In this document: positions 1 through 64,000 of the stretch, one piece after another
Position numbering within the stretch: the stretch's first letter is position 1
How the letters are laid out: each line of letters begins with the position of its first letter
Source of the DNA: Candidatus Poribacteria bacterium
GTDB lineage: Bacteria > Poribacteria > WGA-4E > WGA-3G
Reading direction: 5' to 3'
Assembly: GCA_022824835.1 (NCBI GenBank)
Contig: JAJDZB010000029.1
Location: forward strand, 39,999 to 103,998
Length of the DNA: 64,000 nt
Notes under the pieces: model-generated
What the model was told of the DNA's origin: nothing
What the model saw: only the letters and a program-made list of their open reading frames with translations
Database searches by the model: none
Made by a program: the position numbers and the translations under genes

Positions 1-1287
1 ACAGTAATTGCATCACATCCCAGCTATCAAACACATCGTTGGCGATGGGAGATGATACCGGACAAAACAGAATATATGTTGGGTGAGCTCAAACTGAAAC
101 CTTTTCTTTCTTTAACGGGAAAGGTAGAAGACACCAAGTCAAATCGGTCACGTCAAGGGCTCACTGTACGTTTAAAGATGCACAATACACCTGCTGATTT
201 CTTCCGTGCAGCAGCGCAGCCTGAACATACTGCTACAACTGATCAGGAAGGGAGATTTGTCTTTGCTGAACTACATCCGATAGATTATAGTTTGACAGTT
301 GCACAAAATGATGGTATCATTGCATATCTTGAAACTGTCAACCCACAAACCGATAACCCGCTACACATCCAATTGCCAAACTTGATAGCGTTACACGGTT
401 CGGTTGTTGATACACAACAGCAACCTTTATCAGATGTGCAAGTACGGACAATCCTTCATGCAAAAGAAAGTGGTGGACACGGCGCACACTTAGCCATGAC
501 ACAAACTGACGAACAGGGTGTCTTCAATCTGCAGGTCATTGCAGCTGCTAACGCACTTCTGTCCGTAGAAGTGTCAAAAAAAGGGTATCTATCAAGGGTT
601 TATCCAAATGTCAAAATTAGCAGAGACCCGGTGCATGTTACACTTGAAAAAGGTCATACAGTTAAGGGAACCGTCATTCTTCCGGTAAATACAGCAGCTA
701 CTTACTATGATATCAAGGTTTTTCCTATAGATGTTGAGATGACACCAAAGTTGGATCCACTGGCATTAAACAAACCTATAATGTCCAGACGATTCGATAT
801 GTCAGCACAAGAATTTGTTCTGGACGGTCTTTTTGGAGGGGAATATAAGTTGTTTATCACAGTAAGCAACTTTACATCAATCGGCATGAACGTAGAAGCA
901 GGTGAAAACGATGATGGTATATTAGTCGTTGCGGATAGACCGACGCGTAGCTTAATGGGGCAAGTGATGTGGTCAGATACGGGTGAACCTGTGGAAAACG
1001 CAGTTGTCGTACGTTCCTGGTATCCCTGGGATTTGGATAGATATGATATGTCATTGACCCTGGACCGCTTTGAAACTGAGACAGATGCTGAAGGAAAGTT
1101 TGTGTTTTCAGGTTTAACGCAAGGACGATACGCCTTACTTATCCGTACTGTTCATACGGTCTGGGTAAATGAAACGCGGAAATATAAACGCATCTATACG
1201 CAGAAGCAGGTTGAAATACCAATTTGTAGTGATAACACACATCATATCTATCTGGGAAGACAGGATGGGAGAACCTTCAAAAAATGA
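1..1287 (+). CDS. Protein with carboxypeptidase-regulatory-like (CarbopepD_reg) beta-sandwich repeats. The 5' end is truncated at the window edge.
   Basis: The ORF frame stays open back to position 1. It has repeated G-x-V-x-D...(T/E)D(A/Q)EG(K/R)F(V)F..L..G.Y.L motifs typical of CarbopepD_reg domains. Its stop overlaps the next start (ATGA). Confidence 0.4.
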   Translation, partial: TVIASHPSYQTHRWRWEMIPDKTEYMLGELKLKPFLSLTGKVEDTKSNRSRQGLTVRLKMHNTPADFFRAAAQPEHTATTDQEGRFVFAELHPIDYSLTVAQNDGIIAYLETVNPQTDNPLHIQLPNLIALHGSVVDTQQQPLSDVQVRTILHAKESGGHGAHLAMTQTDEQGVFNLQVIAAANALLSVEVSKKGYLSRVYPNVKISRDPVHVTLEKGHTVKGTVILPVNTAATYYDIKVFPIDVEMTPKLDPLALNKPIMSRRFDMSAQEFVLDGLFGGEYKLFITVSNFTSIGMNVEAGENDDGILVVADRPTRSLMGQVMWSDTGEPVENAVVVRSWYPWDLDRYDMSLTLDRFETETDAEGKFVFSGLTQGRYALLIRTVHTVWVNETRKYKRIYTQKQVEIPICSDNTHHIYLGRQDGRTFKK

Positions 1288-1988
1288 AAGAATCTGTCAA
1301 CAGCCTCAGCCTGTCAATCATCTTATGTCTCGCTTTTCTCCTACCCTTCCTTCTACAAGGGGACGTAGGTGCTGTAACATGGCAGGATGAATTCGATCTT
1401 GAGACGCAAGAAAATTGGCAATTACGAGGAGATGATTCTACCTGGCGAATTGAGGAAGGATACTTGCGCGCAAAAATCAACACCAAAAAGCAGTGGACGA
1501 CTATGTTTGAAGTCTTTGAATATACTAACCATGTAGGAGAGTTCAATAACATTACAATAAAAGCAGAAAACATAGGAGCATCCGGAGACGTCAAATTTGG
1601 TATAGTGATTGGTAAACACTTCCTAAATGACAATGGGGATTTAAAGGAAACAGGTTATTACCTGTTTCTCACAAATGATATGCAGGCATTAAGGGATGGA
1701 AAGGTGTTTCTTAGTACGGGCAGACGCTGGAATACTGATGTGCTTTACCAAATGACACTGCGCTTCAATGAAGGTAGATTTCAGTTTTTTGGTAATGACG
1801 AAACACGCATGGACTTTATAGATGCAAATCTAAAGACGATCGATTTCTTCGGTTTTGTCCTCGTCGGATATGTTACAGATTTGCCGAATACAGGTGAAGG
1901 ATACGTGGAACGCGTTACAATCTCCGGACTACCTGTAACAGCAAAAGATAAATTAACAACAACCTGGGGAGAGTTGAAGCAAGATTAA
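1284..1988 (+). CDS. Secreted concanavalin A-like (DUF1080/LamG-like jelly-roll) protein, paralog A1.
   Basis: It has an N-terminal signal peptide (MKESVNSLSLSIILCLAFLLPFLLQG). The 'WQDEFD...W...G...W.IEEG.L' start is typical of DUF1080-like lectin-fold proteins. The C-terminal KLTTTWGELKQD motif is shared with the genes at 2779..3477 and 48593..49342. Confidence 0.45.
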   Translation: MKESVNSLSLSIILCLAFLLPFLLQGDVGAVTWQDEFDLETQENWQLRGDDSTWRIEEGYLRAKINTKKQWTTMFEVFEYTNHVGEFNNITIKAENIGASGDVKFGIVIGKHFLNDNGDLKETGYYLFLTNDMQALRDGKVFLSTGRRWNTDVLYQMTLRFNEGRFQFFGNDETRMDFIDANLKTIDFFGFVLVGYVTDLPNTGEGYVERVTISGLPVTAKDKLTTTWGELKQD

Positions 1989-2015
1989 ACGCATACAAGC
2001 AGATGTTACACACTT

Positions 2016-2759
2016 ATGTTACAGAAGAATTTAGACCTTATTTTTAATTTATTCTTATTGATAGTACTAATTTCTGTTGCGTTCTGGGGTAAATTTGCAG
2101 GTGCAAGGTTAAACCCCCATGAACGTGCAAATCCAACCGCGTCCGGTGCATATTATCGCACACCCGGCAAAAATGGAAAATGGTTTGGTCCCGAAATTAA
2201 CTCGCTCACACTTTGTAAGGACACACACAACGTCTTTAACAATAGAGGCTTTTTTGACATAGTAGAAACGATTGAAAACGCAGTGGTATCTAAGTCTGAT
2301 ATTAGGGGCGCGCTGCACTGGTACAGGCGACAGAAGTGGACATTTGCAGATGACAACACGCCGTGGGGTACAAATGTGTCCATTATCACGTTGCATGACG
2401 ATCTTGGGTGGAGTGAGATAAGTACTGGAGGCGGGACAACCGGTTATCCGTGGAGTGGAATAGAACGGCATTGGCGCGATGGAAATATCATAAGACAACA
2501 AGCAACTGTGATGGGATGGCGACAGTATGCACGCGGGAGAGAACGATGGGTCTGTCCAATGTACTTCAAAATCGGGGGCTGGCAAGGAGAAGACCTTGAA
2601 GTACACTGCCAAACATATAGAACATGGTTCCCACCTGATTGGCAAGAACTGAAACAACGGGATGGCGACTTCGGGTTCCCAGTCGAACGTAAACCCGGGA
2701 TCATCAGCCGCAGAGGAAAACTAACACATAGATGGTATGATTGTATAAAAATCAACTGA
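2016..2759 (+). CDS. Hypothetical membrane-anchored protein.
   Basis: It has an N-terminal hydrophobic segment (IFNLFLLIVLISVAFW). It is W- and G-rich with no recognisable catalytic motifs. Confidence 0.3.
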   Translation: MLQKNLDLIFNLFLLIVLISVAFWGKFAGARLNPHERANPTASGAYYRTPGKNGKWFGPEINSLTLCKDTHNVFNNRGFFDIVETIENAVVSKSDIRGALHWYRRQKWTFADDNTPWGTNVSIITLHDDLGWSEISTGGGTTGYPWSGIERHWRDGNIIRQQATVMGWRQYARGRERWVCPMYFKIGGWQGEDLEVHCQTYRTWFPPDWQELKQRDGDFGFPVERKPGIISRRGKLTHRWYDCIKIN

Positions 2760-2778
2760 ACATCGTTTAGGTATAGAT

Positions 2779-3477
2779 ATGCGAACTATTCTGATCTTAC
2801 TAATCCTCATGTATTTATCCGTTAACAACACCGTTTCCACATCGGCAGATATATGGCACGATGACTTTGATATGGAGAATACCGAAGCATGGAAAAACAT
2901 CGGTGATAGAAGAGTGTGGAAAGTGGTTGATGGCATGTTACGCATTGAAGTCAATAGAGACTGGGCAGTTGGATATGAACTCTATGAACTCATAGCATTT
3001 CCCGGACACCATAGGGATTTTGTCGTTACAATCAAGAATTTTGGGGGTGACAAACTCCGTTTCGGTTTCTGCGTAGGACGACGTTTTCCTGAAACTGCTG
3101 ATGAAGACCCGTTCTATTATGTATTTTTTCCTGATGAAATTAGAGCACGACGTTTCAACGGCAGAGGCACCAGCCATCCTTTTCGGTATAGGTTGTCTCG
3201 TGAACCACGTCAACGTTGGAACACAGACGTTATAGAGGAGATGGAGTTACATTTTAACTCAGGTTTCTTCCTGCTGTTTGTTGATGGGGAATTCCGGACA
3301 AAATTCAAAGATTCAAACTTCAATCGGATAGAGATTCTCGGTTTTGTTGTGGAAGGAATCAACATCGCTAACGTATGGGAAGCTGAAGGTTGGGTTGATT
3401 CGTTCACTATTTCTGGTCTCAACGTCTCAGCAGAAGTTAAGGCAACAGAAACGTGGGCAGAAATAAAAGGGAACTGA
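2779..3477 (+). CDS. Secreted concanavalin A-like (DUF1080/LamG-like) protein, paralog A2.
   Basis: It has a signal peptide. 'IWHDDFDMENTEAWKNIGDRRVWKVVDGMLRIEV' parallels the start of the gene at 1284. The C-terminal KATETWAEIKGN motif is present. Confidence 0.45.
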   Translation: MRTILILLILMYLSVNNTVSTSADIWHDDFDMENTEAWKNIGDRRVWKVVDGMLRIEVNRDWAVGYELYELIAFPGHHRDFVVTIKNFGGDKLRFGFCVGRRFPETADEDPFYYVFFPDEIRARRFNGRGTSHPFRYRLSREPRQRWNTDVIEEMELHFNSGFFLLFVDGEFRTKFKDSNFNRIEILGFVVEGINIANVWEAEGWVDSFTISGLNVSAEVKATETWAEIKGN

Positions 3478-3497
3478 CAACTTTTTCTATAGTTTGG

Positions 3498-4226
3498 CTA
3501 ACGAACACTGCAAATTGCATCAGCACGTAGAATCTCATAATGAGGTAAACACTCAGATAATACACCTTCCAATTCCGTAGGAAAAGGTTCGCTTTTCGGT
3601 TTATACGGAACGAATCCTACGCTCCGATGCACGTTCTCATACCAATGCGGAGCCCAAACACCATCCGAAGGATGTCCACCACGCGTCCAAGACAGCATGT
3701 CTTCCTCAAACGGTATATCCAACTGAGAACAGAGGATTGACAAAACATGCTTCGGATTAAGCAACAATTCCTTTGCATCTAAGATAGGTGGTATCTGTCC
3801 AATCTTCCGTAATTCAGTCAATAGGTCAGCTTGAATCTTCAAACCCGTATCCTTCAAGGTAGGAATCCCAATTACTTTCGTTAATGAAGGAAGCATCTCC
3901 TTCGGATCACGAATGAGTAAGACATTCACAGTCTCCTGCAAGAATGCTCTGTTAATATTAACAAGATGATGTGCCATCATTTTCATGAAAAGCACAGGTT
4001 TAGCACATGCACCTAAAATAACATCCCGAATCACTACATCCACATCCGTTTCCATTGCGGAAATAACTGCATCTCGACCAGGATGCATTGCACCGGTCGT
4101 GTGTAGATAGTGAGCATATAACGGTTCATCAATAACTTCTGTATCACTCCGTTGTGCAAAAGCGTACATCAGAGCGGTCGATATATTCCGTGGTCCTGAC
4201 CAAAGGCACACTCTTTTCGTTTGCAT
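3498..4226 (-). CDS. P-loop sulfotransferase-like family protein.
   Basis: The N-terminal 'LWSGPRNISTALMYAF' resembles the PAPS-binding P-loop of sulfotransferase-family proteins. The assignment is tentative. Confidence 0.3.
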   Translation of the reverse strand: MQTKRVCLWSGPRNISTALMYAFAQRSDTEVIDEPLYAHYLHTTGAMHPGRDAVISAMETDVDVVIRDVILGACAKPVLFMKMMAHHLVNINRAFLQETVNVLLIRDPKEMLPSLTKVIGIPTLKDTGLKIQADLLTELRKIGQIPPILDAKELLLNPKHVLSILCSQLDIPFEEDMLSWTRGGHPSDGVWAPHWYENVHRSVGFVPYKPKSEPFPTELEGVLSECLPHYEILRADAICSVR

Positions 4227-4250
4227 GTGTATCCTCTAAATTTTATCTGA

Positions 4251-4835
4251 TTACCAACGCATTGCCGCTTCTCGGTAGAGTTGTATCTGTTCCATATTGC
4301 GTGGTACTGTTGCTTGTATAGATTTTCGTTTACGATTAAGATCCTTCAAAACTATCGGTGCGCGAAGCATATTCCTAAGTGTAACAATCCCAGACTCATA
4401 ATACACCCACATCCGTTGTTCTGTATAAGGATTGAGCACATACACGGAATTAAGATTCTCCGATTTACCCACGATTTCTGAGAATGAATCGTATTCGGGA
4501 TAGGTAAGTTCAATTGTCTTGTCGTATCCCTCAAGAAACATCTGATCCGGAGGGGGTTTGGGGGAATATCCACTCAATTTACACCTACAAAACTGTATCG
4601 GTGCAGCTGATTTGTTGATCAGATGGAGAGAAACCACAATGGATAAACGATTATTGTCATCACGATTGATAAACCATGTATCCTCCTGAATTAGGTTGAC
4701 CGTCAAACCGGGAATTTGCCTCCATCTGTGATATACGATTGCCAATGCAATCACGCATCCTAATATGAGTATCACCCACTGTCCTGTTGAAGATGCTATG
4801 AACTTTAGGAGTTCTTTAAATATCTGTTGTAACAA
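4251..4835 (-). CDS. Hypothetical membrane-anchored protein, downstream of tsaC in the same orientation.
   Basis: It has an N-terminal TM helix (WVILILGCVIALAIVY). Its start overlaps the end of tsaC. Confidence 0.35.
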   Translation of the reverse strand: MLQQIFKELLKFIASSTGQWVILILGCVIALAIVYHRWRQIPGLTVNLIQEDTWFINRDDNNRLSIVVSLHLINKSAAPIQFCRCKLSGYSPKPPPDQMFLEGYDKTIELTYPEYDSFSEIVGKSENLNSVYVLNPYTEQRMWVYYESGIVTLRNMLRAPIVLKDLNRKRKSIQATVPRNMEQIQLYREAAMRW

Positions 4836-5431
4836 ATCAACTCCTTCTCAAGTGTTTCATCAGAAATTACGCCTTGCCGATGAACAACGGGGGGTGATAT
4901 TGAAATATCGTAAACTGTTGATGGTATAGAGCCTGATGTCTTTCCATCATCAACGATGTAATCTAATCGAGAACTGAGTTCTTCTCCAAATTCCGATGGT
5001 GAGGTGGCTGCTGGTGTTCCTGAAAGATTCGCACTCGTTATTGCAAGGGGACCTCCGAATTCTTGAAGTATGCGTAATAGTAAGGGTTGATCTGGTATGC
5101 GTAATCCCACAGTATTACCGCCTGCTGTCAACTGAGGCAGCAACCCTTTTGCCTCTACAATGATTGTTAATCCACCTGGCCAAAACTTATCTATCAGATG
5201 ATAAAAGAATCCTGGCAAGTTCTGTGCTACCCTTTCTACATCCTCAGTTGAGCCTAAAACTAAGGGGATCGGTTTCTCTTCTGGTCGTCCCTTTACCGTA
5301 TATAGTTTCTGCACTGCCTCTATATTAAATGGATCAGCACCTATACCGTACACTGTATCAGTTGGAACAGCAATAATTCCCCCAGACTTTATACAGTTCA
5401 CAGCTGATTCAATACGTGTGTCACATTCCAC
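4805..5431 (-). CDS. tsaC: L-threonylcarbamoyladenylate synthase (YrdC/Sua5/TsaC family).
   Basis: 'GGIIAVPTDTVYGIGADPFNIEAVQKLYTVKGRPEEKPIPLVLG' is the YrdC-domain signature. Confidence 0.75.
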   Translation of the reverse strand: MECDTRIESAVNCIKSGGIIAVPTDTVYGIGADPFNIEAVQKLYTVKGRPEEKPIPLVLGSTEDVERVAQNLPGFFYHLIDKFWPGGLTIIVEAKGLLPQLTAGGNTVGLRIPDQPLLLRILQEFGGPLAITSANLSGTPAATSPSEFGEELSSRLDYIVDDGKTSGSIPSTVYDISISPPVVHRQGVISDETLEKELICYNRYLKNS

Positions 5432-5445
5432 GACTATTACTCCAG

Positions 5446-6468
5446 TTAGACATCAACTATTGAACCGTTTGCTGCAGCATTGAGAGAGAGCGCATCACGT
5501 TGTCCTTGCTGATATTTTTCATAGGCGATCCCTGCAATCATAGCTCCATTATCCGTACATAAACTAAATGGAGGATAATATACTTCCGCACCAATTTCTT
5601 GTGCATGTTCCTTTAGAGATGACCTTAGTTTACTGTTGGCAGCAACCCCGCCAGTTAGTGTTATCGTATGACAACCAGTATTCTTTGCGGCTTGAACAGT
5701 CTTTGCTACAAGTACGTCAACAACTGCTGCTTGGAAACTTGCAGCAATATCTTCAATGGTAACTTGACCGTTTTCTATTGTGCCCGCGTGTTCTGCCTTT
5801 TCCACGAAGTATCGGACCGAGGTTTTTACCCCACTAAAACTGAATTGATAGTCGCCGCTGCGGAGCATTGGACGGGGAAAGTCAATAGCTGTCGGATCAC
5901 CTTTCTGTGCAAGTTCATCTATGATCTTTCCTCCCGGAAAACCGAGACCGAGATACTTGGCAACTTTATCATAGACTTCACCCGCAGCATCATCTTGTGT
6001 TGTTCCGAGAACCTTATAATTCCATCCTTCATGAACTTCTACGAGCAAGGTATGTCCACCAGATACAGTCAAACAGATATGCGGAAAGGTTAGGTTATCG
6101 TGCACCATGTAATTGGCGTAGATGTGTCCTTCAATGTGATTGATGCCGAGCAGTGGAAGATTGTGACAGTATGCAAGACTTTTAGCTGCAGCCACACCAA
6201 TCAGTAAAGCACCAATCAGACCTGGTCGGTTTGTCACAGCAACCGCATCTATATCATCAAAAGTCGTATCTGCTTCAACGAGTGCTCTGTTGACGATATA
6301 ATTGATTGACTCTATGTGCTTGCGGGATGCCAATTCTGGCACAATACCCCCGTATGCCTCATGTGCTTTTATCTGTGATGCAACGATGTTTGATTGCACA
6401 TCACGACCATCAACTACTATAGCAGCAGCTGTTTCATCACAAGAGGTATCTATTCCGAGTATCTTCAC
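5446..6468 (-). CDS. tsaD: tRNA N6-adenosine threonylcarbamoyltransferase (Kae1/Gcp/TsaD).
   Basis: 'MKILGIDTSCDETAAAIV...' and HIEGH (metal-binding, ASKH-fold) are typical of TsaD. Confidence 0.85.
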   Translation of the reverse strand: MKILGIDTSCDETAAAIVVDGRDVQSNIVASQIKAHEAYGGIVPELASRKHIESINYIVNRALVEADTTFDDIDAVAVTNRPGLIGALLIGVAAAKSLAYCHNLPLLGINHIEGHIYANYMVHDNLTFPHICLTVSGGHTLLVEVHEGWNYKVLGTTQDDAAGEVYDKVAKYLGLGFPGGKIIDELAQKGDPTAIDFPRPMLRSGDYQFSFSGVKTSVRYFVEKAEHAGTIENGQVTIEDIAASFQAAVVDVLVAKTVQAAKNTGCHTITLTGGVAANSKLRSSLKEHAQEIGAEVYYPPFSLCTDNGAMIAGIAYEKYQQGQRDALSLNAAANGSIVDV

Positions 6469-6486
6469 AATGTTATCTTTTAGCTA

Positions 6487-6723
6487 CTACTTACCGTTCT
6501 TTGAAAAGTCAATGTCCTCAAAAGTTTCTGCGGTGAGGACCTGGTCAAATAGTTCATCAAGGTGGTCAAGGTCATCTATAGCAGTAATCGCATTGAGAAC
6601 AGTGTCTGACTTCTCAGCGAACCGATACTGTACTATTTTGATAACGGCTGTCCGTTTCTCGTTGATTCTGCCGCGTTGTAATACGGCTTCGTAAATAGGT
6701 GATTCTTGCATTATTGCCTCCAA
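6487..6723 (-). CDS. Small protein of DUF4351-like character.
   Basis: A 78-aa ORF resembling the C-terminal domain often found in PD-(D/E)XK/Rpn-associated small proteins. The call is weak. Confidence 0.25.
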   Translation of the reverse strand: MEAIMQESPIYEAVLQRGRINEKRTAVIKIVQYRFAEKSDTVLNAITAIDDLDHLDELFDQVLTAETFEDIDFSKNGK

Positions 6724-6983
6724 TTTCCCATCTTCAAAAAGTTCAGATGGATGAATTAAACCCCCAAATACAGAGTAACTTCACCGTGGGTTGCTCAGTG
6801 TTCAGAGAGTCCATCACTATCACCTGTTTTGTTTTCATAGTCGCCGCTGCAAGGTGGTTGGGTGAGTATCCTCCCAAATGTTTGAATAGTTCATCATAAT
6901 GTGTCATGGTAAGTATTATACACTATAATTCAGGAAAATATCAAGGAGATGCGGGTATGTAAAGTTTTTGTCACTCTATTGGT

Positions 6984-7357
6984 CAGAATCGCGGATTACG
7001 CGGAAGGGGTTTCTTGTGCATTTTATGTTTACTTTCACAAGTTGGCGCGGATCTGACTGTTAAGGGGCAAAATATTTACGCGTCCGTTTTTGTACATAGT
7101 ACTCCGCTGGTGTGCAGCCCGTTGACAATCCTATTTCTATCGATATATTGCTCCGCTGGAGCATGGGTTCAGCGATCCTTCTTTCTGTCAATAAACATTC
7201 AATACCTTCACCAAGAAGATACATTCTGTTAGATTGTGCCTTTCTTTGTAGCACATTCTTTCAGAATGTACTTCTTTGTAACTGATCAATTTCATATAAT
7301 GATCCAGAAAATCCTTCCGTGCAAGCTATGTTAACTGGCACGTAATCCGCGATTCAG
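6984..7357. repeat. Pair of 17-bp inverted repeats flanking about 340 bp inside a large non-coding region.
   Basis: cagaatcgcggattacg at 6984-7000 and its near-perfect reverse complement cgtaatccgcgattcag at 7341-7357, with one mismatch. Confidence 0.4.
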
Positions 7358-7564
7358 ACAGATAGAGTGATAAGATATTTACACAACCCAGTTCATCTCA
7401 TCAAGGGATCCTTATCCTTCGAGTTGTCTGAACCTGGATTTACAGGATTAGAGGATTTTCAAGATAAGAGACATCTTCTCGTATTATATTCTACTGAGAA
7501 TGTGAAACCATTTGCGGTTCATTTCATGAAGTGAGTCTTATCCTGAAAATCCTGGTTTAGACAA

Positions 7565-9445
7565 TTATTTCAATATTAACATTTTCCGTGATGCAGTGAA
7601 ATCGCCAGCTTTAAGCGTATAGAAGAAAACACCACTTGCGACAGATTCACCTACTGCGTTTTTGCCATCCCAATATGCAGCACGACTTCTGTTGTGATAA
7701 ACACCTGCAACTTGGTGACCTAACGCCAATGTTCGAATCAATTGCCCATCTGCAGCATAGATGGAGACACTCACTTCTGCAGACTTTGCTAACTGATACG
7801 GTATCCACGTCTCCGGATTAAACGGGTTCGGGTAGTTTGCTAACAGTGCTGTCTCTTGCGGAACGAGGGATGCCAAAAGACGTTCCAAGTTCGCTATACC
7901 TTGTCGGAACACCAAAGAACCGTCGTTTTCAAGCTGCGCAAGTTCTAACCATTTTTTGACGAGTGCTGGGTCAACACCATCTAACTTCACAACACTTTCA
8001 GGTGCAGCAGCATTTGTTGTCTCCCCAAAATGTCCAGCGACAAGCACCAAGTCTAAGATATTGATACTCCCATCAGCATTGACATCTGCGCGTGGGACGG
8101 CTGTGATCGATCCGCCGATGTTTTGTCCCACAAGCACTAAATCCAATATGTTGACGCTACCGTCCTCATTCACATCCCATGCAGGATACGCGGGCTTTGG
8201 CGTAATCATGAGTTCCGCGGGTTCAAGATGTGGTCTCGTAAGCATGCCTTCACTATCGCTGAAGAGGATCTCTGTGATTTTCAAGGTAGTAACTTCTTCA
8301 CTGATTATATCAAACGTAAGTGTCACAAGTGTGCCATCCCCGTTGGTTTCTCCGACAAGGGACGTTGCTGCAACCGTCACAGTGTTTCCTACGATAATCG
8401 GTTGTATTATGTTTGGGTCTGCTGGTAGGAAATCAGCGTTGGCACTTGAAACATAACGGAGCGCGGATTCATCAAACTGTACAGTTGCCTGATAGCCTGA
8501 GATATTCTCTCCACCGGTAACGTTCAGGTTCAGCATAAGTTGCTCGCCGACAACCGGGGATGCCGAGGGGGCGGGAGATAAACTGACCGTAGCATCTACA
8601 AGTGGTATTATGTCTGGTGCTATGCTCAATGCAATACCAACGGGTGTTTGTAATCCTGAGACAATTGTTTCAACGTTTGATCCATCAAGATTCGCACGCT
8701 GAATTGCACCTGGAGAACCACCATGGTCGGGAGAAGTCCAATACATCTTACTATTTTGCAAATCTAATGTGATTCCTCCTGGAAATTGCAAACCGTCTAC
8801 AATGTCCTGTAGGTTTGAACCGTCAAAATTTGCACGTTGGATTTTCCCAGAATTAGGAATTATTTGACTCGTCGTAGATTCATATTGCCAATGGTTTGCC
8901 CAATACATGTGCTGATTCTCAATATCCAAAGAGAGGTAAGCAAGAAAACCCGATACGTTCGCTAAGTCCTCAACGTCAGTTCCATCAAGGTTTGCACGCC
9001 TAATTTTGTTAACGTCAGTCCAATACATCTTACCACCTGACAGATCTAAAGCGAGACCACGCGGAGTCACTAAAGTACTAACAAGCGTTTCAATGTTTGT
9101 ACCGTCCAAATTTGATCTCTGAATCGTATTCTGTCCTCTCTGAGATTCATTCCAATGGATCCAGTACATTTTTCGTGACGATAGGTCTAAAGCCAACGCC
9201 TCTTTAATGCTATCATCACCAGTAACAAGTATTTCAATATTTGATCCGTCAAGGTTTGCACGTCTGATGGAATTATTTCCATTCCAGTCATTCCAATACA
9301 TCTTTCCATTAGAAACATCTAAGGAAATTCCTACTGGTCTACTTAACCCAGTAATAATGTCTTGCACATTTGAACCATCAAGATGAGCGCGTTGGACTTT
9401 TCCAGATAGAAAGTCTGTCCAATACACATACTCAGGTTCTTCCAT
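7565..9445 (-). CDS. Secreted YWTD (LDL-receptor class B) beta-propeller protein with two dockerin-type repeats and a T9SS-type C-terminal sorting domain (FlgD-Ig/Por_Secre_tail-like).
   Basis: It has repeated '...MYW(T/A)D...IRRANLDGSN...' YWTD blades. The dockerin repeats are 'DVNEDGSVNILDLVLVGQ' and 'DVNADGSINILDLVLVAGHFG'. The C-terminus 'NYPNPFNPETWIPYQL...VSIYAADGQLIRTL...AYWDG...ASGVFFYTLKAGDF...KMLILK' matches the T9SS type-A CTD consensus. Confidence 0.6.
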   Translation of the reverse strand: MEEPEYVYWTDFLSGKVQRAHLDGSNVQDIITGLSRPVGISLDVSNGKMYWNDWNGNNSIRRANLDGSNIEILVTGDDSIKEALALDLSSRKMYWIHWNESQRGQNTIQRSNLDGTNIETLVSTLVTPRGLALDLSGGKMYWTDVNKIRRANLDGTDVEDLANVSGFLAYLSLDIENQHMYWANHWQYESTTSQIIPNSGKIQRANFDGSNLQDIVDGLQFPGGITLDLQNSKMYWTSPDHGGSPGAIQRANLDGSNVETIVSGLQTPVGIALSIAPDIIPLVDATVSLSPAPSASPVVGEQLMLNLNVTGGENISGYQATVQFDESALRYVSSANADFLPADPNIIQPIIVGNTVTVAATSLVGETNGDGTLVTLTFDIISEEVTTLKITEILFSDSEGMLTRPHLEPAELMITPKPAYPAWDVNEDGSVNILDLVLVGQNIGGSITAVPRADVNADGSINILDLVLVAGHFGETTNAAAPESVVKLDGVDPALVKKWLELAQLENDGSLVFRQGIANLERLLASLVPQETALLANYPNPFNPETWIPYQLAKSAEVSVSIYAADGQLIRTLALGHQVAGVYHNRSRAAYWDGKNAVGESVASGVFFYTLKAGDFTASRKMLILK

Positions 9446-9486
9446 GACAGGTTGTGAGGGAACTGTTGTAGACCCTTCCTCTGATA

Positions 9487-10224
9487 TTAACTAAAATTGT
9501 CAAACGAGACTGTCAAATGCCCTTCATATACTGGTTGACATATTCCAACGTATAAACCGACTTGAAGTGGTTCTTGAAGTGCTATCGTTGTTTCACCCAC
9601 ATGTATCCATTCACCTTCTCCCTCAGATTTATACCATGCGTTGTAGTTATCACCGTCGCGTTGCATTCGCATAGCCATAGGTATATCGCCTTTTGGGGGA
9701 GTATCGACTAAACTAATGGCACCTGATGTGCTAAGTTCTCTCTGTTGCAATGCAAGATCAGTTCGATGACTTTGACCCCACGCTTTCAGTGTCACCCACT
9801 CACCATCCCTTCCATATCTATCTTTTGTCGTTGGCGAAGAGATAACTAATCCAACCACAGAACAAGAATTATCGTGATCGAATACGAATGAGCTCTCAAC
9901 TGTGAACTGATCTTCATTTGTGATCTGGTAAAATCGTGTGGTTGTATCATTTCTCCATAGATCTTGATTTAAACCACCCTCAACCACAAGTTTACCATCT
10001 ATCAACTCATAAGGACTCTTGTCTCCGTTTTGGATATGCCAATACGATTCTAACTCTTGACCATCAAAATCGTCGCTTTGTAGAACCTGATTTTCCTGTG
10101 CTTCAGCATTAGTGTGTATGCCTACTGATAGCACCAATAAAACAATGCCAATTTGACAGATCAGACTCATAATTTGAATCTTGTGTTTCATGTTATACCT
10201 CCAGTTAAAATAGTTATGTATCAA
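9487..10224 (-). CDS. Secreted jelly-roll/concanavalin-like protein.
   Basis: It has a signal peptide and the W/G/D pattern of a beta-sandwich lectin or glycoside-hydrolase-like fold. No catalytic motif is recognised. Confidence 0.3.
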   Translation of the reverse strand: MIHNYFNWRYNMKHKIQIMSLICQIGIVLLVLSVGIHTNAEAQENQVLQSDDFDGQELESYWHIQNGDKSPYELIDGKLVVEGGLNQDLWRNDTTTRFYQITNEDQFTVESSFVFDHDNSCSVVGLVISSPTTKDRYGRDGEWVTLKAWGQSHRTDLALQQRELSTSGAISLVDTPPKGDIPMAMRMQRDGDNYNAWYKSEGEGEWIHVGETTIALQEPLQVGLYVGICQPVYEGHLTVSFDNFS

Positions 10225-10314
10225 CTAATGGATATAGAGAAAATATCAGTATGTTATAATTCAAAAGTTAATGGGATGGACATATTAACCATCCATCCCA
10301 TGTAATATCATGCG

Positions 10315-11988
10315 TTATTCTTGAAGATTATTGCTATCTACAGACCGCATCTCATTTCGCTCTTTTATCATACCCGCAAGAACGCATCCACCCATACCTA
10401 ACAGCACAAGCGCGAAAGGGAAACCTGTTGCAAGTGATGCAGCTTGTAACGCCTTCAACCCTCCTCCGAGTAGCAATGCAATTGCGACTAAACCTTCAGC
10501 AGTACACCAGAAAACCCGTTGTGCAACTGGCGCGTCTACCTTACCACCTGCAGCAATGATGTCTATAATTAGTGAACCCGAATCTGATGAGGTGACAAAA
10601 AAGATGATCGTTAGCAACATAGCGGCACACGAAAGCAGCAATGATACTGGTAATTCTGTAAACATTTTAAAGAGTGCCAGTGGGTAATTATATGCTTCTA
10701 CCTCTTCGGTTACACCTGTGAAATCTCCAGTGAGAAACTGGTGGATAGCAGTACCTCCAAATGCACTAAACCACAATAGACACAATAGGGTCGGTAAAAT
10801 AAGCACAAAGAACACAAACTGACGCACGGTGCGTCCTTTTGAAATCCTTGCGATGAATGTTCCAATAAACGGAGCCCAAGCGATCCACCATGCCCAATAG
10901 AACGTAGTCCAATCGTGCAGAAAACCGGTGTCCTCACGTCCAACCCAGTTACTCAACGGCACAATTTCCTTGAAATAGGTACCAAATCCTGCAAAAATAT
11001 TTTGAAAGATATAACGGGTTGGACCAAGAATGAAAATAGTTACGAGCAAAATAAACGCAAGAATTATGTTGAACTGACTAAGTCGTTTAATGCCAACATT
11101 AATGCCTGTCATCACTGATACAAGAGCGATGGCTGTAATCCCAACAATCAACAGAACCATGGTCACCTCGTGTGCTGGTATCCCAAATAGATAGTTAAGA
11201 CCAGAAGTCACCTGTTCTACTCCTAAGCCAAGGGAAGTTGCGAGTCCAAAGATCCCAGCAAAAATGGCGAATGTATCAATAATGTGTCCGGGCCACCCCC
11301 ATATCCGGTCGCCGAGTATGGGATAAAACGCGGATCTGATAAGTAACGGAAATCCTCTATTATATGCGAAAAACGCCAAGGCAAGTCCGACAACGCCGTA
11401 GATTGCCCACCCATGTAGTCCCCAGTGAAAAACTGTTGTTGCTATACTCAAAGAAGCCGCCGATTTTAATTTGGGATCAGCGATGTCAGGAACAGCTGTA
11501 ACACTGTAATCTGCATTTGCGTCATAAACCGTTTCTCTCCCGAGCGGCGAATACTTCACAGCATCAGTATCCCCTTGAAAATAGGTAATCGGTTCCGACA
11601 CGCCAAAGAAGAGTAGTCCAATACCCACGCCTGCAGCAAAAAGCATCGCAAGCCATGTTAAATTGGAGTACTCAGGTTTTGCATCTGGACCTCCAAGTCG
11701 GATTTTACCAAGAGGGGAGATGGCGACAATTACACAAAAGAGAAATACAAGATTAGCTGTGATCATGAAGAGCCAATCAAGATTTGTGGTAAGCCATACT
11801 CGGGTGCTTTTGAAAAGTTCTGTCGCTTGGTCTTGAAAAATTAGTGAACCAGCTACGAATAATACAATGGTGATACTGGAAATTACGAATACAGGCGTTA
11901 AGTAAATGTCTAACCCGAATAGTTTCTTGTACCTGCCTTCATCTACCTGATGTGGCATCTGTTGCGGCTGTTTTTCTGCTTCGTTCAT
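10315..11988 (-). CDS. BCCT-family (betaine/carnitine/choline) transporter.
   Basis: It has 12 TM helices and the BCCT signature region '[28 protein letters not shown]', plus '[24 protein letters not shown]'. Confidence 0.85.
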   Translation of the reverse strand: [557 protein letters not shown]

Positions 11989-12027
11989 TTCAAACTTCTC
12001 CTTTTTTGTTGTAAGGGTGTGAACCGA

Positions 12028-13380
12028 TTAGAAATAAACACCGAAGTTAAAATTAAGACGCCAGTTCCAAACGTTATTGCCGTTTGCACCAACATCACCC
12101 GCGCCATCGTAGATACTGCCGTAACCTTCTCTGATACCATCACCTGCACTGTTGCCTACAAAGGAATTTCCATCAGACAAACCAAAGTCGCTATAGACAT
12201 ACAGTGAGTCAAAGATGTTCCAACTTATTCCTAATGTCACGAGGGTACTCGGGTTGTAAGTATCAACAGTCTTAAGAATAGTACTCCATTCAATGTATGG
12301 CGTTACACTGTTCAACCATGAGATTTTTTCCGTATTAATCCCACCATACCGTAGTGAAAGGGCAGGTATTAACCCCTCAGATGCAACAGGCCACGCAAAT
12401 TCGTAAGCACCCATCGGAATCAGGTCCCCTGTACCCCATGCCGTATCATCTGAAATATTGTGTACGTAATACGTAAACTGGGTATAGAGCGTGAAATCTG
12501 CTGCTGAGTTCTTCATGTGCGCGGAAAGAGCGTAGTGATTTCCGCTGTCATCGTTTCCGACATTCGTTCCTTGCAGCAACCCGAATTGTGCTGAGACGCC
12601 TATATCTGCGACGTTTTCAAAGGAATAGATTGCACGAAGATTAAACTGATGTTGCTCATCATAACCATTCTCCTCAACACCCCATTGCACATTTCCATCT
12701 TCATCCGCTTTTTCTTCCCATTTCACAACGTCGTATCCATAACGGGCACTATTGAGACTATTTCCTATCGTCTGAGGTTCACTCATGAGGAAATAACCTA
12801 CATCATAAGTCAGTTTACCTGTGTTGTTATGCCATACGATTCCCACATCAGGGTCGTCAGCAAGTCCAACATAAAAATGCTGGTCAAAAAACCAACTGGT
12901 AGAAACACCGTAGTCTGTTGGTCCAAAAGGTACTCGCACAACGCCTGCTTTGACCGTACCCGTATCCTTGAAATCATAACCCAACCAAGCAGTATGTATC
13001 ATGCTGTAACCGATTGAACTACCGAAATACCTCGGATACCACCGATATTCCATCTTTCCAATGACGTTATTAAAGTCAAGGTCAACATTCAACCGCAATA
13101 ATTCAAGATCAACATCGCCAAAGTTTGCCCCTCTACCATCGTCCTCCAAATAAGGCTGACCGGAACTATCATATCGCGTGCGGTCTTCATACGTACCGTA
13201 AACGTAGTTGGCACGCATTGCCCCACCGATTTTTATAGGACTCTTCTTGGGTTCGACTTCTGCACTGTTTTCTGTGGTCGTATCAGCCATCGCGAATGGT
13301 AAAGTTATCAAGAAAAAGACAATACAGAATGTTAGTAAAGGTTGGAACTTTCTATTTTTTATATTAAGCCGTTGTATCAT
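12028..13380 (-). CDS. Outer-membrane beta-barrel (porin-like) protein.
   Basis: The signal peptide starts at M17 of the ORF (MIQRLNIKNRKFQPLLTFCIVFFLITLPFAMA). The alternating hydrophobic pattern, Y/G/N/D richness and C-terminal aromatic residue (…FGVYF) are typical of OM beta-barrels. The start could be 13428 instead. Confidence 0.45.
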   Translation of the reverse strand: MIQRLNIKNRKFQPLLTFCIVFFLITLPFAMADTTTENSAEVEPKKSPIKIGGAMRANYVYGTYEDRTRYDSSGQPYLEDDGRGANFGDVDLELLRLNVDLDFNNVIGKMEYRWYPRYFGSSIGYSMIHTAWLGYDFKDTGTVKAGVVRVPFGPTDYGVSTSWFFDQHFYVGLADDPDVGIVWHNNTGKLTYDVGYFLMSEPQTIGNSLNSARYGYDVVKWEEKADEDGNVQWGVEENGYDEQHQFNLRAIYSFENVADIGVSAQFGLLQGTNVGNDDSGNHYALSAHMKNSAADFTLYTQFTYYVHNISDDTAWGTGDLIPMGAYEFAWPVASEGLIPALSLRYGGINTEKISWLNSVTPYIEWSTILKTVDTYNPSTLVTLGISWNIFDSLYVYSDFGLSDGNSFVGNSAGDGIREGYGSIYDGAGDVGANGNNVWNWRLNFNFGVYF

Positions 13381-13504
13381 ACTATTTTTCTCTAGCACAC
13401 TGCTCCTCCTTATGTACATAATACACATTTGGAGGGATTAAACTGAAATACAAAATATAGGCACAATTTCAGCACGTGGCACCTAAATAGATAGACTGTA
13501 CTGT

Positions 13505-13554
13505 TGCACAAACTTTTAGTTTGTGCAGTAGTGTACGCAAACTAAAAGTTTGCG
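13505..13554. promoter_or_regulatory. Two adjacent operator-like palindromes (GCAAACT-N5-AGTTTGC) upstream of the porin-like gene.
   Basis: tgcacaaacttttagtttgtgca at 13505-13527 and cgcaaactaaaagtttgcg at 13536-13554. They lie about 100 bp upstream of the gene at 12028..13380 (-). Confidence 0.3.
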
Positions 13555-13687
13555 CTACAACTGTGTGCAAGTAATTATATATTTCACCATAACAGAAGAA
13601 TAGCAGTTGTGTACACCCCTCCCTTGTACAAAACTGCAAGCCAACATATTATGTATGATAGCACATGTTCTATATAATGTCAAATAA

Positions 13688-13725
13688 AAAAACTCGCCTA
13701 CAATTTCTTGTAGACGAGTTCGTAA
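13688..13725 (-). terminator. Rho-independent terminator downstream of the gene at 13729..15618.
   Basis: An 11-bp stem, ctcgcctacaa/ttgtagacgag with one mismatch, is followed on the minus strand by a run of seven T (plus-strand A at 13689-13695). Confidence 0.5.
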
Positions 13726-13728
13726 TGC

Positions 13729-15618
13729 CTATTGCATTTGTCCCATTGCACTAAACATCATAAATGTTTGCACCAATTGTTTGTAATCACCCACTGCAAT
13801 GTGTAGTTTTGCCCCGACACCACCGTCCCTTACTTTTGCTGAGATACCGATACTGTAGTTTTCAGGGATCCCCATGATCATACCAGCCATCATCTGCATT
13901 TCAGCGGCAGCGTTCGGATCAGCTTTTGAGGCAAGAGAAACGAAACTCTTAATAGCTGCTATAGGAGAAATTCCAAATAGTAGGTTGTTATCTATTCCTA
14001 ACTTTTCAACAAGATTCTGGTAACCTACATTTTCAGATATGCTCTCAACAACTTTAGCTTTGCTATTAAGTGCTTGCTGTATTATTTCTGCCCCCCCTAA
14101 AGAAAAATAGAGTTGTCCATCCGAAAATGCATAAGACCAATGCCATTCATGGGGCATCAGAACAGCCATCTCTACCGGAACATCCTGAAAAGCAACACCA
14201 AAATTCGGAAAGACAATAGTCTTGATCTCTACCTCGTTATGCATAATTGGGTTTCCAACATATCCCCCATCGTAAATGGTGAACTGTGGCGTTTCTCCCA
14301 TTGAATCTTTCATAATTTGCATCATTTTGCTTAGGTTATCCAAGAAGTGTTCATCATAGTAGGTTTTGACTTTCTCTTCATCTTCAAGATCATAAATGAC
14401 CAAAACATCAGGAATTAAACTATCTCTAAAATTCACAGAGAAACCTTGTTCACTACCCAATGCTTTGTACATCTCTTTCATCTCTTCTACGATCTTTTTG
14501 AGGTCCTGACTCTGTTCTTCATCTTCTGAAGGTAGAGCTAACAACCAAGACATGCTCCATTCATATAAACTCAATGCATTTCCTTCAAAACCACCGAAAA
14601 GGAATCCCCCATTTGGTAAATCGTTCATGAGTGCTAATTCATCAGGCATCAGTTCCTTTAGGGTGTCTTGTATTTTCCCATCGTCTTTAAACTTCAGAAA
14701 AGGGGCAAGTTGTACATCAGTACCTTGTATCTGAAGGGTTGCACTCACAGACTCTACATCTCTTATTAGTTCAGCAAATGTACCAAACATACTTTCCATT
14801 ATTGGAACCGCAGACGTGGTAGCGGGATCACTTTCCATTGCATCAACTGCGGTTTTCATGTCTTCCATGATTGTTTCAATATGTGGGGCAAGAATTGTCC
14901 CAAGGTCAAAATACACAGCAAGCTGATCAGTTCCTTTTGCAATCTGATTTAGAAATACGGTGTAATCTGGGTTAGCAGCGATCGCGTTTTGCTCTCCCTT
15001 ACTCACATCAATGATGCTCACACAATCTTTAGCCTGTTGTGTGAAGGCAAGGGTATTACCCAAAATAGCAAAACTACCATCACCTTCAGAACTGAAGTAG
15101 GTTTCACCCTTATACTCGGTAGGTTCGCTGCCCTGTGCTTCTGTCTGAATAACCTGCATCATCGCATCCGGATCTGTCAAGTGTACAGTCGCGGCAACAG
15201 CAACGGGTTCGAAACTCGTAAAGAATATTGCAAAATCATTGTCTAAGTCCAATCCAATCTGTTCCAATTCAGCCAAACTCTCAAAGCCTGCCCCAAAGGA
15301 TTCTGCCAATATGGAGGCAAGGAGTTCAGGCTGTTCACCAACTTGAGGTGCCATTTCTGCCGCACCATCGTTGATCCTTTTATTCAGTTCAGATAGACTT
15401 GGACAGTAGATAATACCTAATGCGTTCTCAGGAATTAAATTTAACACGCTATCTTCAGGTATTCCTTTAGATTCTTCTTCTGTTTTTTCCGCATGTGCAT
15501 CTGTCAAAATATAGTCAGATTGATCAGCAATATTTGGGTGATCTGCATAAATGTTTGTCAATAGAATACATACGCAGCTTACAACGATAAAACTGAGTAG
15601 TGAAATTCGAGTCTTCAT
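13729..15618 (-). CDS. Large secreted hypothetical protein.
   Basis: It has a signal peptide (MKTRISLLSFIVVSCVCILLTNIYA), is 629 aa and acidic, and has no recognised motifs. Confidence 0.35.
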   Translation of the reverse strand: MKTRISLLSFIVVSCVCILLTNIYADHPNIADQSDYILTDAHAEKTEEESKGIPEDSVLNLIPENALGIIYCPSLSELNKRINDGAAEMAPQVGEQPELLASILAESFGAGFESLAELEQIGLDLDNDFAIFFTSFEPVAVAATVHLTDPDAMMQVIQTEAQGSEPTEYKGETYFSSEGDGSFAILGNTLAFTQQAKDCVSIIDVSKGEQNAIAANPDYTVFLNQIAKGTDQLAVYFDLGTILAPHIETIMEDMKTAVDAMESDPATTSAVPIMESMFGTFAELIRDVESVSATLQIQGTDVQLAPFLKFKDDGKIQDTLKELMPDELALMNDLPNGGFLFGGFEGNALSLYEWSMSWLLALPSEDEEQSQDLKKIVEEMKEMYKALGSEQGFSVNFRDSLIPDVLVIYDLEDEEKVKTYYDEHFLDNLSKMMQIMKDSMGETPQFTIYDGGYVGNPIMHNEVEIKTIVFPNFGVAFQDVPVEMAVLMPHEWHWSYAFSDGQLYFSLGGAEIIQQALNSKAKVVESISENVGYQNLVEKLGIDNNLLFGISPIAAIKSFVSLASKADPNAAAEMQMMAGMIMGIPENYSIGISAKVRDGGVGAKLHIAVGDYKQLVQTFMMFSAMGQMQ

Positions 15619-15670
15619 TATTATTTCTCCTTAGAAGGGGACAATTCTTATATCCTTTATGGATATCATA

Positions 15671-16759
15671 TTATTTCCTGTTATCTGTAATTTTCTTTTC
15701 AAGTGCGTTAATCTCATCATTTGAGGTTAACACACTTATTTCGACTTCGTAGTGGCGTCTGCCACCAGGTTCAATGTGTTGTAGCGAACCTTGTTCACGT
15801 TCCGATGCTCTTCCATCAACTCTGCAATTTGAAGGTTCTAAACCCATTACATAGTTTCCTTGACTACACAATTTCCATTGCACAAAGTGAGGAAACTGCG
15901 TCTTATGGTATCGGACTGCTATGCCTATACCTTTATTATCATTGAAACTTCGGTTCACGAGTGCAACACGGATATGGTTGTCAACATCAGGTTCCATCTG
16001 ATGATAGTATACCTGCTCCTTGAAATCAACAGTGGGAGGTTCGCCGCAGTTATAGTTTGATAGGTTATCCTTGGCATGTTCATCGCGAGGTGTGATTTGA
16101 GATGATGGTGCTAAAAGTTCGCTGCCATCTGCAAGTATTGGGAAACCTACATTTATATGGAATAAATACATGAGGGGCGAGTCTTTGTAACCAAGATTTT
16201 CAATAATATCTTCAATATGTATTTTATTCGAGCCTAATTCAGTCCAGATTCGGCGCGTTCTGCATAGATGTTCACCTAACGCTCTTGTTTCAGTGATTTT
16301 ACCTTGTGCCCATAAAATGTATCGGTCACCTTCCCAGCGACTATCAACCCATACATTTTTTGCGGGGATATATGAAGCTCTACCGTGTAGACCGAGTGCT
16401 TCATCCCCATCAACGTTTTTTGCACCTGCTTGTGTCATACCACACGTTGTAAGTAATCCACCATAAAAGCCGCGTAACCATCCATCTTCATGGGGTTCGT
16501 AATGTGCTGCTGCCACATCCCCAGTTCCAGATCGCCAACATAACGGTATACCCTTATAATCCGCATAAGAGATATCAAGACCACGGTTTGTCAAGACAGT
16601 GAAGTTTAACCCTGACCCCGTACGAAAACCGATTGCGTCTGTTCCCTTCTCATTGCCATCATTGAGTTGGATTATTTTAGCTTCCGCAACCTGAGAGATG
16701 TCTCCAATGTGCCGTAAGAGTTGCATTCTCTCATAGTTTTCTCCATATAGATGTATCAA
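15671..16759 (-). CDS. Protein with a galactose-mutarotase-like fold (DUF4432-like).
   Basis: The length and the H/E/D pattern resemble aldose-1-epimerase-like DUF4432 proteins. The assignment is tentative. Confidence 0.25.
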   Translation of the reverse strand: MIHLYGENYERMQLLRHIGDISQVAEAKIIQLNDGNEKGTDAIGFRTGSGLNFTVLTNRGLDISYADYKGIPLCWRSGTGDVAAAHYEPHEDGWLRGFYGGLLTTCGMTQAGAKNVDGDEALGLHGRASYIPAKNVWVDSRWEGDRYILWAQGKITETRALGEHLCRTRRIWTELGSNKIHIEDIIENLGYKDSPLMYLFHINVGFPILADGSELLAPSSQITPRDEHAKDNLSNYNCGEPPTVDFKEQVYYHQMEPDVDNHIRVALVNRSFNDNKGIGIAVRYHKTQFPHFVQWKLCSQGNYVMGLEPSNCRVDGRASEREQGSLQHIEPGGRRHYEVEISVLTSNDEINALEKKITDNRK

Positions 16760-16995
16760 AACGATGCTCTCCTTCCACTAATAGTTTATTGATTCAGATG
16801 TCCATCCCATTCAACTGAGATTGTAGCATAAAATGACAGAATACACAAGCGCGGATTCCAATTTAATAGTAGTAGGCACTTTCCGAGTGCCGTCTCTTAA
16901 AAATGAGTCTCTTCCGAAAACGCTACACACCCTTCCACTTGTTCCTACTTAACTGATAGTCTACAGCAAAAAAAGATAGTTAAATCTTAACATCC

Positions 16996-18162
16996 TTAAA
17001 TTTCGGACCGCAGGATTTCCGCTGCTTCATGTATCACTTGTAGTTTTTTAGATGCAATCTCAGCAGAATTTACGGGTCGGTCAGCAAATGTACCGAATCC
17101 GCAATCTGGATTTAGATAAATCTGTTCAGGTTCGCGATGTTTTAGTAAGTTGCGAACTTTCCCTAAGACAAAGTCAACAGGCTCGACCTCAGTCGTACGT
17201 GGATCAACCACACCTAATCCGATCTCTTTATCTGGTGGAAGTTCACCAAGAACATCAATACTCCCAGCACGTTCAGTTGCATATTCTAATACCAACTGAT
17301 TGACATGCATCTGACTGAAATACGGAATAAGTAGGTCGTAAGAGCCGCGAAGGAGCACATCCTCTTCTTGACTCCAATTGCCACGACAGACATGAAGAGC
17401 GGTTTTCATTTTACCATCAACACCCTCAACAACGCGATTTATCAGTTCTACAGCAAAATTGAGTTCATCCTCCGGAGTGCTCTTCTCTGAAAGTGCAGCA
17501 CACATAAACGAATGTGTTTCGTGGGGACCCGTAAATGCAACCTCGGTAAGCACAGGTTCATCGAACTGCACAAATTCACAACCTGCATCCTGTAAATCAA
17601 ACAACTCTTGCCTCAGCACTGATACGACATCATCTCCTAATGATTCTTTATCGGGATAGAAGTCGTAGGACAACTTCTTAACCCACATTGAACGGGTTAA
17701 CAGATAGGGACCGGGTAGCGTAACTTTTATAGGTTTCGTTGTATGCTCTTTTAAAAACAGGTAGTCTTGCAATACAAGTGTTGAGGAACGACTTATTTTG
17801 CCATCAACGACAGGATTCTTTAAGGCGAAAGCGGGGACATCTAATGCATTGAGAAGTTGTTCAAAAGCAGCTTTATCTTCTACGTAGTCCAACATCTCAG
17901 CAAGCGTCATCAACCGGATACCGTCCATACATCCAGTAATGAAGGAATAGAAGTTATCACGTCGTTGTTCTCCATCGCTTACGATGTCAACACCATCAGC
18001 TTCTTGTGATTTGAGGCTTTCAATCACAGCCTCGTCAGCAATTGCGTTAAATTCAGCATCCGTGACGCGTCCCTTCTGTTTATCTCTTAATGCCCGTGAA
18101 ACTGCTTTCGAACGCGGCATACTACCGACTACAGTCACGGGAAATGCGGGTAAATTATACAA
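16996..18162 (-). CDS. Methyltransferase of the cobalamin-independent methionine synthase family (MetE C-terminal domain-like, Meth_synt_2).
   Basis: 'VVGSMPR', 'KVTLPGPYLL', the zinc-ligand motifs 'ALHVCRGNW' and 'NPDCGFG', and its length of 388 aa. Confidence 0.55.
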   Translation of the reverse strand: MYNLPAFPVTVVGSMPRSKAVSRALRDKQKGRVTDAEFNAIADEAVIESLKSQEADGVDIVSDGEQRRDNFYSFITGCMDGIRLMTLAEMLDYVEDKAAFEQLLNALDVPAFALKNPVVDGKISRSSTLVLQDYLFLKEHTTKPIKVTLPGPYLLTRSMWVKKLSYDFYPDKESLGDDVVSVLRQELFDLQDAGCEFVQFDEPVLTEVAFTGPHETHSFMCAALSEKSTPEDELNFAVELINRVVEGVDGKMKTALHVCRGNWSQEEDVLLRGSYDLLIPYFSQMHVNQLVLEYATERAGSIDVLGELPPDKEIGLGVVDPRTTEVEPVDFVLGKVRNLLKHREPEQIYLNPDCGFGTFADRPVNSAEIASKKLQVIHEAAEILRSEI

Positions 18163-18332
18163 TGATCTGTTCTCCTTATCTGCTTATATAGACAAAGTAT
18201 TAGAGGTTGTCCCTCCATATATTATTTATAAAATATAAGTTACTACTTTGGTGGTGAAGTCTTATCTGATATTGTATCAGATATATGTCAAAAAAATCAA
18301 CTCTGAATAAAGGTTCTCTGTACAGGAAAAAA

Positions 18333-18470
18333 CTTGATACTGCTGTAGCACATTCATCCTTGATTGTGCTTCTTTCTCCAACCTTCATCGTCCATTACCC
18401 CTTTTCCGTACCCATTCATCTTGATATTGCTGTAGCACATTCATCCTTGATTGTGCTTCTTTCTCCAAAC
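18333..18470. repeat. Two direct copies of a 50-bp repeat, period 87 bp, in the 5' leader of the MetE-like gene.
   Basis: cttgata(c/t)tgctgtagcacattcatccttgattgtgcttctttctccaa(a)c at 18333-18382 and 18420-18470. The reverse complement contains AAGGATGAATGTGCTAC (SD-ATG-like). The same core recurs at 48293-48385 and partially at 7244-7262. Confidence 0.6.
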
Positions 18471-18504
18471 ACCTTATGCGTCAATTTAACGTGATCTTGA
18501 TAAT

Positions 18505-18545
18505 AGGATCTGGTTCGGTTAGGAAACCGAACCTACCGGCCTGGG
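18505..18545. repeat. REP-like hairpin of the GTAGG-head family, with its left arm degenerate.
   Basis: ggttcggtt-agga-aaccgaacctaccgg is the same element as the perfect 36-nt palindrome at 50333-50368. Confidence 0.45.
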
Positions 18546-18926
18546 AAAATCTGATTTATCAAACTCACGTTCAATTTAAGGATATTCTCTCTGGTTGGGT
18601 AGGCTATATAAGACCGATTTTAGTCCCATACCTTTTGCATCGCTGGGACTTGGGTTTTCCGGGATTCGTGTTCTATATATACCTTCCGCACCGATGATGC
18701 TGATATGTGATTTTCCAAAGCCTCAGAGAGGTGAAAGGTGTATAGTCCGCATAGATTCCAACCAATAGCAAGCCCCAGAGGGGCGAAAGGTGTATCAACG
18801 CACTAACGTTTTTCACTAAATTGACACCTAAAGTTTATTTACAGAAATTATGTAATGATACCATTGCAAGTTTTCTCTTTATATGGTATCATTTATGAAA
18901 CAAACAAAAAATGTCAAGAGAAGTGA

Positions 18927-19625
18927 ATGCACAAACCACGTACAGTTGATGGAATACTCAGAAAAATAGAAGAAAAAGCAAATACTGGCGAATATCTATA
19001 CCGTGGTGAACCGGAACACTTTCAGGATGTCCCGTATTGTGGGAAGGTTTCCTCTAACTTCTATCGTATTTTCCTTGATGATGAAAACTTTGATATAGAA
19101 GCGGAACACTTTAATATAGAAGAACTCCAAACAGCAGTGTTGAGTATATCTGATCAATTTTCACGAAAACCAATCAGTGATCTTGAACGCTTGTCTGAAA
19201 TTCAACATTATGGAGGTAAAACCAACCTCATTGATTTCACGAAGGATTATCTTATTGCACTTTTTATGGGATGTGATGGGTCTCCTGACGAGGATGGTCG
19301 GATTATCTTGCAAGAAAAGGAATTGATGGAACCCTATATTGAAGAACCTTACGAACCAATAAATCGCGTCATTGCCCAAAAAAGTGTTTTCGTTCGGCAT
19401 CCAGATGGCTTTATTCAACCAGACGAAGAAAACATCATCAATATTAAATCGGACCTCAAAAAGTCAATGTTAGAGCATCTACGATATTCCCACGATATTT
19501 CTTTTGAAACAATCTACAACGATATACATGGCTTTGTAAAAGATCAAAAAAACCACATGCAATTCTACAAGACGATTTATGAAGGTATACTCCAAAAGCA
19601 GAAAGGAGATACAGGATATGGCTAA
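18927..19625 (+). CDS. FRG-domain protein.
   Basis: 'LYRGEPEHFQDVPYCGKV' (the YRGQ/FRG motif) and 'IQHYGGKTNLIDFTKDYLIALFMGC' (the QHYG...LDWT box) define PF08867. Confidence 0.5.
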   Translation: MHKPRTVDGILRKIEEKANTGEYLYRGEPEHFQDVPYCGKVSSNFYRIFLDDENFDIEAEHFNIEELQTAVLSISDQFSRKPISDLERLSEIQHYGGKTNLIDFTKDYLIALFMGCDGSPDEDGRIILQEKELMEPYIEEPYEPINRVIAQKSVFVRHPDGFIQPDEENIINIKSDLKKSMLEHLRYSHDISFETIYNDIHGFVKDQKNHMQFYKTIYEGILQKQKGDTGYG

Positions 19626-21309
19626 TGAATCTAAGATGGCACACTATGAAGCAGCTGTCAAACACTTTAGCGAAGCCATTCGTATGAGACCTGGCTTTGC
19701 TATGACCTATATCTACCGTGGTGAGGTTTACCATAAAATGGGGAAGTTTGATCTTGCAATTGATGACTATACCCAAGCAATTTTCTGGACACGCAAACCT
19801 GCAAGGGCTTATCATAGTCGTGGCATGGCACATGGTGCTAAAGGTGATTTTGACAAGGCAATTGAAGACTTCACGAAAGCAATCCAACATGAACCTGATT
19901 ATGCAGAGGCATACTTTCATCGTGGTCACGCGTATGTTAATAAAAACGAGTTTGACATCGCTATTGAAGATTGTGACAAGGCAATACAACTTAATCCTGA
20001 TATTGCTGATGCCTATTTAATTCGTGGTAATGCCTATAGTGGAAAAGAAGGTTTTGATTTTGCCATTATGGACTATAGCAAGGCGATACGACTTAAACCA
20101 GATTACGTTCTTGCCTATATCGTTCGCGGCAACGCTTATAACAGCAAACAGGGGTATAATCTGGCAATTGCAGATTATACAAAGGCACTAAACCTGAATC
20201 CGAATTTTGTTGATGCTTATGTTGTTCGCGGACATGCTCATGTCCTACGAGGCGATTTTGAGTCTGCTATTGAGGACTGTGAGAAAGTCATAGAATTTGT
20301 GCCTGATGTTGCCGGACCTTATATCACACGTGCAACTGTATATAGCCTTCAGGAGGATTTTGATTCTGCTATTGCAGACTGCACCAGTGCATTAGAACGG
20401 AATCCGAAGGCTGCTGATGCATACCTGATTCGTGGAATGGCTTATAGTAACAAGGAGAAGCCTGACTTAGCTATTGCAGATTTTTCAGAAGCGATAGAAT
20501 GGCAACCCAATTACCCTAATGCATACTATGAACGTGGCAACTCATACAGCAATATGGGTGAGTTTGACAAAGCAATTGAAGACTATACGAAGGTGATAGG
20601 ACATAATCCGTATCACATTGAATGCTATATAAATCGTGGTTTTGCATATAGCAGAAAACGACAGTTTGATAGAGCATTTGGAGACTATAATACGGTCATC
20701 CAAATTCAACCTGATTATGTTCCAGCTTATGTCGATCGTGGTATCACTCTTGCGGTCAAAGGTGACTTAAACAATGCAATTGCAGATTTCACACGAGCGT
20801 TAAAACTCAATCCACTGTTAGACAAATTGTATTATAATCGAGGAAAAGTCTATACCAGTCAATTGAACTATGATATGGCTATCGCAGATTTTAATACAGC
20901 GATACAGCTTAACCCTGATAATGCACAAGTGTATTATAGTCGTGCAAAAGTCTGGTTACATCAGCAAGAATGGGAAAAAGCAAAATCGGATTTTAAAAAT
21001 GCTAAGAAGATGCAATTAGACATTTCAGGTCAATTTCATAGGGACTATCCTAAAATACTTGATTTTGAAAAGAAAATTGGTGCTAAATTACCTGATGATA
21101 TCGCTAATATGTTGATGCTACAGGATGGAAAAATTCAAATGCAACTTATGGATGAAAGTTTATTCCTGTCTTCAAAAGGAATTGATTCTTCCACTCTTGA
21201 AAAAAAAGATGTCATAAGAGCGATACATAAAAAACGAGCCCAAACTCTTTCTGATAAATTAAATAATTCCAATAGCATAACCTCAACTCATAGCGCAATA
21301 GCGAGTTAA
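19618..21309 (+). CDS. TPR-repeat protein with about 14 TPR units.
   Basis: The A-x2-Y/A-x-RG-x-AY-x3-G-x-(F/Y)D-x-AI-xD(Y/F)-x2-AI-x(L/F)-xP unit repeats 14 times. The start ATG at 19618 overlaps the FRG stop (ATGGCTAA), with AGGAGAtacagg as SD. Confidence 0.7.
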   Translation: MANESKMAHYEAAVKHFSEAIRMRPGFAMTYIYRGEVYHKMGKFDLAIDDYTQAIFWTRKPARAYHSRGMAHGAKGDFDKAIEDFTKAIQHEPDYAEAYFHRGHAYVNKNEFDIAIEDCDKAIQLNPDIADAYLIRGNAYSGKEGFDFAIMDYSKAIRLKPDYVLAYIVRGNAYNSKQGYNLAIADYTKALNLNPNFVDAYVVRGHAHVLRGDFESAIEDCEKVIEFVPDVAGPYITRATVYSLQEDFDSAIADCTSALERNPKAADAYLIRGMAYSNKEKPDLAIADFSEAIEWQPNYPNAYYERGNSYSNMGEFDKAIEDYTKVIGHNPYHIECYINRGFAYSRKRQFDRAFGDYNTVIQIQPDYVPAYVDRGITLAVKGDLNNAIADFTRALKLNPLLDKLYYNRGKVYTSQLNYDMAIADFNTAIQLNPDNAQVYYSRAKVWLHQQEWEKAKSDFKNAKKMQLDISGQFHRDYPKILDFEKKIGAKLPDDIANMLMLQDGKIQMQLMDESLFLSSKGIDSSTLEKKDVIRAIHKKRAQTLSDKLNNSNSITSTHSAIAS

Positions 21310-21349
21310 AGTGTCAAATAAGACGTTTCCTGAATAGAAGATCGTCTCT

Positions 21350-21517
21350 ATGTTCTTTCTAAACAAACCCACCCAAAACAACACCGGATGGTATGTATCA
21401 GAAGAACCCAGAACACGCCTTGGCAAGGGAATTATAGGTCAGATTAAGTATTCTCCAGATGGCACTCAACTTGCTATCGGGAGTTCCATTGGGATTTCTC
21501 CTTCTTCAATTGCTTGA
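21350..21517 (+). pseudogene. Remnant of a WD40-family paralog (N-terminal about 55 codons only).
   Basis: It translates to MFFLNKPTQNNTGWYVSEEPRTRLGKGIIGQIKYSPDGTQLAIGSSIGI.... This is near-identical in pattern to residues about 35-70 of the WD40 genes at 28361, 30506 and 32499 (RIGKGEIGAIKYSPNGTQLAVATTIGIWLYD), but it stops after 55 codons. Confidence 0.45.
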
Positions 21518-21614
21518 AGTAACGCTTCTGCATCTTCCATTGTCACCTGGTGAGATTTATTAATAGCTTCCAAGATTTGTTTAGGTTGTCCCTTCGGTTC
21601 TAAGTTCGGTTCCC

Positions 21615-22355
21615 TTACACCACGCGCAGCTCAACATCAATATCAACATCACGAGTCAGAGTATTCGTCACTGGGGAAGCAGCAAGGGTTTCCTCCCATA
21701 ACGCCTCCAGAATCTCATCGTCTGCATCAGATGCGACATAGATCGTTCCACGCACTGCATTAAAACCGCTATGTCCATCCTGTTCCGTTCCGAGAAAAAC
21801 GAAGATGTTATCAATCTGTCCACTCAATGAGATCTCCAACTCATCTATTTCAATCTTCTGCTGAGATGCGCGAATCTGAAAACCCATTGCCAAACACGCA
21901 CCGAGTGCACCTAAGACATACTCAACAGCACTCGGAGCAGCATCGCGCACATCAAAACTCGCAGGTTGACCTACCGACCACGAATGATTTCTACAGAAAA
22001 CCTTCGCTTGTAGACCACCATCCCAATGGATACGGGTCTGCCATTTATAATCTCGCGCTTGAGCATAAGCAGCATCAGCATCCTGTTCTGCTTCACCGCG
22101 TTGAACGAAATACTTGTTGTGTGATGGTGCAGGTCTCCAGCCAAGATAGGGATTCTCTGTCATACGACACCACGCAGGGAGATCCTCCTTGACACTAATC
22201 TCTGTACTGCGAATCTCCAACACATCACCATCTGGCACTTTTTCCATCGATTTCCGAATCAGAAGCAGTAGACCGGAACCACAATCAAGGTTTCCACCTT
22301 CACAGATATGTAGTGTCTGTAGACTTTCAGGTGCTTGTAAATCTTCTTCTCGCAT
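21615..22355 (-). CDS. Fusion of a TusA-like (SirA/YedF/YeeD fold) domain and an OsmC/Ohr domain.
   Basis: The N-terminus 'ICEGGNLDCGSGLLLLIRKSMEKV' is TusA-like. The C-terminus 'PSAVEYVLGALGACLAMGFQIRA...' is the OsmC core. Confidence 0.45.
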   Translation of the reverse strand: MREEDLQAPESLQTLHICEGGNLDCGSGLLLLIRKSMEKVPDGDVLEIRSTEISVKEDLPAWCRMTENPYLGWRPAPSHNKYFVQRGEAEQDADAAYAQARDYKWQTRIHWDGGLQAKVFCRNHSWSVGQPASFDVRDAAPSAVEYVLGALGACLAMGFQIRASQQKIEIDELEISLSGQIDNIFVFLGTEQDGHSGFNAVRGTIYVASDADDEILEALWEETLAASPVTNTLTRDVDIDVELRVV

Positions 22356-22667
22356 TGATATTAATACCCTGGGATTGTAATTGAATTGTAAGATGTGAAT
22401 CCTAAGTGTTGATATATATTAGAATGGACTGTAGTGAGTTTCTTGGCAGGACTGATGAATTATATCTTTTTTAAAGTGTATCTTTTAGGAATATGAATGA
22501 GTATCCCTCCTTTGGAAAAAAGTTGGCAGTGTATCAACCATGCACAATTTACTTTCGTAAGGAAACCTTTTCCATAATGGGAGGGAGACTCTAAGTTCTG
22601 GTTTTGGATTCAGCCGAACCCTTATGAAGATTCCTGCCATGCATAGCAGAAACTCCTTTTTCAGTTG

Positions 22668-23027
22668 TCAATAGGTTAGACTTGATCCGCCCGTAATTAA
22701 AAACTCAACAGCCTTAGCCCCCCCAACAATGACTGCATTCTCTACAAGGTTTTCTTCATCAAGGTTCCGCTTTTTGAAGCATGGTGAACAGACCCAGATT
22801 GTTCCGCCAACCTCAGCAAAGTCTGTCATGAGTTGTTTCAACGGTGCGAAACCTTCTTCGTGTATATCATCTGCATACCCATCTTGTGATAAATGCACAC
22901 CTTCTGTGCTAAGAAAAACAACGGTTTCAATACCAGAGGCTACAGAAGCATTTGCAACAACAAAACCGACAGTTGCTTTGTCGGTGTTATCTTTAGCGTG
23001 CGTAATGCTTATCATGAGTTTAGACAT
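22668..23027 (-). CDS. DsrE/DsrF-like sulfur-relay family protein.
   Basis: It is a 119-aa YchN-fold protein with 'ITHAKDNTDKATVGFVVANAS...VVFLSTEGVHL...VCSPC'. Confidence 0.55.
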   Translation of the reverse strand: MSKLMISITHAKDNTDKATVGFVVANASVASGIETVVFLSTEGVHLSQDGYADDIHEEGFAPLKQLMTDFAEVGGTIWVCSPCFKKRNLDEENLVENAVIVGGAKAVEFLITGGSSLTY

Positions 23028-23326
23028 TAAGTTCTATCTCCTTTTTTAATATAAAAATAGGCATTGTCTTCACCGCAACAGTCTGCGAGAAGGTCATTGC
23101 CTATCATGTTACACCATGCTGCTATATCCACAGGTGCACCGGGGTCAACAGCATGGACTTGTGCGATCTGTCCTGATTCAAGAGTCCTCATCGCTTTCAA
23201 TAATGCCACGATAAGATCGCCACATCCGAGTTCTCCAAAATCAAAAACAGCATCTGGCTCAATATTTGGTAGTTGGTTCATAACTTTCATGGTATAAAGA
23301 ATACCATGTAAGTCTTCAGACGTCAA
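23027..23326 (-). CDS. TusA-like sulfurtransferase-family small protein.
   Basis: 'VFDFGELGCGDLIVALLKAMRTL' parallels the TusA 'LDxRGLxCPxPLLxxKKAL' motif. Its stop overlaps the DsrE-like start. Confidence 0.5.
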   Translation of the reverse strand: MTSEDLHGILYTMKVMNQLPNIEPDAVFDFGELGCGDLIVALLKAMRTLESGQIAQVHAVDPGAPVDIAAWCNMIGNDLLADCCGEDNAYFYIKKGDRT

Positions 23327-23364
23327 GGCATTTTCTTATAACTTAAGCTCCAACAAGACACAGA

Positions 23365-24234
23365 TTAACGTTCAAGCCAACCCGGTAGCTTAATCTCACC
23401 AGATAACTTCCAGGCTGTCAGGTAAAGTGAAGCTGTCCACTGAACGCCTTCCCGTGAGAGACTATTCGTAAATTCAAGCAGTTCTTCAGATGGGTTTTGC
23501 AGGTCTTGATAATCCTGAACAAGATGATATACACGATCTACTAAGTTATTCCCAATTTTCATCTGTTCAACAATAGCTGGCATTAATTCCTTGACAGGTT
23601 TAACCTCATGTCCTTCGGAAAGTTTGATCGGGTCAAGTTTCATGACTTCAATTGATGCGTCAACCTTTTCATGGATTCCTGCATGTAACTTTGAACCGTC
23701 TTCTTGGACAATTCCGTCAAAGTGCACTGTTAAGTGCAAAGGTTGACACATATCCTGTGCATAATGTGCCAAGAATCCTGCGTAAACATAACACTTGTAT
23801 TGAATAATTGGATTATCTGGCCATTTTCGGTATTCTGCAAAGGCAAAAGCGAGTCGTTCTGTATATTCAGCTACTGCATAAGGTAAAAGTCCAACCTTTC
23901 TTGGCTCAAGTTCCATCTTGGCACAGAGTTTCAGAAATTCATCTCGATTCTCAGGCACTGGATTATCTTTGATAAGCTCAAGATCAAAGTAGTGTTCACC
24001 ATACTCAGCAGCCCGTGCATGGGGCACATAACGTTCTTTTGACAGATCGGGATCATAAGAACAGTGTGCTATCATTTTCTCGGCAGTTGCAGAACGGAAG
24101 AATTCTGGCATCTCATCTGGGAGTGTTTTAATAGTAGCTTGTGTAAGTATGTCGTGTCCACCACCCCACCATGCCCAAGCGGGTGTGGATAGAACAAGTA
24201 AGATTAACACGAATATATTTCGTAGACGTTTCAT
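23365..24234 (-). CDS. S1/P1 nuclease family protein, secreted.
   Basis: It has a signal peptide, then 'AWAWWGGGHDILTQATIKTL' and 'HYAQDMCQPLHL' (zinc-ligand motifs of S1/P1 nucleases). Confidence 0.65.
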   Translation of the reverse strand: MKRLRNIFVLILLVLSTPAWAWWGGGHDILTQATIKTLPDEMPEFFRSATAEKMIAHCSYDPDLSKERYVPHARAAEYGEHYFDLELIKDNPVPENRDEFLKLCAKMELEPRKVGLLPYAVAEYTERLAFAFAEYRKWPDNPIIQYKCYVYAGFLAHYAQDMCQPLHLTVHFDGIVQEDGSKLHAGIHEKVDASIEVMKLDPIKLSEGHEVKPVKELMPAIVEQMKIGNNLVDRVYHLVQDYQDLQNPSEELLEFTNSLSREGVQWTASLYLTAWKLSGEIKLPGWLER

Positions 24235-24266
24235 AGTTCTCCTTTTCTCTTGATAAAAGTAAACGA

Positions 24267-25238
24267 TCAGTCTGCAGCAAGATATTCACTGGATTCGTCA
24301 TCGTGCCATTGGAGTTGCAGTTCTGCTGTTTCGTGAGGTTTAAAAGGTATTGCTATGGAGTCAACATCAGGTCCGATAATCTCAATATTATCAAGATTAG
24401 CAGTACCGTATTCCAAATCGTTAGCATAATTGAGAAGTCCGATATCCATCGGTTCAAATCCCATAGCCTTTGATGTAACCGCATCAGCTGCGAAGACATC
24501 CGCACTTGCAACAGCGATACCGAGTTGTACGGAATTGGTGCCTCCTGGACCGTTTCCTTGTAAACCCAATGTGCCATCAATGATAGCGATATCCGGTCTC
24601 AAGAAGCGCGAGAGACGCAATAGGTTGATATTTATCGTCTGTGCTTCTCGCGGCAACATTCGGTCCCCATGACTTAGATATCCATGCACTTTAATACGGT
24701 CAGCCTTATGAATAGTACCCATAATCATGTTCTTCATTGCAAGTGTAACAACGCATGCATCATGTGTCTTGGCGATTGCAACAGAAATCGTGCATGGACA
24801 GTCGAGAACTGTCTTCGGCATTCGTACTGTTTCTGATTCCCTTCCAGAGAGAAATACTTCTGTTTCAACCCATTCAGTCTCTTCATGTAGGTCAAGGAGT
24901 CTAATAGGTATATCGTATTCCACTTGCAGGGCATCGTAACCGAAGATTTGAAATGCTTCTCCAGAGAAGGATTCATTTGCCCCTTCAGCGATAATTACCT
25001 CTTTAGGTGGTTGTGGTGTGCTCATCAAGAAGTCCAATGCCCCACGCATTGCATCTACATGTGAAGAAGCGAGTTGATTAGTGCTGGATAAAAAGTTCGG
25101 TTTTAACAGCACCTGTTCACGGACTCTTGGCGTGACCTCTTCCCGTATATTGTTCAATGCCTCATAGACATTAGAACGACGTCTGCCAGTCTTGGCAAGA
25201 CCAACTTTTGTACCAACTTTTATAACTGTATCAGACAT
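24267..25238 (-). CDS. DUF362 domain protein.
   Basis: 'LLKPNFLSS', 'ISVAIAKTHDACVVTLAMKNMIMG' and 'DGTLGLQGNGPGGTN' match the DUF362 pattern. Confidence 0.5.
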   Translation of the reverse strand: MSDTVIKVGTKVGLAKTGRRRSNVYEALNNIREEVTPRVREQVLLKPNFLSSTNQLASSHVDAMRGALDFLMSTPQPPKEVIIAEGANESFSGEAFQIFGYDALQVEYDIPIRLLDLHEETEWVETEVFLSGRESETVRMPKTVLDCPCTISVAIAKTHDACVVTLAMKNMIMGTIHKADRIKVHGYLSHGDRMLPREAQTININLLRLSRFLRPDIAIIDGTLGLQGNGPGGTNSVQLGIAVASADVFAADAVTSKAMGFEPMDIGLLNYANDLEYGTANLDNIEIIGPDVDSIAIPFKPHETAELQLQWHDDESSEYLAAD

Positions 25239-25281
25239 TTAGTTCCCCCTATCTTATGGATGTATCAGGTCTGGTTTTAGA

Positions 25282-26178
25282 TTATTCTCTAATTTCACTT
25301 TCAGTTAATATCGGACGTAAGAAACCGTGATGTTTCTCCAAGAGATCTATAGCCTCTCTCTTCTCAATCCCTTTCGTCAACATAACAATCGCTACTTTAG
25401 CATTTCCATCAGATTCCTTCAACGTTGCTTGTGCGGTGGTATCATCAACATTCGTAACGGTTTGTATAATTCGGATACTCCGTTCAACTAATTTTGTATT
25501 TGACGCGTTCACATCCACCATCAAATTATCATAGACTTTCCCAATCTTTATCATTGAAATTGTCGTAAGCATGTTGAGTATTAGTTTCGTTACTGTTCCC
25601 GCTTTTAATCGGGTTGAACCCGTAATAATCTCTGGTCCGACAATTGGTGTAATGAAATGGTCAATGTATGCATTTAGTTCTGTTTTTGGTGGAACACAAC
25701 AGAGGAAAATCGTCTTTGAACCGATGCTGTGTGCTTCCTTTAGTGCCCCTAAGACGTACGGTGTTCTTCCACTGCTTGCTATCCCAACGATTACGTCTTC
25801 AGGAGTCAGAGCATATTCCCTTATCGTCTGTGCACCACTTTCAGGTTTATCCTCTTCCCCCTCAACCGATTTTCGTAAAGCTATATCACCACCTGCTATA
25901 ATACCTTGCACCAGCTCTGGTTCTGTACTAAAAGTCGGTGGACATTCAGAGGCGTCCAATACACCGAGTCTCCCACTTGTTCCAGCACCGATGTAAAACA
26001 GTCTTCCTCCCTGAGAAAACGCATCAACGATCATTTCTACCGCAAACGAGATTGCATCTGATTGACTGGCAACAGCATCTACAGCCTTTCTGTCTTCCTC
26101 ATGGAATATGTTTACTATTTCTGGTATCGACTTTAAATCAATGTCTATTGAGTTAGGATTTCGTTGTTCTGTAATCAC
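25282..26178 (-). CDS. murQ: N-acetylmuramic acid 6-phosphate etherase.
   Basis: It has a SIS domain with 'GGRLFYIGAGTSGRLGVLDASECPPTF', is about 298 aa long, and is adjacent to a sugar kinase. Confidence 0.75.
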   Translation of the reverse strand: MITEQRNPNSIDIDLKSIPEIVNIFHEEDRKAVDAVASQSDAISFAVEMIVDAFSQGGRLFYIGAGTSGRLGVLDASECPPTFSTEPELVQGIIAGGDIALRKSVEGEEDKPESGAQTIREYALTPEDVIVGIASSGRTPYVLGALKEAHSIGSKTIFLCCVPPKTELNAYIDHFITPIVGPEIITGSTRLKAGTVTKLILNMLTTISMIKIGKVYDNLMVDVNASNTKLVERSIRIIQTVTNVDDTTAQATLKESDGNAKVAIVMLTKGIEKREAIDLLEKHHGFLRPILTESEIRE

Positions 26179-26221
26179 TGTTTAAAATTTATATTGAATC
26201 AGGCCTGGGATAAAAAATGAA

Positions 26222-27130
26222 TTATTGAAGTGTCCTTGCCAACAACACTGCACCGTAAACTGGTTCGTGTTTAGGCAGCGTTGCAGTCGCGCCTATTATG
26301 TTTTTCTCAATCCATTGACTCAGTTTATCTGCCAATAGGGGTTGATGTATCAGATTACCACCACTCAATAGTATATCAAAAGTATCAGTGAAGTTCAGCA
26401 TCCTGACAACAGTTTCTATTGCAAGCATGAGTTCTTCTGCAGCTGAATCTATTATTGTTTCTGCTTTTTTATCACCTATTTCAACTGCCTTAAACACGAC
26501 TTTAGATAGTTCTGCAATTTCGTCTCTATTTGCCGCATGTATCCATGGAATTATATCACTTGGCTTGTTCAAGGCAAGCTTATTTAGCATTAAACGGGTT
26601 AATTCAGTCGGCGGTTCACGTTTGTCTGTTGAGCGAGCAACTGCTTGAAGTCCTTTAATACCGATTTCATATCCACTGCCTTCATCTCCAAGCAGATACC
26701 CCCAACCCCCTGCACGTGTCTCTTGACCAAATTGATCAATACCATAGACAATAGAACCCGTACCAGAAATTACGATGACACCCGCCTGTTTACCAGTTCC
26801 ACCAACAAATGCGATATGTGCATCGTGCGTTAGAATACGCTTTTTACTTATTCCAATTTCATCACAGAGCTGTCCGATGATTTTTCGATCATCTTCACGT
26901 CCTAAACCCGCCATGCCTAAACAGAATCTGATTGAATCTAATTCTGTCTTGTCAACGTTTTCTGTTAGATTGCGGATAATCTCTACTAATACCTTCTTTG
27001 TCTGTTCTGTTCCAACAACATGATAATTTGATGGACCGGTTTGCGTTTTGGCTACCTCTTCACCTTTGTTTGTCGTTAACATGCCAACGGTCTTTGTTCC
27101 GCCGCCATCTATACCAATAATGTAATCCAT
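26222..27130 (-). CDS. BadF/BadG/BcrA/BcrD-type ATPase (N-acetylglucosamine/N-acetylmuramic acid kinase-like, MurK-like).
   Basis: 'MDYIIGIDGGGTKTVGML' is the ASKHA N-terminal motif. Being co-oriented with murQ suggests cell-wall sugar recycling. The start is taken at M23 of the ORF. Confidence 0.6.
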   Translation of the reverse strand: MDYIIGIDGGGTKTVGMLTTNKGEEVAKTQTGPSNYHVVGTEQTKKVLVEIIRNLTENVDKTELDSIRFCLGMAGLGREDDRKIIGQLCDEIGISKKRILTHDAHIAFVGGTGKQAGVIVISGTGSIVYGIDQFGQETRAGGWGYLLGDEGSGYEIGIKGLQAVARSTDKREPPTELTRLMLNKLALNKPSDIIPWIHAANRDEIAELSKVVFKAVEIGDKKAETIIDSAAEELMLAIETVVRMLNFTDTFDILLSGGNLIHQPLLADKLSQWIEKNIIGATATLPKHEPVYGAVLLARTLQ

Positions 27131-27333
27131 TTTAGTTACGGTACACGGAGAGTGTCTACTACTATTAAGAATAATGATTGTCTCAAAGAACGGCACACGG
27201 AGAGTGCCTACTACTTTAAAGACAGTGAAATTTCATTGACAACTGATACATAATCCATTATAGTTAATTTATCACGATCCATCCGAAAATGCAATAGATT
27301 TAACAGGTGCAATTCTTTAACAGGTGCAAGGCC

Positions 27334-28296
27334 ATGATTAAATTAAGACATTACGTTCTCACGCTCACACTTATGAGTTTTCTTTTCATCGGTTGTGCAC
27401 AAGACTCAAAACAAATTACATGGGAAAAAGTTAACAGCGGGACCAGCGCGCACCTTTACGGCGTGAGTTTCTTGGATGGAAAGAATGTCTGGGCAGTTGG
27501 AAGTGATGGCACCGTTCTATCATCTAAGGACGGTGGGAAGAACTGGAGTGGAAACGATGAAAAGTCCATTGCCACGTATACGTTGACACATGTCAATTTT
27601 ACCACTCCCATAAATGGTTGGATTGTGGGCAGAGGAAATATACATTATACCGGTAGCGCGGGTAATTCGTGGAAGATACAACATCAGATACGATCCACAA
27701 GTAATATAACCCCCGGTATCTTAGACCTGTATTTTATCAATACAACAGAAGGTTGGGCTGTCGGAGGAGTTGACGGAATCGGTATGTCAACGATACTCTA
27801 TACGCAAAATGGTGGTGGATCATGGGAAAAAGTCAACAACCCTTCAGATAGACATCTCTGGGGAGTACATGCTTTTGAATCATCCGTTTGGGTTGTCGGA
27901 GAAAAGGGAGAAATCTTACATTCACCAAATGGTGGGAAACAGTGGACTCGTCAGCTCAGCAATGCAGAACAACCGTTATTCGCTGTACATTTCCCACATC
28001 CCTCTAAAGGCTGGATAGTTGGATCCGATGGTCTGATTTTGCATACTACGGATAAAGGAATAAACTGGACGCGACAAACGAACCCGATGAAACAGAGTCT
28101 AAGAGATGTTCATTTTCAAGACGAAGAACGGGGATGGGCAGTCGGTGAGGAAGGCGTCATACTTCATACGCAAGATGGCGGAAAAACGTGGACAAACTAT
28201 CCTTCACCGACAACAAAAAACTTGCAGGATATCCATTTCAACGGGAATATCGGATGGATCGTCGGTGAGAAGGGTGTTATCTTACGAACAAAATAA
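27334..28296 (+). CDS. Ycf48-like/BNR (Asp-box) beta-propeller lipoprotein.
   Basis: It has a lipoprotein signal (LMSFLFIGC) and repeated 'S.DGGK.W' Asp-box motifs (SKDGGKNWS, TQNGGGSWE, SPNGGKQWT, TTDKGINWT, TQDGGKTWT). Confidence 0.6.
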   Translation: MIKLRHYVLTLTLMSFLFIGCAQDSKQITWEKVNSGTSAHLYGVSFLDGKNVWAVGSDGTVLSSKDGGKNWSGNDEKSIATYTLTHVNFTTPINGWIVGRGNIHYTGSAGNSWKIQHQIRSTSNITPGILDLYFINTTEGWAVGGVDGIGMSTILYTQNGGGSWEKVNNPSDRHLWGVHAFESSVWVVGEKGEILHSPNGGKQWTRQLSNAEQPLFAVHFPHPSKGWIVGSDGLILHTTDKGINWTRQTNPMKQSLRDVHFQDEERGWAVGEEGVILHTQDGGKTWTNYPSPTTKNLQDIHFNGNIGWIVGEKGVILRTK

Positions 28297-28360
28297 CCTT
28301 CTGATGCAAAATGCTTTGACCAATTCCGAATTGCAGTGAAGGTTCTGCAAGGACAGTGTC

Positions 28361-30505
28361 ATGAAAAAGTTACTATTTCTGAATATCTTTTCTCTAATCC
28401 TCCTTACAACATACTACCATTCTAACGTTTCGGCTGAGAACCATACGCGTTGGGATTTACCAGATGGTGCAATTGCACGTATTGGAAAGGGTGAAATTGG
28501 TGCAATAAAGTACTCACCTAATGGCACGCAACTCGCGGTCGCCACTACCATCGGTATATGGCTATATGACGCTAAAACATATCAAGAATTAGACCTGTTA
28601 AAGGAGGCAGATGTTTCCCCTTATGACGAAAGAGGAATTGCTTTCAGTCCAGATGGTAACACCCTCGCGACTTCTAATGGTAGTTTTGGAGGTATTAAAC
28701 TATGGGATATTGCAAATGGCACAATAAAGAAAACACTATTGGACGGGATTATACCTAAGGGTGCTGAGAATGTGTTGTTCAGCCCTGATGGTACAACGCT
28801 TGCAACTTATAGATACAAGGAGCTATTTTTATGGGATGTTGTTACTGGTAAAAACAGGACTCTCGGCGGAAATACAGATTATGTTGGAGGATTCGCGTTA
28901 AGTCCTGATGGAAAGATACTCGCGAGTGGTAGCAGGGATCAGACTATCATTCTGTGGGATGTTGATACAGGTTCAATTAAACATACACTTAAGGGACATA
29001 CGGATTCTGTTACCAGTGTTTCTTTTAGTCCCGACGGTAAAACGCTTGCAAGCGGTAGTAGTGATAACGCAATCAGATTTTGGGATATTGAAACAGGCAC
29101 ACATGTGAAAACTTTCAAAGAAGCGGAGGTTAATGTTACACAAATATCATTTAGTCCGAATGGACAATTCATTTTAAGTTGGGGGAAGGGTAATTCCAAA
29201 ATCCTCTTGTGGGATGTCAATACTGGAGAATACAAGCAGATTGATGATAATAAGAAGCGACGCATGGGTGTCTGTTTCAATCCTGACGGTAATATGATCG
29301 CTGCAGCACATGAATACCATACTATCGATTTTTTTAATTTAACTACTGGAGAACACAAAAAAAGAATAGTTGGAAATAACTATAAAGATCTTACGTTTTT
29401 TATGGGTAAATTTGCTGATCTTACGCTAAGTCCTGATGGTACAAAGTTCGTAAGTATGAATATTGACAACTCTATTAACCTATGTGATATTACGTCTGGA
29501 CAATGCAAATTGCTAATACCACATACACCAGACCATAGTATCAGAAGTCTGAATAGATTTCTGTTTAGCTCAGATAGTAACCTGTTTGCGGGGATGTCTT
29601 CGGACGGTTTTATAGGGTTGTGGGATGCAAATACAGGTAATGAACGACACACTTCCAAAAGAATACAATTATTTGAAAAGAATCATACGGCATTAGATCA
29701 TAGTCCTCTGTATGCACCTGTATTCGGTTTTGCTTTTAGTCCAGATAGTCAGATACTCGCAAGTGCAAGTTCAAAACATTCAATCCATCTATTAGATACT
29801 ACAACGGGGAATATTAGACACTCACTCCAAGGTCATACTGCAAGGGTCGGGAGTCTCTCTTTTAGTTCCAATGGACAAACACTTGTGAGTGGAAGTCATG
29901 ACGGTACGATACGCTTTTGGAATACAACCACCGGAAAACTAAATAAAACCATAACAAACCGAATATTAACAAAGCAACAGACAATGGAACCCATCGCTAT
30001 CTCTACAATAGCATTAAATCCAGAAGGGGATAGAGTCGCAAGCGGCAACCAAGATGGAACTATCGTTATGTGGAATGTTGTTACCGGAGAAAAACAACTA
30101 ACTTTTACAGGACACGCTGATGCAATCTCAAAGATCTTTTTCAGTCCAGATGGACGTAAAGTCGTCAGCACAAGTAAAGACGGATCAGTTCGCCTATGGG
30201 ATGTCGCAACTGGACAGCAAGAATACGCCATCGCTGGTTACAGACTAACGGATTGGAAAGTATTTCTATATGAAAATGGAGTGTCACTGGCAAGCGAGAC
30301 GAAACTGGTGCTAGGTGCTGCTGGAAAACCTTATGTTAACTTATGGGATTTAAACACTAAAAAACGCATAAAAATACTGACAGGACACAATGATAGAGTC
30401 ACGAGCATCGATTTCAGTGACGATGGTAAGACGCTTATCAGCGGTAGCAGAGATGGAACTGTCCTTGTGTGGGATATCCCGAGCATCATTCAGGAGGTCG
30501 AATAA
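28361..30505 (+). CDS. WD40-repeat protein (about 14 blades, two propellers) with an N-terminal signal/anchor.
   Basis: It has repeated '...SPDGKTLASGSxDxTIxLWDVxTG' WD40 units and an N-terminal hydrophobic segment. Confidence 0.8.
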   Translation: MKKLLFLNIFSLILLTTYYHSNVSAENHTRWDLPDGAIARIGKGEIGAIKYSPNGTQLAVATTIGIWLYDAKTYQELDLLKEADVSPYDERGIAFSPDGNTLATSNGSFGGIKLWDIANGTIKKTLLDGIIPKGAENVLFSPDGTTLATYRYKELFLWDVVTGKNRTLGGNTDYVGGFALSPDGKILASGSRDQTIILWDVDTGSIKHTLKGHTDSVTSVSFSPDGKTLASGSSDNAIRFWDIETGTHVKTFKEAEVNVTQISFSPNGQFILSWGKGNSKILLWDVNTGEYKQIDDNKKRRMGVCFNPDGNMIAAAHEYHTIDFFNLTTGEHKKRIVGNNYKDLTFFMGKFADLTLSPDGTKFVSMNIDNSINLCDITSGQCKLLIPHTPDHSIRSLNRFLFSSDSNLFAGMSSDGFIGLWDANTGNERHTSKRIQLFEKNHTALDHSPLYAPVFGFAFSPDSQILASASSKHSIHLLDTTTGNIRHSLQGHTARVGSLSFSSNGQTLVSGSHDGTIRFWNTTTGKLNKTITNRILTKQQTMEPIAISTIALNPEGDRVASGNQDGTIVMWNVVTGEKQLTFTGHADAISKIFFSPDGRKVVSTSKDGSVRLWDVATGQQEYAIAGYRLTDWKVFLYENGVSLASETKLVLGAAGKPYVNLWDLNTKKRIKILTGHNDRVTSIDFSDDGKTLISGSRDGTVLVWDIPSIIQEVE

Positions 30506-32458
30506 ATGAAAACAAAACTACGTCCAATTTACATTATCCTGTGCGGTATAATCGCTGTTCTAATCCTGAGTCTTGTCTTAAGTCAATCTCAAAAAGAACA
30601 TTTTCAAAATGAGACTATTCTTCACGAGTCCCCCCAACTGAATCTACCTAAAGATGTTAAACTGCGTATCGGCAAAGGGAGTGTGAACGAGTTAACATAT
30701 TCACCGGATGGTTCTGCTTTAGCAGTCGTAACTTCCACAGGTATATGGCTGTATGATACGACCACATATCAAATGCAAACTGTGTTGTCAGGTGGAAGTT
30801 ATGGTAATATGAATGCGGTGTTTAGTCCCGATGGAAGATTTCTCATCGCTGGCAGCCCAGATAGAATTATCTATTTATGGGATACTTCAACATACAGACT
30901 CAAACAGACTCTTGTTGGGCATGAGAGTGCAATAACGAATCTCCTATTTAGCTTTGATGGAAAAACAATTGTAAGTACGGACATACACGAGATTAACCTG
31001 TGGGATGTCTCTACTGGTACCCATAAGAACTACAGCAGGGGTTATGTTCCAAGGCTGGGGTGTAGTATATGGCTCAATAATGATGAGGGACTTTTGGCAA
31101 CTACGGAATCCAATAATGACAATAGAGTACGTATATCCGATCTCATCACAAGGGAAGTAAAGATGGAACTGGGTGGACACACGAACCATATAAAAAGCCA
31201 ATCATTTAGTCCAGATGGAAAGTTACTCGCAAGTGGGAGTTGGGACACAACCATACGGATATGGAGAATGCCAGAAGGAATACATAAGTCGACCTTAAAG
31301 GGACATGAGAAAAGTATCAATAAAATTGTGTTTAGTCATGATAGCCAATTTCTTGCGAGTGCAAGTAGGGATGACACCGTCCGTATATGGAATGTGAATT
31401 CAGGTAAACTTAAAAACACTCTTAAAGCACATTCAGCAGATGTTAAGCACATAGCACTCAGTCCTGATGGGAAAACACTTGCAAGTTGGGGGTACGATCA
31501 CATGCTACACATCTGGGATGTTGACACTGGAAAACTCAAGCAGACAATCACCGGCCACCTTGCACCTATTTCGTCCGTTTCATTTCGTCGCGATTCAGAG
31601 ATGCTTGCGTTCGGAGCATCCAAAGAAATCCATCTTTGGGATATAGTTGAAGGTTTACACTATAAGACACTTTTCGGCCACAAAGGATCTGTCGACTGCC
31701 TGGCATTTAATCCTTCTGACAATACACTCGCAAGTGGTAGTGTTGACGAGACAATACGACTGTGGGATACAGACTCCGGCAACAGTAGAAAAACTATCAA
31801 AGGACATGTTACTGATAAAGATACTTACTCAAAAATTAGAAGCCTATCTTATAGTCCTGATGGGAAAACACTTGCAAGCTCAAGCAACGATAGGACGATC
31901 CGTTTGTGGAAGGCAAGAAGTGGTTGGCATCAGAAGACTATCAAAGGACATACAGACGCGGTTAGATCGCTTGCGTTCAGTCCTGATGGGAAAACAGTGG
32001 CAAGCGGTGGGGGCTCGGACGATAGTACCGTTCGGTTGTGGGATGTTACAAACGGAAAACAGAAGATAATACTTACTGATTTTACATCAGGTGTATCTGC
32101 AGTAACGTTCAGTCCAAATGGAAACATCCTTGCAAGTGGCGATAAAGATAGTGTTAAACTATGGGATGTTAACACAGGTGTATTACTGAGAGTTTTAGGT
32201 TCGGATATATTTATTGTTAGTAGTTTATCTTTCAGTCCTGATGGGAAAACACTTGCATGTGGGAGTTGGGATAGTAAAGTCAGACTATGGGATGTTGCTA
32301 CAGGAAAGTTGAAAGAAACACTTACAGGACACTCAAATTTGGTCTTTGGTGTGGCGTTTAGTTCTGATGGGAAGACTCTGGCAAGTGCCAGTGCAGACGG
32401 AACTGTGTTGCTCTGGGATATGGAAGCAATTATCAATAGAACAGATCTCGTGAAATAA
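30506..32458 (+). CDS. WD40-repeat protein, paralog 2.
   Basis: It has the same architecture as the gene at 28361. Its start immediately follows the stop of the previous gene (TAAATG). Confidence 0.8.
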   Translation: MKTKLRPIYIILCGIIAVLILSLVLSQSQKEHFQNETILHESPQLNLPKDVKLRIGKGSVNELTYSPDGSALAVVTSTGIWLYDTTTYQMQTVLSGGSYGNMNAVFSPDGRFLIAGSPDRIIYLWDTSTYRLKQTLVGHESAITNLLFSFDGKTIVSTDIHEINLWDVSTGTHKNYSRGYVPRLGCSIWLNNDEGLLATTESNNDNRVRISDLITREVKMELGGHTNHIKSQSFSPDGKLLASGSWDTTIRIWRMPEGIHKSTLKGHEKSINKIVFSHDSQFLASASRDDTVRIWNVNSGKLKNTLKAHSADVKHIALSPDGKTLASWGYDHMLHIWDVDTGKLKQTITGHLAPISSVSFRRDSEMLAFGASKEIHLWDIVEGLHYKTLFGHKGSVDCLAFNPSDNTLASGSVDETIRLWDTDSGNSRKTIKGHVTDKDTYSKIRSLSYSPDGKTLASSSNDRTIRLWKARSGWHQKTIKGHTDAVRSLAFSPDGKTVASGGGSDDSTVRLWDVTNGKQKIILTDFTSGVSAVTFSPNGNILASGDKDSVKLWDVNTGVLLRVLGSDIFIVSSLSFSPDGKTLACGSWDSKVRLWDVATGKLKETLTGHSNLVFGVAFSSDGKTLASASADGTVLLWDMEAIINRTDLVK

Positions 32459-32498
32459 GGCAGATACTAAGAGAAGTCTATCAAGGAAAAGACATAAA

Positions 32499-34583
32499 AT
32501 GAAAAAGACATTGCTTTCAATTGCTCTGATAGTAGGCATCGTTGCGTTTTTTTTAATACTGCAAACTATTTCAAAACGCGAACATCCGGATCACATGATG
32601 TTTATTCCTGATAATCCACAGTTAAACTTACCGGAAAATGTGAAGGCACGGTTAGGAAAAGGTAGCGTTGAAATGTTAGTGTTTTCTCCTGATGGTAACG
32701 TATTAGCAGTTGTGAGTACTATTGGCATTTGGTTGTATGATGCACATACTGGTGAATTTCAATCAATGGTGTCGGCTAACTCTGGACAGATAGCAGATAT
32801 TGCCTTCACACCAGATAGCCAGACACTTGCCTGTGGGGAAGAGGACGGACCCATCAGTTTGTGGGATGTGTCAACAGGAACTCTCAAGAGAACCTTAAGA
32901 ATAGATCGCATGTGGTCACTTAGCAGTATTGCGTTTATTAACAACGGAAAAACATTAGTTAGTGCAGCGGATTATCATTATTTGGACTTTTGGGATGTGT
33001 CAACAGGAGAACTTCCGCTGTCTCACTTTAATGGATATTCACGAGACAAAACTGTTTTTAGTCCTGATGGGATGAAACTTGCCAGTACAAATCCCAAATT
33101 TGAAATCACGCTATGGGATGTTCCAACAGGTCAACATAGTGAAACTGTCTTAAAAAATGAAAACACTGTTACGGATTTGAGATTTAGTCCTGACGGAAAA
33201 GTATTGGTAAGTATAGCTGCAGATAAAACTATACACTTGTGGGATGTTGAAGAGCTCAAGTACTTACGGACAATTCAAGAAAAAAGGAATTACGCTTCTA
33301 CAGTTGCGTTCAGTCCGGATGGTAAACTTCTTGCGCGTCCGAATGCTGATAATACAATACATTTCTGGGATGTTGCCACTGGCACACTTGAAAGAACCAT
33401 TACTGGACACACATCTCCTGTCAAGAACGTAGTATTTAGTCCTGATGGTAAGACATTAGCAAGCTGGAGTGAGCACGGACTTCTTCATTTGTGGGATTTC
33501 GCAACAGGAGAGATCAAGAAAACGATCACGGGTCATATTTCTAATACTCAAAAGGTATTGCTGAGTCCAGACGGACAGACATTAGCAACACAGGATGTTA
33601 TAGATAAAAAGATAATTCATCTGTGGAATGCCAATACAGGGGAACACGAGAAAACGCTCTTAGGACATAAGAAAAATATCCAAGATGTGGCATTTAGTCC
33701 TGTTGGAACTATACTTGCAACGGCAGCTAATAAAACCATCCGTTTATGGGATATTGAATCAGGTAAACAGAAGAAAGCATTTAAAGGACATACACAACTA
33801 ATTATCGACCTTTCGTTTAGTCCTAATGGTAAAATGCTGGCAAGTATAGATTTCTACGGTGTTATTCGCCTCTGGGATATGGAGTCGGGAAAAAGATTTG
33901 GAACTATCAGGACGCGTACAGGTGGATTTTCCCATATAGAGTTTAGTTCCGATGGCAAAACACTTTTAAGAGTATTCTGGGACCGTTCTTTCAAATTATG
34001 GGATGTAGCAACATTTAAGCAAAAGCAAACTAATATCGTAAAAGGAGATGAACCTAAAATTGATAATCTATCTAAACTGAGTCCAGATTTTCAGACGGTA
34101 GCAACTTCACTTTCTGATCGTAAGGGTTGGACAGGACCAGATTTTCAGATAGGCCTGTGGGATGTTGCTTCGGGTGAGTTTACACATACACTTATTGGAC
34201 ATACCGATAGCATTACATCCATTGCTTTCAGTCCAGATAGTAACATGTTGATAAGCTGCGCGAATGATAATACAATCAGAATGTGGGATGTCGCCTCGGG
34301 TGAGCAGAAACGTATAATTACTCGTCAAGATCTTCCATTTCCACAGAACGTTGTTTGGCAGACCGTTGTTTGGGATGAGGGATTCAGTTTGGATGGTCGC
34401 ATTCTCACCCACACAACGGGGGAAGGTCTTATACATCTATGGGATTCATTTACTGGTCAACATAAGAAAACACTCAAAGGACATACAGATAAAATTGTTA
34501 GTTTATCATTCAGTATAGACAATCATATCTTAGTCAGTAAGAGCAAAGATGGGACAGTCTTGGTATGGGACTTGCAACATTAA
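32499..34583 (+). CDS. WD40-repeat protein, paralog 3.
   Basis: It has the same architecture, with an N-terminal TM segment and 13-14 WD40 units. Confidence 0.8.
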   Translation: MKKTLLSIALIVGIVAFFLILQTISKREHPDHMMFIPDNPQLNLPENVKARLGKGSVEMLVFSPDGNVLAVVSTIGIWLYDAHTGEFQSMVSANSGQIADIAFTPDSQTLACGEEDGPISLWDVSTGTLKRTLRIDRMWSLSSIAFINNGKTLVSAADYHYLDFWDVSTGELPLSHFNGYSRDKTVFSPDGMKLASTNPKFEITLWDVPTGQHSETVLKNENTVTDLRFSPDGKVLVSIAADKTIHLWDVEELKYLRTIQEKRNYASTVAFSPDGKLLARPNADNTIHFWDVATGTLERTITGHTSPVKNVVFSPDGKTLASWSEHGLLHLWDFATGEIKKTITGHISNTQKVLLSPDGQTLATQDVIDKKIIHLWNANTGEHEKTLLGHKKNIQDVAFSPVGTILATAANKTIRLWDIESGKQKKAFKGHTQLIIDLSFSPNGKMLASIDFYGVIRLWDMESGKRFGTIRTRTGGFSHIEFSSDGKTLLRVFWDRSFKLWDVATFKQKQTNIVKGDEPKIDNLSKLSPDFQTVATSLSDRKGWTGPDFQIGLWDVASGEFTHTLIGHTDSITSIAFSPDSNMLISCANDNTIRMWDVASGEQKRIITRQDLPFPQNVVWQTVVWDEGFSLDGRILTHTTGEGLIHLWDSFTGQHKKTLKGHTDKIVSLSFSIDNHILVSKSKDGTVLVWDLQH

Positions 34584-34697
34584 TGCACACAACAGAACCT
34601 ATAAGATAAAAGTTATCAACTGTAGTTGGTTTCTAATTGGATTTTCAATTTTTTTTACACTTCTTCTATAGGAGCGATCTCCAAATTGCAAGTCATA

Positions 34698-35882
34698 ATG
34701 AATCATTATACGTCCGCTATAATCGTTGTTCTCTTTGTTCTAATTTCCTGTGTTGCCGGATGTGAGATCATTCCAACAGAGGCAATCACCACTGAACCGG
34801 TAAAAAAAGTTGCCATTGCAAACATCACGGCATTAGATGGGAGCAGTCTGACAGGCACCGCGACATTCACTGAAACTGACATGGGTGTTCATACTATTAT
34901 TGAGATACACAATGCTACACCCGGTTTACATGCAGCACATCTCCATATCGGTAGCAACTGTGCGAATGTAGGACCGCATTGGCATCCGATGAGTGTGCCC
35001 GCAGGCAATGTTGGTATCCCCGTAGCAGAGGCAAATCTTGACATGCCCCCAATCGGCATAGGTGAGATCGGAAACATTCCAGTCGATCAAAACGGAACGG
35101 GTATTTTGGAATTCACAACACCGTTCTGGTCAATTGGTGGAGAACCGAGTACTGATATACTCGGTAAATTGCTGCTTATCCACGAAACAGGTGATACCTT
35201 CATAACCCATCCGCACGCTTCTCCGATAGATAACACGGATACAACCCCAGGAACTCACATCCATACTATAGGACAGACGGAACCAGTACAAGCAACCCAT
35301 CTATGTACTTTGGCAGTACTCGGACAACAAGTAGATCTTGAGACAGCGCATCATCTTCCAGGTGAATCCGTGAGTCCGCATAGTCACGACCTGTTAGAGC
35401 TGCTGCTAAAGTGTTTTCTAAAGCCTGAACAGTTAGTTGATCCACGAATTGCCTTTACGATTCCGCTGGAGGGAACACCAGAATTCCGAGCATTCATGGA
35501 TATCGAACCCAAAAGTTTAGTCGCATATCACGAATTCTTTATTTCTATAGGGCTACCTGTAGATCCTGATTTCTTCACAAATCAGTTTAAACTAACTTAC
35601 ACTACTGGTACTCCTGAAGATTTTGTAATGGAGATGCAGAATAGGCTAACACATCTTTATATCACGTCTGGAATAGATATTGAGAATCCAGCTGATGAGA
35701 CGGGTTATAGTTTGTTACTTACAATGTTCTTAGATGAACAAACGACAGCGTGGGTGTTGGGTTATTTTCAAGGAGATGATGCTGCTTTTGGGGAGTGGAT
35801 AAACAGTGTGCTTGGGGAGTTACAGGTGCGTCCAGGCGGCGGTTCTCGTGTGGGATGTGGTGTAATCGGATTGGTGGAGTAG
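34698..35882 (+). CDS. Lipoprotein with a Cu/Zn superoxide dismutase-like domain and a long His-rich C-terminal extension.
   Basis: It has a lipobox (LISCVAGC). 'ATFTETDMGVHTIIEIHNATPGLHAAHLHIGSNCANVGPHWHP' and 'GEIGNIPVDQNGTGILEFTTPFWSIGGEPSTDILGKLLLIHETGD' parallel the SodC motifs (GLxPGxHGFHVH, GPHFNP, GDLGNI...SIIGRSLVVH). Confidence 0.5.
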   Translation: MNHYTSAIIVVLFVLISCVAGCEIIPTEAITTEPVKKVAIANITALDGSSLTGTATFTETDMGVHTIIEIHNATPGLHAAHLHIGSNCANVGPHWHPMSVPAGNVGIPVAEANLDMPPIGIGEIGNIPVDQNGTGILEFTTPFWSIGGEPSTDILGKLLLIHETGDTFITHPHASPIDNTDTTPGTHIHTIGQTEPVQATHLCTLAVLGQQVDLETAHHLPGESVSPHSHDLLELLLKCFLKPEQLVDPRIAFTIPLEGTPEFRAFMDIEPKSLVAYHEFFISIGLPVDPDFFTNQFKLTYTTGTPEDFVMEMQNRLTHLYITSGIDIENPADETGYSLLLTMFLDEQTTAWVLGYFQGDDAAFGEWINSVLGELQVRPGGGSRVGCGVIGLVE

Positions 35883-35943
35883 TATATCATTCAAACAAAA
35901 CTCCTTGACCTAAACATCATTATCCGTTATTATATCCAACACA

Positions 35944-36951
35944 ATGAAAACACAAAATCACATCATAATCTTAGCAGTATACATCACTATTCTAATGACA
36001 ATAACTACTGTAATTGTAGAAGCACAAATATTAATTGATTCTGTAATTGCAGTCGTCAATAAGCAAGCAATTACGCAAAGCGAACTTGTGAACGAGTTCC
36101 GTATCAATGCGATTGTTGATAAACACCTTATAAGTGAACCGAATGATGACGAAAAACGCACGCAACTAAATCACATAATTGACCGAAAGTTTGTCCTGCA
36201 AGAGGCAGAGAGAATCGGTATTACGGATACTGACCAAAAGCAACAGATCTCGGAACGAATTGCTGCTATACAGAAAGAATATACATCAAAGAGAGAGTTC
36301 AGTCAGGTCTTGCAAAAGCAAGATATAGAAATCCAAGCATTGGAAAAATGGGTATATGATCACATTATCTATGATGAATACTATAGATTAAAATTTGTTA
36401 ATTCTATTAATCGTAAAGAGATCGAAGAATTAGCACCGCAGTACTTTGAAACAAATAAGAAACACTTCATTGCCCCCGCTACCGTCACAATTCGTTCAAT
36501 TCTCGTTTCTATCCCCAAGGACAGCTCGAATATAGAAAAGCGATCTCTCAAGACGTTATCGGAGGATATAAGTCTGCACTTTAAACAGGGAAATACGTAT
36601 GCTGAAGTGAGTCAAAAGTATAAACCGAATCCATCAGTTTCTTTCGCTACATTAACACTAAATTCTGATACACCGTTGGGAGAGATAGTTTCGCAAATGA
36701 AACCCAACGATCACATGGGACCTATTCCTGTTCCTGAAGGTTTACGGATCGTTGAATTAGTTCAGAAAAGACCATCTCGGCAGAAACAATACTCTGAAGT
36801 AAAAGATGAGATCGCAGCTCTAATAAGGAATAGCAGGGCTGAAACAGCATTCAAAAAATGGTTAATTAAACAGAAAGAAAATGACCCTTGGTATATCTTA
36901 GATGATGCACTTAGACATGTATCAGTGACGAATATAAAAACCAAAGAATAG
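35944..36951 (+). CDS. SurA/PpiC-type peptidyl-prolyl isomerase-like chaperone.
   Basis: It has a SurA-N-like 'IDSVIAVVNKQAITQSELVNEF' followed by a parvulin-like region. Confidence 0.5.
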   Translation: MKTQNHIIILAVYITILMTITTVIVEAQILIDSVIAVVNKQAITQSELVNEFRINAIVDKHLISEPNDDEKRTQLNHIIDRKFVLQEAERIGITDTDQKQQISERIAAIQKEYTSKREFSQVLQKQDIEIQALEKWVYDHIIYDEYYRLKFVNSINRKEIEELAPQYFETNKKHFIAPATVTIRSILVSIPKDSSNIEKRSLKTLSEDISLHFKQGNTYAEVSQKYKPNPSVSFATLTLNSDTPLGEIVSQMKPNDHMGPIPVPEGLRIVELVQKRPSRQKQYSEVKDEIAALIRNSRAETAFKKWLIKQKENDPWYILDDALRHVSVTNIKTKE

Positions 36952-36955
36952 TCCG

Positions 36956-38578
36956 ATGAAACCCCTACGATATCGTTCTTTTCTCTCAACTATCTTTCTC
37001 TTATTGCCCCTCTTATTGACTACCTCTGTGCTTGCAGATGTGACATCATGGGATATTTCAACCTATCCAAAAATCGTTCAGGAAAAACTTCAGAAAGCAC
37101 AAAACGCATTCAAAGAGGAAAACTACCAGCAAGCACTTGATTTATACAGATCACTCACAAAAGAGGAACCAGAACTTCTTGCTGCGTTCATTGGACAAGG
37201 TGATTCCTTCGCAAAGTTAGGAGATTACACTGAAGCGATTAGCATATATCAACAATCATTACGACTGATTTCTGCGTCGACGCAACCTGAACGTTTCGCA
37301 TATCAGCCTTTTGTGGAAGCGAAACTTGCGACCGCTTACCATCGCAATAAACAACTTGAAAAGGCTGATGACCTGTTTCAAAGTGCTGTCAAAGGTGCAG
37401 GAGCAAATACACCAGTGACGTGGTACATTGCGTTGGCACAGATTGAAACAGAACGTAACAACTTAGAAAAGGCGCGTAGATATTACATCGTTGCAGTGCA
37501 GCTCTATCCAGATAATACTGCTACATACAGCAACCTGAGACATGTGTTACTAAAACTGAACAGACTTGATGAGGCGGATGCAGTCTTCCGACAGGCACTG
37601 ATTTTGGATAACACTTTGGGACGCGCTGCTTTTGGACGCGGAGAAGTCGCAGCAAAACGTGGAAATTTCACATTAGCACGTCAATACTATGAAAACGCTA
37701 TACAAAGTACACCCAACGAACCGATATTCCATAAATCTCTTGCTGAGATTCTCACAATAATGGGTGATGTTCAAGGAGCAGAATCTACGAATAGACGTTA
37801 TAAACAGACATTGGCAGAAGTCTATCGGCAACAAGCACTCCCTTTTATAAAAAAAAGACAAGGGATCCCTGCATTGGAACTACTAAAAAAGTCGATTGAA
37901 ACAGATGAGACCTACCTACCTGCCTTGAAAGACTATGCTTATGTGCAGATGCAGTTAGACAACTTAGATATAGCAAAACAGACTTATCAGAAAGTACTAA
38001 ACAGAGAACCCAATTCAGTACAAGCATTGCTACACCTGGGTATGATAGAATCAAGACGCGGTAATAGAAATGTAGCAGAATCGTATTTTCAGACGTTAAT
38101 CAATAATGAACCAGAATTCATGGATACTTACTATCAACTTTCAAAACTGCGCGAGATATCAGGAGACTTAAAAGGAGCAGAAAATGCATTGACTTCTGGT
38201 ATTCAGAAGAATCCGTCGTGGGCACCAGGATATTTGTGGAGAGGACACATCTATCTCAAGCGCGATCTAACACATAAGGCTGAGATAGATTATCGACAAG
38301 CAATAAAACATGCACCTAATGTCCCATTTCCTAAAGATGCGTTAGCATCATTGCTTGCAAAAGAGAATAGATTGCTAAACGAAGCTCTTAGATTTTCTGA
38401 AGCAGCAGTCGCAATAGACCCCCGTCCTACACACATTGCAACGCGTGCGTATGTGTACTTTCGGCTAAATCGTCTTACAGAAGCGAAACGTGAAATATCT
38501 AAGGCTTATGTACTATCACCAAAAAGTCCTTATGTTTTACACATACGCACTGAAATTCTTAATCCTGACTTAAAGTAA
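36956..38578 (+). CDS. Secreted TPR-repeat protein.
   Basis: It has a signal peptide and multiple TPR units (AxxxLGxxYxxxGxxxxAxxxYxxAL). Confidence 0.6.
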   Translation: MKPLRYRSFLSTIFLLLPLLLTTSVLADVTSWDISTYPKIVQEKLQKAQNAFKEENYQQALDLYRSLTKEEPELLAAFIGQGDSFAKLGDYTEAISIYQQSLRLISASTQPERFAYQPFVEAKLATAYHRNKQLEKADDLFQSAVKGAGANTPVTWYIALAQIETERNNLEKARRYYIVAVQLYPDNTATYSNLRHVLLKLNRLDEADAVFRQALILDNTLGRAAFGRGEVAAKRGNFTLARQYYENAIQSTPNEPIFHKSLAEILTIMGDVQGAESTNRRYKQTLAEVYRQQALPFIKKRQGIPALELLKKSIETDETYLPALKDYAYVQMQLDNLDIAKQTYQKVLNREPNSVQALLHLGMIESRRGNRNVAESYFQTLINNEPEFMDTYYQLSKLREISGDLKGAENALTSGIQKNPSWAPGYLWRGHIYLKRDLTHKAEIDYRQAIKHAPNVPFPKDALASLLAKENRLLNEALRFSEAAVAIDPRPTHIATRAYVYFRLNRLTEAKREISKAYVLSPKSPYVLHIRTEILNPDLK

Positions 38579-38767
38579 CCTATGCGTTTAAATTTTGTTG
38601 AAAAAAACAAAAAAATGTGATATTATTAATTTAGTTTGTGTATACATGAATTTGAAGAGTTACATACAAAGGTAAAACGGATTTTTAATTATAGAAGCTT
38701 TACCTTTAATCTTAAACTCTTCTCTTAATTTTATTCTTAAGATATAAATAAAATAAGGAGCATTATA

Positions 38768-39367
38768 ATGCTAAAATATCAGATCGCATTTCTTATCATG
38801 CTAATCGGTTGCGTCGCCATAGTGTCATGTAGTCGAATTCAGGATACGTTAATGCAAGTCCCGGATGATCCAGAACCGGATGCATACCGAACCTGGACAG
38901 ATATGATAACACTTGATGGACCATTGGTGGAATTTAAGGGAGAAGCTCATGATTTTGGATCCCGTACAATCTACTTTAACGAAGCCGCTGCTATGGCTAA
39001 TAACGAAGGAACAGACTATCCGGTCGGTTCCATGATAGTTAAAGAATCAATGGATATGACCAACTCATTTATCTCACAGATCTCAACGATGACTAAAACC
39101 GAGTCTGCAGAAAATGGCGGTTGGGCTTATGGCGTAACCGGTCCATTTGGTGATGCAGCTGTAGATCCGAAGGGAATAAATAATCTGACAGCAGAAATGG
39201 CTGCAGGCGCATGTGTGGGTTGTCATACAGTAGCAGCTGATACCGATTTTGTCTTCGTTAAACTCGCCATGGAAGATGATGGCATGACCGATGATGGCAT
39301 GACCGATGATGGTGATGGTGAAACTACCACCACTACCAACGGTAATGGAAACGGGAACGGTGCCTAA
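38768..39367 (+). CDS. c-type haem (CXXCH) lipoprotein, cytochrome P460-like, with an acidic repeat tail.
   Basis: It has a lipobox (LIGCVAIVSCS) and a single CVGCH motif near the C-terminus, as in cytochrome P460. The tail is MTDDGMTDDGMTDDGDGETTTTTNGNGNGNGA. Confidence 0.4.
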   Translation: MLKYQIAFLIMLIGCVAIVSCSRIQDTLMQVPDDPEPDAYRTWTDMITLDGPLVEFKGEAHDFGSRTIYFNEAAAMANNEGTDYPVGSMIVKESMDMTNSFISQISTMTKTESAENGGWAYGVTGPFGDAAVDPKGINNLTAEMAAGACVGCHTVAADTDFVFVKLAMEDDGMTDDGMTDDGDGETTTTTNGNGNGNGA

Positions 39368-39708
39368 TCCATCCTAATGACACTAACAATAAACGGATTG
39401 ACTCCCACATCTTGTGTCAGAGTCAATCCGTTTTGTTTCAATACAATACCCACCAAAGACGCATCTAAAGGATTAGAGTCATCGGCTTTGTCCCAATTAA
39501 AACTACGGAGTTTTCGGATGTCCAACACACTTCCATTGCCGGTTCAACTTCAATTGCTTACTATTTATGAGATATGCTGTAGTGACAACGGACTCAAAAT
39601 GAAAAATGGAATTAAAGTTTTTCTCACGGTAAGGTTTCTTCTTCTTTAGAATTACTGTTTATATTCAGGGCAAGGGTTCTGTGTCTCCCGCAGTATGTAA
39701 TCTATTGT

Positions 39709-40863
39709 TTATGTGCCTTCCACAAAATCAAGCACAACCTGTTGATGTTCTATGACAGGGCTTTCCCCTGAAACCGCAGCTGCACTGATTTCGAAGTAAG
39801 GACTTTTCAAAGATTTTTGTTGTTGTTCACAAGCATAGACATCTTCTTTCATAAAGTCGCCTGTTGCCATCGGATCGGTTTTGGGGTCCCCTTTATACTT
39901 CCCTGAGACATGTTTGCTCCAAAAACCGCTTGACCGCCAAGCTTGTGCTTCAAACTTCCATCTTGATACATTCTTGACCTTTGTCCGCAGTTCTACCTGT
40001 GTCAAGTCCGGTGCAAGGGGTGTAATATGGTAGATACTCCAACTGGACTCATCTTCAGCGAGTCCCAATCCTGGGAATAACATCGGCACCCAGACACCGA
40101 GACGGTCTCTCGGTATTTCATCAAGTAATGGCATTGATGCGTTTTTCTCTATCTCCTTTCCATACCACTCTGCAAGCGGTTCCCAAAATACATAATGGGG
40201 TCCCACGAAACTGTACTCGGCATGGCTATGCTTATACATGTGCAGCGTGCCTGAGTGAAGATGTGAGAGATGGTATACATCAATATAGTTTTCTACAACG
40301 ATCTTCCAATTCGCTTTGATCTCAAGCATTGTTCTTGCATCAGGATATTCTATGAGGTTATCTACCTGATGGGGGCCAAGGTGCGGCTCTATATCACCGA
40401 ACCATTCTGTTATTGAACACGTGTCCGGATCAGGGTGCACCCATAGCATGCCACGCCATCTATCTACGGCGGCAGGTTTTAGACCGAGACACGATTTATC
40501 TAAATCAGGAAACTCTGTTGCTGCTTCTGGCACGGCAATTAGGTTGCCCTCTAAATCATACGTCCAATCGTGATACGGGCAAGTAATCGCTTGCTTCCTT
40601 TTACCCACGGCACGCAGCAGCTGTGTGCCACGATGACGGCAGATATTATGAAACGCACGCAGCTGCCGGTCACCACCCATCACAATAAAGATATTGTTCA
40701 ATCCTGCCTGCACAGCAATATAGTCTCCCGGTTCGCTTACATCTTCAGCGAAACCGGCATACCGCCAAATCTTTGAGAAAATCTGTTCCTGCTCTCGGTC
40801 AAACCATTCTTGTGAAGTATACGCTGTGACGGGTAACACATGCATCATTTGTGTTGCGGACAT
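39709..40863 (-). CDS. Rieske [2Fe-2S] non-haem iron oxygenase, alpha-subunit type.
   Basis: The Rieske motifs are 'CRHRG' and 'CPYHDW'. The catalytic domain carries His/Asp ligands (YHLSHLHSG...). Confidence 0.75.
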   Translation of the reverse strand: MSATQMMHVLPVTAYTSQEWFDREQEQIFSKIWRYAGFAEDVSEPGDYIAVQAGLNNIFIVMGGDRQLRAFHNICRHRGTQLLRAVGKRKQAITCPYHDWTYDLEGNLIAVPEAATEFPDLDKSCLGLKPAAVDRWRGMLWVHPDPDTCSITEWFGDIEPHLGPHQVDNLIEYPDARTMLEIKANWKIVVENYIDVYHLSHLHSGTLHMYKHSHAEYSFVGPHYVFWEPLAEWYGKEIEKNASMPLLDEIPRDRLGVWVPMLFPGLGLAEDESSWSIYHITPLAPDLTQVELRTKVKNVSRWKFEAQAWRSSGFWSKHVSGKYKGDPKTDPMATGDFMKEDVYACEQQQKSLKSPYFEISAAAVSGESPVIEHQQVVLDFVEGT

Positions 40864-40898
40864 CCTCTCCCTCCATTTCGCTATTCAATCAAATACGG

Positions 40899-41246
40899 TC
40901 AATTCCACTGGAGCCACGGAATAAAACTGGATAAAATCACATACACAGACATCCATACCCACGTCCCTACGATAATCCAATATAAGACCTTATGCTCAGA
41001 ACGATCTACCGGTTCAATGATATAGACACTTCCAGACAAAATACTCGGGACAACCCACACTAAAAAGAAGATACCCCACACCCAGTTCCACTCTGGAACA
41101 AAAGTTATGGCATAAACGACGATAAGTAGAAGCACTGTGCGGATTTTATAACGGGAGATTAAACTTTCTTTACGCCCGTTCATATTGACAATACCTCTCT
41201 CTTGTAATACAGGGTTTGGCGGCTCCCCGCAGGACAGAAATGTCAT
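40899..41246 (-). CDS. Small hypothetical membrane protein.
   Basis: It is 115 aa with three hydrophobic helices. Confidence 0.3.
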   Translation of the reverse strand: MTFLSCGEPPNPVLQERGIVNMNGRKESLISRYKIRTVLLLIVVYAITFVPEWNWVWGIFFLVWVVPSILSGSVYIIEPVDRSEHKVLYWIIVGTWVWMSVYVILSSFIPWLQWN

Positions 41247-41296
41247 TCAAGAAGAGTAACCTAATGCTTAGTCAAGTGATAATTGATGGTTTGGAA

Positions 41297-41441
41297 GAGT
41301 CGGGAATCGGCCAGTTTTATATATAGTTTCCCTCCCACCATAAGCAGCCCAACGGTAGGAGTTTAAAAGGGTCGGGAATCGGAGTTCCCTCCTACCATTA
41401 GCAGCCTATCGGTAGGAACGATCTCCGAATCGCGACATTTA
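41297..41441. repeat. Two tandem REP-like nested hairpin units.
   Basis: gtcgggaatcgg...ccctcc(c/t)acc-N13-cggtaggag/aacg...ccgaatcgcgac. Each unit has cctacc/ggtagg arms. Confidence 0.45.
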
Positions 41442-41660
41442 CCCGAACGGTTAGAATGGACTATCTACTAATTTTTCTGTCATTACCATGTGGAAATGAA
41501 ATAGAGAACGGCACAATCTAACAGAATGTGCTACAATAACTGCAATAAAGGGGTATTATCAATTAGAAATGGCAAAAAGTAGAAATGGTATAAGGCACTA
41601 CCTATCATCAAGAAACCGTATATCCAATACCCGACTTGTGTGCATTCCCATAACTAAAGA

Positions 41661-42587
41661 CTACTCATCACCCCATGCACGACCACGTTTGATCCATAGG
41701 TTTTGTCCAACACTCAATCTTGTGCGATCAAATATATAATCATCCTGGTTAGCCTCAACCAAACGCTTCCATAGTTCCTCATTATCAAAGATTTCTGGAC
41801 GTGAAGCGATACGTTTTAGGGCAATCTCACCGTTACCATCTTCAATATCCTCCGCACGCACACGGTAACTTTTAAGTTTCTCTGGACTGGTGATACTAAA
41901 GGAGAAACTGTACGCGTTCTCAAGTGCATTCTTTGCCATATCAGTCGCACCAGAAACAGTAACAGTATACATCCGACCACAACGCATCGGCTGCTCCGAA
42001 GTGAAAGTAACAGTTTCTCCACTACCACTCACTGCACCAGAAAGCGTAGGTTGTGCGGGTTCACTCAATGAATCTTCGGTTTTAGCAACAGAAACGTCAA
42101 TGGAAACTGTATCTACATCAACCGTTTCACTGAAACTCACTGAGAGAGTATCTAATACATTTAGTGAATCTTCGTATTCAGAAAAAACCGTACCATCCTC
42201 TGGATCCGTACTGACTACTGTGGGTGGCGTAGCATCTGTATAGGTAAATTGCTCTGAAAGTGTGACAGGAACATCAGGTTTGCCTTTATTGGTTATGATA
42301 ACATCAACTGATTCACCTGCGGTACCTTCGGGTGTTAAAACAGTCAACTCCGTTGCTTCTGTAACCGTAACGTTTTCGCCATCCTTCCCACCGAAAGTTA
42401 CAGTAACACCGTTTTTCACATCAAATTTTTCACCTATAATAGTAACCGTAGTACCCCCTGTCTCTGGACCATCAGTGGGTGACATGCCGCTGGGTACTGG
42501 TTCCGGATTACAACCACCGCATCCCATGATCCATACACAGACCGCTGCAAAAATTGCATGAAAAACAATTCTGCTCTGTTTATTCAT
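41661..42587 (-). CDS. Lipoprotein with IPT/TIG and Ig-like (SbsA-type) domains and a C-terminal LysM-like domain.
   Basis: It has a lipobox (MGCGGC). 'TGGTTVTIIGEKFDVKNGVTVTFGGKDGENVTVTEATELTVLTPEG' is IPT/TIG. The C-terminus 'YRVRAEDIEDGNGEIALKRIA...LSVGQNLWI' is LysM-like. Confidence 0.4.
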   Translation of the reverse strand: MNKQSRIVFHAIFAAVCVWIMGCGGCNPEPVPSGMSPTDGPETGGTTVTIIGEKFDVKNGVTVTFGGKDGENVTVTEATELTVLTPEGTAGESVDVIITNKGKPDVPVTLSEQFTYTDATPPTVVSTDPEDGTVFSEYEDSLNVLDTLSVSFSETVDVDTVSIDVSVAKTEDSLSEPAQPTLSGAVSGSGETVTFTSEQPMRCGRMYTVTVSGATDMAKNALENAYSFSFSITSPEKLKSYRVRAEDIEDGNGEIALKRIASRPEIFDNEELWKRLVEANQDDYIFDRTRLSVGQNLWIKRGRAWGDE

Positions 42588-42878
42588 TTATCCCTTCTCC
42601 TTTTGTCAGGAACATAGTATGTTCAAACTAAACAAATCGTGTTTACTCACAATATCATTTATTACCAAGTTTTATAGTGAAGTTTAAAAATAATTACACA
42701 CTTTCGGACCACGGTAGGTGCGGTTTCCCAACCGCACTGGTACAGACTGTATAATTAATTCAAAAATTTACTATAAAGATGTATGCTTGCATTTATTTCA
42801 TGAATCCTGATTTTTTAAAATTATACCTGCAAAGCATCGTCATTGTCAACTATTTTATCAACTCCATCAAGTTGTTCG

Positions 42879-43730
42879 TTAGGTTGTACGCCAGGTTGTA
42901 CGTTTTAGGGGGTCGTAGACATCAACGCATAACTCCGGACCGAACCCCTCAATGGCTAAGCGCACCGTATCCCCATCACCGACTGCTGTCAGTGCCTCAT
43001 GGTGTGTACCGGTAGAAACAACATCCCCCGGCTGAAGCGTGAGTACGTTCGTCACCTCAGCAAGTAACTCAGGGACAAATCGTGCCATTGAGTTCGTAGA
43101 GAAATCATGTTGAAGTCTATCATTTATCCAAAGATGGACATCAAGCGCGTTCGGATCTGCAACCTCATCTGCTGTCACGAGAACGGGTCCCATCGGCGCA
43201 AATGTGTGCCAGCTCTTCCCTAAAAAGAATCCTCCTGGCAATCCCCGCGCAGAGACATCAATAAATTGTGTGTAACCAAATACACAATCAAGCGCGTTGT
43301 CTTCAGTCAGATGTTTTGCCGTCTTCCCTATTACAATTGCTAATTCAGGTTCAAAGTGAAATACAGTAACATCTGCTTCGGGGAGTCGCACTGTTTCTTT
43401 CGTTGAGATAACACTGGTTGGGGATTTTAGAAAGGCGTTAAACTCACCACGAGAAGGACTATCAGGTTCAATATAATTACCTGCAAGACAAACAAGTTGC
43501 CCAGGTTGTGGTAATGGTGCTTTAAAACGGATACGCTCTAAAGGTTTTGGCGAACCGTTCCTTACTGCATCCGCAATCTTCGGGAGAAGACTGTGATAGT
43601 CTATAATCACAGTCTGAATCAGCTCTTGCGGTGAATGATATGAGATTTCTGATAAAGCCTCGCTAATGTCAACAATTCCATTATCTGTTATCACACCGAG
43701 TTTGTAATCATCAAAGAACGCAAATTTCAT
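42879..43730 (-). CDS. Fumarylacetoacetate hydrolase (FAH) family protein.
   Basis: 'MKFAFFDDYKLGVI...' and 'ICLAGNYIEPD...' are typical of FAH-family hydratases/isomerases. Confidence 0.65.
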   Translation of the reverse strand: MKFAFFDDYKLGVITDNGIVDISEALSEISYHSPQELIQTVIIDYHSLLPKIADAVRNGSPKPLERIRFKAPLPQPGQLVCLAGNYIEPDSPSRGEFNAFLKSPTSVISTKETVRLPEADVTVFHFEPELAIVIGKTAKHLTEDNALDCVFGYTQFIDVSARGLPGGFFLGKSWHTFAPMGPVLVTADEVADPNALDVHLWINDRLQHDFSTNSMARFVPELLAEVTNVLTLQPGDVVSTGTHHEALTAVGDGDTVRLAIEGFGPELCVDVYDPLKRTTWRTT

Positions 43731-43777
43731 TAAGTTGTTTACTCCTGTTTTGAATCGTTAAGAATTGAATGGATAGC

Positions 43778-44782
43778 TTACCTTTTCATTTCCAACAATT
43801 GCTGCCACTGTTTTTCGTCCACAAGCACACCCTTTTCAAGACTCTCCTGACGGATCTGCAACATACCCTCACCTGGATATCGGACCTTATTGTTTTCATC
43901 TAAAGGAGTCGCAGTGCGAAAGTCATTAATTATTGCTTCTACAGTCTCGTTCAAAATCCCAGCTCCCATCATACCAGAAGCATCAATGGCGATGTAGACC
44001 TGTGAAACAGCATATTCAGATTTCTGTTCTGCTATCTGATGTGTGGCTTGACCCCCTGAAATTACAGCAGCAAGCGTATCAAGCACTAATGCTAAACCTG
44101 AACCTTTCCAATAACCGATAGGGAGTGCTCTTCTCGATTTAAGTATTTCTGCTGGGTCAACTGTAAGATTTCCAGATGTATCATAACCACCGGGGAGTGG
44201 TAACGTCTTATCCTGTATCTTTAGCACTTCTAATTTACCGTTTGAATACTGGCTCATCGCCATATCAAGCAGTATGTGTCCCTCCTTACGGGGAATAGCA
44301 ATTGCCATAGGGTTATTACCGATGCCTTTCTCTGCAGAACCCCAAGGTGGCATTAGTTTCGTAGTGTTTGTCCAACAGATACCGATAAACCCCGCTTCCG
44401 CAGCTTGAAGTGCATAAGCACCGCCACGCATCCAGTGATTTGTATTAGACAATCCGATACAACCTATGCTGTGTTTTTCTGCCAACGCCATAGTCCGGTC
44501 CATACAGAAATGTGCATTGACAAGTCCAACCCCCATCTTACCATCCCATCGTTCCAATGCACCGAAACTCTCAATTTTCACAGGCGTCGCACGGTAATCT
44601 ACCTGTTTGCTATGCAGTCCTGACACGAATCCTGGAAAACGATTCAGACCGTGTGAATAAACACCATCGCGTTGATTCTCTGCAAATAAAGTGGCACATA
44701 ATCTTGCATTCTCACCGGTATAACCTACAGATGTGAGTACACGATAGAACGTATCACATAATGTTTGGAATGGAACACGCAT
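43778..44782 (-). CDS. Ldh_2-family (malate/L-lactate/sulfolactate-type) dehydrogenase.
   Basis: 'GHILLDMAMSQYSNGKLEV' and 'HKGSGLALVLDTLA' fit the Ldh_2 family. The start is taken at M14 of the ORF. Confidence 0.6.
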   Translation of the reverse strand: MRVPFQTLCDTFYRVLTSVGYTGENARLCATLFAENQRDGVYSHGLNRFPGFVSGLHSKQVDYRATPVKIESFGALERWDGKMGVGLVNAHFCMDRTMALAEKHSIGCIGLSNTNHWMRGGAYALQAAEAGFIGICWTNTTKLMPPWGSAEKGIGNNPMAIAIPRKEGHILLDMAMSQYSNGKLEVLKIQDKTLPLPGGYDTSGNLTVDPAEILKSRRALPIGYWKGSGLALVLDTLAAVISGGQATHQIAEQKSEYAVSQVYIAIDASGMMGAGILNETVEAIINDFRTATPLDENNKVRYPGEGMLQIRQESLEKGVLVDEKQWQQLLEMKR

Positions 44783-44830
44783 TAGGCAATTCTCTTTCTC
44801 TATTGTGAAAACTGAGTGCAAAAAGACTCT

Positions 44831-45688
44831 CTACCACATTTTTAGCCACTGTTCAAGTGTTGTCACAGGTTCAGTTTGACTACGAATAACCCACTTGAAG
44901 TCAGGGTCTTTCCAATAGATCGAACCTGGATGGTCACCATCACGTAGATATCGAATGTCAATTGCCCACCGGATAATCTCACTTGTCGTGTGTTGTAATG
45001 AGCGATGCAATGTTAAGTTATTGAACACCAACGCATCCCCAATATCCATCTGACACGTTACAATCTTTTCCTCATCTACAAGACTATCCATTACTTCAAG
45101 AAACTTGCCTTCACGATTTTCTGTATGGTGATTAACCACACCTAACTTATGTGAACCTGCAACAACCTGAAGACAACCGTTCGTCTCATCCACAGGGACG
45201 AGAGGAATCCAAGCTGTAGGGATAAGCGATTGTTCACTAACAGTACCGAAATAACCGCTATCTTGGTGCCATGGAACCACAGTTAATTGTTGTCCTGGAA
45301 GTTTCGGACGCGCATTGAAAACTGGATGTCCTATCACATCTGTTCCTGTCAGTTGAGCGATAGCATCAACAAGCGGACCTGCGTAGTGTAGATCGAATAT
45401 CTCAGAGGTAGCAATCTGACCACGCCACGAACGACCAAAACGATTTGCGTGTTCACCTGCAACCTTCCAATATCTTGTTTCAAATGGAAGTTCCGCACCT
45501 TCCTCCTCAACAATATCCTGCTCTTTCAGCTGTTGTATGATACCATCAACGACGTGGTTAAATCTATCACGGACACCATTGATTTCCGCCATGGGAACAA
45601 CGTCTTTTAATAGGAGATATCCATCATTTTCCCATTGTGCCATCTGTACAGAAGATAGCGGTAGGGATTGTTTTGCATCTGTTTCCAT
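44831..45688 (-). CDS. Phytanoyl-CoA dioxygenase (PhyH) family Fe(II)/2-oxoglutarate oxygenase.
   Basis: 'VPWHQDSGYF' (HxD) and the later His in 'VAGSHKLG' form the facial triad. Confidence 0.6.
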   Translation of the reverse strand: METDAKQSLPLSSVQMAQWENDGYLLLKDVVPMAEINGVRDRFNHVVDGIIQQLKEQDIVEEEGAELPFETRYWKVAGEHANRFGRSWRGQIATSEIFDLHYAGPLVDAIAQLTGTDVIGHPVFNARPKLPGQQLTVVPWHQDSGYFGTVSEQSLIPTAWIPLVPVDETNGCLQVVAGSHKLGVVNHHTENREGKFLEVMDSLVDEEKIVTCQMDIGDALVFNNLTLHRSLQHTTSEIIRWAIDIRYLRDGDHPGSIYWKDPDFKWVIRSQTEPVTTLEQWLKMW

Positions 45689-45842
45689 TTTTTCTCCTTC
45701 GTCTCAACCATTCTTATTTTGACTCTTATACCATTTCTAATTATAGCACTTTTTCGGATAAATGACTACTCTTTTGATAGCGATATAGCAATTGACTTTT
45801 TTATTTGAAAATGATACATTACCAAAACGAGGAGGACACAAC

Positions 45843-47222
45843 ATGGCAACACTATCACAAACTGAAAATCAGATTAGACCCCTGTACATAGATGGATACA
45901 CAGATCAACTCAGTTATGCACCTAAAGAAGAAATCGCCTTTAACGTGTCAACGAGTGCTGGACAATATGCACTGGAGATTGCACGAATCGGGGTAACGCG
46001 TGAGGTTGTATTCAATGAATCAGGAATTCCCGGACAGGCACAACCAATTCCTATCAATGCTTCATCTCATGGGTGCGGATGGAATCCTACTTTTAAACTT
46101 GAAGTGCCAGAAGATTGGAAAAGCGGCTATTATGAAGCCATACTCCGCGCATCAGATGGCGGTGGTGATACCATCTATAGAAATCATCGCACCGCAGAAA
46201 GTTCACTCTTCTTTATTGTGCGCGCAGCAGATCCTGGCGTAAATACACCTATTTTACTCCAACTTTCTACAAACACTTACAATGCCTATAACAATTGGGG
46301 TGGTTTCAGTCTTTACGGATACCACGGACAAAACACGCTACAGGGTAACCGCGTCTCATTTAACCGACCAACCGAAGGGATTTTCAGAAACTGGGAATTA
46401 CCCTTTATTGTCTGGGCAGAACAGAACGGATACATATTGGATTATGCTGCCAATAGTGACCTGGAGTTTCATCCTGACATATTGGAACACTATAAGTTGG
46501 TATTGAGTGTTGGTCATGACGAATACTGGTCAGCACCGATGCGTGATAATCTTGAGACTTATATTGCAAATGGTGGTAACGCAGCCTTCTTCAGCGGGAA
46601 TTCAGTCTGTTGGCAGGTGCGGTCAGAAGATGAAGGACGCGCATTAGTCTGTTGGAAACAGAGTTTCAACTTAGACCCAATCTACAAGACCGATGACTAC
46701 AGCACGTTGAGCACGCTGTGGAGTCATCATCTGGTAAATCGTCCCGAAAATCAACTCACAGGTGTCGGATTCCTTCAAGGAGGATATCACCTGAGTCACG
46801 GACAATTTATGGACGGTGACGGAGCTTATACTGCACACCGTCCAGAACACTGGGTGTTTGAAGGTACAGACTTGAAACAAAACCAAAAATTTGGTGGACA
46901 GAATACCATTGTAGGGTACGAGTGTGATGGCTGTGAATTTACAATTGAAGATGGGTTACCTGTACCCACCTATAAAGACGGTACACCTGAAGGGTTTACA
47001 ATTCTCGCAACTGCACCTGTCCGATGGCATCCAGATGATTGTGAATGGTATGAACGATGGGAACAAGGACATACAGGTGCAGCAACGATGGGTATCTACA
47101 CAAAAGGTGGCACTGTCTTTACCGCAGCTACAACTGACTGGTCACACGGATTAGCAGGGAGTGACACTGTTGTTGAAAGGATTACACACAATGTATTGAA
47201 AAAACTTGCAGGTTTGCAGTAG
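45843..47222 (+). CDS. N,N-dimethylformamidase large-subunit-like (DmfA2-like) protein.
   Basis: 'STNTYNAYNNWGGFSLYGYHG' and 'ANGGNAAFFSGNSVCWQVR' resemble the DmfA2 family. AGGAGG lies 7 nt upstream of the ATG at 45843. Confidence 0.4.
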   Translation: MATLSQTENQIRPLYIDGYTDQLSYAPKEEIAFNVSTSAGQYALEIARIGVTREVVFNESGIPGQAQPIPINASSHGCGWNPTFKLEVPEDWKSGYYEAILRASDGGGDTIYRNHRTAESSLFFIVRAADPGVNTPILLQLSTNTYNAYNNWGGFSLYGYHGQNTLQGNRVSFNRPTEGIFRNWELPFIVWAEQNGYILDYAANSDLEFHPDILEHYKLVLSVGHDEYWSAPMRDNLETYIANGGNAAFFSGNSVCWQVRSEDEGRALVCWKQSFNLDPIYKTDDYSTLSTLWSHHLVNRPENQLTGVGFLQGGYHLSHGQFMDGDGAYTAHRPEHWVFEGTDLKQNQKFGGQNTIVGYECDGCEFTIEDGLPVPTYKDGTPEGFTILATAPVRWHPDDCEWYERWEQGHTGAATMGIYTKGGTVFTAATTDWSHGLAGSDTVVERITHNVLKKLAGLQ

Positions 47223-47238
47223 AATAATATACGCAGTA

Positions 47239-48288
47239 TTAGCTTACGGAACGTAGCGATGATCTACGAATACTGTCTAATTCTTCTGCACTGAATACAC
47301 CCGATAGATAAAGATTGCGATACTCATCTGATACAGTCTGATCGAAAATCATCAGATCATCAGTGTTGATTGTCACAGGAACACCGTTGTCAAACAGGAC
47401 GCGAATTGGATGGAAATCAATATCTTGCACTGCACGCAACATCACATTACTGGTAGGACAAACATTCAACTGTATATTGTTTTCAGAAAGCCATTTCATG
47501 ACTTCTTCTGATTCTATAGCGGCAATACCGTGCTGAACCTCGTCTAAACCGAGTATTTCAACCGTTCTTCTAATCTCTTCAGCACCACCGAATTCACCGA
47601 CATGTGCTTTCAACTTCATACCACGTTTACCCGCTTCTCTATACAGGGGTTCCACTGCTTCGGGGGGACATGCATCCTGATGACTATATAGGTCAATAGA
47701 ATGAAATACCCCAGACTCAATCGCCTTATGCGTTAATCTCACTAAGTTTGTATCATCAGCACATTTTCGAGAAAAGCCCAATTCTGGACGCAATTCAACC
47801 TGTTGACGATACTTTTCAACTAAATTCTGAACGTAGTCATAGAACTGCTGTAGTCCATCGGAATAAAATTCTGCGATACGAATATCAAAACTTATTTCAA
47901 GCAAAACAACCCCATCCTGTATCGCATCTTTTACTGCTGAATCTCCAATAAACTCAAACCCTTTCATATTTCTGATATGAGGAATTAATGCAGTGCCTAC
48001 ATAACTGAGCATACCTTCAAGACCATCCATTTTAGACGGAGGTTTAACCAGAGATTGTCCAAGCCAACGTTCCACACTCTGTCTGCGTGTACTAAACATC
48101 ACATGACTATGAACATCTGTTTTAGGAAATGACTTGATACTCTTAATGTCAGCATTTTCGAGTGCTTGAACGAAATCCTTATGCATAGTGTGACCTTTCT
48201 TATCCATTAACCCAAATTGCCCAGGGATATTGTGAGTAATTTTTGGTTGTGTACCATAGGCGTCAATATTAACGATTCCCGAAACCAT
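47239..48288 (-). CDS. Adenosine/AMP deaminase-family metallohydrolase.
   Basis: 'FPKTDVHSHVMFS' (HxH metal site) and 'VPVTINTDDLMIFDQTVSDEY' (the TDDP-type motif). The start is uncertain; it could be the ATG at 48288 or 48207, because the ORF's extended N-terminus is encoded by the tandem repeat. Confidence 0.5.
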   Translation of the reverse strand: MVSGIVNIDAYGTQPKITHNIPGQFGLMDKKGHTMHKDFVQALENADIKSIKSFPKTDVHSHVMFSTRRQSVERWLGQSLVKPPSKMDGLEGMLSYVGTALIPHIRNMKGFEFIGDSAVKDAIQDGVVLLEISFDIRIAEFYSDGLQQFYDYVQNLVEKYRQQVELRPELGFSRKCADDTNLVRLTHKAIESGVFHSIDLYSHQDACPPEAVEPLYREAGKRGMKLKAHVGEFGGAEEIRRTVEILGLDEVQHGIAAIESEEVMKWLSENNIQLNVCPTSNVMLRAVQDIDFHPIRVLFDNGVPVTINTDDLMIFDQTVSDEYRNLYLSGVFSAEELDSIRRSSLRSVS

Positions 48289-48292
48289 TGCT

Positions 48293-48385
48293 GTAGCACA
48301 TTCATCCTTGATTGTGCCTCTTTGTAGCACATTCATCCTTGATTGTGCCTCTTTCTACAACATTCATCCTTCATTACACTTCTCC
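48293..48385. repeat. Tandem 31-bp repeat of three copies (the third degenerate), related to the repeat at 18.3 kb.
   Basis: gtagcacattcatccttgattgtgcctcttt at 48293-48323 and 48324-48354, then ctacaacattcatccttcattacacttctcc. The reverse complement carries AAGGATGAATGTGCTAC. Confidence 0.6.
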
Positions 48386-48592
48386 GTACTAAATTCACGC
48401 TTAAGGTACGATATCCCCATCGCACTGGGATGATTTTTCTTGCATGAAATTAACTTCTATTGTATGATACACACGTTATTAGTGATGAAGTGTTTCTTTA
48501 AGTATAACATCGTTTGATATTTTACGATACAGAAATCACATCTCCACTCTCCATCTACGGTGATGGAGCCAAAATCAGAAAAGGAGGAAAAG

Positions 48593-49342
48593 GTGACATA
48601 TAGAAAGACTTTTATGACGGTAATAATCTTAACCATTATACTATCACCAAGTGTCGTATTGGCTGCCGGTCTTTCGGATAATCTCGTGGGATATTGACCC
48701 TTGGATGGTAATGGTAAAGACGAATCAGGTAATGGAAATGATGCAACATTGGAAACTGGTGCAAAATGGGTGACAAATGGATGGATCAACGGTGCCATAG
48801 AAGTAGATGGCAATGGTGGACACGCGGTTGTTGATGCTGGATTTGAACTGGTTACCACAGAAATCACTGTTGCAGCAAGAGTTAACGGGTGGAGAACAAT
48901 CCCGTGGTCAGGTGTAGTTGTCGGTCGTAGTGATACAACATTTTGGTTAGGGATTGCAGACAACGACACATTGACTTATGTGTGGAATAATAACTCCGGT
49001 GAGACCTGGGGTTGGAAAGGTGCACCCGCATTTCCCCAAGACAGATGGGCGTTAGTTGCCATCGCAATCGCAGAAGATAAAGCTACCAGTTATGTCTACG
49101 ACAGAGACAGTGGAACTCTGGATTCCGCTGACAATGAAATTTCACACGTTGAGCAGACAGTCATTAATCTGAAATTCGGATGGGACGATTGCTGTGGCGC
49201 GAGATATTTCAAAGGTATCATAGACGACGTCATGGTTTTTGATCGCACTTTAAGTGCTGATGAAATTACAGATTTAGCAGCTGGTGGACTTCCTGTTGAA
49301 AGCAGAGGTAAACTCACCACTACCTGGGCAGCACTTAAGTAA
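48593..49342 (+). pseudogene. Secreted LamG (Laminin_G_3) domain protein interrupted by an in-frame TGA at the conserved Trp of the LVGYWPLDG motif.
   Basis: After the RBS AAGGAGG, GTG at 48593 gives MTYRKTFMTVIILTIILSPSVVLAAGLSDNLVGY-TGA(48695-48697)-PLDGNGKDESGNGNDATL.... Downstream, 'RYFKGIIDDVMVFDRTLSADEI' is canonical LamG_3. It ends with the C-terminal KLTTTWAALK motif. Confidence 0.55.
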
Positions 49343-49356
49343 CTTCACTTTTTTGC

Positions 49357-49535
49357 TTAGCTTGTAACGTGAGTTTGATAAATCAGAACAAATAACTTAC
49401 GTAGGTTGGGTTGAGGAACGAAACCCAACATCTTGACCTATTATAGAACAATACATGTTGCCAGTTAATATTTGATTGGCGTTCCTCAACCCAACCTACA
49501 ACGCATATTGCATTTAATTATCAAACTCACGTTAA
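49357..49535. mobile_element. REPIN/MITE-like nested inverted-repeat element of about 180 bp.
   Basis: The outer 17-bp perfect inverted repeat is taacgtgagtttgataa / ttatcaaactcacgtta. The inner 20-bp inverted repeat is cgtaggttgggttgaggaacg / cgttcctcaacccaacctac, with a GTAGG head. Confidence 0.5.
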
Positions 49536-49671
49536 CTTGTAGGATAAAAGTGCATCCAAAAAAGTGTATAGGTGAATCGTCCATTTTTAGGTATCCTACT
49601 GTCGTTCAATTCTAACAAAAATTATTACTGAAATCAACGATTTCACATAACACAAAAAAGGAGATTCCTCT

Positions 49672-50157
49672 ATGTCAAAACAGAAAATCGCAGCAAGCTT
49701 CAAAAACTTCCACGTCATTGCTCACGATTTAGATGAGACAGAAGATCTTAAAACCGAATGCAAAGAGCAATTGGGTGAAGGTGTTCGTCTTGCTGACTGG
49801 AACGATATTCTCGCCTACATTGAAGCAGGTGGTTCGGTGAAGGAGTTCATTGAAACCCTAAAGATACCACTGGAGTATGTCCATCCGGACGATATGGATC
49901 CAATCCCCAATACCGCCTATCGTATATCAATGAATGGAGAACTGCATTGGGACGATGATCGGCACTATTTCTTCGCAAGACACGATCACAAATTACGTGG
50001 AGATTTCTTAGCACACGATCATATTGATGATTTCCACCTATCGTTGGGATCATGGTTTGGTAAAGGTGGGTATGCACTACTCTTCGGAGATCCAGATAGC
50101 ACTGTTGCCCCTCCAGAACCTGAAATTAGAGAAATCGAGCAAACATCTGGCGGCTGA
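49672..50157 (+). CDS. Hypothetical acidic protein.
   Basis: It has a good RBS (AAAAGGAGA). It is bracketed by REPIN-like elements. A (GCTGAG)x3 microsatellite sits at the stop. Confidence 0.4.
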   Translation: MSKQKIAASFKNFHVIAHDLDETEDLKTECKEQLGEGVRLADWNDILAYIEAGGSVKEFIETLKIPLEYVHPDDMDPIPNTAYRISMNGELHWDDDRHYFFARHDHKLRGDFLAHDHIDDFHLSLGSWFGKGGYALLFGDPDSTVAPPEPEIREIEQTSGG

Positions 50158-50180
50158 GGCTGAGGCTGAGGAGGCTAACA

Positions 50181-50210
50181 CAGTGGCGGTGCCACTGTTC
50201 ATTTTATCTA
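50181..50210 (+). terminator. Rho-independent terminator.
   Basis: A perfect 7-bp stem (cagtggc-ggt-gccactg) is followed by ttcattttatc. Confidence 0.5.
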
Positions 50211-50332
50211 ATACTTGTTTCATACTCTCGTAATGCACAACCGTTTTTAAAGCAGAATTCAACGTTGAGGCGATGCTGATATTTCAGCATCGCCTTGATT
50301 TGTTTTTTATAGATTTACGCTATAAATTTCAG

Positions 50333-50368
50333 GTCGGTAGGTTCGGTTAGGAAACCGAACCTACCGAC
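50333..50368. repeat. REP-like 36-nt perfect palindrome with a GTAGG head.
   Basis: gtcggtaggttcggtt-agga-aaccgaacctaccgac. It sits between convergent genes, immediately 3' of the ADH gene. Confidence 0.55.
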
Positions 50369-50393
50369 ACTGGAAGGACAGAAAATCGACAAA

Positions 50394-51413
50394 TCACTCC
50401 GCCCACGGTTCCAAGACTACCTTACCACACTCACCTGTCACTTGCAATTCCCAGGCTTTTTGCACATCACGCATCGGAAATGTATGTGTAATAAATGTAT
50501 CAACTTTATCTGCAGAATCTTTTATCACCTTCATCAGTTTAGGAAAGAAACCGAGGTTATAGTGCCAATTACCTCGCAAAACTAAACCTTTACGTATCAT
50601 ATCTCTACTGGCTGCAAGTGGGAATTCGCCGCCTTCACCAACAAATGTGACTTGTCCTTTTCTACGGGCTGCATCAACCATTAACCGATGCGCTGCAGAT
50701 GCACCTGAGCAATCTACTGCTTTGTCTATACCGATACCGTTTGTCAGCTCCCGTATTTGACCGAGAATGTCCTCATCAGTCGGGTTCAGCACAACCTCTG
50801 CCCCTAACTTTTTGGCGAGTTCTGCGCGATACGGATGACTCTCCACGCCGATGACACGGGCACCACGATAACTCGCATTGATGATACCCCCTAAACCGAC
50901 AGGTCCCAAACCCGTTACCATGACAGTATCAAGAGCATCTACCTCCATCTGTTCCATTGCGCCAAATGTAGGTCCGAGCCCACAACACGCCATCCCCCCG
51001 TGTGCATAACTCATGTCATCTGGAATAGGAAATAAGAGATCCTCCATCTTATGCATATATTGGGCATAGGTTGCCCCGAAGATATCCCCTTCTACCATTT
51101 CCCGATTGTTACGTCCTCCCATACAGTGGATATGCTCACCGATAACACACATATTACACTTACCGCATGCATTTTGTGGTTGCACAACAACACGATCGCC
51201 TACTTTTACGCGTCCGGGTTGTGCCACTTCTACAACTTCTCCAGCTGCTTCGTGTCCGAAGTGTTCACCTGTATTACCAGCTTTGAATCCTTTATATTCA
51301 GTGCACATCGGAACAGCATGGATTTTGACGACAACAATATCTCCACCTGCTTTAGGATCGGGTTTGTCAACCAATCCACCTTTACCTTCACCAAACATTG
51401 CTGCTACTTTCAT
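50394..51413 (-). CDS. Zinc-dependent alcohol/polyol dehydrogenase (MDR family).
   Basis: 'GHEAAGEVVEV', 'CGKCNMC' and 'VTGLGPVGLG' (Rossmann fold). The start is at M15 of the ORF, with a GAGGTGA RBS. Confidence 0.75.
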   Translation of the reverse strand: MKVAAMFGEGKGGLVDKPDPKAGGDIVVVKIHAVPMCTEYKGFKAGNTGEHFGHEAAGEVVEVAQPGRVKVGDRVVVQPQNACGKCNMCVIGEHIHCMGGRNNREMVEGDIFGATYAQYMHKMEDLLFPIPDDMSYAHGGMACCGLGPTFGAMEQMEVDALDTVMVTGLGPVGLGGIINASYRGARVIGVESHPYRAELAKKLGAEVVLNPTDEDILGQIRELTNGIGIDKAVDCSGASAAHRLMVDAARRKGQVTFVGEGGEFPLAASRDMIRKGLVLRGNWHYNLGFFPKLMKVIKDSADKVDTFITHTFPMRDVQKAWELQVTGECGKVVLEPWAE

Positions 51414-51533
51414 ATTATCACCTCTATTTCGGTATTGAGAACACTGAAACTGCAACCGATTCTCCTATATCAAAAAATACTTTACTAAATTATATAGAAA
51501 GAATTGGTGCTATTTGACTGTCAATGCCTACAT

Positions 51534-51617
51534 GTAGGTCGGGTAGAGCGAAGCGAAACCCGACATGATAGTTCCAATCCATACGTGTCGGGTTTCGCTT
51601 CGCTCTACCCGACCTAC
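51534..51617. mobile_element. REPIN-like element: a 32-bp perfect inverted repeat around a 20-bp spacer.
   Basis: gtaggtcgggtagagcgaagcgaaacccgaca ... tgtcgggtttcgcttcgctctacccgacctac. Confidence 0.55.
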
Positions 51618-51674
51618 AAGTTTAACTTATGCTATTCCCGCATTTGTTACGCCATGCAAATTACGCCATTCAAT

Positions 51675-52448
51675 TTATGAAAGACCCATCTCTTGAAGAT
51701 TTTTTAGACTCATGCCTAAACTCTCAAACGGATCACGTTCATAGCAGGAATCTTGCTCAACAATATACCATTCAACCTCTGCATATTCACATGCGTCCAA
51801 AATAGCAGTCCAGTTAAGGTTTCCTTCACCGACTTCAGCATAACGTTGTGAGTTCCCCACCACTGCCATATCTTTGAGATGGACAATGTGCGCGCGACCT
51901 TTCAACTTACGAATCCACTCCGCAGGGTCGCCACCACCGTGCTGAATCCAATACGTGTCAATCTCACTATTAAAATACGCAGGATCGCTATCTTCATACA
52001 AAATCTGCAGTCCAGTACGTCCATCATCATAACGTTCCAATTCAAAACTGTGATTGTGATACGAGAAGGTCAAACCCCCTTCAGCAAGACGTTTCGCAAC
52101 ATCAGAAGCTTCCTTAGCAAACTTGGAATACCCTTCAGTGCTGCGATATTCACCGGGAAGTCCACCGATTGCTGCGTGTTTGCATCCCCACAGATTATGT
52201 TCATCGATCACTGCTTGCGGTTCATCCTGCATCTTTGCGTAACTTGTGTGTGTAGCACAAATTGTAATACCTTCATTATCAACAATGTTCTTCAATGCTT
52301 CAGGTTCAATCGGTCCAAGTGCTGAACATTGAACAGCCTCGTAACCGAGCTCACGAACCTTTTTCATCGTCTTCGCAATGTCTTCCTCTGTTTTCGTAAA
52401 TTCCCTAAGCGTATAGAGTTGCGCTGCGAGTTGAGTTCCCATATTCAC
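51675..52448 (-). CDS. Sugar phosphate isomerase/epimerase (xylose isomerase-like TIM barrel) family protein.
   Basis: 'QLYTLREF' and the conserved E/H/D metal-ligand pattern (..VHLKD.., ..EQDS..). Confidence 0.65.
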   Translation of the reverse strand: MNMGTQLAAQLYTLREFTKTEEDIAKTMKKVRELGYEAVQCSALGPIEPEALKNIVDNEGITICATHTSYAKMQDEPQAVIDEHNLWGCKHAAIGGLPGEYRSTEGYSKFAKEASDVAKRLAEGGLTFSYHNHSFELERYDDGRTGLQILYEDSDPAYFNSEIDTYWIQHGGGDPAEWIRKLKGRAHIVHLKDMAVVGNSQRYAEVGEGNLNWTAILDACEYAEVEWYIVEQDSCYERDPFESLGMSLKNLQEMGLS

Positions 52449-52494
52449 TCCTTTTTATGGTAAATTATAAAAATAAATTGACATTTTCGCCACT

Positions 52495-52524
52495 CGGTAG
52501 GCGAGGTTTCCTAACCTCGCCGAT
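52495..52524. repeat. REP-like hairpin of the same family, with a TCCT loop.
   Basis: cggtaggcgaggtt-tcct-aacctcgccgatg. Confidence 0.45.
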
Positions 52525-52670
52525 GCAGCGTGTCTAAATAATTCTAAAATCTGATATAATTTGAAATCTGTTTGTGTAAGTATAATAACCTACAAGGCAG
52601 ATGTCAAGACATAATTTATGGATTGAAAAATTCGTTTGCATAAAACACATGATTTTTGCTAATATACAGT

Positions 52671-53024
52671 ATGATCAATCCATTTTTCTTCGGCAGTAGA
52701 GGACGGGGTATATTTCGTTTTTTACGAATCTTTCTCCATTTTCCGAACTTCATAAAGCTGACGTTGCGACTATTCCGCGACAAGCGCGTTCCTATTTATC
52801 GTAAGGCGATCCTTGTCGTTTTTGAAATCCTCGCAGCTGCTTTTGCTATTGCATACTTTATATATCCATTCGATGCTGATTTCATACTGCCAATTATTGG
52901 TCGCTTCGACGACATTCTTATAGGAGCATTTGTGATTCTTGTGCCGGGAGCATGGTTATTTATAAAATCCTGTCCTCAAAACGTTGTACGCGAACATGTG
53001 GACAGAATCGCTCGTGGTGAATAA
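52671..53024 (+). CDS. DUF1232 (YkvA-like) membrane protein.
   Basis: 'YPFDADFILPIIGRFDDILIGAFVI' is the DUF1232 signature. Confidence 0.5.
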   Translation: MINPFFFGSRGRGIFRFLRIFLHFPNFIKLTLRLFRDKRVPIYRKAILVVFEILAAAFAIAYFIYPFDADFILPIIGRFDDILIGAFVILVPGAWLFIKSCPQNVVREHVDRIARGE

Positions 53025-53154
53025 AAAACTATTTTTACGAACTTTTTTTGCAACTTTCAATCTTATTATGTGTGTTTTTAGATGAAAACATAAAAAACAA
53101 ATAAAGACTAATCGCAATATTACATTTTAAAACTAACTTCGGAGGTATTAAACC

Positions 53155-54741
53155 ATGTTAAATATAGGACACATACACCGCAGACGCGTCGTAATTCTAT
53201 TAGTCGTAGCAGGACTTGCCGTTGCAGCAGGGCTTATTATCAATCAAGGTGCAAACGAGTTTGTCGTACCAACTGCTATCGGTGAAACAAACGAAACTTT
53301 TGAACAGACTGAAGATTTTCAATATCTGGAACGTGCTAATCGCGCATTCATCAATTTGGTAGCACGCACACGATCCTCTGTGGTGCAAATAACAACAAAA
53401 ATAGAACGAGATGAGGAACAGACACTACCTAAAACCCTCATAATCCCGCCTGAAGGTATGGATAGGGAAGATTTTAGATGGAGAGATGACGAATTAGATC
53501 CAGAAAGATGGTTTAGATTCCGTTTTGGTGAACCTGCTCCACAAAGACCTACTACAGGTGTCGGTTCAGGGGTAATCGTCAGTGAAGACGGGTATATCCT
53601 CACGAATAATCATGTGATTAAGCGAGCGGATAAAATTACTGTCACCCTGGCAGATGGCAAGAACTACGAAGCAACGTTAGTCGGACGAGATGACGCAGAG
53701 GAAAATGGCGGCGGAACCGATCTGGCGGTCATCAAAATTGATGCAAAAGGACTACCTGTACTCCCCTTCGGTGACTCAGATAGTCTTGAAGTCGGAGAAT
53801 GGGTGATTGCTATCGGAACACCGCTAAACTTGTCGCAAACTGTAACACGTGGTATTGTAAGCGCGAAAGAACGGCAATCGGGAATTACCACTTACGGCAA
53901 CTTTATTCAGACAGACGCGCCAATCAATCGTGGAAACAGCGGCGGTGCCTTGATTAACATACGCGGGGAACTTGTCGGGATAAATACCTTTATCGCAACG
54001 GGTGGATTATCTGTAGGAAATATCGGTTTAGGGTTCGCACTCCCAAGTAATCTCGTCAAACAGATTTTACCTGAACTCATTGAAAATGGAAAAATCGAAC
54101 GCGGGTGGCTCGGTATCACAATGGGAACCATTGACCAAGAAATAGCGGATAAGTATAATCTCGATTCAACTGAAGGCGTATTGGTCAATCTCGTCGGCAG
54201 AGATAGTCCTGCATATAGAGGCGGTTTGCGAGATGACGATATTATCATCCAGTTTGATGGAGAAAAGATAAAGGACATGTCGCACCTAAGACATGCTGTC
54301 GCTGCTACACCTGTAGGAAAATCCGTTAAAGTAGACGTGCTTCGAGATGGTAAAGAAAAGCAACTGACTATTAAGTTGGGTAGACGGACAGAAGAGACAG
54401 TGGCATCACTTAAGGAATTAAATTTTGCAGGACTTAGAGTTCAAGACCTAACCCCAGAAATCGCAACAGAATTAGGGTACTCTGAGGATGACACGGGTGT
54501 TGTCATAACGCATGTTGAAAAAGGTAGTGACGCAGAACGGAAAGGTATCAAACCCGGATACCTCATTCAAGAAATGGAATATGCAAATATAAAGGATTTT
54601 AAGACCTATTCTGTGATCCTCAACAAAATTAAACAGAATAATGAAACGCGTATTCTACTCTATGTCAAATCTCCCTACCAACAAGGAACAGGTTATGTTA
54701 CACTCAATATAGCACCCAATATAGCACCGTCAGATAGATAG
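53155..54741 (+). CDS. HtrA/DegP-family periplasmic serine protease with two PDZ domains.
   Basis: 'GSGVIVSEDGYILTNNHVI' (His), 'DLAVIKI' (Asp) and 'TDAPINRGNSGGALIN' (Ser), followed by two PDZ-like regions. Confidence 0.85.
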   Translation: MLNIGHIHRRRVVILLVVAGLAVAAGLIINQGANEFVVPTAIGETNETFEQTEDFQYLERANRAFINLVARTRSSVVQITTKIERDEEQTLPKTLIIPPEGMDREDFRWRDDELDPERWFRFRFGEPAPQRPTTGVGSGVIVSEDGYILTNNHVIKRADKITVTLADGKNYEATLVGRDDAEENGGGTDLAVIKIDAKGLPVLPFGDSDSLEVGEWVIAIGTPLNLSQTVTRGIVSAKERQSGITTYGNFIQTDAPINRGNSGGALINIRGELVGINTFIATGGLSVGNIGLGFALPSNLVKQILPELIENGKIERGWLGITMGTIDQEIADKYNLDSTEGVLVNLVGRDSPAYRGGLRDDDIIIQFDGEKIKDMSHLRHAVAATPVGKSVKVDVLRDGKEKQLTIKLGRRTEETVASLKELNFAGLRVQDLTPEIATELGYSEDDTGVVITHVEKGSDAERKGIKPGYLIQEMEYANIKDFKTYSVILNKIKQNNETRILLYVKSPYQQGTGYVTLNIAPNIAPSDR

Positions 54742-54797
54742 GTGGGTGTGGACATACCGTGGACACTGCTGACAACGTTAGATTGATAATAAAAAAC

Positions 54798-54855
54798 TTG
54801 AAGGATAGTCGTTTTTCTGATATACTCTTGAGAACGACTATCCTTCATCTTTTTA
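54798..54855 (+). terminator. Hairpin with a T-tract between htrA and the downstream dehydrogenase gene.
   Basis: A 14-bp stem gaaggatagtcgtt...aacgactatccttc is followed by atcttttt. The loop is long (19 nt), so this may be an attenuator rather than a full terminator. Confidence 0.35.
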
Positions 54856-54869
54856 AGGTGTGATACTTT

Positions 54870-55871
54870 ATGAAAGCACAACGAGTTATTTGGCCAGAAC
54901 GTGCAACGGTTGATATTGAGACGTTTGAACTGCCTAATATCAAGGATGACGAAATTCTAATAGCAACCGAATGCACACTGATTAGTCCTGGCACGGAACG
55001 CGCATTCCTGCTATCACTTCCGAACGCACGCGGTGGATATCCATCACGTCCAGGGTATAGCAATATCGGCAAAGTCGTAGAGGTTGGCGAAAACGCCAGT
55101 GGTTATACGGTAGGTGACCGTGTCGCATCAACCCACGGACACACCAGCCACTTTGTCTCATCACCGAGTCGCGTACTCAAGATAGAACCATCCGACGCGC
55201 CATCCGAAGAGTTGGTCTTCTTTAATCTCAGCGCAATAGCCTTACAAGGCGTGAGAAAAGCACGAATAGAATTAGGGGAATCAACAATCGTCATCGGACA
55301 AGGTCTCATCGGTTCACTTGCGTTGCAGCTCGCAAAACTGAGCGGAGCAGTACCTGCAATTGCAGCAGATTTAACAGATAGTCGCTTGGAACTATCTAAA
55401 GACATCGGTGCAGACTTCACGTTAAATCCTGAAGATACAGATTTTGCCAAACAGTTAGCCGATGCCACTATGGGGAAGGGACCTATCGTTGTCATAGAAG
55501 CAACAGGACATCCTGATGCGATTACCACCGCTCTGGACGTAGCAGGTTGGGGGGCGCGGGTCGTATTGTTAGCAAGTACACGCGGTGAAACACCGAAAGT
55601 CAATTTCTATCGCGATGTACATAAGAAAGGTCTTATCCTTTACGGTGCACACAATTCCATTCGTCCACGGCAAGAATCGTCACCGAACTTCTGGACCAGT
55701 GAAGATGATGGACGTTTAATGTTATCCCTTATCGCAAATGGACGTTTTAACGTTGCCCCGTTGATAAGCCATCGGTTCGCAGGACACGATGCACCGAAAG
55801 CCTATCAACTGCTTATGGAATGGAATCCTGAATTACTTGGTGTTGTGCTACAGTGGAACAGTGAGATGTAG
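54870..55871 (+). CDS. MDR-superfamily zinc-type dehydrogenase-like oxidoreductase.
   Basis: It has the GroES-like N-terminal region plus 'IVIGQGLIGSLALQLAKLSGA' (Rossmann fold). Confidence 0.5.
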   Translation: MKAQRVIWPERATVDIETFELPNIKDDEILIATECTLISPGTERAFLLSLPNARGGYPSRPGYSNIGKVVEVGENASGYTVGDRVASTHGHTSHFVSSPSRVLKIEPSDAPSEELVFFNLSAIALQGVRKARIELGESTIVIGQGLIGSLALQLAKLSGAVPAIAADLTDSRLELSKDIGADFTLNPEDTDFAKQLADATMGKGPIVVIEATGHPDAITTALDVAGWGARVVLLASTRGETPKVNFYRDVHKKGLILYGAHNSIRPRQESSPNFWTSEDDGRLMLSLIANGRFNVAPLISHRFAGHDAPKAYQLLMEWNPELLGVVLQWNSEM

Positions 55872-55899
55872 ATTTTTTAGTTGCCTTGAAAGGAAATAG

Positions 55900-57996
55900 A
55901 TGGCACGCGAATACCCTATAGAAAAAGTACGCAACATCGGGATTGCCGCACACATTGATGCAGGTAAAACAACAACTACCGAACGAATTCTTTTCTATAC
56001 AGGAAAAAAACACAAACTCGGTACAGTTGACGACGGTACTACCGAAATGGATTGGATGGTACAGGAACGTGAACGCGGTGTAACAATCACTGCCGCCGCA
56101 ACAACATGCTTCTGGCAAGACCACGCAATACACCTAATTGATACCCCCGGACACGTCGATTTCACTGTAGAAGTAGAACGTTCATTACGTGTCTTGGACG
56201 GCGTGATCGCGCTGTTTTGCGCTGTTGGTGGGGTGGAACCGCAATCTGAAACCGTTTGGAATCAAGCCGAACGCTATCAGATACCACGTATCGCATTCGT
56301 CAATAAAATGGATAGGGTAGGTGCAAATTTCACACGCGTCCTCGAAATGATGCGCGAACGATTCGGTACAAATCCTGTACCATTACAGATACCACTCGGT
56401 GAAGGACGCGATTTTGCAGGAGTCGTTGATCTTATACAGATGAAAGCAATACAATGGGATGAAACAGACCAAGGAAAAACATTTCAAGAGATTGATATCC
56501 CAACAGAATTCCAAGATGCAGCGACAATAGCGCGAGAATCGCTCGTGGAAAATGTCGCCTCTGAGAACGATGAGCTCCTTGAGAAATACCTTGAAGGCAC
56601 AGAGATTACATCTTCCGAATTAATCGCAGGTATCCGAAGTGCGACACTTAATGGAACCATAATCCCTATACTCTGCGGAAGTTCACTAAAAAATCAGGGA
56701 GTCCAACCGCTCCTTGATGCAGTCGTTTCGTTTCTGCCTTCACCGGTCGAAGTACCCCCAATTGAAGGTGAAATACCGAAACCTACAAAAGGCAAATCTT
56801 CCAGACGTGATACCGAACAAACATTAGAAAAAGTTGTCCGTCATGCAGACGACTCCGAACCGTTTTCTGCTTTGGCATTCAAGGTCGCAAGCCATGAAAA
56901 TGTGGATAAACTCGTCTACTGCAGGGTCTATTCCGGCACGCTCAAACGCGGCGCGGTTGTGTATAACGTTGCGACAGAAAAACGGGAACGTGTCAACCGT
57001 ATCCTACAGATGCATGCAAACAAAGAAGCGAGCTGTGATGCCGCTTATGCGGGAGACATTGTCGCTCTCGTCGGGATGCGTACAACGAAGACCGGACATA
57101 CATTGAGCGATATAAACAACCCACTGCTGTTAGAATCGATTGAATTTCCACCACCCGTTATATCCGTTGCCATTGAACCTGAACGCGCCAGCGATACAGA
57201 CGCATTGGAAGAAACACTCGAAAAACTCATGGACGAAGACCCAACGTTTACCGTCGGTATTGACCAAGAAACAGGACAACGGATTATCTCTGGTATGGGA
57301 GAACTGCATTTAGAAATCCTCACGGACCGCATGATCCGAGAATTCGGTGTGAATGCACGCGTCAGCAAACTACAAGTAGCCTATCGTGAGACGATCAGCT
57401 CCACCGCAAAAGCACGCGGAACGCATGTTCATAAAACAGAAGAGGAAGGGATTTACGGTGATGTGGAACTCTCTGTAGCACCATTAGAACGCGAAGAAGG
57501 CTTTCAGTTTGAGGACAGAACAGATGAAACACAGATACCGCGGCAGTTTATGCCAGCTATAGAAAAGGCACTTGAAGGGGCAATGGGGTCTGGCGCGCTG
57601 ATGGGATATGCATTGCAAGATATTAAGGTAACATTGACCGGTGGTTCCACACACCCCACAGATGCATCAGAGGTCGCTTATGAAGCGGCAGCAGCATTGG
57701 CTTTTGAAAAAGCTGTCAGACAGGCGAACCCTTTACTCCTTGAACCGATAATGCACATACACATCACTGTCCCAGATGAGCATGTGGGAAAAGTCATTGG
57801 AGACCTAAATTCCCGTCGTGCACAGATCAGCGAGACGACTACGCAGGACACATCTAACATCATCAATGCCATCATTCCGTTAGCAGAGACCTTTCAATAT
57901 ACAACCCATCTCCGTTCTATGACACAAGGTCGTGGTGCGTTCACATTAGAGTTCTCACACTACGATGTAGCACCGTCATCCATCACCGCATCATAG
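55900..57996 (+). CDS. fusA: Translation elongation factor G. It is a stand-alone copy, not in an rpsL-rpsG-fusA-tuf context.
   Basis: '[15 protein letters not shown]', 'DTPGHVDF', 'NKMDR' and domains IV/V ('GELHLEI'). Confidence 0.8.
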
Positions 57997-58009
57997 ACCA
58001 CACGATAGA

Positions 58010-60561
58010 TTACCCACTATCAGTTAAGCGTGCTGTTATTTCCAAAAACTCCTGATCGTTGAATACCAATTGAAAAATACCCTTCCATCTGGAACTATCA
58101 CGCACAACCATAGTACCCGCAGCATTAAATGCCCCCTCAAGCGTTTCCAATACTTTACGTTTATATTCGGTATCAAGATTACCACTGAGATGTTGTCCTT
58201 TCGTATCAAAAATCAACACGCGGGTCAAACCGTTTACCTCGTTTGTCATTGCAACGAAATCAGGATAGATTCGTCCCTGTTTCCACCCCTGCAGGTAATA
58301 CTCACCACGTTGGCGTGCTGCCACACGATACCACCATTGCAATGCGCGTTCCTCATCAAGGTAGTAGGCAAATTGCTTTTCCAAATCACTATCAAACTGT
58401 TTCTCAAAAATCGGTTCAAATAGGCTTAATTGCACTGGTTCAAAATTATTCAGAAGTGGTCTATCATTATCAGGATTGACTTGTATCTCATAATTATCTA
58501 CCATCCGATAATTGCGTTCTTGTGTTTCCAAGTCAAAACGGATTTCTCCGTGTTCAAGCTTTCTGCGAAAGATCTCCTCTGCTTGCTTTTCTACTTCAGT
58601 TTTTACATGCTCTCGCAACACATGTGCAAGGTATGAACGTCTATCGTAAATGTCCGCCTCGGTTTCACCGTCTGCAATAAGCCGTTTGCTCATCTCCTGT
58701 GCAATACGTGCTGCTTGCCACAAGTTCGGCACAATATCCGACAAGCGGCGTGCAAAATCAGAAATACTAACCCGCTTTTCAACGTACGGTTCTTGATCAG
58801 TATGGAAAACAAGTAATTCCTCACCCACATCAACCGTAGCAGATTGTCGTCTTACGTTTTGCGGAGCGGATGCATTCGGATCAGGCGGTTCAATTGCTGC
58901 CCAGTCTATACAAGGTAAGATATGCGCCTGATAATTGAGATGAATCCACGCATCGCCATTTTTATGGAGCACAACAGGAAGATAGATATCTTTGCTTCTG
59001 AATTCTTGACGCCGTTTAACTTTTTGAGGTTGTGAACCGTCTTGCTGCGTTGTTCCTGAAGCACTCATGACTTCGTCACTCAAGCCTGTGAGTCCTTCCG
59101 ATTCCAAGCCATGCTTAACTTGTTGGACTACAGTAGCGACATCAGTGTTATTGCAATAGACATAGCATTGGTTCAACGGTTCTCTATCGGTCAGTTGTGC
59201 GTGCGGTTGCCGCATCACGCGCCCGACAAGCTGCGTAATCGCCCTTTGTGCTTGCGTGTTGTCTAACATCACTAACAGATATGCAAACGGACAATCCCAA
59301 CCCTCCATAAGTGCAGATTTTGTGATTATCCACCGCACCTGTGAATACGCTGATAGTAGATCTTCACGTCCGAGTTCATCGTTCTCAGCAGACTTCACAC
59401 GCACTGCATCAGACGGTACATGCAAAGTCTGTGTGAGATATTCGCGGACATCTTCAGCATGAATATGTTTATTATCTCGCTGATCTTTACCCGTTCGCTC
59501 CACACGGACAACAGCAATCGGACGGATATACCGTCCCGTGTTGTTTTCAAGTGCCTTTGCTTCTACATCAAGCCGTTCAAGTTCATCAACTGCTTGACTT
59601 AACGTCAGTTCCCATTCTGCGTTTGGAAATGAAGTTACCTGTACCGGTAACTTTATCATCTCTTCCTTTTTTAAATCAGGACCATCTATATCAACAAGCA
59701 GATTGCTAATGCCGCGGTTCGGTGTTGCGGAGAGTTCAATCACCATGCGTGGGTCAAGTCTACTGATGGATCGTGCAAATTCTTCATTTGCATCACGACT
59801 TCTTGCACCATACGCCTTATGTGCTTCGTCCAAAACAACGATAGGACGTAATATCTTAAACACATTAAAAAGACTCTGTTTGACGTATTTATCTTTCCCT
59901 CCGTTTCCAGATCGGGATATTCGTTTCGCAGACGGGCATCACCGAAGATGTCATCACTGTCAGGGAAAAAACTGTGATATTTCCCTGTATTCCTGAACAT
60001 ACGTAAGAACTCTTTACCTTTTCGTCGATTTGCTGCGGGTAACATCAGCAGCATGACGCACAGATAATTGTTTATATCGTCTCTGCTGAAAGTATCCTCT
60101 TTTTCCAGCATTTTGACGCGCCCGGCAGCTGCCCGTTGCAACATTTTTCGGTAAGGGTGTTCCTTATTCCACAAGGCAGCTTTCGTTTGCGCGTAGATTG
60201 CTTTAGTTGGCACAATCCACAAGACTAAACCTCTTTGCCAAGGGACATGTTCTAATGCAGCGGCAGCGAGTAAGGTTTTACCGCCACCTGTCGGCACTTT
60301 AAAGCAGATATGTGGAATTGGTCGGTTTGCGTCATCGGTGCGGTCTACGTATTCACCTGCAGTTGCTGCAACCTCACCTTTTTCTTTTAACTTTTGCCAA
60401 GCAGATCTCGGATAATTGCGTAACGCCTCGGGAACATCGACTGATGTTTGTTCTAATGCTGCAATCGCAGTTTCTAACTCATGTTGTGTGTTTTCAAGCG
60501 TTTCTAACCAACGGGTGAATGCATCAAGTGCGTTGCGTTGATATACTTTTAATTCCATCAT
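58010..60561 (-). pseudogene. res: Type III restriction enzyme Res subunit (SF2 helicase-nuclease) with its reading frame broken between helicase motifs I and II.
   Basis: ORF 59740-60561 carries motif I 'FKVPTGGGKTLLAAA'. ORF 58010-59863 carries motif II 'VVLDEAHKAY' and motif III 'IELSATP'. Both frames are open over 59740-59943, and the switch is most plausibly at the GGAGGGAAAG run (plus strand 59894-59903). Confidence 0.55.
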
Positions 60562-60626
60562 GATGTTTTACTTTTGGTTTTCGTTTGAATCGTGAATTAT
60601 TGGGATTTTAGGATAAAGAATAAAAG

Positions 60627-60651
60627 AACCCCTACCTTTATGGTAGGGGTG
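60627..60651. repeat. Perfect 9-bp stem hairpin (GGTAGGGG family) between the small basic-protein gene and res.
   Basis: acccctacc-ttta-tggtaggggt, flanked by T-rich sequence on the minus strand. It is either an intrinsic terminator/attenuator or a REP-like unit. Confidence 0.4.
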
Positions 60652-60680
60652 TTGTCAACTATAGTATATTTGAAACTGTC

Positions 60681-60965
60681 CTACTTTTTTTTGGTTTTAA
60701 TTGCATCGGTTGGCACGTCATTGGATCCGAGTGGATGCGATAGACGGTATTTCGCCCCTCGTGCTCTTTGAATAGCACCTCCAGAAGCATCAACAAGTCT
60801 GTAAAAATCTGATAAAAGTTGTGCATCAACTTTGGGATTTTTTTTGATAGTGGCTGCGTCAATATTTCGGTTGATAGTTCTACTCTTTTTAACACTTTGT
60901 TGAGTAGGTTTTTTGGTAGTTGCCTTAACATTTGAAGTGGCCAAAGCGTGGTGTAAGCCCTTCAT
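60681..60965 (-). CDS. Small basic Lys-rich protein.
   Basis: It is 94 aa and ends ...AIKTKKK. An overlapping alternative frame (60659-60931) is also open, so frame and existence are uncertain. Confidence 0.25.
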   Translation of the reverse strand: MKGLHHALATSNVKATTKKPTQQSVKKSRTINRNIDAATIKKNPKVDAQLLSDFYRLVDASGGAIQRARGAKYRLSHPLGSNDVPTDAIKTKKK

Positions 60966-60980
60966 TATTCTTCTCCTTTT

Positions 60981-61844
60981 TTAGAAATATTCTCGCGTAT
61001 GAATAAATAAACTAAGTTCTTCTCTCTGCATATAATCTTTGAGCAATCCTACATAATCATCAAGAGCAGACAAAAGATCTGGATTATTTTCAATTTTTTC
61101 GATTCTTAAACGCAGGTTTTCCGATTTAGAGGTTAGAGTGTCTCTGGTAATCATGCGTCCGTGAGACCGCCATTTTTTATTGTCACTCAGGATTTCAGCA
61201 ATTTCTTCAGCTCTCTCTCGTTTTTTCTTTTTAGGAACAGATTTTCCTGTAGACTTGTCGATCCAATCCTTGAATTTATATTCGGAAAGCCAATTCGTCA
61301 AAAGATCGTGTGATAACTTACGGGCTTGTTCAAACTGGTAGAGTTCACCCGGGTCAAGATTGTTGAGTAGCATGAGTTCCACTGTGTTCAACTGCCCTTT
61401 CTCCGCTTTATCATACAGTCGCTGATATTGGTTCAAATATGACAGAGCGGGGACAAACTTTCCATCCTTCTCAATTTGAGGATCAATAGGTCCTAAGCAT
61501 GAAGAGTCACTCATAAAGATCTGGTCTCCCGCCATCACGAATACTGTGCCTGCGGACATCGCCCTGTCAGGAATAATAAAGAGAACTTCTTTGTAGTGTT
61601 TACGGATAACATGTACCATACGTTCTACTACTTCAACATACCCCCCTGTTGTGTCTAATACAATTGCTATTCTGTCTTTTTGATCTTGGAATAACTTTAT
61701 TGCATTTTTCACTATATTTTCTAAACCGGACCACATTGGACTAAAAATTGTGACAACATCAGCATCAAGAGTTTGTTCAATTTTTTCAAGATATAAGTTC
61801 AGATGTGTTCGTGTATGACGATGAACAGGTCGTAATAACTCCAA
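60981..61844 (-). CDS. ClpP-fold serine peptidase of the SDH (serine dehydrogenase proteinase, PF01972-like) family.
   Basis: 'IAIVLDTTGGYVEVVERMVHVIRKHYKEVLFIIPDRAMSAGTVFVMAGDQIFMSDSSCLGPIDPQI' parallels the SDH consensus (ILHTPGG...VPHYAMSGGTLIALAADEIVM...LGPVDPQL). Confidence 0.55.
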   Translation of the reverse strand: MELLRPVHRHTRTHLNLYLEKIEQTLDADVVTIFSPMWSGLENIVKNAIKLFQDQKDRIAIVLDTTGGYVEVVERMVHVIRKHYKEVLFIIPDRAMSAGTVFVMAGDQIFMSDSSCLGPIDPQIEKDGKFVPALSYLNQYQRLYDKAEKGQLNTVELMLLNNLDPGELYQFEQARKLSHDLLTNWLSEYKFKDWIDKSTGKSVPKKKKRERAEEIAEILSDNKKWRSHGRMITRDTLTSKSENLRLRIEKIENNPDLLSALDDYVGLLKDYMQREELSLFIHTREYF

Positions 61845-61993
61845 AAGTTATTTCCTTGAACTACAATTTTAATTTGCCATTTTTCATATTATACCCTAAA
61901 AAAAATAATTTCACAACAAGAATATCTAAAAGTATAATTTTCAAGTCAAAACTAACTTTTTTGTCATTTCGCTTCTATCATATTGAGGCATTC

Positions 61994-63607
61994 TTACCTT
62001 TCATGCAATGCATCCGGTAGCTGACAAAAAATAATACCCATTCCCGTAAGTTCACGTTGCCCGATGTATTTCCCCGCCGCATACACAATCGCCTTTCTAC
62101 CATTTGCACCGCACGCATCGCGGATACGTTCTGCTCGCTCCAAGTTGAGTACCGCATCATCACTACGTAGATAATCAAGGTCAGGTTTGTAAAGTAGGTA
62201 GTAGTCATATTCGTCATCGTTGTAAAAAAATCCATCGCTGTTCTGTGAATCTAACGTATCCGATCCTATAGCATTCCCAGATTTCGTTAACAATAGATTT
62301 GCGGCAAGGGCAGAGAATTCGGGCAAACCTTCTCCAGTAAGCATCGTTTCAACCTCAATCGGTTTGCCCAAAGTGCAGTAAGTAAAAGAACCGCCTAACC
62401 CTTCGCGCAATGCATCGTCACTGGCATCGGGAACACCGTTGATAACGCGGCGGACACGTTCTGCGGTGATGGTATCTGCATAACCTTCACATTCAATAAG
62501 GATAAATTTACGATTACCACCATCTTCTTTGTTGAGGGAAAGAACAGCGTGTGCTGTTGTTCCACTACCTGCAAAGGAGTCAAGGACAATATCTTCATTC
62601 TTGGTGCAGAGTGAAATCAACTCCTTTATCAGTAATGATGGTTTAGGATAAGGGAATTGGTTTGACCTCATGATGTTTTTTAATTCAATACTTCCATGGG
62701 CAGTAGTTCTAACTATTTCAGAATTCAACATGGATGGGTAGGCTGTATACGTTTCAGTTCCAGCAGGTATAATTCTATATGCCTCAATACGACCATCAGA
62801 GTGTTGTTCAAAAACAACTAAATCATTCTCAATGAGTTGTTGCATTGTAGATTGAGCAACTCTCCAACGACCTTCAGTACCGTCTGGTCTTATAGGAAAT
62901 ATATCACCGAATTCGGATGAGTGAACAGGATAATACATAGTAGGTCTATCTTCTCTCCGATCTCCTTGTCCCCATTGTCTTAATCTCTCTCTTGAGTCTG
63001 TTTCTCTAACTCTCACCTCTTCTCTGAATGCTATTGATGTGATGTCTTTAGCATATACGATTATATGCTCATGAAGTTTTGATGTGTTTCTTGATGTTGC
63101 TCCACGTCCTAACCGCGATCGCCAGACAAATGACTCAATAAAGTTCTGCTCAAAGAATATTTCATCCATCAACATCCGCAAATGATGTACTTCATTATCA
63201 TCAATAGAGATAAAGATTACCCCATCTTCAGCAAGCAATTCTCTTAGTAGGTGCAACCTCGGCCACATCATGCAAAGCCATTTGTCATGTTTCTCAAGGT
63301 CTTCGTTGTCAACGGAGGCATTCTTTGTAAGCCAGTTTTGCATCAGCGGACTGTTCACATTGTCGTTGTATACCCATCCTTCGTTACCAGTGTTGTAGGG
63401 TGGGTCGATGTAAATACACTTGACACGATTTTTATAGCGTGGCAGTAATGCTTTTAAGGCATGCAGGTTGTCGACGTGGATAATTAGGTTGTCGTTTTCA
63501 TCTGTCGGGTTGCAGGATCGGGTTTCGTCTGTTTCAAGGGGGCGGTAGGGTACGGTGAGGTGGTGGGCATAGATGTGTTGTTTTCCTTTGAATTCCAGTG
63601 TGGGCAT
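61994..63607 (-). CDS. mod: N6-adenine DNA methyltransferase, beta-class, Type III Mod-like.
   Basis: Motif IV 'CIYIDPPYNTG' precedes motif I 'VLDSFAGSGTTAHAV' (beta-class order). It is about 537 aa, and a Res-type helicase lies downstream on the same strand. Confidence 0.75.
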   Translation of the reverse strand: MPTLEFKGKQHIYAHHLTVPYRPLETDETRSCNPTDENDNLIIHVDNLHALKALLPRYKNRVKCIYIDPPYNTGNEGWVYNDNVNSPLMQNWLTKNASVDNEDLEKHDKWLCMMWPRLHLLRELLAEDGVIFISIDDNEVHHLRMLMDEIFFEQNFIESFVWRSRLGRGATSRNTSKLHEHIIVYAKDITSIAFREEVRVRETDSRERLRQWGQGDRREDRPTMYYPVHSSEFGDIFPIRPDGTEGRWRVAQSTMQQLIENDLVVFEQHSDGRIEAYRIIPAGTETYTAYPSMLNSEIVRTTAHGSIELKNIMRSNQFPYPKPSLLIKELISLCTKNEDIVLDSFAGSGTTAHAVLSLNKEDGGNRKFILIECEGYADTITAERVRRVINGVPDASDDALREGLGGSFTYCTLGKPIEVETMLTGEGLPEFSALAANLLLTKSGNAIGSDTLDSQNSDGFFYNDDEYDYYLLYKPDLDYLRSDDAVLNLERAERIRDACGANGRKAIVYAAGKYIGQRELTGMGIIFCQLPDALHER

Positions 63608-63638
63608 GGGGGATCCTTTGCAGTGGTAGAATGTATTG

Positions 63639-64000
63639 TTAATAGATCTTGTTCATATCAACATGGAAACCTGCGTTTTTCATTTCTTGTCCGAGCTTTA
63701 GTTTCCAATCTTCACTATCCATAGACACATAGACTACGCCATCAATATCTGAAGGGTTCTCTATCTCTCCTTTAAAGAGCGGACATACTCGTTCTCGTCC
63801 TAAATTTCCCATGAAATAACCGAGTTCAAAGACAACGTTTTGGCGTGCTCTGGGTTTCCTCCCGTCCTCTATCGTATCTTTTAAGGCACCAACATCGTCG
63901 GGTGTAAGCAAGACTATTGCAAAACCTGCATTGTCGGCATATTTTTCAAGTTTCTCAATAATCGTTAGGCCTTCGCTAGGTTGTTCGTGAAGGATGATTG
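63639..64000 (-). CDS. TIR-like domain protein (PF10137/COG4271-like). The 5' end is truncated at the window edge.
   Basis: The frame is open to position 64000: '...IILHEQPSEGLTIIEKLEKYADNAGFAIVLLTPDDVGALKD...PRARQNVVFELGYFMGNLGRERVCPLFKGEIENPSDIDGVVYV'. This matches the hallmark 'AVVLLTPDD...RARQNVIFELGFF...PSDxxGVxY' of the predicted nucleotide-binding TIR-like family. Confidence 0.6.
   Translation of the reverse strand, partial: IILHEQPSEGLTIIEKLEKYADNAGFAIVLLTPDDVGALKDTIEDGRKPRARQNVVFELGYFMGNLGRERVCPLFKGEIENPSDIDGVVYVSMDSEDWKLKLGQEMKNAGFHVDMNKIY

Follow-up and report, generated by a model that had tools for sequence, protein, structure and literature searches.

The window, meaning the whole 64-kb stretch of a Candidatus Poribacteria genome that was analysed, carries strong palindromes between its genes. 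A sequence-only reading had listed six such loci, with a possible seventh, as one family resembling the repetitive extragenic palindromes (REPs) that RAYT transposases mobilise. We found all six in place, strong, extragenic and headed by GTAG(G), but they do not form a single family and comprise at least three distinct REP classes, some of them within longer repeats (families a and b). The features are listed here, with the strand where one applies.

18482-18487 and 18572-18577: direct repeat CAATTT around 18488..18571, a 6-nt target-site duplication
18488..18571: family a MITE-like element of 84 nt, terminal inverted repeats 18488-18503 and 18556-18571
18510..18540, minus strand: class-1 REP within that element, CCGGTAGG-TTCGGTT-TCCT-AACCGAA-CC; covariance model 48.1 bits, E ~5e-12; fold z = -4.4
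41299..41436: class-3 REP cluster of 3 units, fold z = -4.3
41299-41338, minus strand: class-3 unit, GTGGGAGGGAA, a long loop, then TTCCCGAC
41371-41395, minus strand: class-3 unit, GTAGGAGGGAACTCCGATTCCCGAC
41412-41436, plus strand: class-3 unit, GTAGGAACGATCTCCGAATCGCGAC, in a heads-inward dimer with 41371-41395
42673..42775, plus strand: family b long-palindrome composite of 103 nt, TATAGTGAA...CTACTATA, class-1 REP at its apex
42710-42740: that apex REP, stem TGCGGTT/AACCGCA, loop TCCC; covariance model 47.5 bits
49366..49533: family a MITE-like element of 168 nt, perfect 16-bp terminal inverted repeats 49366-49381 and 49518-49533
49401-49432 (plus strand) and 49468-49499 (minus strand): class-2 REP doublet inside it, the 3' half of 49468-49499 degenerate
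50333..50368: class-1 REP, a perfect 36-nt palindrome whose stem runs on through the GTAGG head
51530..51621: class-2 REP inverted doublet, REPIN-like, heads outward; arms 51530-51565 and 51586-51621, 20-nt spacer
52456..52558, plus strand: family b composite of 103 nt, class-1 REP at its apex
52493-52523: that apex REP, stem CGAGGTT/AACCTCG; covariance model 50.1 bits

Folded as single-stranded DNA, all the loci of the earlier list except 60627-60651 formed structures, with z between -2.9 and -15.6. The palindrome at 50333..50368 lies between convergent genes in unique flanking sequence and reads GTCGGTAGGTTCGGTT on both strands (fold -21.4 kcal/mol, z = -9.8; covariance model 46.8 and 33.2 bits on its two strands). 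The arms of 51530..51621 are 97% complementary (fold -45.1 kcal/mol, z = -15.6). The region 49357-49535 had been described as a 180-bp nested repeat; it is nested, but the actual element is the 168 nt bounded by the terminal inverted repeats, and the class-2 doublet in its interior has a right unit without its 3' half. Over 171 nt this element shares 86% identity with L029:2642-2798, a copy in an unrelated gene neighbourhood with a 7-nt target-site duplication. The composite at 52456..52558 is situated between a promoter-like site (52607-52579, minus strand) and the start of the gene at 51675-52448 (minus strand). The class-1 unit at 42710-42740 was absent from the earlier list. The possible seventh member at 60627-60651 proved to be an ordinary terminator-like hairpin from outside the family: a minus-strand ORF is followed closely by a 9-bp hairpin with TCTTTTATT after it (60628-60650, minus strand).

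REP classes and their distribution

Class 1 has the form cGGTAGG-N3GGTT-TCCY-AACCN3'-CC, class 2 the form GTAGGTYGGGTWGAG..CGAAACCCRACA and class 3 the form GTAGGAGGGAA..TTCCCGAC. Stems measure 6-9 bp; class-1 loops have 4 nt and class-2 loops 9-13 nt. All class-1 and class-2 units have a GTAGG head, which in class 1 is conserved partly by construction because the head was in the search pattern; class 3 and the classes flanking RAYT genes have GTAGG or GTGGG. Class 2 occurs as head-out inverted, REPIN-like doublets, at 51530-51621 and 49401-49499 in the window and at L029, L056, L057 and L064 elsewhere. When 51530..51621 was aligned with the doublets of these four loci, the arms were kept while the spacer and flanks diverged. 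Both arms of each doublet carry the same loop variant (few doublets were sampled per genome).

GGTAGG occurs 25 times in the window against 14.9 expected, a count reached in none of 100 shuffles, and GTAGGTYSGGT has 13 matches with at most one mismatch where 1.8 are expected, the 7 exact ones falling in 4 intergenic loci. Perfect hairpins of 6 bp or more with a preceding GTAG number 12, compared with 2.7 in Markov simulations, and 11 of the 12 fall outside ORFs of at least 150 aa (14% of the window). A class-1 covariance model picked out exactly four loci in the window at 33-50 bits, with everything else at or below 17 bits; the next three matches after the four loci were opposite-strand matches at those same loci. 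Scans of the window with Rfam at gathering thresholds and for tRNAs returned nothing.

The earlier reading had named a lack of further copies as one outcome that would speak against it, but the class-1 core matched at least 115 stretches in a scan of 185,579 species genomes, and 101 among the matches listed are Candidatus Poribacteria MAGs of many species. Single chromosomes contribute several loci, for example about 10 from OZ244616.1 among the matches listed. Near-identical copies sit amid unrelated genes in different genomes, at non-orthologous sites. In 105 of 137 class-1 units the two sides of the variable stem triplet are Watson-Crick complements, in six variants (shuffles: mean 36, maximum 51), and class-1 sub-families differ through compensatory stem changes. 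Flanking sequence is shared with units elsewhere in 104 of the 137, so the spreading unit is often longer than the REP.

RAYT genes beside the REPs

The other outcome named against the REP/RAYT reading was the lack of a RAYT gene, and here too the search supported that reading. In related Poribacteria genomes, RAYT genes flanked by the same GTAG hairpins were found in six loci. At all six of these clade-1 loci (L061, L117, L118, L126, L127 and L128), the gene encodes 154-157 aa and is flanked by class-1 units, often in arrays and without the outer ends of family a or b; L126 shows the classic arrangement of one unit on either side, heads outward. The 157-aa product of L061:2012-2485 matches Pfam Y1_Tnp (1.7e-16) and, with 128.4 bits where 80 is the cutoff, NCBIfam NF047646 (REP-associated tyrosine transposase), whereas its 46.3 bits with the IS200 model fall under the cutoff of 55. 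It contains PDHVH as its HUH motif, together with YCYANPV, and PDH(V/I)H and YCY(A/E)NPV are invariant or nearly so. This protein is 28% identical to E. coli RayT and has 91 homologue clusters, mostly of one contig each, several of them named Poribacteria transposases. L061 and L117, the closest clade-1 pair, have similar large surface-protein genes on both sides of the RAYT. A TnpB gene next to the L118 RAYT was considered as part of an IS605-like unit; it is present at one of the six clade-1 loci only and was treated as an independent insertion.

Other RAYTs are accompanied by other hairpins, namely class 3 and further classes with a GTGGGA head. Clade-2 RAYT genes, syntenic in two genomes (L119 and L125), are flanked by GTGGGA-GRGGCA units, the L124 RAYT by class 3, the same unit as in the window cluster at 41299..41436, and the L207 RAYT by yet another REP class. 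Each Poribacteria RAYT lineage examined has its own flanking REP class. No RAYT gene was found in the 64-kb window, nor next to any class-2 doublet when some 1 Mb of fetched Poribacteria DNA was searched by tblastn (E. coli and Poribacteria RAYTs as queries) and by an HMM on all ORFs of the fetched loci. A metagenome scan with a RAYT profile gave only two Poribacteria-like loci, L127 and L128; its other matches, distantly RAYT-like genes, had none of these REP classes.

We consider it likely that the palindromes are GTAG-tagged REPs, of at least three classes, of this Candidatus Poribacteria genome, and presumably substrates of cognate RAYTs. Each unit comprises a conserved GTAG(G) or GTGG head and then a hairpin of 6-9 bp. 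If the system works like those already characterised, the single-stranded REP would be the substrate of a domesticated HUH/Y1 transposase, RAYT (= TnpA_REP), which would bind the hairpin, read the GTAG tetranucleotide and, by cutting and rejoining nearby, produce new REP copies; the RAYT gene itself lies between REPs, as a REPtron. RAYT presumably mobilises these units, and the window's own genome probably encodes one.

Composite elements and other explanations

Most REP units are embedded in longer palindromic repeats. Family a consists of nine pairs of the 16-bp repeat AACGTGAGTTTGATAA/TTATCAAACTCACGTT (at most 3 mismatches), which enclose differing cargos; two pairs are in the window. Perfect direct repeats of 5-7 nt abut six of the nine pairs, including 18488-18571; at 49366-49533, a CTTGT repeat is offset by 2 nt. 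The module CCTTATGCGTCAATTTAAG, split by 18488-18571, is intact in five other loci, so that a paralogous empty site can be reconstructed for this insertion. HUH single-strand transposition yields no target-site duplications. Hence, at least the family a copies with such duplications appear to have moved by another route. Family b elements are uniformly about 103 nt long, with TATAGTGAA and CTACTATA ends, at which no target-site duplication was seen beyond a possible TA. The only long family a pair, 855 nt at L085, was considered as a parent insertion sequence; it is a repeat mosaic without a transposase ORF.

The elements could simply be MITEs of the ordinary kind, moved by a DDE-type transposase, in which case the GTAG hairpin would be an internal structure unrelated to RAYT. 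The family a ends with their abutting duplications, the module interrupted by 18488-18571, the fixed length and ends of family b, and the flanks that most units have in common with other copies all agree with this. However, the same hairpins flank RAYT genes at six loci without these outer ends, bare units and doublets occur in unrelated flanks (50333-50368; the class-2 doublets), the cargos inside the family a repeats differ, and the fetched loci yielded no autonomous insertion sequence with these ends. As a complete account, we find transposition as ordinary MITEs possible but doubtful. It complements the REP/RAYT explanation, and probably holds for 18488-18571 and 49366-49533. Some apex-REP repeats are true MITEs by their 16-bp ends and 5-7 bp duplications, so part of the spread probably involved a second, duplication-generating transposase, for which the REP would have been cargo.

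We also considered that the hairpins are immobile host cis-acting RNA or DNA signals (terminators, attenuators, mRNA-stabilising hairpins or protein-binding sites) retained by selection. Their extragenic location throughout and the preservation of stems by compensatory change would suit such a role, as would the location of two class-1 units in the stretch from a promoter-like site to a start codon; secondary roles of such kinds are established in the literature on E. coli REPs. Against this, a T-tract is missing after the REP hairpins, only 60628-60650 among the listed loci is terminator-like, no Rfam family matched, and near-identical copies lie amid unrelated genes of different genomes. The units are also missing from orthologous sites. 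The L079 orthologue of the intergenic region holding 42673..42775 is shorter, with the promoter conserved and the element's counterpart absent, in an alignment too divergent for defining insertion boundaries. At the four ADH orthologue loci L120-L123 (83-88% amino-acid identity), no REP adjoins ADH, and as gene order there is not conserved this reads as REP absence and not as empty sites. Family b lacks an orientation bias relative to gene starts (4 against 4) and has no convincing internal -35/-10 pair, and the idea that it carries promoters or is specific to 5' UTRs was dropped. Selection as immobile host signals is therefore improbable as the origin of the units; the REPs may have secondary, co-opted host roles. 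Chance palindromes of AT-rich intergenic DNA, for which nothing speaks except the short unit length, are refuted by the shuffle and simulation controls, the clear gap below covariance scores of 33-50 bits and the concentration of more than 100 matches in one phylum, and their probability is negligible.

Within the REP/RAYT explanation, we put forward a further suggestion that is speculative and rather unlikely to hold in full: the REP hairpin would be a portable module atop longer palindromes, two unrelated transposition systems would be coupled, and several RAYT lineages with their own classes would persist across the phylum. The coupling could arise if RAYT targets REP insertion to the tips of existing hairpin-forming repeats, or if REPs were captured once and then spread mainly by the target-site-duplicating transposase.

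Related systems and significance

The units resemble the GTAG-tagged REP superfamily (Di Nocera et al. 2013, PMC3733652) in the terminal GTAG, stems of 6-13 bp closed by short loops, complementary stem changes between sub-families, and an extragenic, RAYT-adjacent (REPtron) occurrence as singles, head-out or head-in dimers and clusters; the comparison with its 24 GTAG families is by description and not by consensus sequence. The survey finds GTAG repeats in Proteobacteria, Cyanobacteria, Chloroflexi and the PVC group, never names Poribacteria, and notes that GTAG REPs make head-out and head-in dimers and are sometimes nested in long palindromes. The GTAG-15 dimers of Anabaena variabilis, with REPs central in a longer palindrome, parallel families a and b; the passage on them reports that no empty targets were found and does not mention target-site duplications, whereas family a has 5-7 bp duplications and one reconstructable empty site (PMC3733652).

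With the REPIN-RAYT systems of Pseudomonas and Enterobacteria (Bertels and Rainey 2011; Bertels et al. 2017, PMC5581495), class 2 shares the inverted doublet with a short variable spacer and same-variant arms, and the Poribacteria RAYTs share a distribution of mostly one contig per cluster and synteny between genomes. Unlike in those systems, no RAYT was found by the doublet-forming class 2, and the RAYT-associated class 1 consists mostly of single units or tandem arrays rather than doublets, and the Poribacteria RAYT has only the 28% identity to E. coli RayT given above. The GTAG head, the hairpin and the REP-flanked HUH/Y1 gene are common to E. coli REP/BIME with TnpA_REP (RayT/YafM) and to the REPtrons of Stenotrophomonas maltophilia and Marinomonas (PMC8266576, PMC3479197), and perfectly paired stems of 8-9 bp with loops of 3-4 nt make the units similar to the S. 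maltophilia group-3 type REP (8-bp perfect palindrome, 3-nt loop). TnpA_REP binds single-stranded REP in a GTAG-dependent manner and cleaves at CT 5' or 3' of the REP (PMC8266576). Such biochemistry exists for E. coli-, S. maltophilia- and Marinomonas-type systems only. The composites are like bacterial MITEs in size (84-168 nt), non-coding content, terminal inverted repeats, target-site duplications and multiple copies across species, and unlike them in having a RAYT-type REP hairpin as the interior and no parent insertion sequence in the fetched loci.

Poribacteria are a phylum of uncultivated sponge symbionts, and REP/RAYT systems have been best studied in Proteobacteria, and the mode of REP spread is unsettled. 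The elements are of a known kind, in a phylum for which our literature search returned no description: pairing Poribacteria with RAYT or REPIN gave no paper, and pairing them with repetitive extragenic palindromes gave only a general marine-biodiscovery review, so we uphold the earlier remark that the family looks uncharacterised in this lineage. Many Poribacteria species between them carry several RAYT lineages, and a separate GTAG or GTGG hairpin class flanks each lineage. This extends REP/RAYT to an uncultivated symbiont phylum and offers natural enzyme-substrate pairs for the study of recognition specificity. For annotators of sponge-symbiont MAGs, such repeats explain a substantial fraction of the palindromes between genes; short-read MAG assemblies are likely to break at them, and they are potential lineage markers. 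Overall, REPs inside MITEs with clear target-site duplications would, if true genome-wide, help to separate RAYT-driven hairpin spread from spread driven by a conventional transposase.

Palindromic units of the window and their classes

A sequence-only reading of the window had treated six intergenic palindromes with a GGTAGG/CCTACC core, plus a possible seventh at 60627-60651, as one REP/REPIN-like family. All six loci are present as it described them. GGTAGG is enriched in the window (25 occurrences versus 14.9 expected, a count reached by none of 100 shuffles). Allowing at most one mismatch, GTAGGTYSGGT has 13 matches versus 1.8 expected, and its seven exact matches are confined to four intergenic loci. 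A generic scan for GTAG heading a perfect hairpin of 6 bp or more returned 12 units versus 2.7 in Markov simulations; 11 of these fall outside long ORFs, a space that makes up 14% of the window. When folded as single-stranded DNA, the listed loci beat shuffled sequences by far (z -2.9 to -15.6), except for 60627-60651. This site does not belong to the family. We rejected 60628-60650 (minus strand) as a REP: its 9-bp hairpin, ACCCCTACC-ATAAA-GGTAGGGGT, is followed by TCTTTTATT and lies right after a minus-strand ORF, and the presence of GGTAGG within this terminator-like hairpin is a coincidence.

The loci do not form one family but split into at least three classes. Class 1 has the consensus cGGTAGG-N3GGTT-TCCY-AACC-N3'-CCg, class 2 is GTAGGTYGGGTWGAG-N-CGAAACCCRACA, arranged as inverted doublets with the heads outward, and class 3 is GTAGGAGGGAA-N-TTCCCGAC. 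In the window, a class-1 covariance model trained on Poribacteria units gives four copies scores of 33-50 bits. No other match exceeds 17 bits, and the three that follow in rank are these same loci read on the opposite strand. The copy at 42710-42740 had been overlooked in the earlier reading.

REP units of classes 1 to 3 in the window
18510-18540, minus strand, class-1 unit (covariance model)
42710-42740, plus strand, class-1 unit (covariance model)
52493-52523, plus strand, class-1 unit (covariance model)
50333-50368, class-1 unit, perfect palindrome (covariance model)
51530-51621, class-2 doublet, heads outward, between tandem genes
49401-49499, class-2 doublet, heads outward, one arm degenerate
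41299-41436, class-3 cluster

Comparing class-2 doublets across five loci, we found that the arms are common to them while spacers and flanks are not, and that both arms of a given doublet carry the same loop variant.

The window also contains a further family of hairpins that have a GTAG head but no GTAGG core, one example being TGTAGCACATTC-loop-GATTGTGC. The motif GTAGCRCAWWY has 8 matches versus 0.42 expected, a 49-nt direct repeat (18333-18381 and 18420-18468) holds two such hairpins, and similar units occur in two of the fetched loci (L048 and L090).

GTAG-headed hairpins without the GTAGG core
7248, plus strand
13558, minus strand
18345, plus strand
18432, plus strand
41534, minus strand
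48293, plus strand
48324, plus strand
52252, plus strand

Dispersal across genomes and nesting in longer repeats

Further copies exist beyond the window. Scanning 185,579 species-representative genomes with the class-1 core pattern GTAGGNNNGGTTTCCYAACC identified at least 115 stretches; among the matches listed, 101 are from Candidatus Poribacteria MAGs, representing many species, several chromosomes of which contribute many loci apiece. The free stem triplet and the three bases after AACC are Watson-Crick complementary in 105 of 137 Poribacteria units, with six complementary variants (TGC/GCA, TTC/GAA, CGA/TCG, CAC/GTG, TGA/TCA and AGC/GCT), whereas permutations averaged 36 and never exceeded 51. 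This covariation shows that the class-1 hairpin, and not the sequence alone, is maintained. Single contigs of MAGs from outside Poribacteria, namely Chloroflexi (L104, L112), Verrucomicrobiaceae (L043), Stahlbacteria (L036) and WOR-3 (L107), also hold two or three copies of the core GTAGG-N3-GGTTTCCYAACC; in Chloroflexi it takes the form GTAGGTCGGGTTTCCYAACCCGAC, an intermediate between classes 1 and 2.

Comparison of individual sites gave evidence that the copies are dispersed elements rather than conserved sites. Window positions 49365-49535 are 86% identical to L029:2642-2798, and 52455-52559 match copies in L087 and L098 at 85% identity, in each case amid unrelated gene neighbours. The ADH-like protein of the window has best homologues of 63-91% identity, several of them named Candidatus Poribacteria, and no REP was found near its orthologues in four related contigs. 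In L079, the orthologous spacer, bordered by the homologues of 42879-43730 and 41661-42587, is shorter, keeps the promoter and shows no counterpart of the 103-nt element.

The 60-nt flank of 104 of the 137 class-1 units is related to that of a unit at another locus, and two longer repeats surround the REPs. Family a is bounded by a 16-bp inverted repeat, AACGTGAGTTTGATAA/TTATCAAACTCACGTT, whose motif has 7 matches in the window versus 0.9 expected. Perfect direct repeats of 5-7 nt flank six of nine pairs, which span 84-304 nt. The element at 18488-18571 is flanked by the duplication CAATTT and splits the module CCTTATGCGTCAATTTAAG; five other loci carry this module uninterrupted, so that the empty site can be reconstructed. 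In the element at 49366-49533 the inverted repeats are perfect and the CTTGT repeat is shifted by 2 nt. By their sequence, family a copies are MITE-like elements with a REP or REP doublet as cargo; other cargos are also present. In family b the REP forms the apex of a long imperfect palindrome of 103 nt, TATAGTGAA...GACACTTTCG..REP..GAGTGTC...CTACTATA. The REP stems differ among twelve copies, the changes being compensated. We found neither a target-site duplication beyond a possible TA nor an orientation bias toward gene starts in this family.

Family b copies in the window
42673-42775, exactly 103 nt
52456-52558, exactly 103 nt

At 54774-54854, just upstream of a gene starting at 54870, a lone family a terminal half-site, AACGTTAGATTGATAA, precedes a 22-bp inverted repeat (54792-54813 and 54833-54854). 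The 764-nt divergent intergenic region 18163-18926 is a patchwork of four or more types of repeat: the 49-nt direct repeat, the CCTTATGCGTCAATTTAAG module in its split form, the family a MITE carrying a class-1 REP, and CAGAGRGG hairpins.

RAYT genes and their hairpin partners

The suggested link to RAYT transposases found support in related Poribacteria loci, where RAYT genes have the same hairpins alongside; the 64-kb window itself contains no RAYT gene. A tblastn search of the fetched loci with E. coli RayT (NC_000913.3) matched L061, a locus with eight class-1 pattern matches. The gene at L061:2012-2485 encodes a 157-aa protein with the HUH motif PDHVH and RYCYANPV, which matches Pfam Y1_Tnp (1.7e-16), passes the NCBIfam equivalog NF047646 for REP-associated tyrosine transposases (128.4 bits, cutoff 80) and fails the IS200 model (46.3 bits, cutoff 55). 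It has 91 homologue clusters, mostly single-contig, several of them named Poribacteria transposases. Arrays of GGTAGGCACGGTTTCCYAACCGTGCC units lie on both sides of the gene, and class-1 units flank each further clade-1 RAYT locus fetched (L117, L118, L126 and, from a metagenome collection, L127 and L128). The arrangement in L126 is the textbook one, a unit ~65 nt upstream of the gene and another, inverted, ~70 nt downstream.

Other RAYTs have different flanks. A second clade, with a gene neighbourhood common to two genomes (L119, L125), is flanked by arrays of GTGGGA-GRGGCA-YCCY-TGCCYC-GA, the L124 RAYT by class 3, the type found at window 41299-41436, and the L207 RAYT by yet another GTGGGA-headed class. 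Every RAYT lineage examined is thus paired with a hairpin class of its own, as is described for REPtrons (PMC3733652). No RAYT was found beside class 2 in the fetched loci.

Beyond single flanking units, tandem REP arrays with a regular period of ~45-89 nt border RAYT genes.

REP arrays at RAYT genes
L061:1281-1494
L061:2468-3096
L117:3517-5622
L118:4638-5225
L125:2879-3600

A 372-aa TnpB gene (OrfB_IS605 and Cas12f1-like_TNB; L118:2711-3829) separates a REP array from the clade-1 RAYT gene L118:4001-4465. Only this one of six clade-1 loci has TnpB beside the RAYT, a 41% identical homologue occurs in L108, and the gene is probably an independent tnpB-only insertion. A second Y1 transposase of 159 aa (MADTYTQLYVHIVFS...MPDHIHIL) is encoded in two Poribacteria loci, at L012:5634-6113 and L061:7019-7498, both on the minus strand, where GCACTCCAGCGGAGTGC and TTGCTCCAGAGGAGCAA hairpins flank it. 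The window hairpins AAGCCYCAGAGRGGYGAAAGGTGTAT (18718-18743 and 18770-18795) resemble these, and hairpins of this type and the protein may represent a further hairpin-transposase pair.

Possible mechanism and relation to known systems

At the sequence level, the elements described here show the features by which GTAG-tagged REPs are defined, and the proteins those that define RAYTs. Class 2 fits the REPIN definition structurally, although without a RAYT partner in the fetched loci. In the systems of E. coli, Stenotrophomonas and Marinomonas, the substrate of TnpA_REP is single-stranded DNA, on which it binds the REP in its folded form. Binding, the choice of cleavage site, or both depend on the GTAG tetranucleotide, and the cut falls at a CT (or CA) dinucleotide on the 5' or 3' side of the hairpin (PMC8266576). 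Since the Poribacteria units share the GTAG head, the perfect 8-9 bp stem and the short conserved loop with these systems, and the Poribacteria RAYTs retain both the HUH motif and the Tyr motif, chemistry of this type would be the most likely source of the bare units, doublets and arrays. Family a copies are more likely to have been moved by a conventional transposase because of their target-site duplications. Effects on neighbouring genes are possible, for example from the units at 42710-42740 and 52493-52523, each of which has a promoter-like site on one side and a start codon on the other, and from the doublet 51530-51621.

The 2013 survey reports GTAG repeats in Proteobacteria, Cyanobacteria, Chloroflexi and the PVC group, and describes REP dimers nested in long palindromes in Anabaena variabilis (PMC3733652). 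The earlier view that the family is uncharacterised for this lineage agrees with our literature search, which returned nothing pairing Poribacteria with RAYT or REPIN and, for Poribacteria and repetitive extragenic palindromes, only a general marine-biodiscovery review. The co-existence of several RAYT-REP pairs across one phylum is of some interest, as is the REP-inside-MITE architecture.

Follow-up and report, generated by a model that had tools for sequence, protein, structure and literature searches.

Among the closest described counterparts of the locus are the Type III restriction-modification (R-M) systems of the EcoP1I/EcoP15I type, which combine a beta-class Mod with a Res made up of an SF2 helicase and a PD-(D/E)xK nuclease. 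Defence genes lying within restriction loci are also familiar, the classic nested case being PrrC inside Type Ic hsd loci. Guilt-by-embedding, as applied by Payne et al. (2024, bioRxiv 10.1101/2024.01.29.577857), found that most genes sitting inside Hma, BREX, DISARM and Type I R-M loci act as defence systems in their own right (7 of 9 tested), and the resulting HEC and PDC candidates are included in PADLOC.

The locus analysed here lies at the end of a stretch of 64,000 nucleotides of Poribacteria DNA, referred to as the window. In agreement with the preliminary description, it carries on the minus strand, in this order, a TIR-like gene, mod, a spacer, an SDH-family peptidase gene, a gene for a 94-aa protein, a hairpin and a broken res. 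The block is probably a mosaic of a Type III R-M operon, an inserted autonomous peptidase cassette and a separate TIR gene, and not one system. The first unit would be a canonical mod-res operon adjoining EF-G, ADH and HtrA genes, the second a 1,427-bp autonomous cassette set exactly into the mod/res junction, and the third a PDC-S35-type TIR gene in its own, often rebuilt slot upstream of mod. Like the embedded defence genes, the cassette is self-contained and nested in a restriction system, and non-embedded, Hma-embedded and Type I-adjacent copies occur too. Unlike the loci mined by Payne et al., it is located at a Type III mod/res junction; unlike the PADLOC candidates, the peptidase/small-protein pair has no model in PADLOC v2.0.0; and unlike PrrC, it shows no sign of dependence on the host R-M system.

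The mod-res operon and the res frameshift

The mod gene (61994..63607) encodes an intact Type III N6-adenine DNA methyltransferase of 537 aa, which matched PF01555 (E 4e-36) and PADLOC MTase_III (E 4e-159) and shows the motif order of the beta class, DPPY then FAGSG. Its amino acid sequence was 96.8% identical to that of Mod in the sister strain L092, with a dN/dS of 0.065. The res gene (58010..60561) would encode an SF2 helicase and PD-(D/E)xK nuclease of about 850 aa if intact. It is split into an ORF of 273 aa (59740-60561) and one of 617 aa (58010-59863). Both match a single PADLOC REase_III profile (PDLC03653), over positions 1-218 and 256-847 respectively, and the helicase motifs GGGKT (motif I) and DEAH (motif II) lie on either side of the split. 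In domain composition and in their strong MTase_III and REase_III matches the two genes resemble EcoP1I/EcoP15I-type systems. The canonical form is uninterrupted in the sister strains L092 and L093, whereas in the window mod and res lie 1.4 kb apart with a terminator between them, and res carries a 1-nt frameshift.

The break is a 1-nt deletion (A4 to A3) at GGGAAAG (59893..59899, A-run 59894-59896), where an intact orthologue of 98% identity (P0121) reads GGGAAAAG; a second intact orthologue (P0122) was 96% identical. In the upstream frame the site reads G_GGA_AAG, and the heptamer might be slippery. With only one homopolymer indel and a dN/dS of 0.04-0.06, res shows no decay. The frameshift either arose recently, as the change of one base in a homopolymer, or is an error of the assembly; it is not evidence of remodelling. 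The preliminary description was right about the broken frame, but its suggestion that the system is being remodelled or inactivated is weakly supported. In cassette-bearing relatives res is intact and under purifying selection, and therefore there may be a functional interplay between cassette and R-M system.

Insertion of a two-gene cassette at the mod/res junction

Comparison with L092 by blastn delimited an inserted cassette at 60568..61994, comprising a promoter, the peptidase gene, the small-protein gene and a terminator. L092 is homologous to the window over 63619-61995 and again over 60567-52000, but lacks everything in between. In L092, mod and res are 9 nt apart and both the cassette and the TIR gene are missing; the flanks are 94.6-96.1% identical to the window at the nucleotide level, with HtrA/ADH/EF-G neighbours common to both. 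The cassette has thus been inserted cleanly at the start codon of res. Presence of the cassette is polymorphic: mod and res are adjacent also in L093, L002-L006 carry an insert homologous to that of the window over its whole length, and the junction in L094 holds a different two-gene pair, encoding a HicB-like protein and a 131-aa protein. GC content is 36.7% in the insert versus 43.0% in mod and 44.5% in res; the spacer between mod and the peptidase gene (61845-61993, 149 bp) is AT-rich, and the 500-bp composition window 61500-61999 has a GC fraction of 0.34. The left insert edge carries a degenerate repeat of the beginning of res (61963..61981; ATGATAGAAGCGAAATGAC versus ATGATGGAATTAAAAGT in res), which is clearer in L004 (ATGATGGGAATGAAATTA) and also visible in the alignment. 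It is a short direct repeat or target duplication and marks where, at the start codon of res, the cassette entered.

The cassette has transcription signals of its own. A sigma-70-like promoter, TTGTGA-17-TATAAT, with 10 of 12 consensus matches was located at 61888..61916, preceded by a second element, TTGACT, at 61949-61921. An intrinsic-terminator-like hairpin (60628..60650) closes the cassette; its 9-bp stem includes 6 GC pairs, and a 5-nt loop and a T-rich tail complete it. The promoter-like block was kept in the alignment of L001, L003, L004 and L007, and the hairpin was kept in L004 (CCCCTACCCAAAAGGGTAGGGG, then a T-run). In L001 both the promoter block and the terminator persist intact, though mod has been lost and res is fragmented. 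Between the window and L004, dS was 0.43 for the peptidase gene and 0.18 for the small gene, versus 0.81-0.96 for res and 1.29 for mod, indicating that the cassette was exchanged more recently than its flanks. The cassette probably travels alone between genomes and between already-diverged R-M alleles.

The peptidase, its partner and their genomic contexts

The peptidase gene (60981..61844) encodes an SDH-family serine peptidase of 287 aa with a ClpP/SppA fold and a C-terminal helical domain. It matched PF01972 (E 7.5e-15; 55.1 bits, gathering score 31.3) only over the core of the profile, positions 83-175 of 286, and scored far below the cut-off of NCBIfam Clp_like_SDH (68.6 versus 250 bits). 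The AF2 model (pLDDT 86.9, pTM 0.85) found its best Foldseek matches in SppA, NfeD 1510-N and ClpP, with probability 1.0 and TM 0.45-0.58 to 3rst, 4kwb, 3bpp and ClpP, and the nucleophilic serine is placed in the same AxSxG-type turn as in these proteins. Unlike them, the window peptidase, at about 12-20% sequence identity, has an extra C-terminal helical domain, and it has neither a membrane segment nor a stomatin partner. The canonical His position of ClpP reads IDPQ, whereas an invariant His228 is found in the C-terminal part. S97 (AMSAGT), D121 and H228 were invariant in 21 homologues; together with the confident fold model and a dN/dS of 0.11-0.16, they suggest that the peptidase is probably active.

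The 94-aa basic partner protein (60681..60965) had no match in Pfam, PADLOC, PHROG or NCBIfam. An HMM built from its family gave matches in 82 of 84 loci, from at least 15 phyla, and the small protein is always encoded immediately after the peptidase. Family members comprise 56-120 aa, lie -26 to +36 nt from the peptidase gene and share a core motif of NPK[IV]D, a helix and then G-x(3-4)-[KR]-[PG]-x-[FY]-x-L-x-x-P-L-G. With a dN/dS of 0.29-0.54 for the small-protein gene, both genes are under purifying selection.

Comparison of homologue neighbourhoods revealed no conserved linkage of the peptidase with mod and res: the mod-cassette-res order was limited to a shallow Poribacteria clade, L002-L006, with peptidases at least 87% identical; in L007 a mod-peptidase arrangement runs into the contig end. 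About 12 further Poribacteria loci have the cassette divergent from a Type III Mod of about 980 aa. The cassette adjoins Type I HsdM/HsdR in five loci, lies between HmaA and HmaB in four and is placed beside HmaB in two, and on a Rhizobium plasmid it is found next to a multiubiquitin/ThiF/MBL cluster. It occurs in 17 of 5,426 E. coli genomes, with a prophage peptidase 47% identical to that of the window. Two different lambdoid prophages of E. coli carry the pair immediately after a cI-like repressor on the same strand, in the position of rexAB. The pair thereby recalls lambda RexAB and other prophage immunity-region morons in location, but it is unrelated to RexA and RexB in sequence. Outside Poribacteria, immediate neighbours were mostly ordinary metabolic genes. 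Of 85 loci, 32 had a DNA methyltransferase no more than 7 kb away, many of these 32 representing one syntenic Poribacteria arrangement, and ResIII, HSDR_N, DUF1156 and GmrSD_N were among the commonest Pfam families in the neighbours. Enrichment of the cassette in defence islands is real but partial.

A further parallel is offered by a family name. The system FS_HP_SDH_sah, a hypothetical protein with an SDH_sah-domain protein, is said to originate from the work of Fillol-Salom et al. of 2022 (Cell 185:3248), and SDH_sah was presumably the former name of PF01972. In one article (PMC13532340), FS_HP_SDH_sah is given as a DefenseFinder system label. Compared by name only, both are two-gene systems on mobile elements that pair a peptidase of PF01972 (SDH) with a protein lacking annotation. 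The cassette is possibly FS_HP_SDH_sah, a candidate link made through the family name.

Function of the cassette and status of the TIR-like gene

Of the possibilities raised in the preliminary description, an Abi-type module nested in an R-M operon was borne out as to nesting by the cassette's own promoter and terminator, foreign composition and independent spread, while the Abi function is a candidate. The cassette is most likely an autonomous embedded defence or toxin-antitoxin-like module; neither of its proteins matched PADLOC v2. It might act on its own against phage, through abortive infection or exclusion, or in the manner of a toxin-antitoxin pair; the small protein would keep the peptidase inactive, or be its processed substrate, via the conserved KPxFxLxxPLG segment. 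Infection, or loss of a labile partner, would then release the protease to cut its target, whether of the host or of the phage. Toxin-antitoxin and abortive-infection roles can coexist.

Abortive infection is set off by anti-restriction proteins in the case of PrrC and EcoprrI, and restriction is alleviated by ClpXP degradation of EcoKI HsdR. By analogy, the mobile cassette might act through its host restriction complex, as an anti-restriction sensor triggering abortive infection or as a restriction-alleviation protease degrading Res/HsdR. Four kinds of methylation-dependent restriction system repeatedly harbour or adjoin the cassette, with at least six independent contexts represented, and ResIII, HSDR_N, DUF1156 and GmrSD_N are frequent among its neighbours. 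Both observations agree with this role, which is nevertheless unlikely: over half of the loci lack a methyltransferase in the surrounding 7 kb, no R-M system lies near the prophage rexAB slot, the cassette is intact in the mod-less L001, and embedding is common to unrelated defence cassettes generally.

A selfish stabiliser, that is a pure addiction (toxin-antitoxin) module landing in accessory regions and having no defence role, would explain the two-gene format with a small, closely linked partner, the occurrences on plasmids and prophages, the HicB-like pair at the same junction in L094 and retention of the cassette where the R-M system decays. A defence phenotype is made likelier, however, by the prophage rexAB slot and by the embedding in defence systems, and a role in addiction only is given little probability.

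Restriction coupled to a protease/TIR effector, with Mod, Res, peptidase, small protein and TIR acting jointly as first proposed, is very improbable. The five genes are co-oriented and tightly packed, and the mod-cassette-res order is kept in L002-L006 with intact res, but the sister strain L092 has mod-res with neither cassette nor TIR gene, the peptidase occurs in varied contexts and the cassette, with its own signals and discordant dS, outlives R-M decay in L001. In addition, the TIR fragment had no tblastn match in 94 related loci, and the neighbour upstream of mod was different in each relative (ApeA; an E2/ThiF/JAB and MBL cluster; PIN; AF2212-like and PIN). The reading of the peptidase as a leftover head-maturation (prohead) protease of a degraded phage, to which weak matches point (phrog_53, E 3e-9; NCBIfam Clp_rel_HeadMat, E 1e-8), is effectively excluded by the cassette anatomy, a 1.4-kb insert with no other phage genes, an obligate small partner and a stand-alone promoter and terminator, by a top PHROG of unassigned function (phrog_11747, E 8e-54) and by phage homologues lying in accessory slots, not head modules.

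As a separate unit of the mosaic, the TIR-like gene (63639..64000) runs past the window end and is represented by its C-terminal 119 aa, which matched PF10137 (E 9e-31) and PADLOC PDC-S35 (E 4.6e-57). About 150 N-terminal residues lie beyond the window, because the match spans positions 162-277 of the 278 in the PDC-S35 profile. TIR proteins of the Cap12-Pycsar type (PF10137) are among its closest counterparts, but the fragment is no equivalog of CBASS Cap12, with 41 bits versus an NCBIfam cut-off of 450, and no cyclase was seen within the window. Homology to L092 begins at 63619, leaving the TIR gene outside. Over the part present, the fragment matches the profiles nearly end to end; PDC-S35 itself is a single-gene candidate only, and the TIR gene is an independent single-gene candidate for defence in a variable slot upstream of mod.

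A two-gene insert in a Type III operon

By ORF listing and profile searches, every element named in the preliminary description was found, and all lay on the minus strand. The mod gene (61994-63607) encodes a protein of 537 aa that matched PF01555 (E 4e-36) and the PADLOC model MTase_III (E 4e-159). In this ORF the motif IYIDPPYNTG (DPPY) precedes DSFAGSGTT (FAGSG); i.e. the order is that of a beta-class N6-adenine methyltransferase, as expected of a Type III Mod. Two ORFs make up the res gene (59740-60561 and 58010-59863, minus strand); they matched PADLOC REase_III with E-values of 6e-51 and 5e-123 and jointly span one profile. The SF2 helicase motifs GGGKT and DEAH and the PD-(D/E)xK nuclease motif YPDF...FDTKG were all recognised. 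Instead of being adjacent, as in a Type III system, mod and res have an insert of 1,427 bp between them, with a promoter and a terminator, and Res is not the single intact polypeptide of such systems.

Intact Res orthologues of 96-98% identity were recovered with the C-terminal Res fragment as query. The locus of the 98% orthologue, in the sister strain L092, occupies the same chromosomal site, with genes for EF-G, zinc-ADH and HtrA downstream. In this strain, 9 nt lie between mod (537 aa) and res (850 aa), and neither a peptidase, a small protein nor a TIR gene was found at the locus. When the window was compared with L092 by blastn, 63619-61995 matched at 94.6% and 60567-52000 at 96.1%, and the segment 60568-61994 (1,427 bp) was missing from the sister strain. 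The insert has a GC content of 36.7%, compared with 43.0% for mod and 44.5% for res, and no transposase or integrase lies inside it. Its left edge is a degenerate copy of the first res codons (ATGATAGAAGCGAAATGAC at the edge, ATGATGGAATTRAAAGT in res); the copy is clearer in L004, a cassette-bearing relative, where the edge reads ATGATGGGAATGAAATTA. The absence from L092 and the edge repeat indicate that the cassette entered at the res start codon and is flanked by a short direct repeat.

Following mod, the ORF listing showed an AT-rich spacer of 149 bp (minus strand), which contains a sigma-70-like promoter, TTGTGA-17-TATAAT (61916-61888, minus strand), with a second element, TTGACT, upstream. 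This promoter-like block was kept along with the cassette in the relatives L001, L003, L004 and L007. A terminator-like hairpin (60650-60628, minus strand) is also conserved. The fallback reading, in which an abortive-infection-type module is nested in the restriction-modification operon, therefore held structurally, the insert being clean and having its own promoter and terminator. In L001, mod has been lost and res is in fragments, yet the peptidase and the small gene are intact. Between the window and L004, the peptidase and the small gene had dS values of 0.43 and 0.18, versus 0.81-0.96 for res and 1.29 for mod; these discordant values indicate that the lineages came to have the cassette in common more recently than the flanking restriction-modification genes. 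Purifying selection acts on both genes of the cassette, as shown by dN/dS values of 0.11-0.16 (peptidase) and 0.29-0.54 (small gene).

In L093, whose Res is 81% identical, mod and res are likewise adjacent (46 nt apart). In the poribacterial locus L094 (Res 79% identical), a HicB-like antitoxin-fold protein of 157 aa and a protein of 131 aa are encoded at the same junction (4924-5821). The presence of another two-gene pair at this site indicates that the mod|res junction of this family is a recurrent insertion point. The comparison thus records, at base-pair resolution, a hot spot for small two-gene cassettes within one Type III family. Multi-gene defence systems often hold nested independent defence cassettes; PrrC is confined almost entirely to Type I loci, and seven of nine Hma-embedded candidates gave phage protection (bioRxiv 10.1101/2024.01.29.577857). 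The anatomy of the window fits this published picture, and the idea of guilt by embedding is thereby extended to Type III systems.

Among cassette-bearing relatives (window 61994-63607 versus L003 and L004), the aa identity of Mod was 63-66% and that of Res 78-84%; this gap is consistent with exchange of target-recognition domains and differing methylation specificity. In L002 (7325-9822), a DDE transposase (IS) has inserted into the mod gene that lies upstream of the cassette and has split it.

The sole length difference between the res sequences of the window and L092 is the loss of one A, by which GGGAAAAG in L092 became GGGAAAG in the window (59893-59899, A-run 59894-59896, minus strand). 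This 1-nt deletion lies between helicase motifs I and II. The break in the res frame had been taken as a possible sign of remodelling or inactivation; the break was confirmed, but neither res half showed any sign of decay in comparison with L092, both having a dN/dS of 0.04-0.06. It follows that the frameshift arose very recently, varies within the population, or was introduced by misassembly of a short homopolymer. A phase-variable simple-sequence repeat was ruled out as the cause, the tract being merely A3/A4. In the upstream frame the site now reads G_GGA_AAG, which resembles the slippery heptamers of -1 ribosomal frameshifting. A -1 slip at this site would regain full-length Res (ETEGK/DKYVKQSLFN, compared with ETEGKGRYVKQSLFN in L092), and the heptamer could be a coincidence or a low-level expression switch.

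The TIR-like gene and the slot upstream of mod

The TIR-like ORF (63639 to beyond 64000, minus strand) matched PF10137 (E 9e-31) and the PADLOC model PDC-S35 (E 4.6e-57). The latter match covered profile positions 162-277 of 278, corresponding to the C-terminal half of the protein, and the N-terminal half lies beyond the window. PDC-S35 is a single-gene candidate in PADLOC, one of those chosen among genes that lie inside BREX, DISARM and Type I restriction-modification loci (bioRxiv 10.1101/2024.01.29.577857). With the NCBIfam Cap12 model the fragment scored 41 bits, against a cut-off of 450, and is no Cap12 equivalog. The gene downstream of it is mod, so that no cyclase is adjacent on that side, the window ending within the TIR-like gene.

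The preliminary description had favoured a composite system in which restriction is coupled to a protease and a TIR effector. This reading was rejected on the anatomy of L092, which has mod and res with neither the cassette nor the TIR gene, the blastn boundaries and the absence of any match to the TIR fragment in all 94 fetched loci. Homology to L092 starts just 12 nt before the mod start codon, and the slot beyond has a different occupant in every relative: ApeA/HEPN, an E2-ThiF-JAB and MBL cluster, PIN, or an AF2212-like gene with PIN. Judged from these comparisons, the TIR-like gene occupies a variable slot upstream of mod as a unit of its own and is not a part of the block. An attractive reading is thus corrected, as the block is no new restriction-protease-TIR hybrid.

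Two extra remnants of the first 46-55 mod codons were found upstream of the real mod in L092 (1485-1622 and 3272-3436), suggesting that the slot has repeatedly been rebuilt via recombination at the 5′ end of mod. In L001 (6023-6434), remnants of the mod 5′ end and of the small gene are fused to each other.

The SDH-family peptidase and its small partner

The peptidase gene (60981-61844, minus strand) encodes 287 aa. Its product reached 55.1 bits with the Pfam model PF01972, above the gathering score (31.3), and the match covers only profile positions 83-175 of 286. With the NCBIfam equivalog model NF047768 (Clp_like_SDH) it scored 68.6 bits, below the cut-off of 250, and an E. coli prophage homologue scored 54.5. 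The core-only match and the score far under the Clp_like_SDH cut-off indicate a divergent SDH-like subfamily. More than 2,300 relatives of the peptidase were counted in the database. A PDB search with the peptidase profile yielded no close relative and only marginal ClpP/NfeD matches (E about 0.3). The AlphaFold (AF2) model, with a pLDDT of 86.9 and a pTM of 0.85, had as its nearest solved folds in Foldseek B. subtilis SppA, the NfeD 1510-N protease and ClpP (TM 0.45-0.58, identity 11-21%). The protein thus has the ClpP/crotonase-like fold with a conserved nucleophilic serine that characterises PF01972. Ser97 (AMSAGT), Asp121 (GPIDPQ) and His228 were invariant across 21 homologues, Asp121 and its motif occupying the site of the ClpP IHQP motif; these residues are consistent with an active serine peptidase. 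A head-maturation protease or prophage remnant was ruled out by the genomic context.

The small basic protein of 94 aa (60681-60965, minus strand), regarded as largely disordered, had no match in Pfam, PADLOC, PHROGs or NCBIfam. When one genome per species was scanned for the peptidase, 80 loci from at least 15 phyla were obtained, with Candidatus Poribacteria foremost, the group to which the genome of the window presumably belongs. An HMM of the small-protein family matched 82 of the 84 loci having enough downstream sequence, and the small ORF almost everywhere lies directly downstream of the peptidase on the same strand, with an intergenic distance typically of -26 to +36 nt. The core of the protein consists of NPK[IV]D followed by a helix and G-x(3-4)-[KR]-[PG]-x-[FY]-x-L-x-x-P-L-G, and the pattern was also recognisable in the partner proteins of E. 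coli, Rhizobium and Methylosinus. A strictly paired, widespread module is thereby defined, comprising an SDH-like ClpP-fold peptidase and a partner of 56-120 aa with the signature NPKxD...KPxFxLxxPLG. With regard to a putative Type II toxin-antitoxin module, what was observed is a pair of tightly linked genes.

PF01972 presumably bore the Pfam identifier SDH_sah in the past, and the FS_HP_SDH_sah system is said to come from Fillol-Salom et al. 2022. The name FS_HP_SDH_sah is listed as a system by DefenseFinder (PMC13532340). The cassette of the window, with a PF01972 protein and an unannotated partner, has an architecture compatible with this system. If this origin and the PF01972 identity are right, a validated relative of the cassette exists. 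The pair has no PADLOC model and no mechanistic description, and a literature search on PF01972/DUF114 in defence and on the source of FS_HP_SDH_sah found no paper on this cassette. The matches to 'DUF114' that were checked in the literature proved to be false, relating to DUF1149 and DUF1145.

Genomic contexts and possible function of the pair

The conserved linkage to mod and res on which the proposed block depended was found only where the peptidases were at least 87% identical, as shown by tblastn and ORF clustering with the Mod and Res families of the window; beyond this limit it was lost, and it was the pair itself that was conserved. The order mod-peptidase-small gene-res was seen in L002-L006, and L007 has mod and the peptidase, followed by the contig end. 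In about 12 poribacterial loci the pair is divergent from a Type III-like Mod of ~980 aa (PADLOC PDLC03632, E 1e-172), with a ResIII helicase of ~990 aa further along. Type I HsdM or HsdR adjoins the pair in five loci (L009, L011, L053, L055 and L058). In Alpha- and Gammaproteobacteria, the pair lies between HmaA and HmaB in L038, L052, L076 and L078 (about 10,000-11,200 in each) and beside HmaB in L029 and L063, often with a HEC-01A-like ABC ATPase also present. The cassette is thus nested in Type III (window and L002-L006) and Hma systems, and many other loci are non-embedded. A DNA methyltransferase was found within 7 kb of the pair in 32 of 85 loci, much of this count deriving from one syntenic poribacterial arrangement. 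Among 90 large neighbours in non-poribacterial loci, the top Pfam families were ResIII, DEAD, SWI2_SNF2, HSDR_N, GmrSD_N, DUF1156 and SIR2_2, and most of the 90 were ordinary metabolic genes. The association of the pair with restriction systems is recurrent, not obligate.

The likeliest reading of the cassette is that two genes forming an autonomous module, either anti-phage or toxin-antitoxin-like, came to lie at the mod|res junction. The small partner might mask the peptidase or be processed by it, and release on infection would then allow the protease to act on a host or phage target. A role as a dedicated companion of methylation-dependent restriction systems, which we consider improbable, would account for the independent capture of the cassette by operons of Type III, Type I and Hma systems. 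As a mobile guard, the cassette would respond to the inactivation of Res, HsdR or HmaA by anti-restriction proteins of phages; as a portable restriction-alleviation protease, it would tune the nuclease subunit. The arrangement in the window is a fresh instance of an already known type, formed by a pair that is widespread, mechanistically uncharacterised and testable in E. coli.

In lambda, rexAB holds the position right after the cI repressor. Directly after a cI-like LexA-family repressor, two different E. coli lambdoid prophages encode an SDH-family peptidase of 300 aa and a partner of 56 aa (L088 6812-7885, RefSeq WP_021518647.1 and WP_167851737.1; L091 5001-6074), in one case beside hicAB; of 5,426 complete E. 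coli genomes, 17 had the pair. As the pair occurs in the rexAB slot of these prophages, a model organism is at hand in which to test directly whether it acts in defence, as a toxin-antitoxin or as a restriction guard. Gordonia phage BeeGee and a Shewanella Mu-like phage carry homologues of ~30% identity in accessory slots, and on a Methylosinus plasmid the pair adjoins a Fic gene. On a Rhizobium plasmid (L089) it adjoins a cluster of multiubiquitin/ThiF and an MBL-fold hydrolase (4045-6551). Ubiquitin-like conjugation clusters (E2/ThiF/JAB, with an MBL-fold hydrolase) were also observed near the cassette or its host restriction-modification genes in the poribacterial loci L002, L004 and L006 (about 2,300-8,000).
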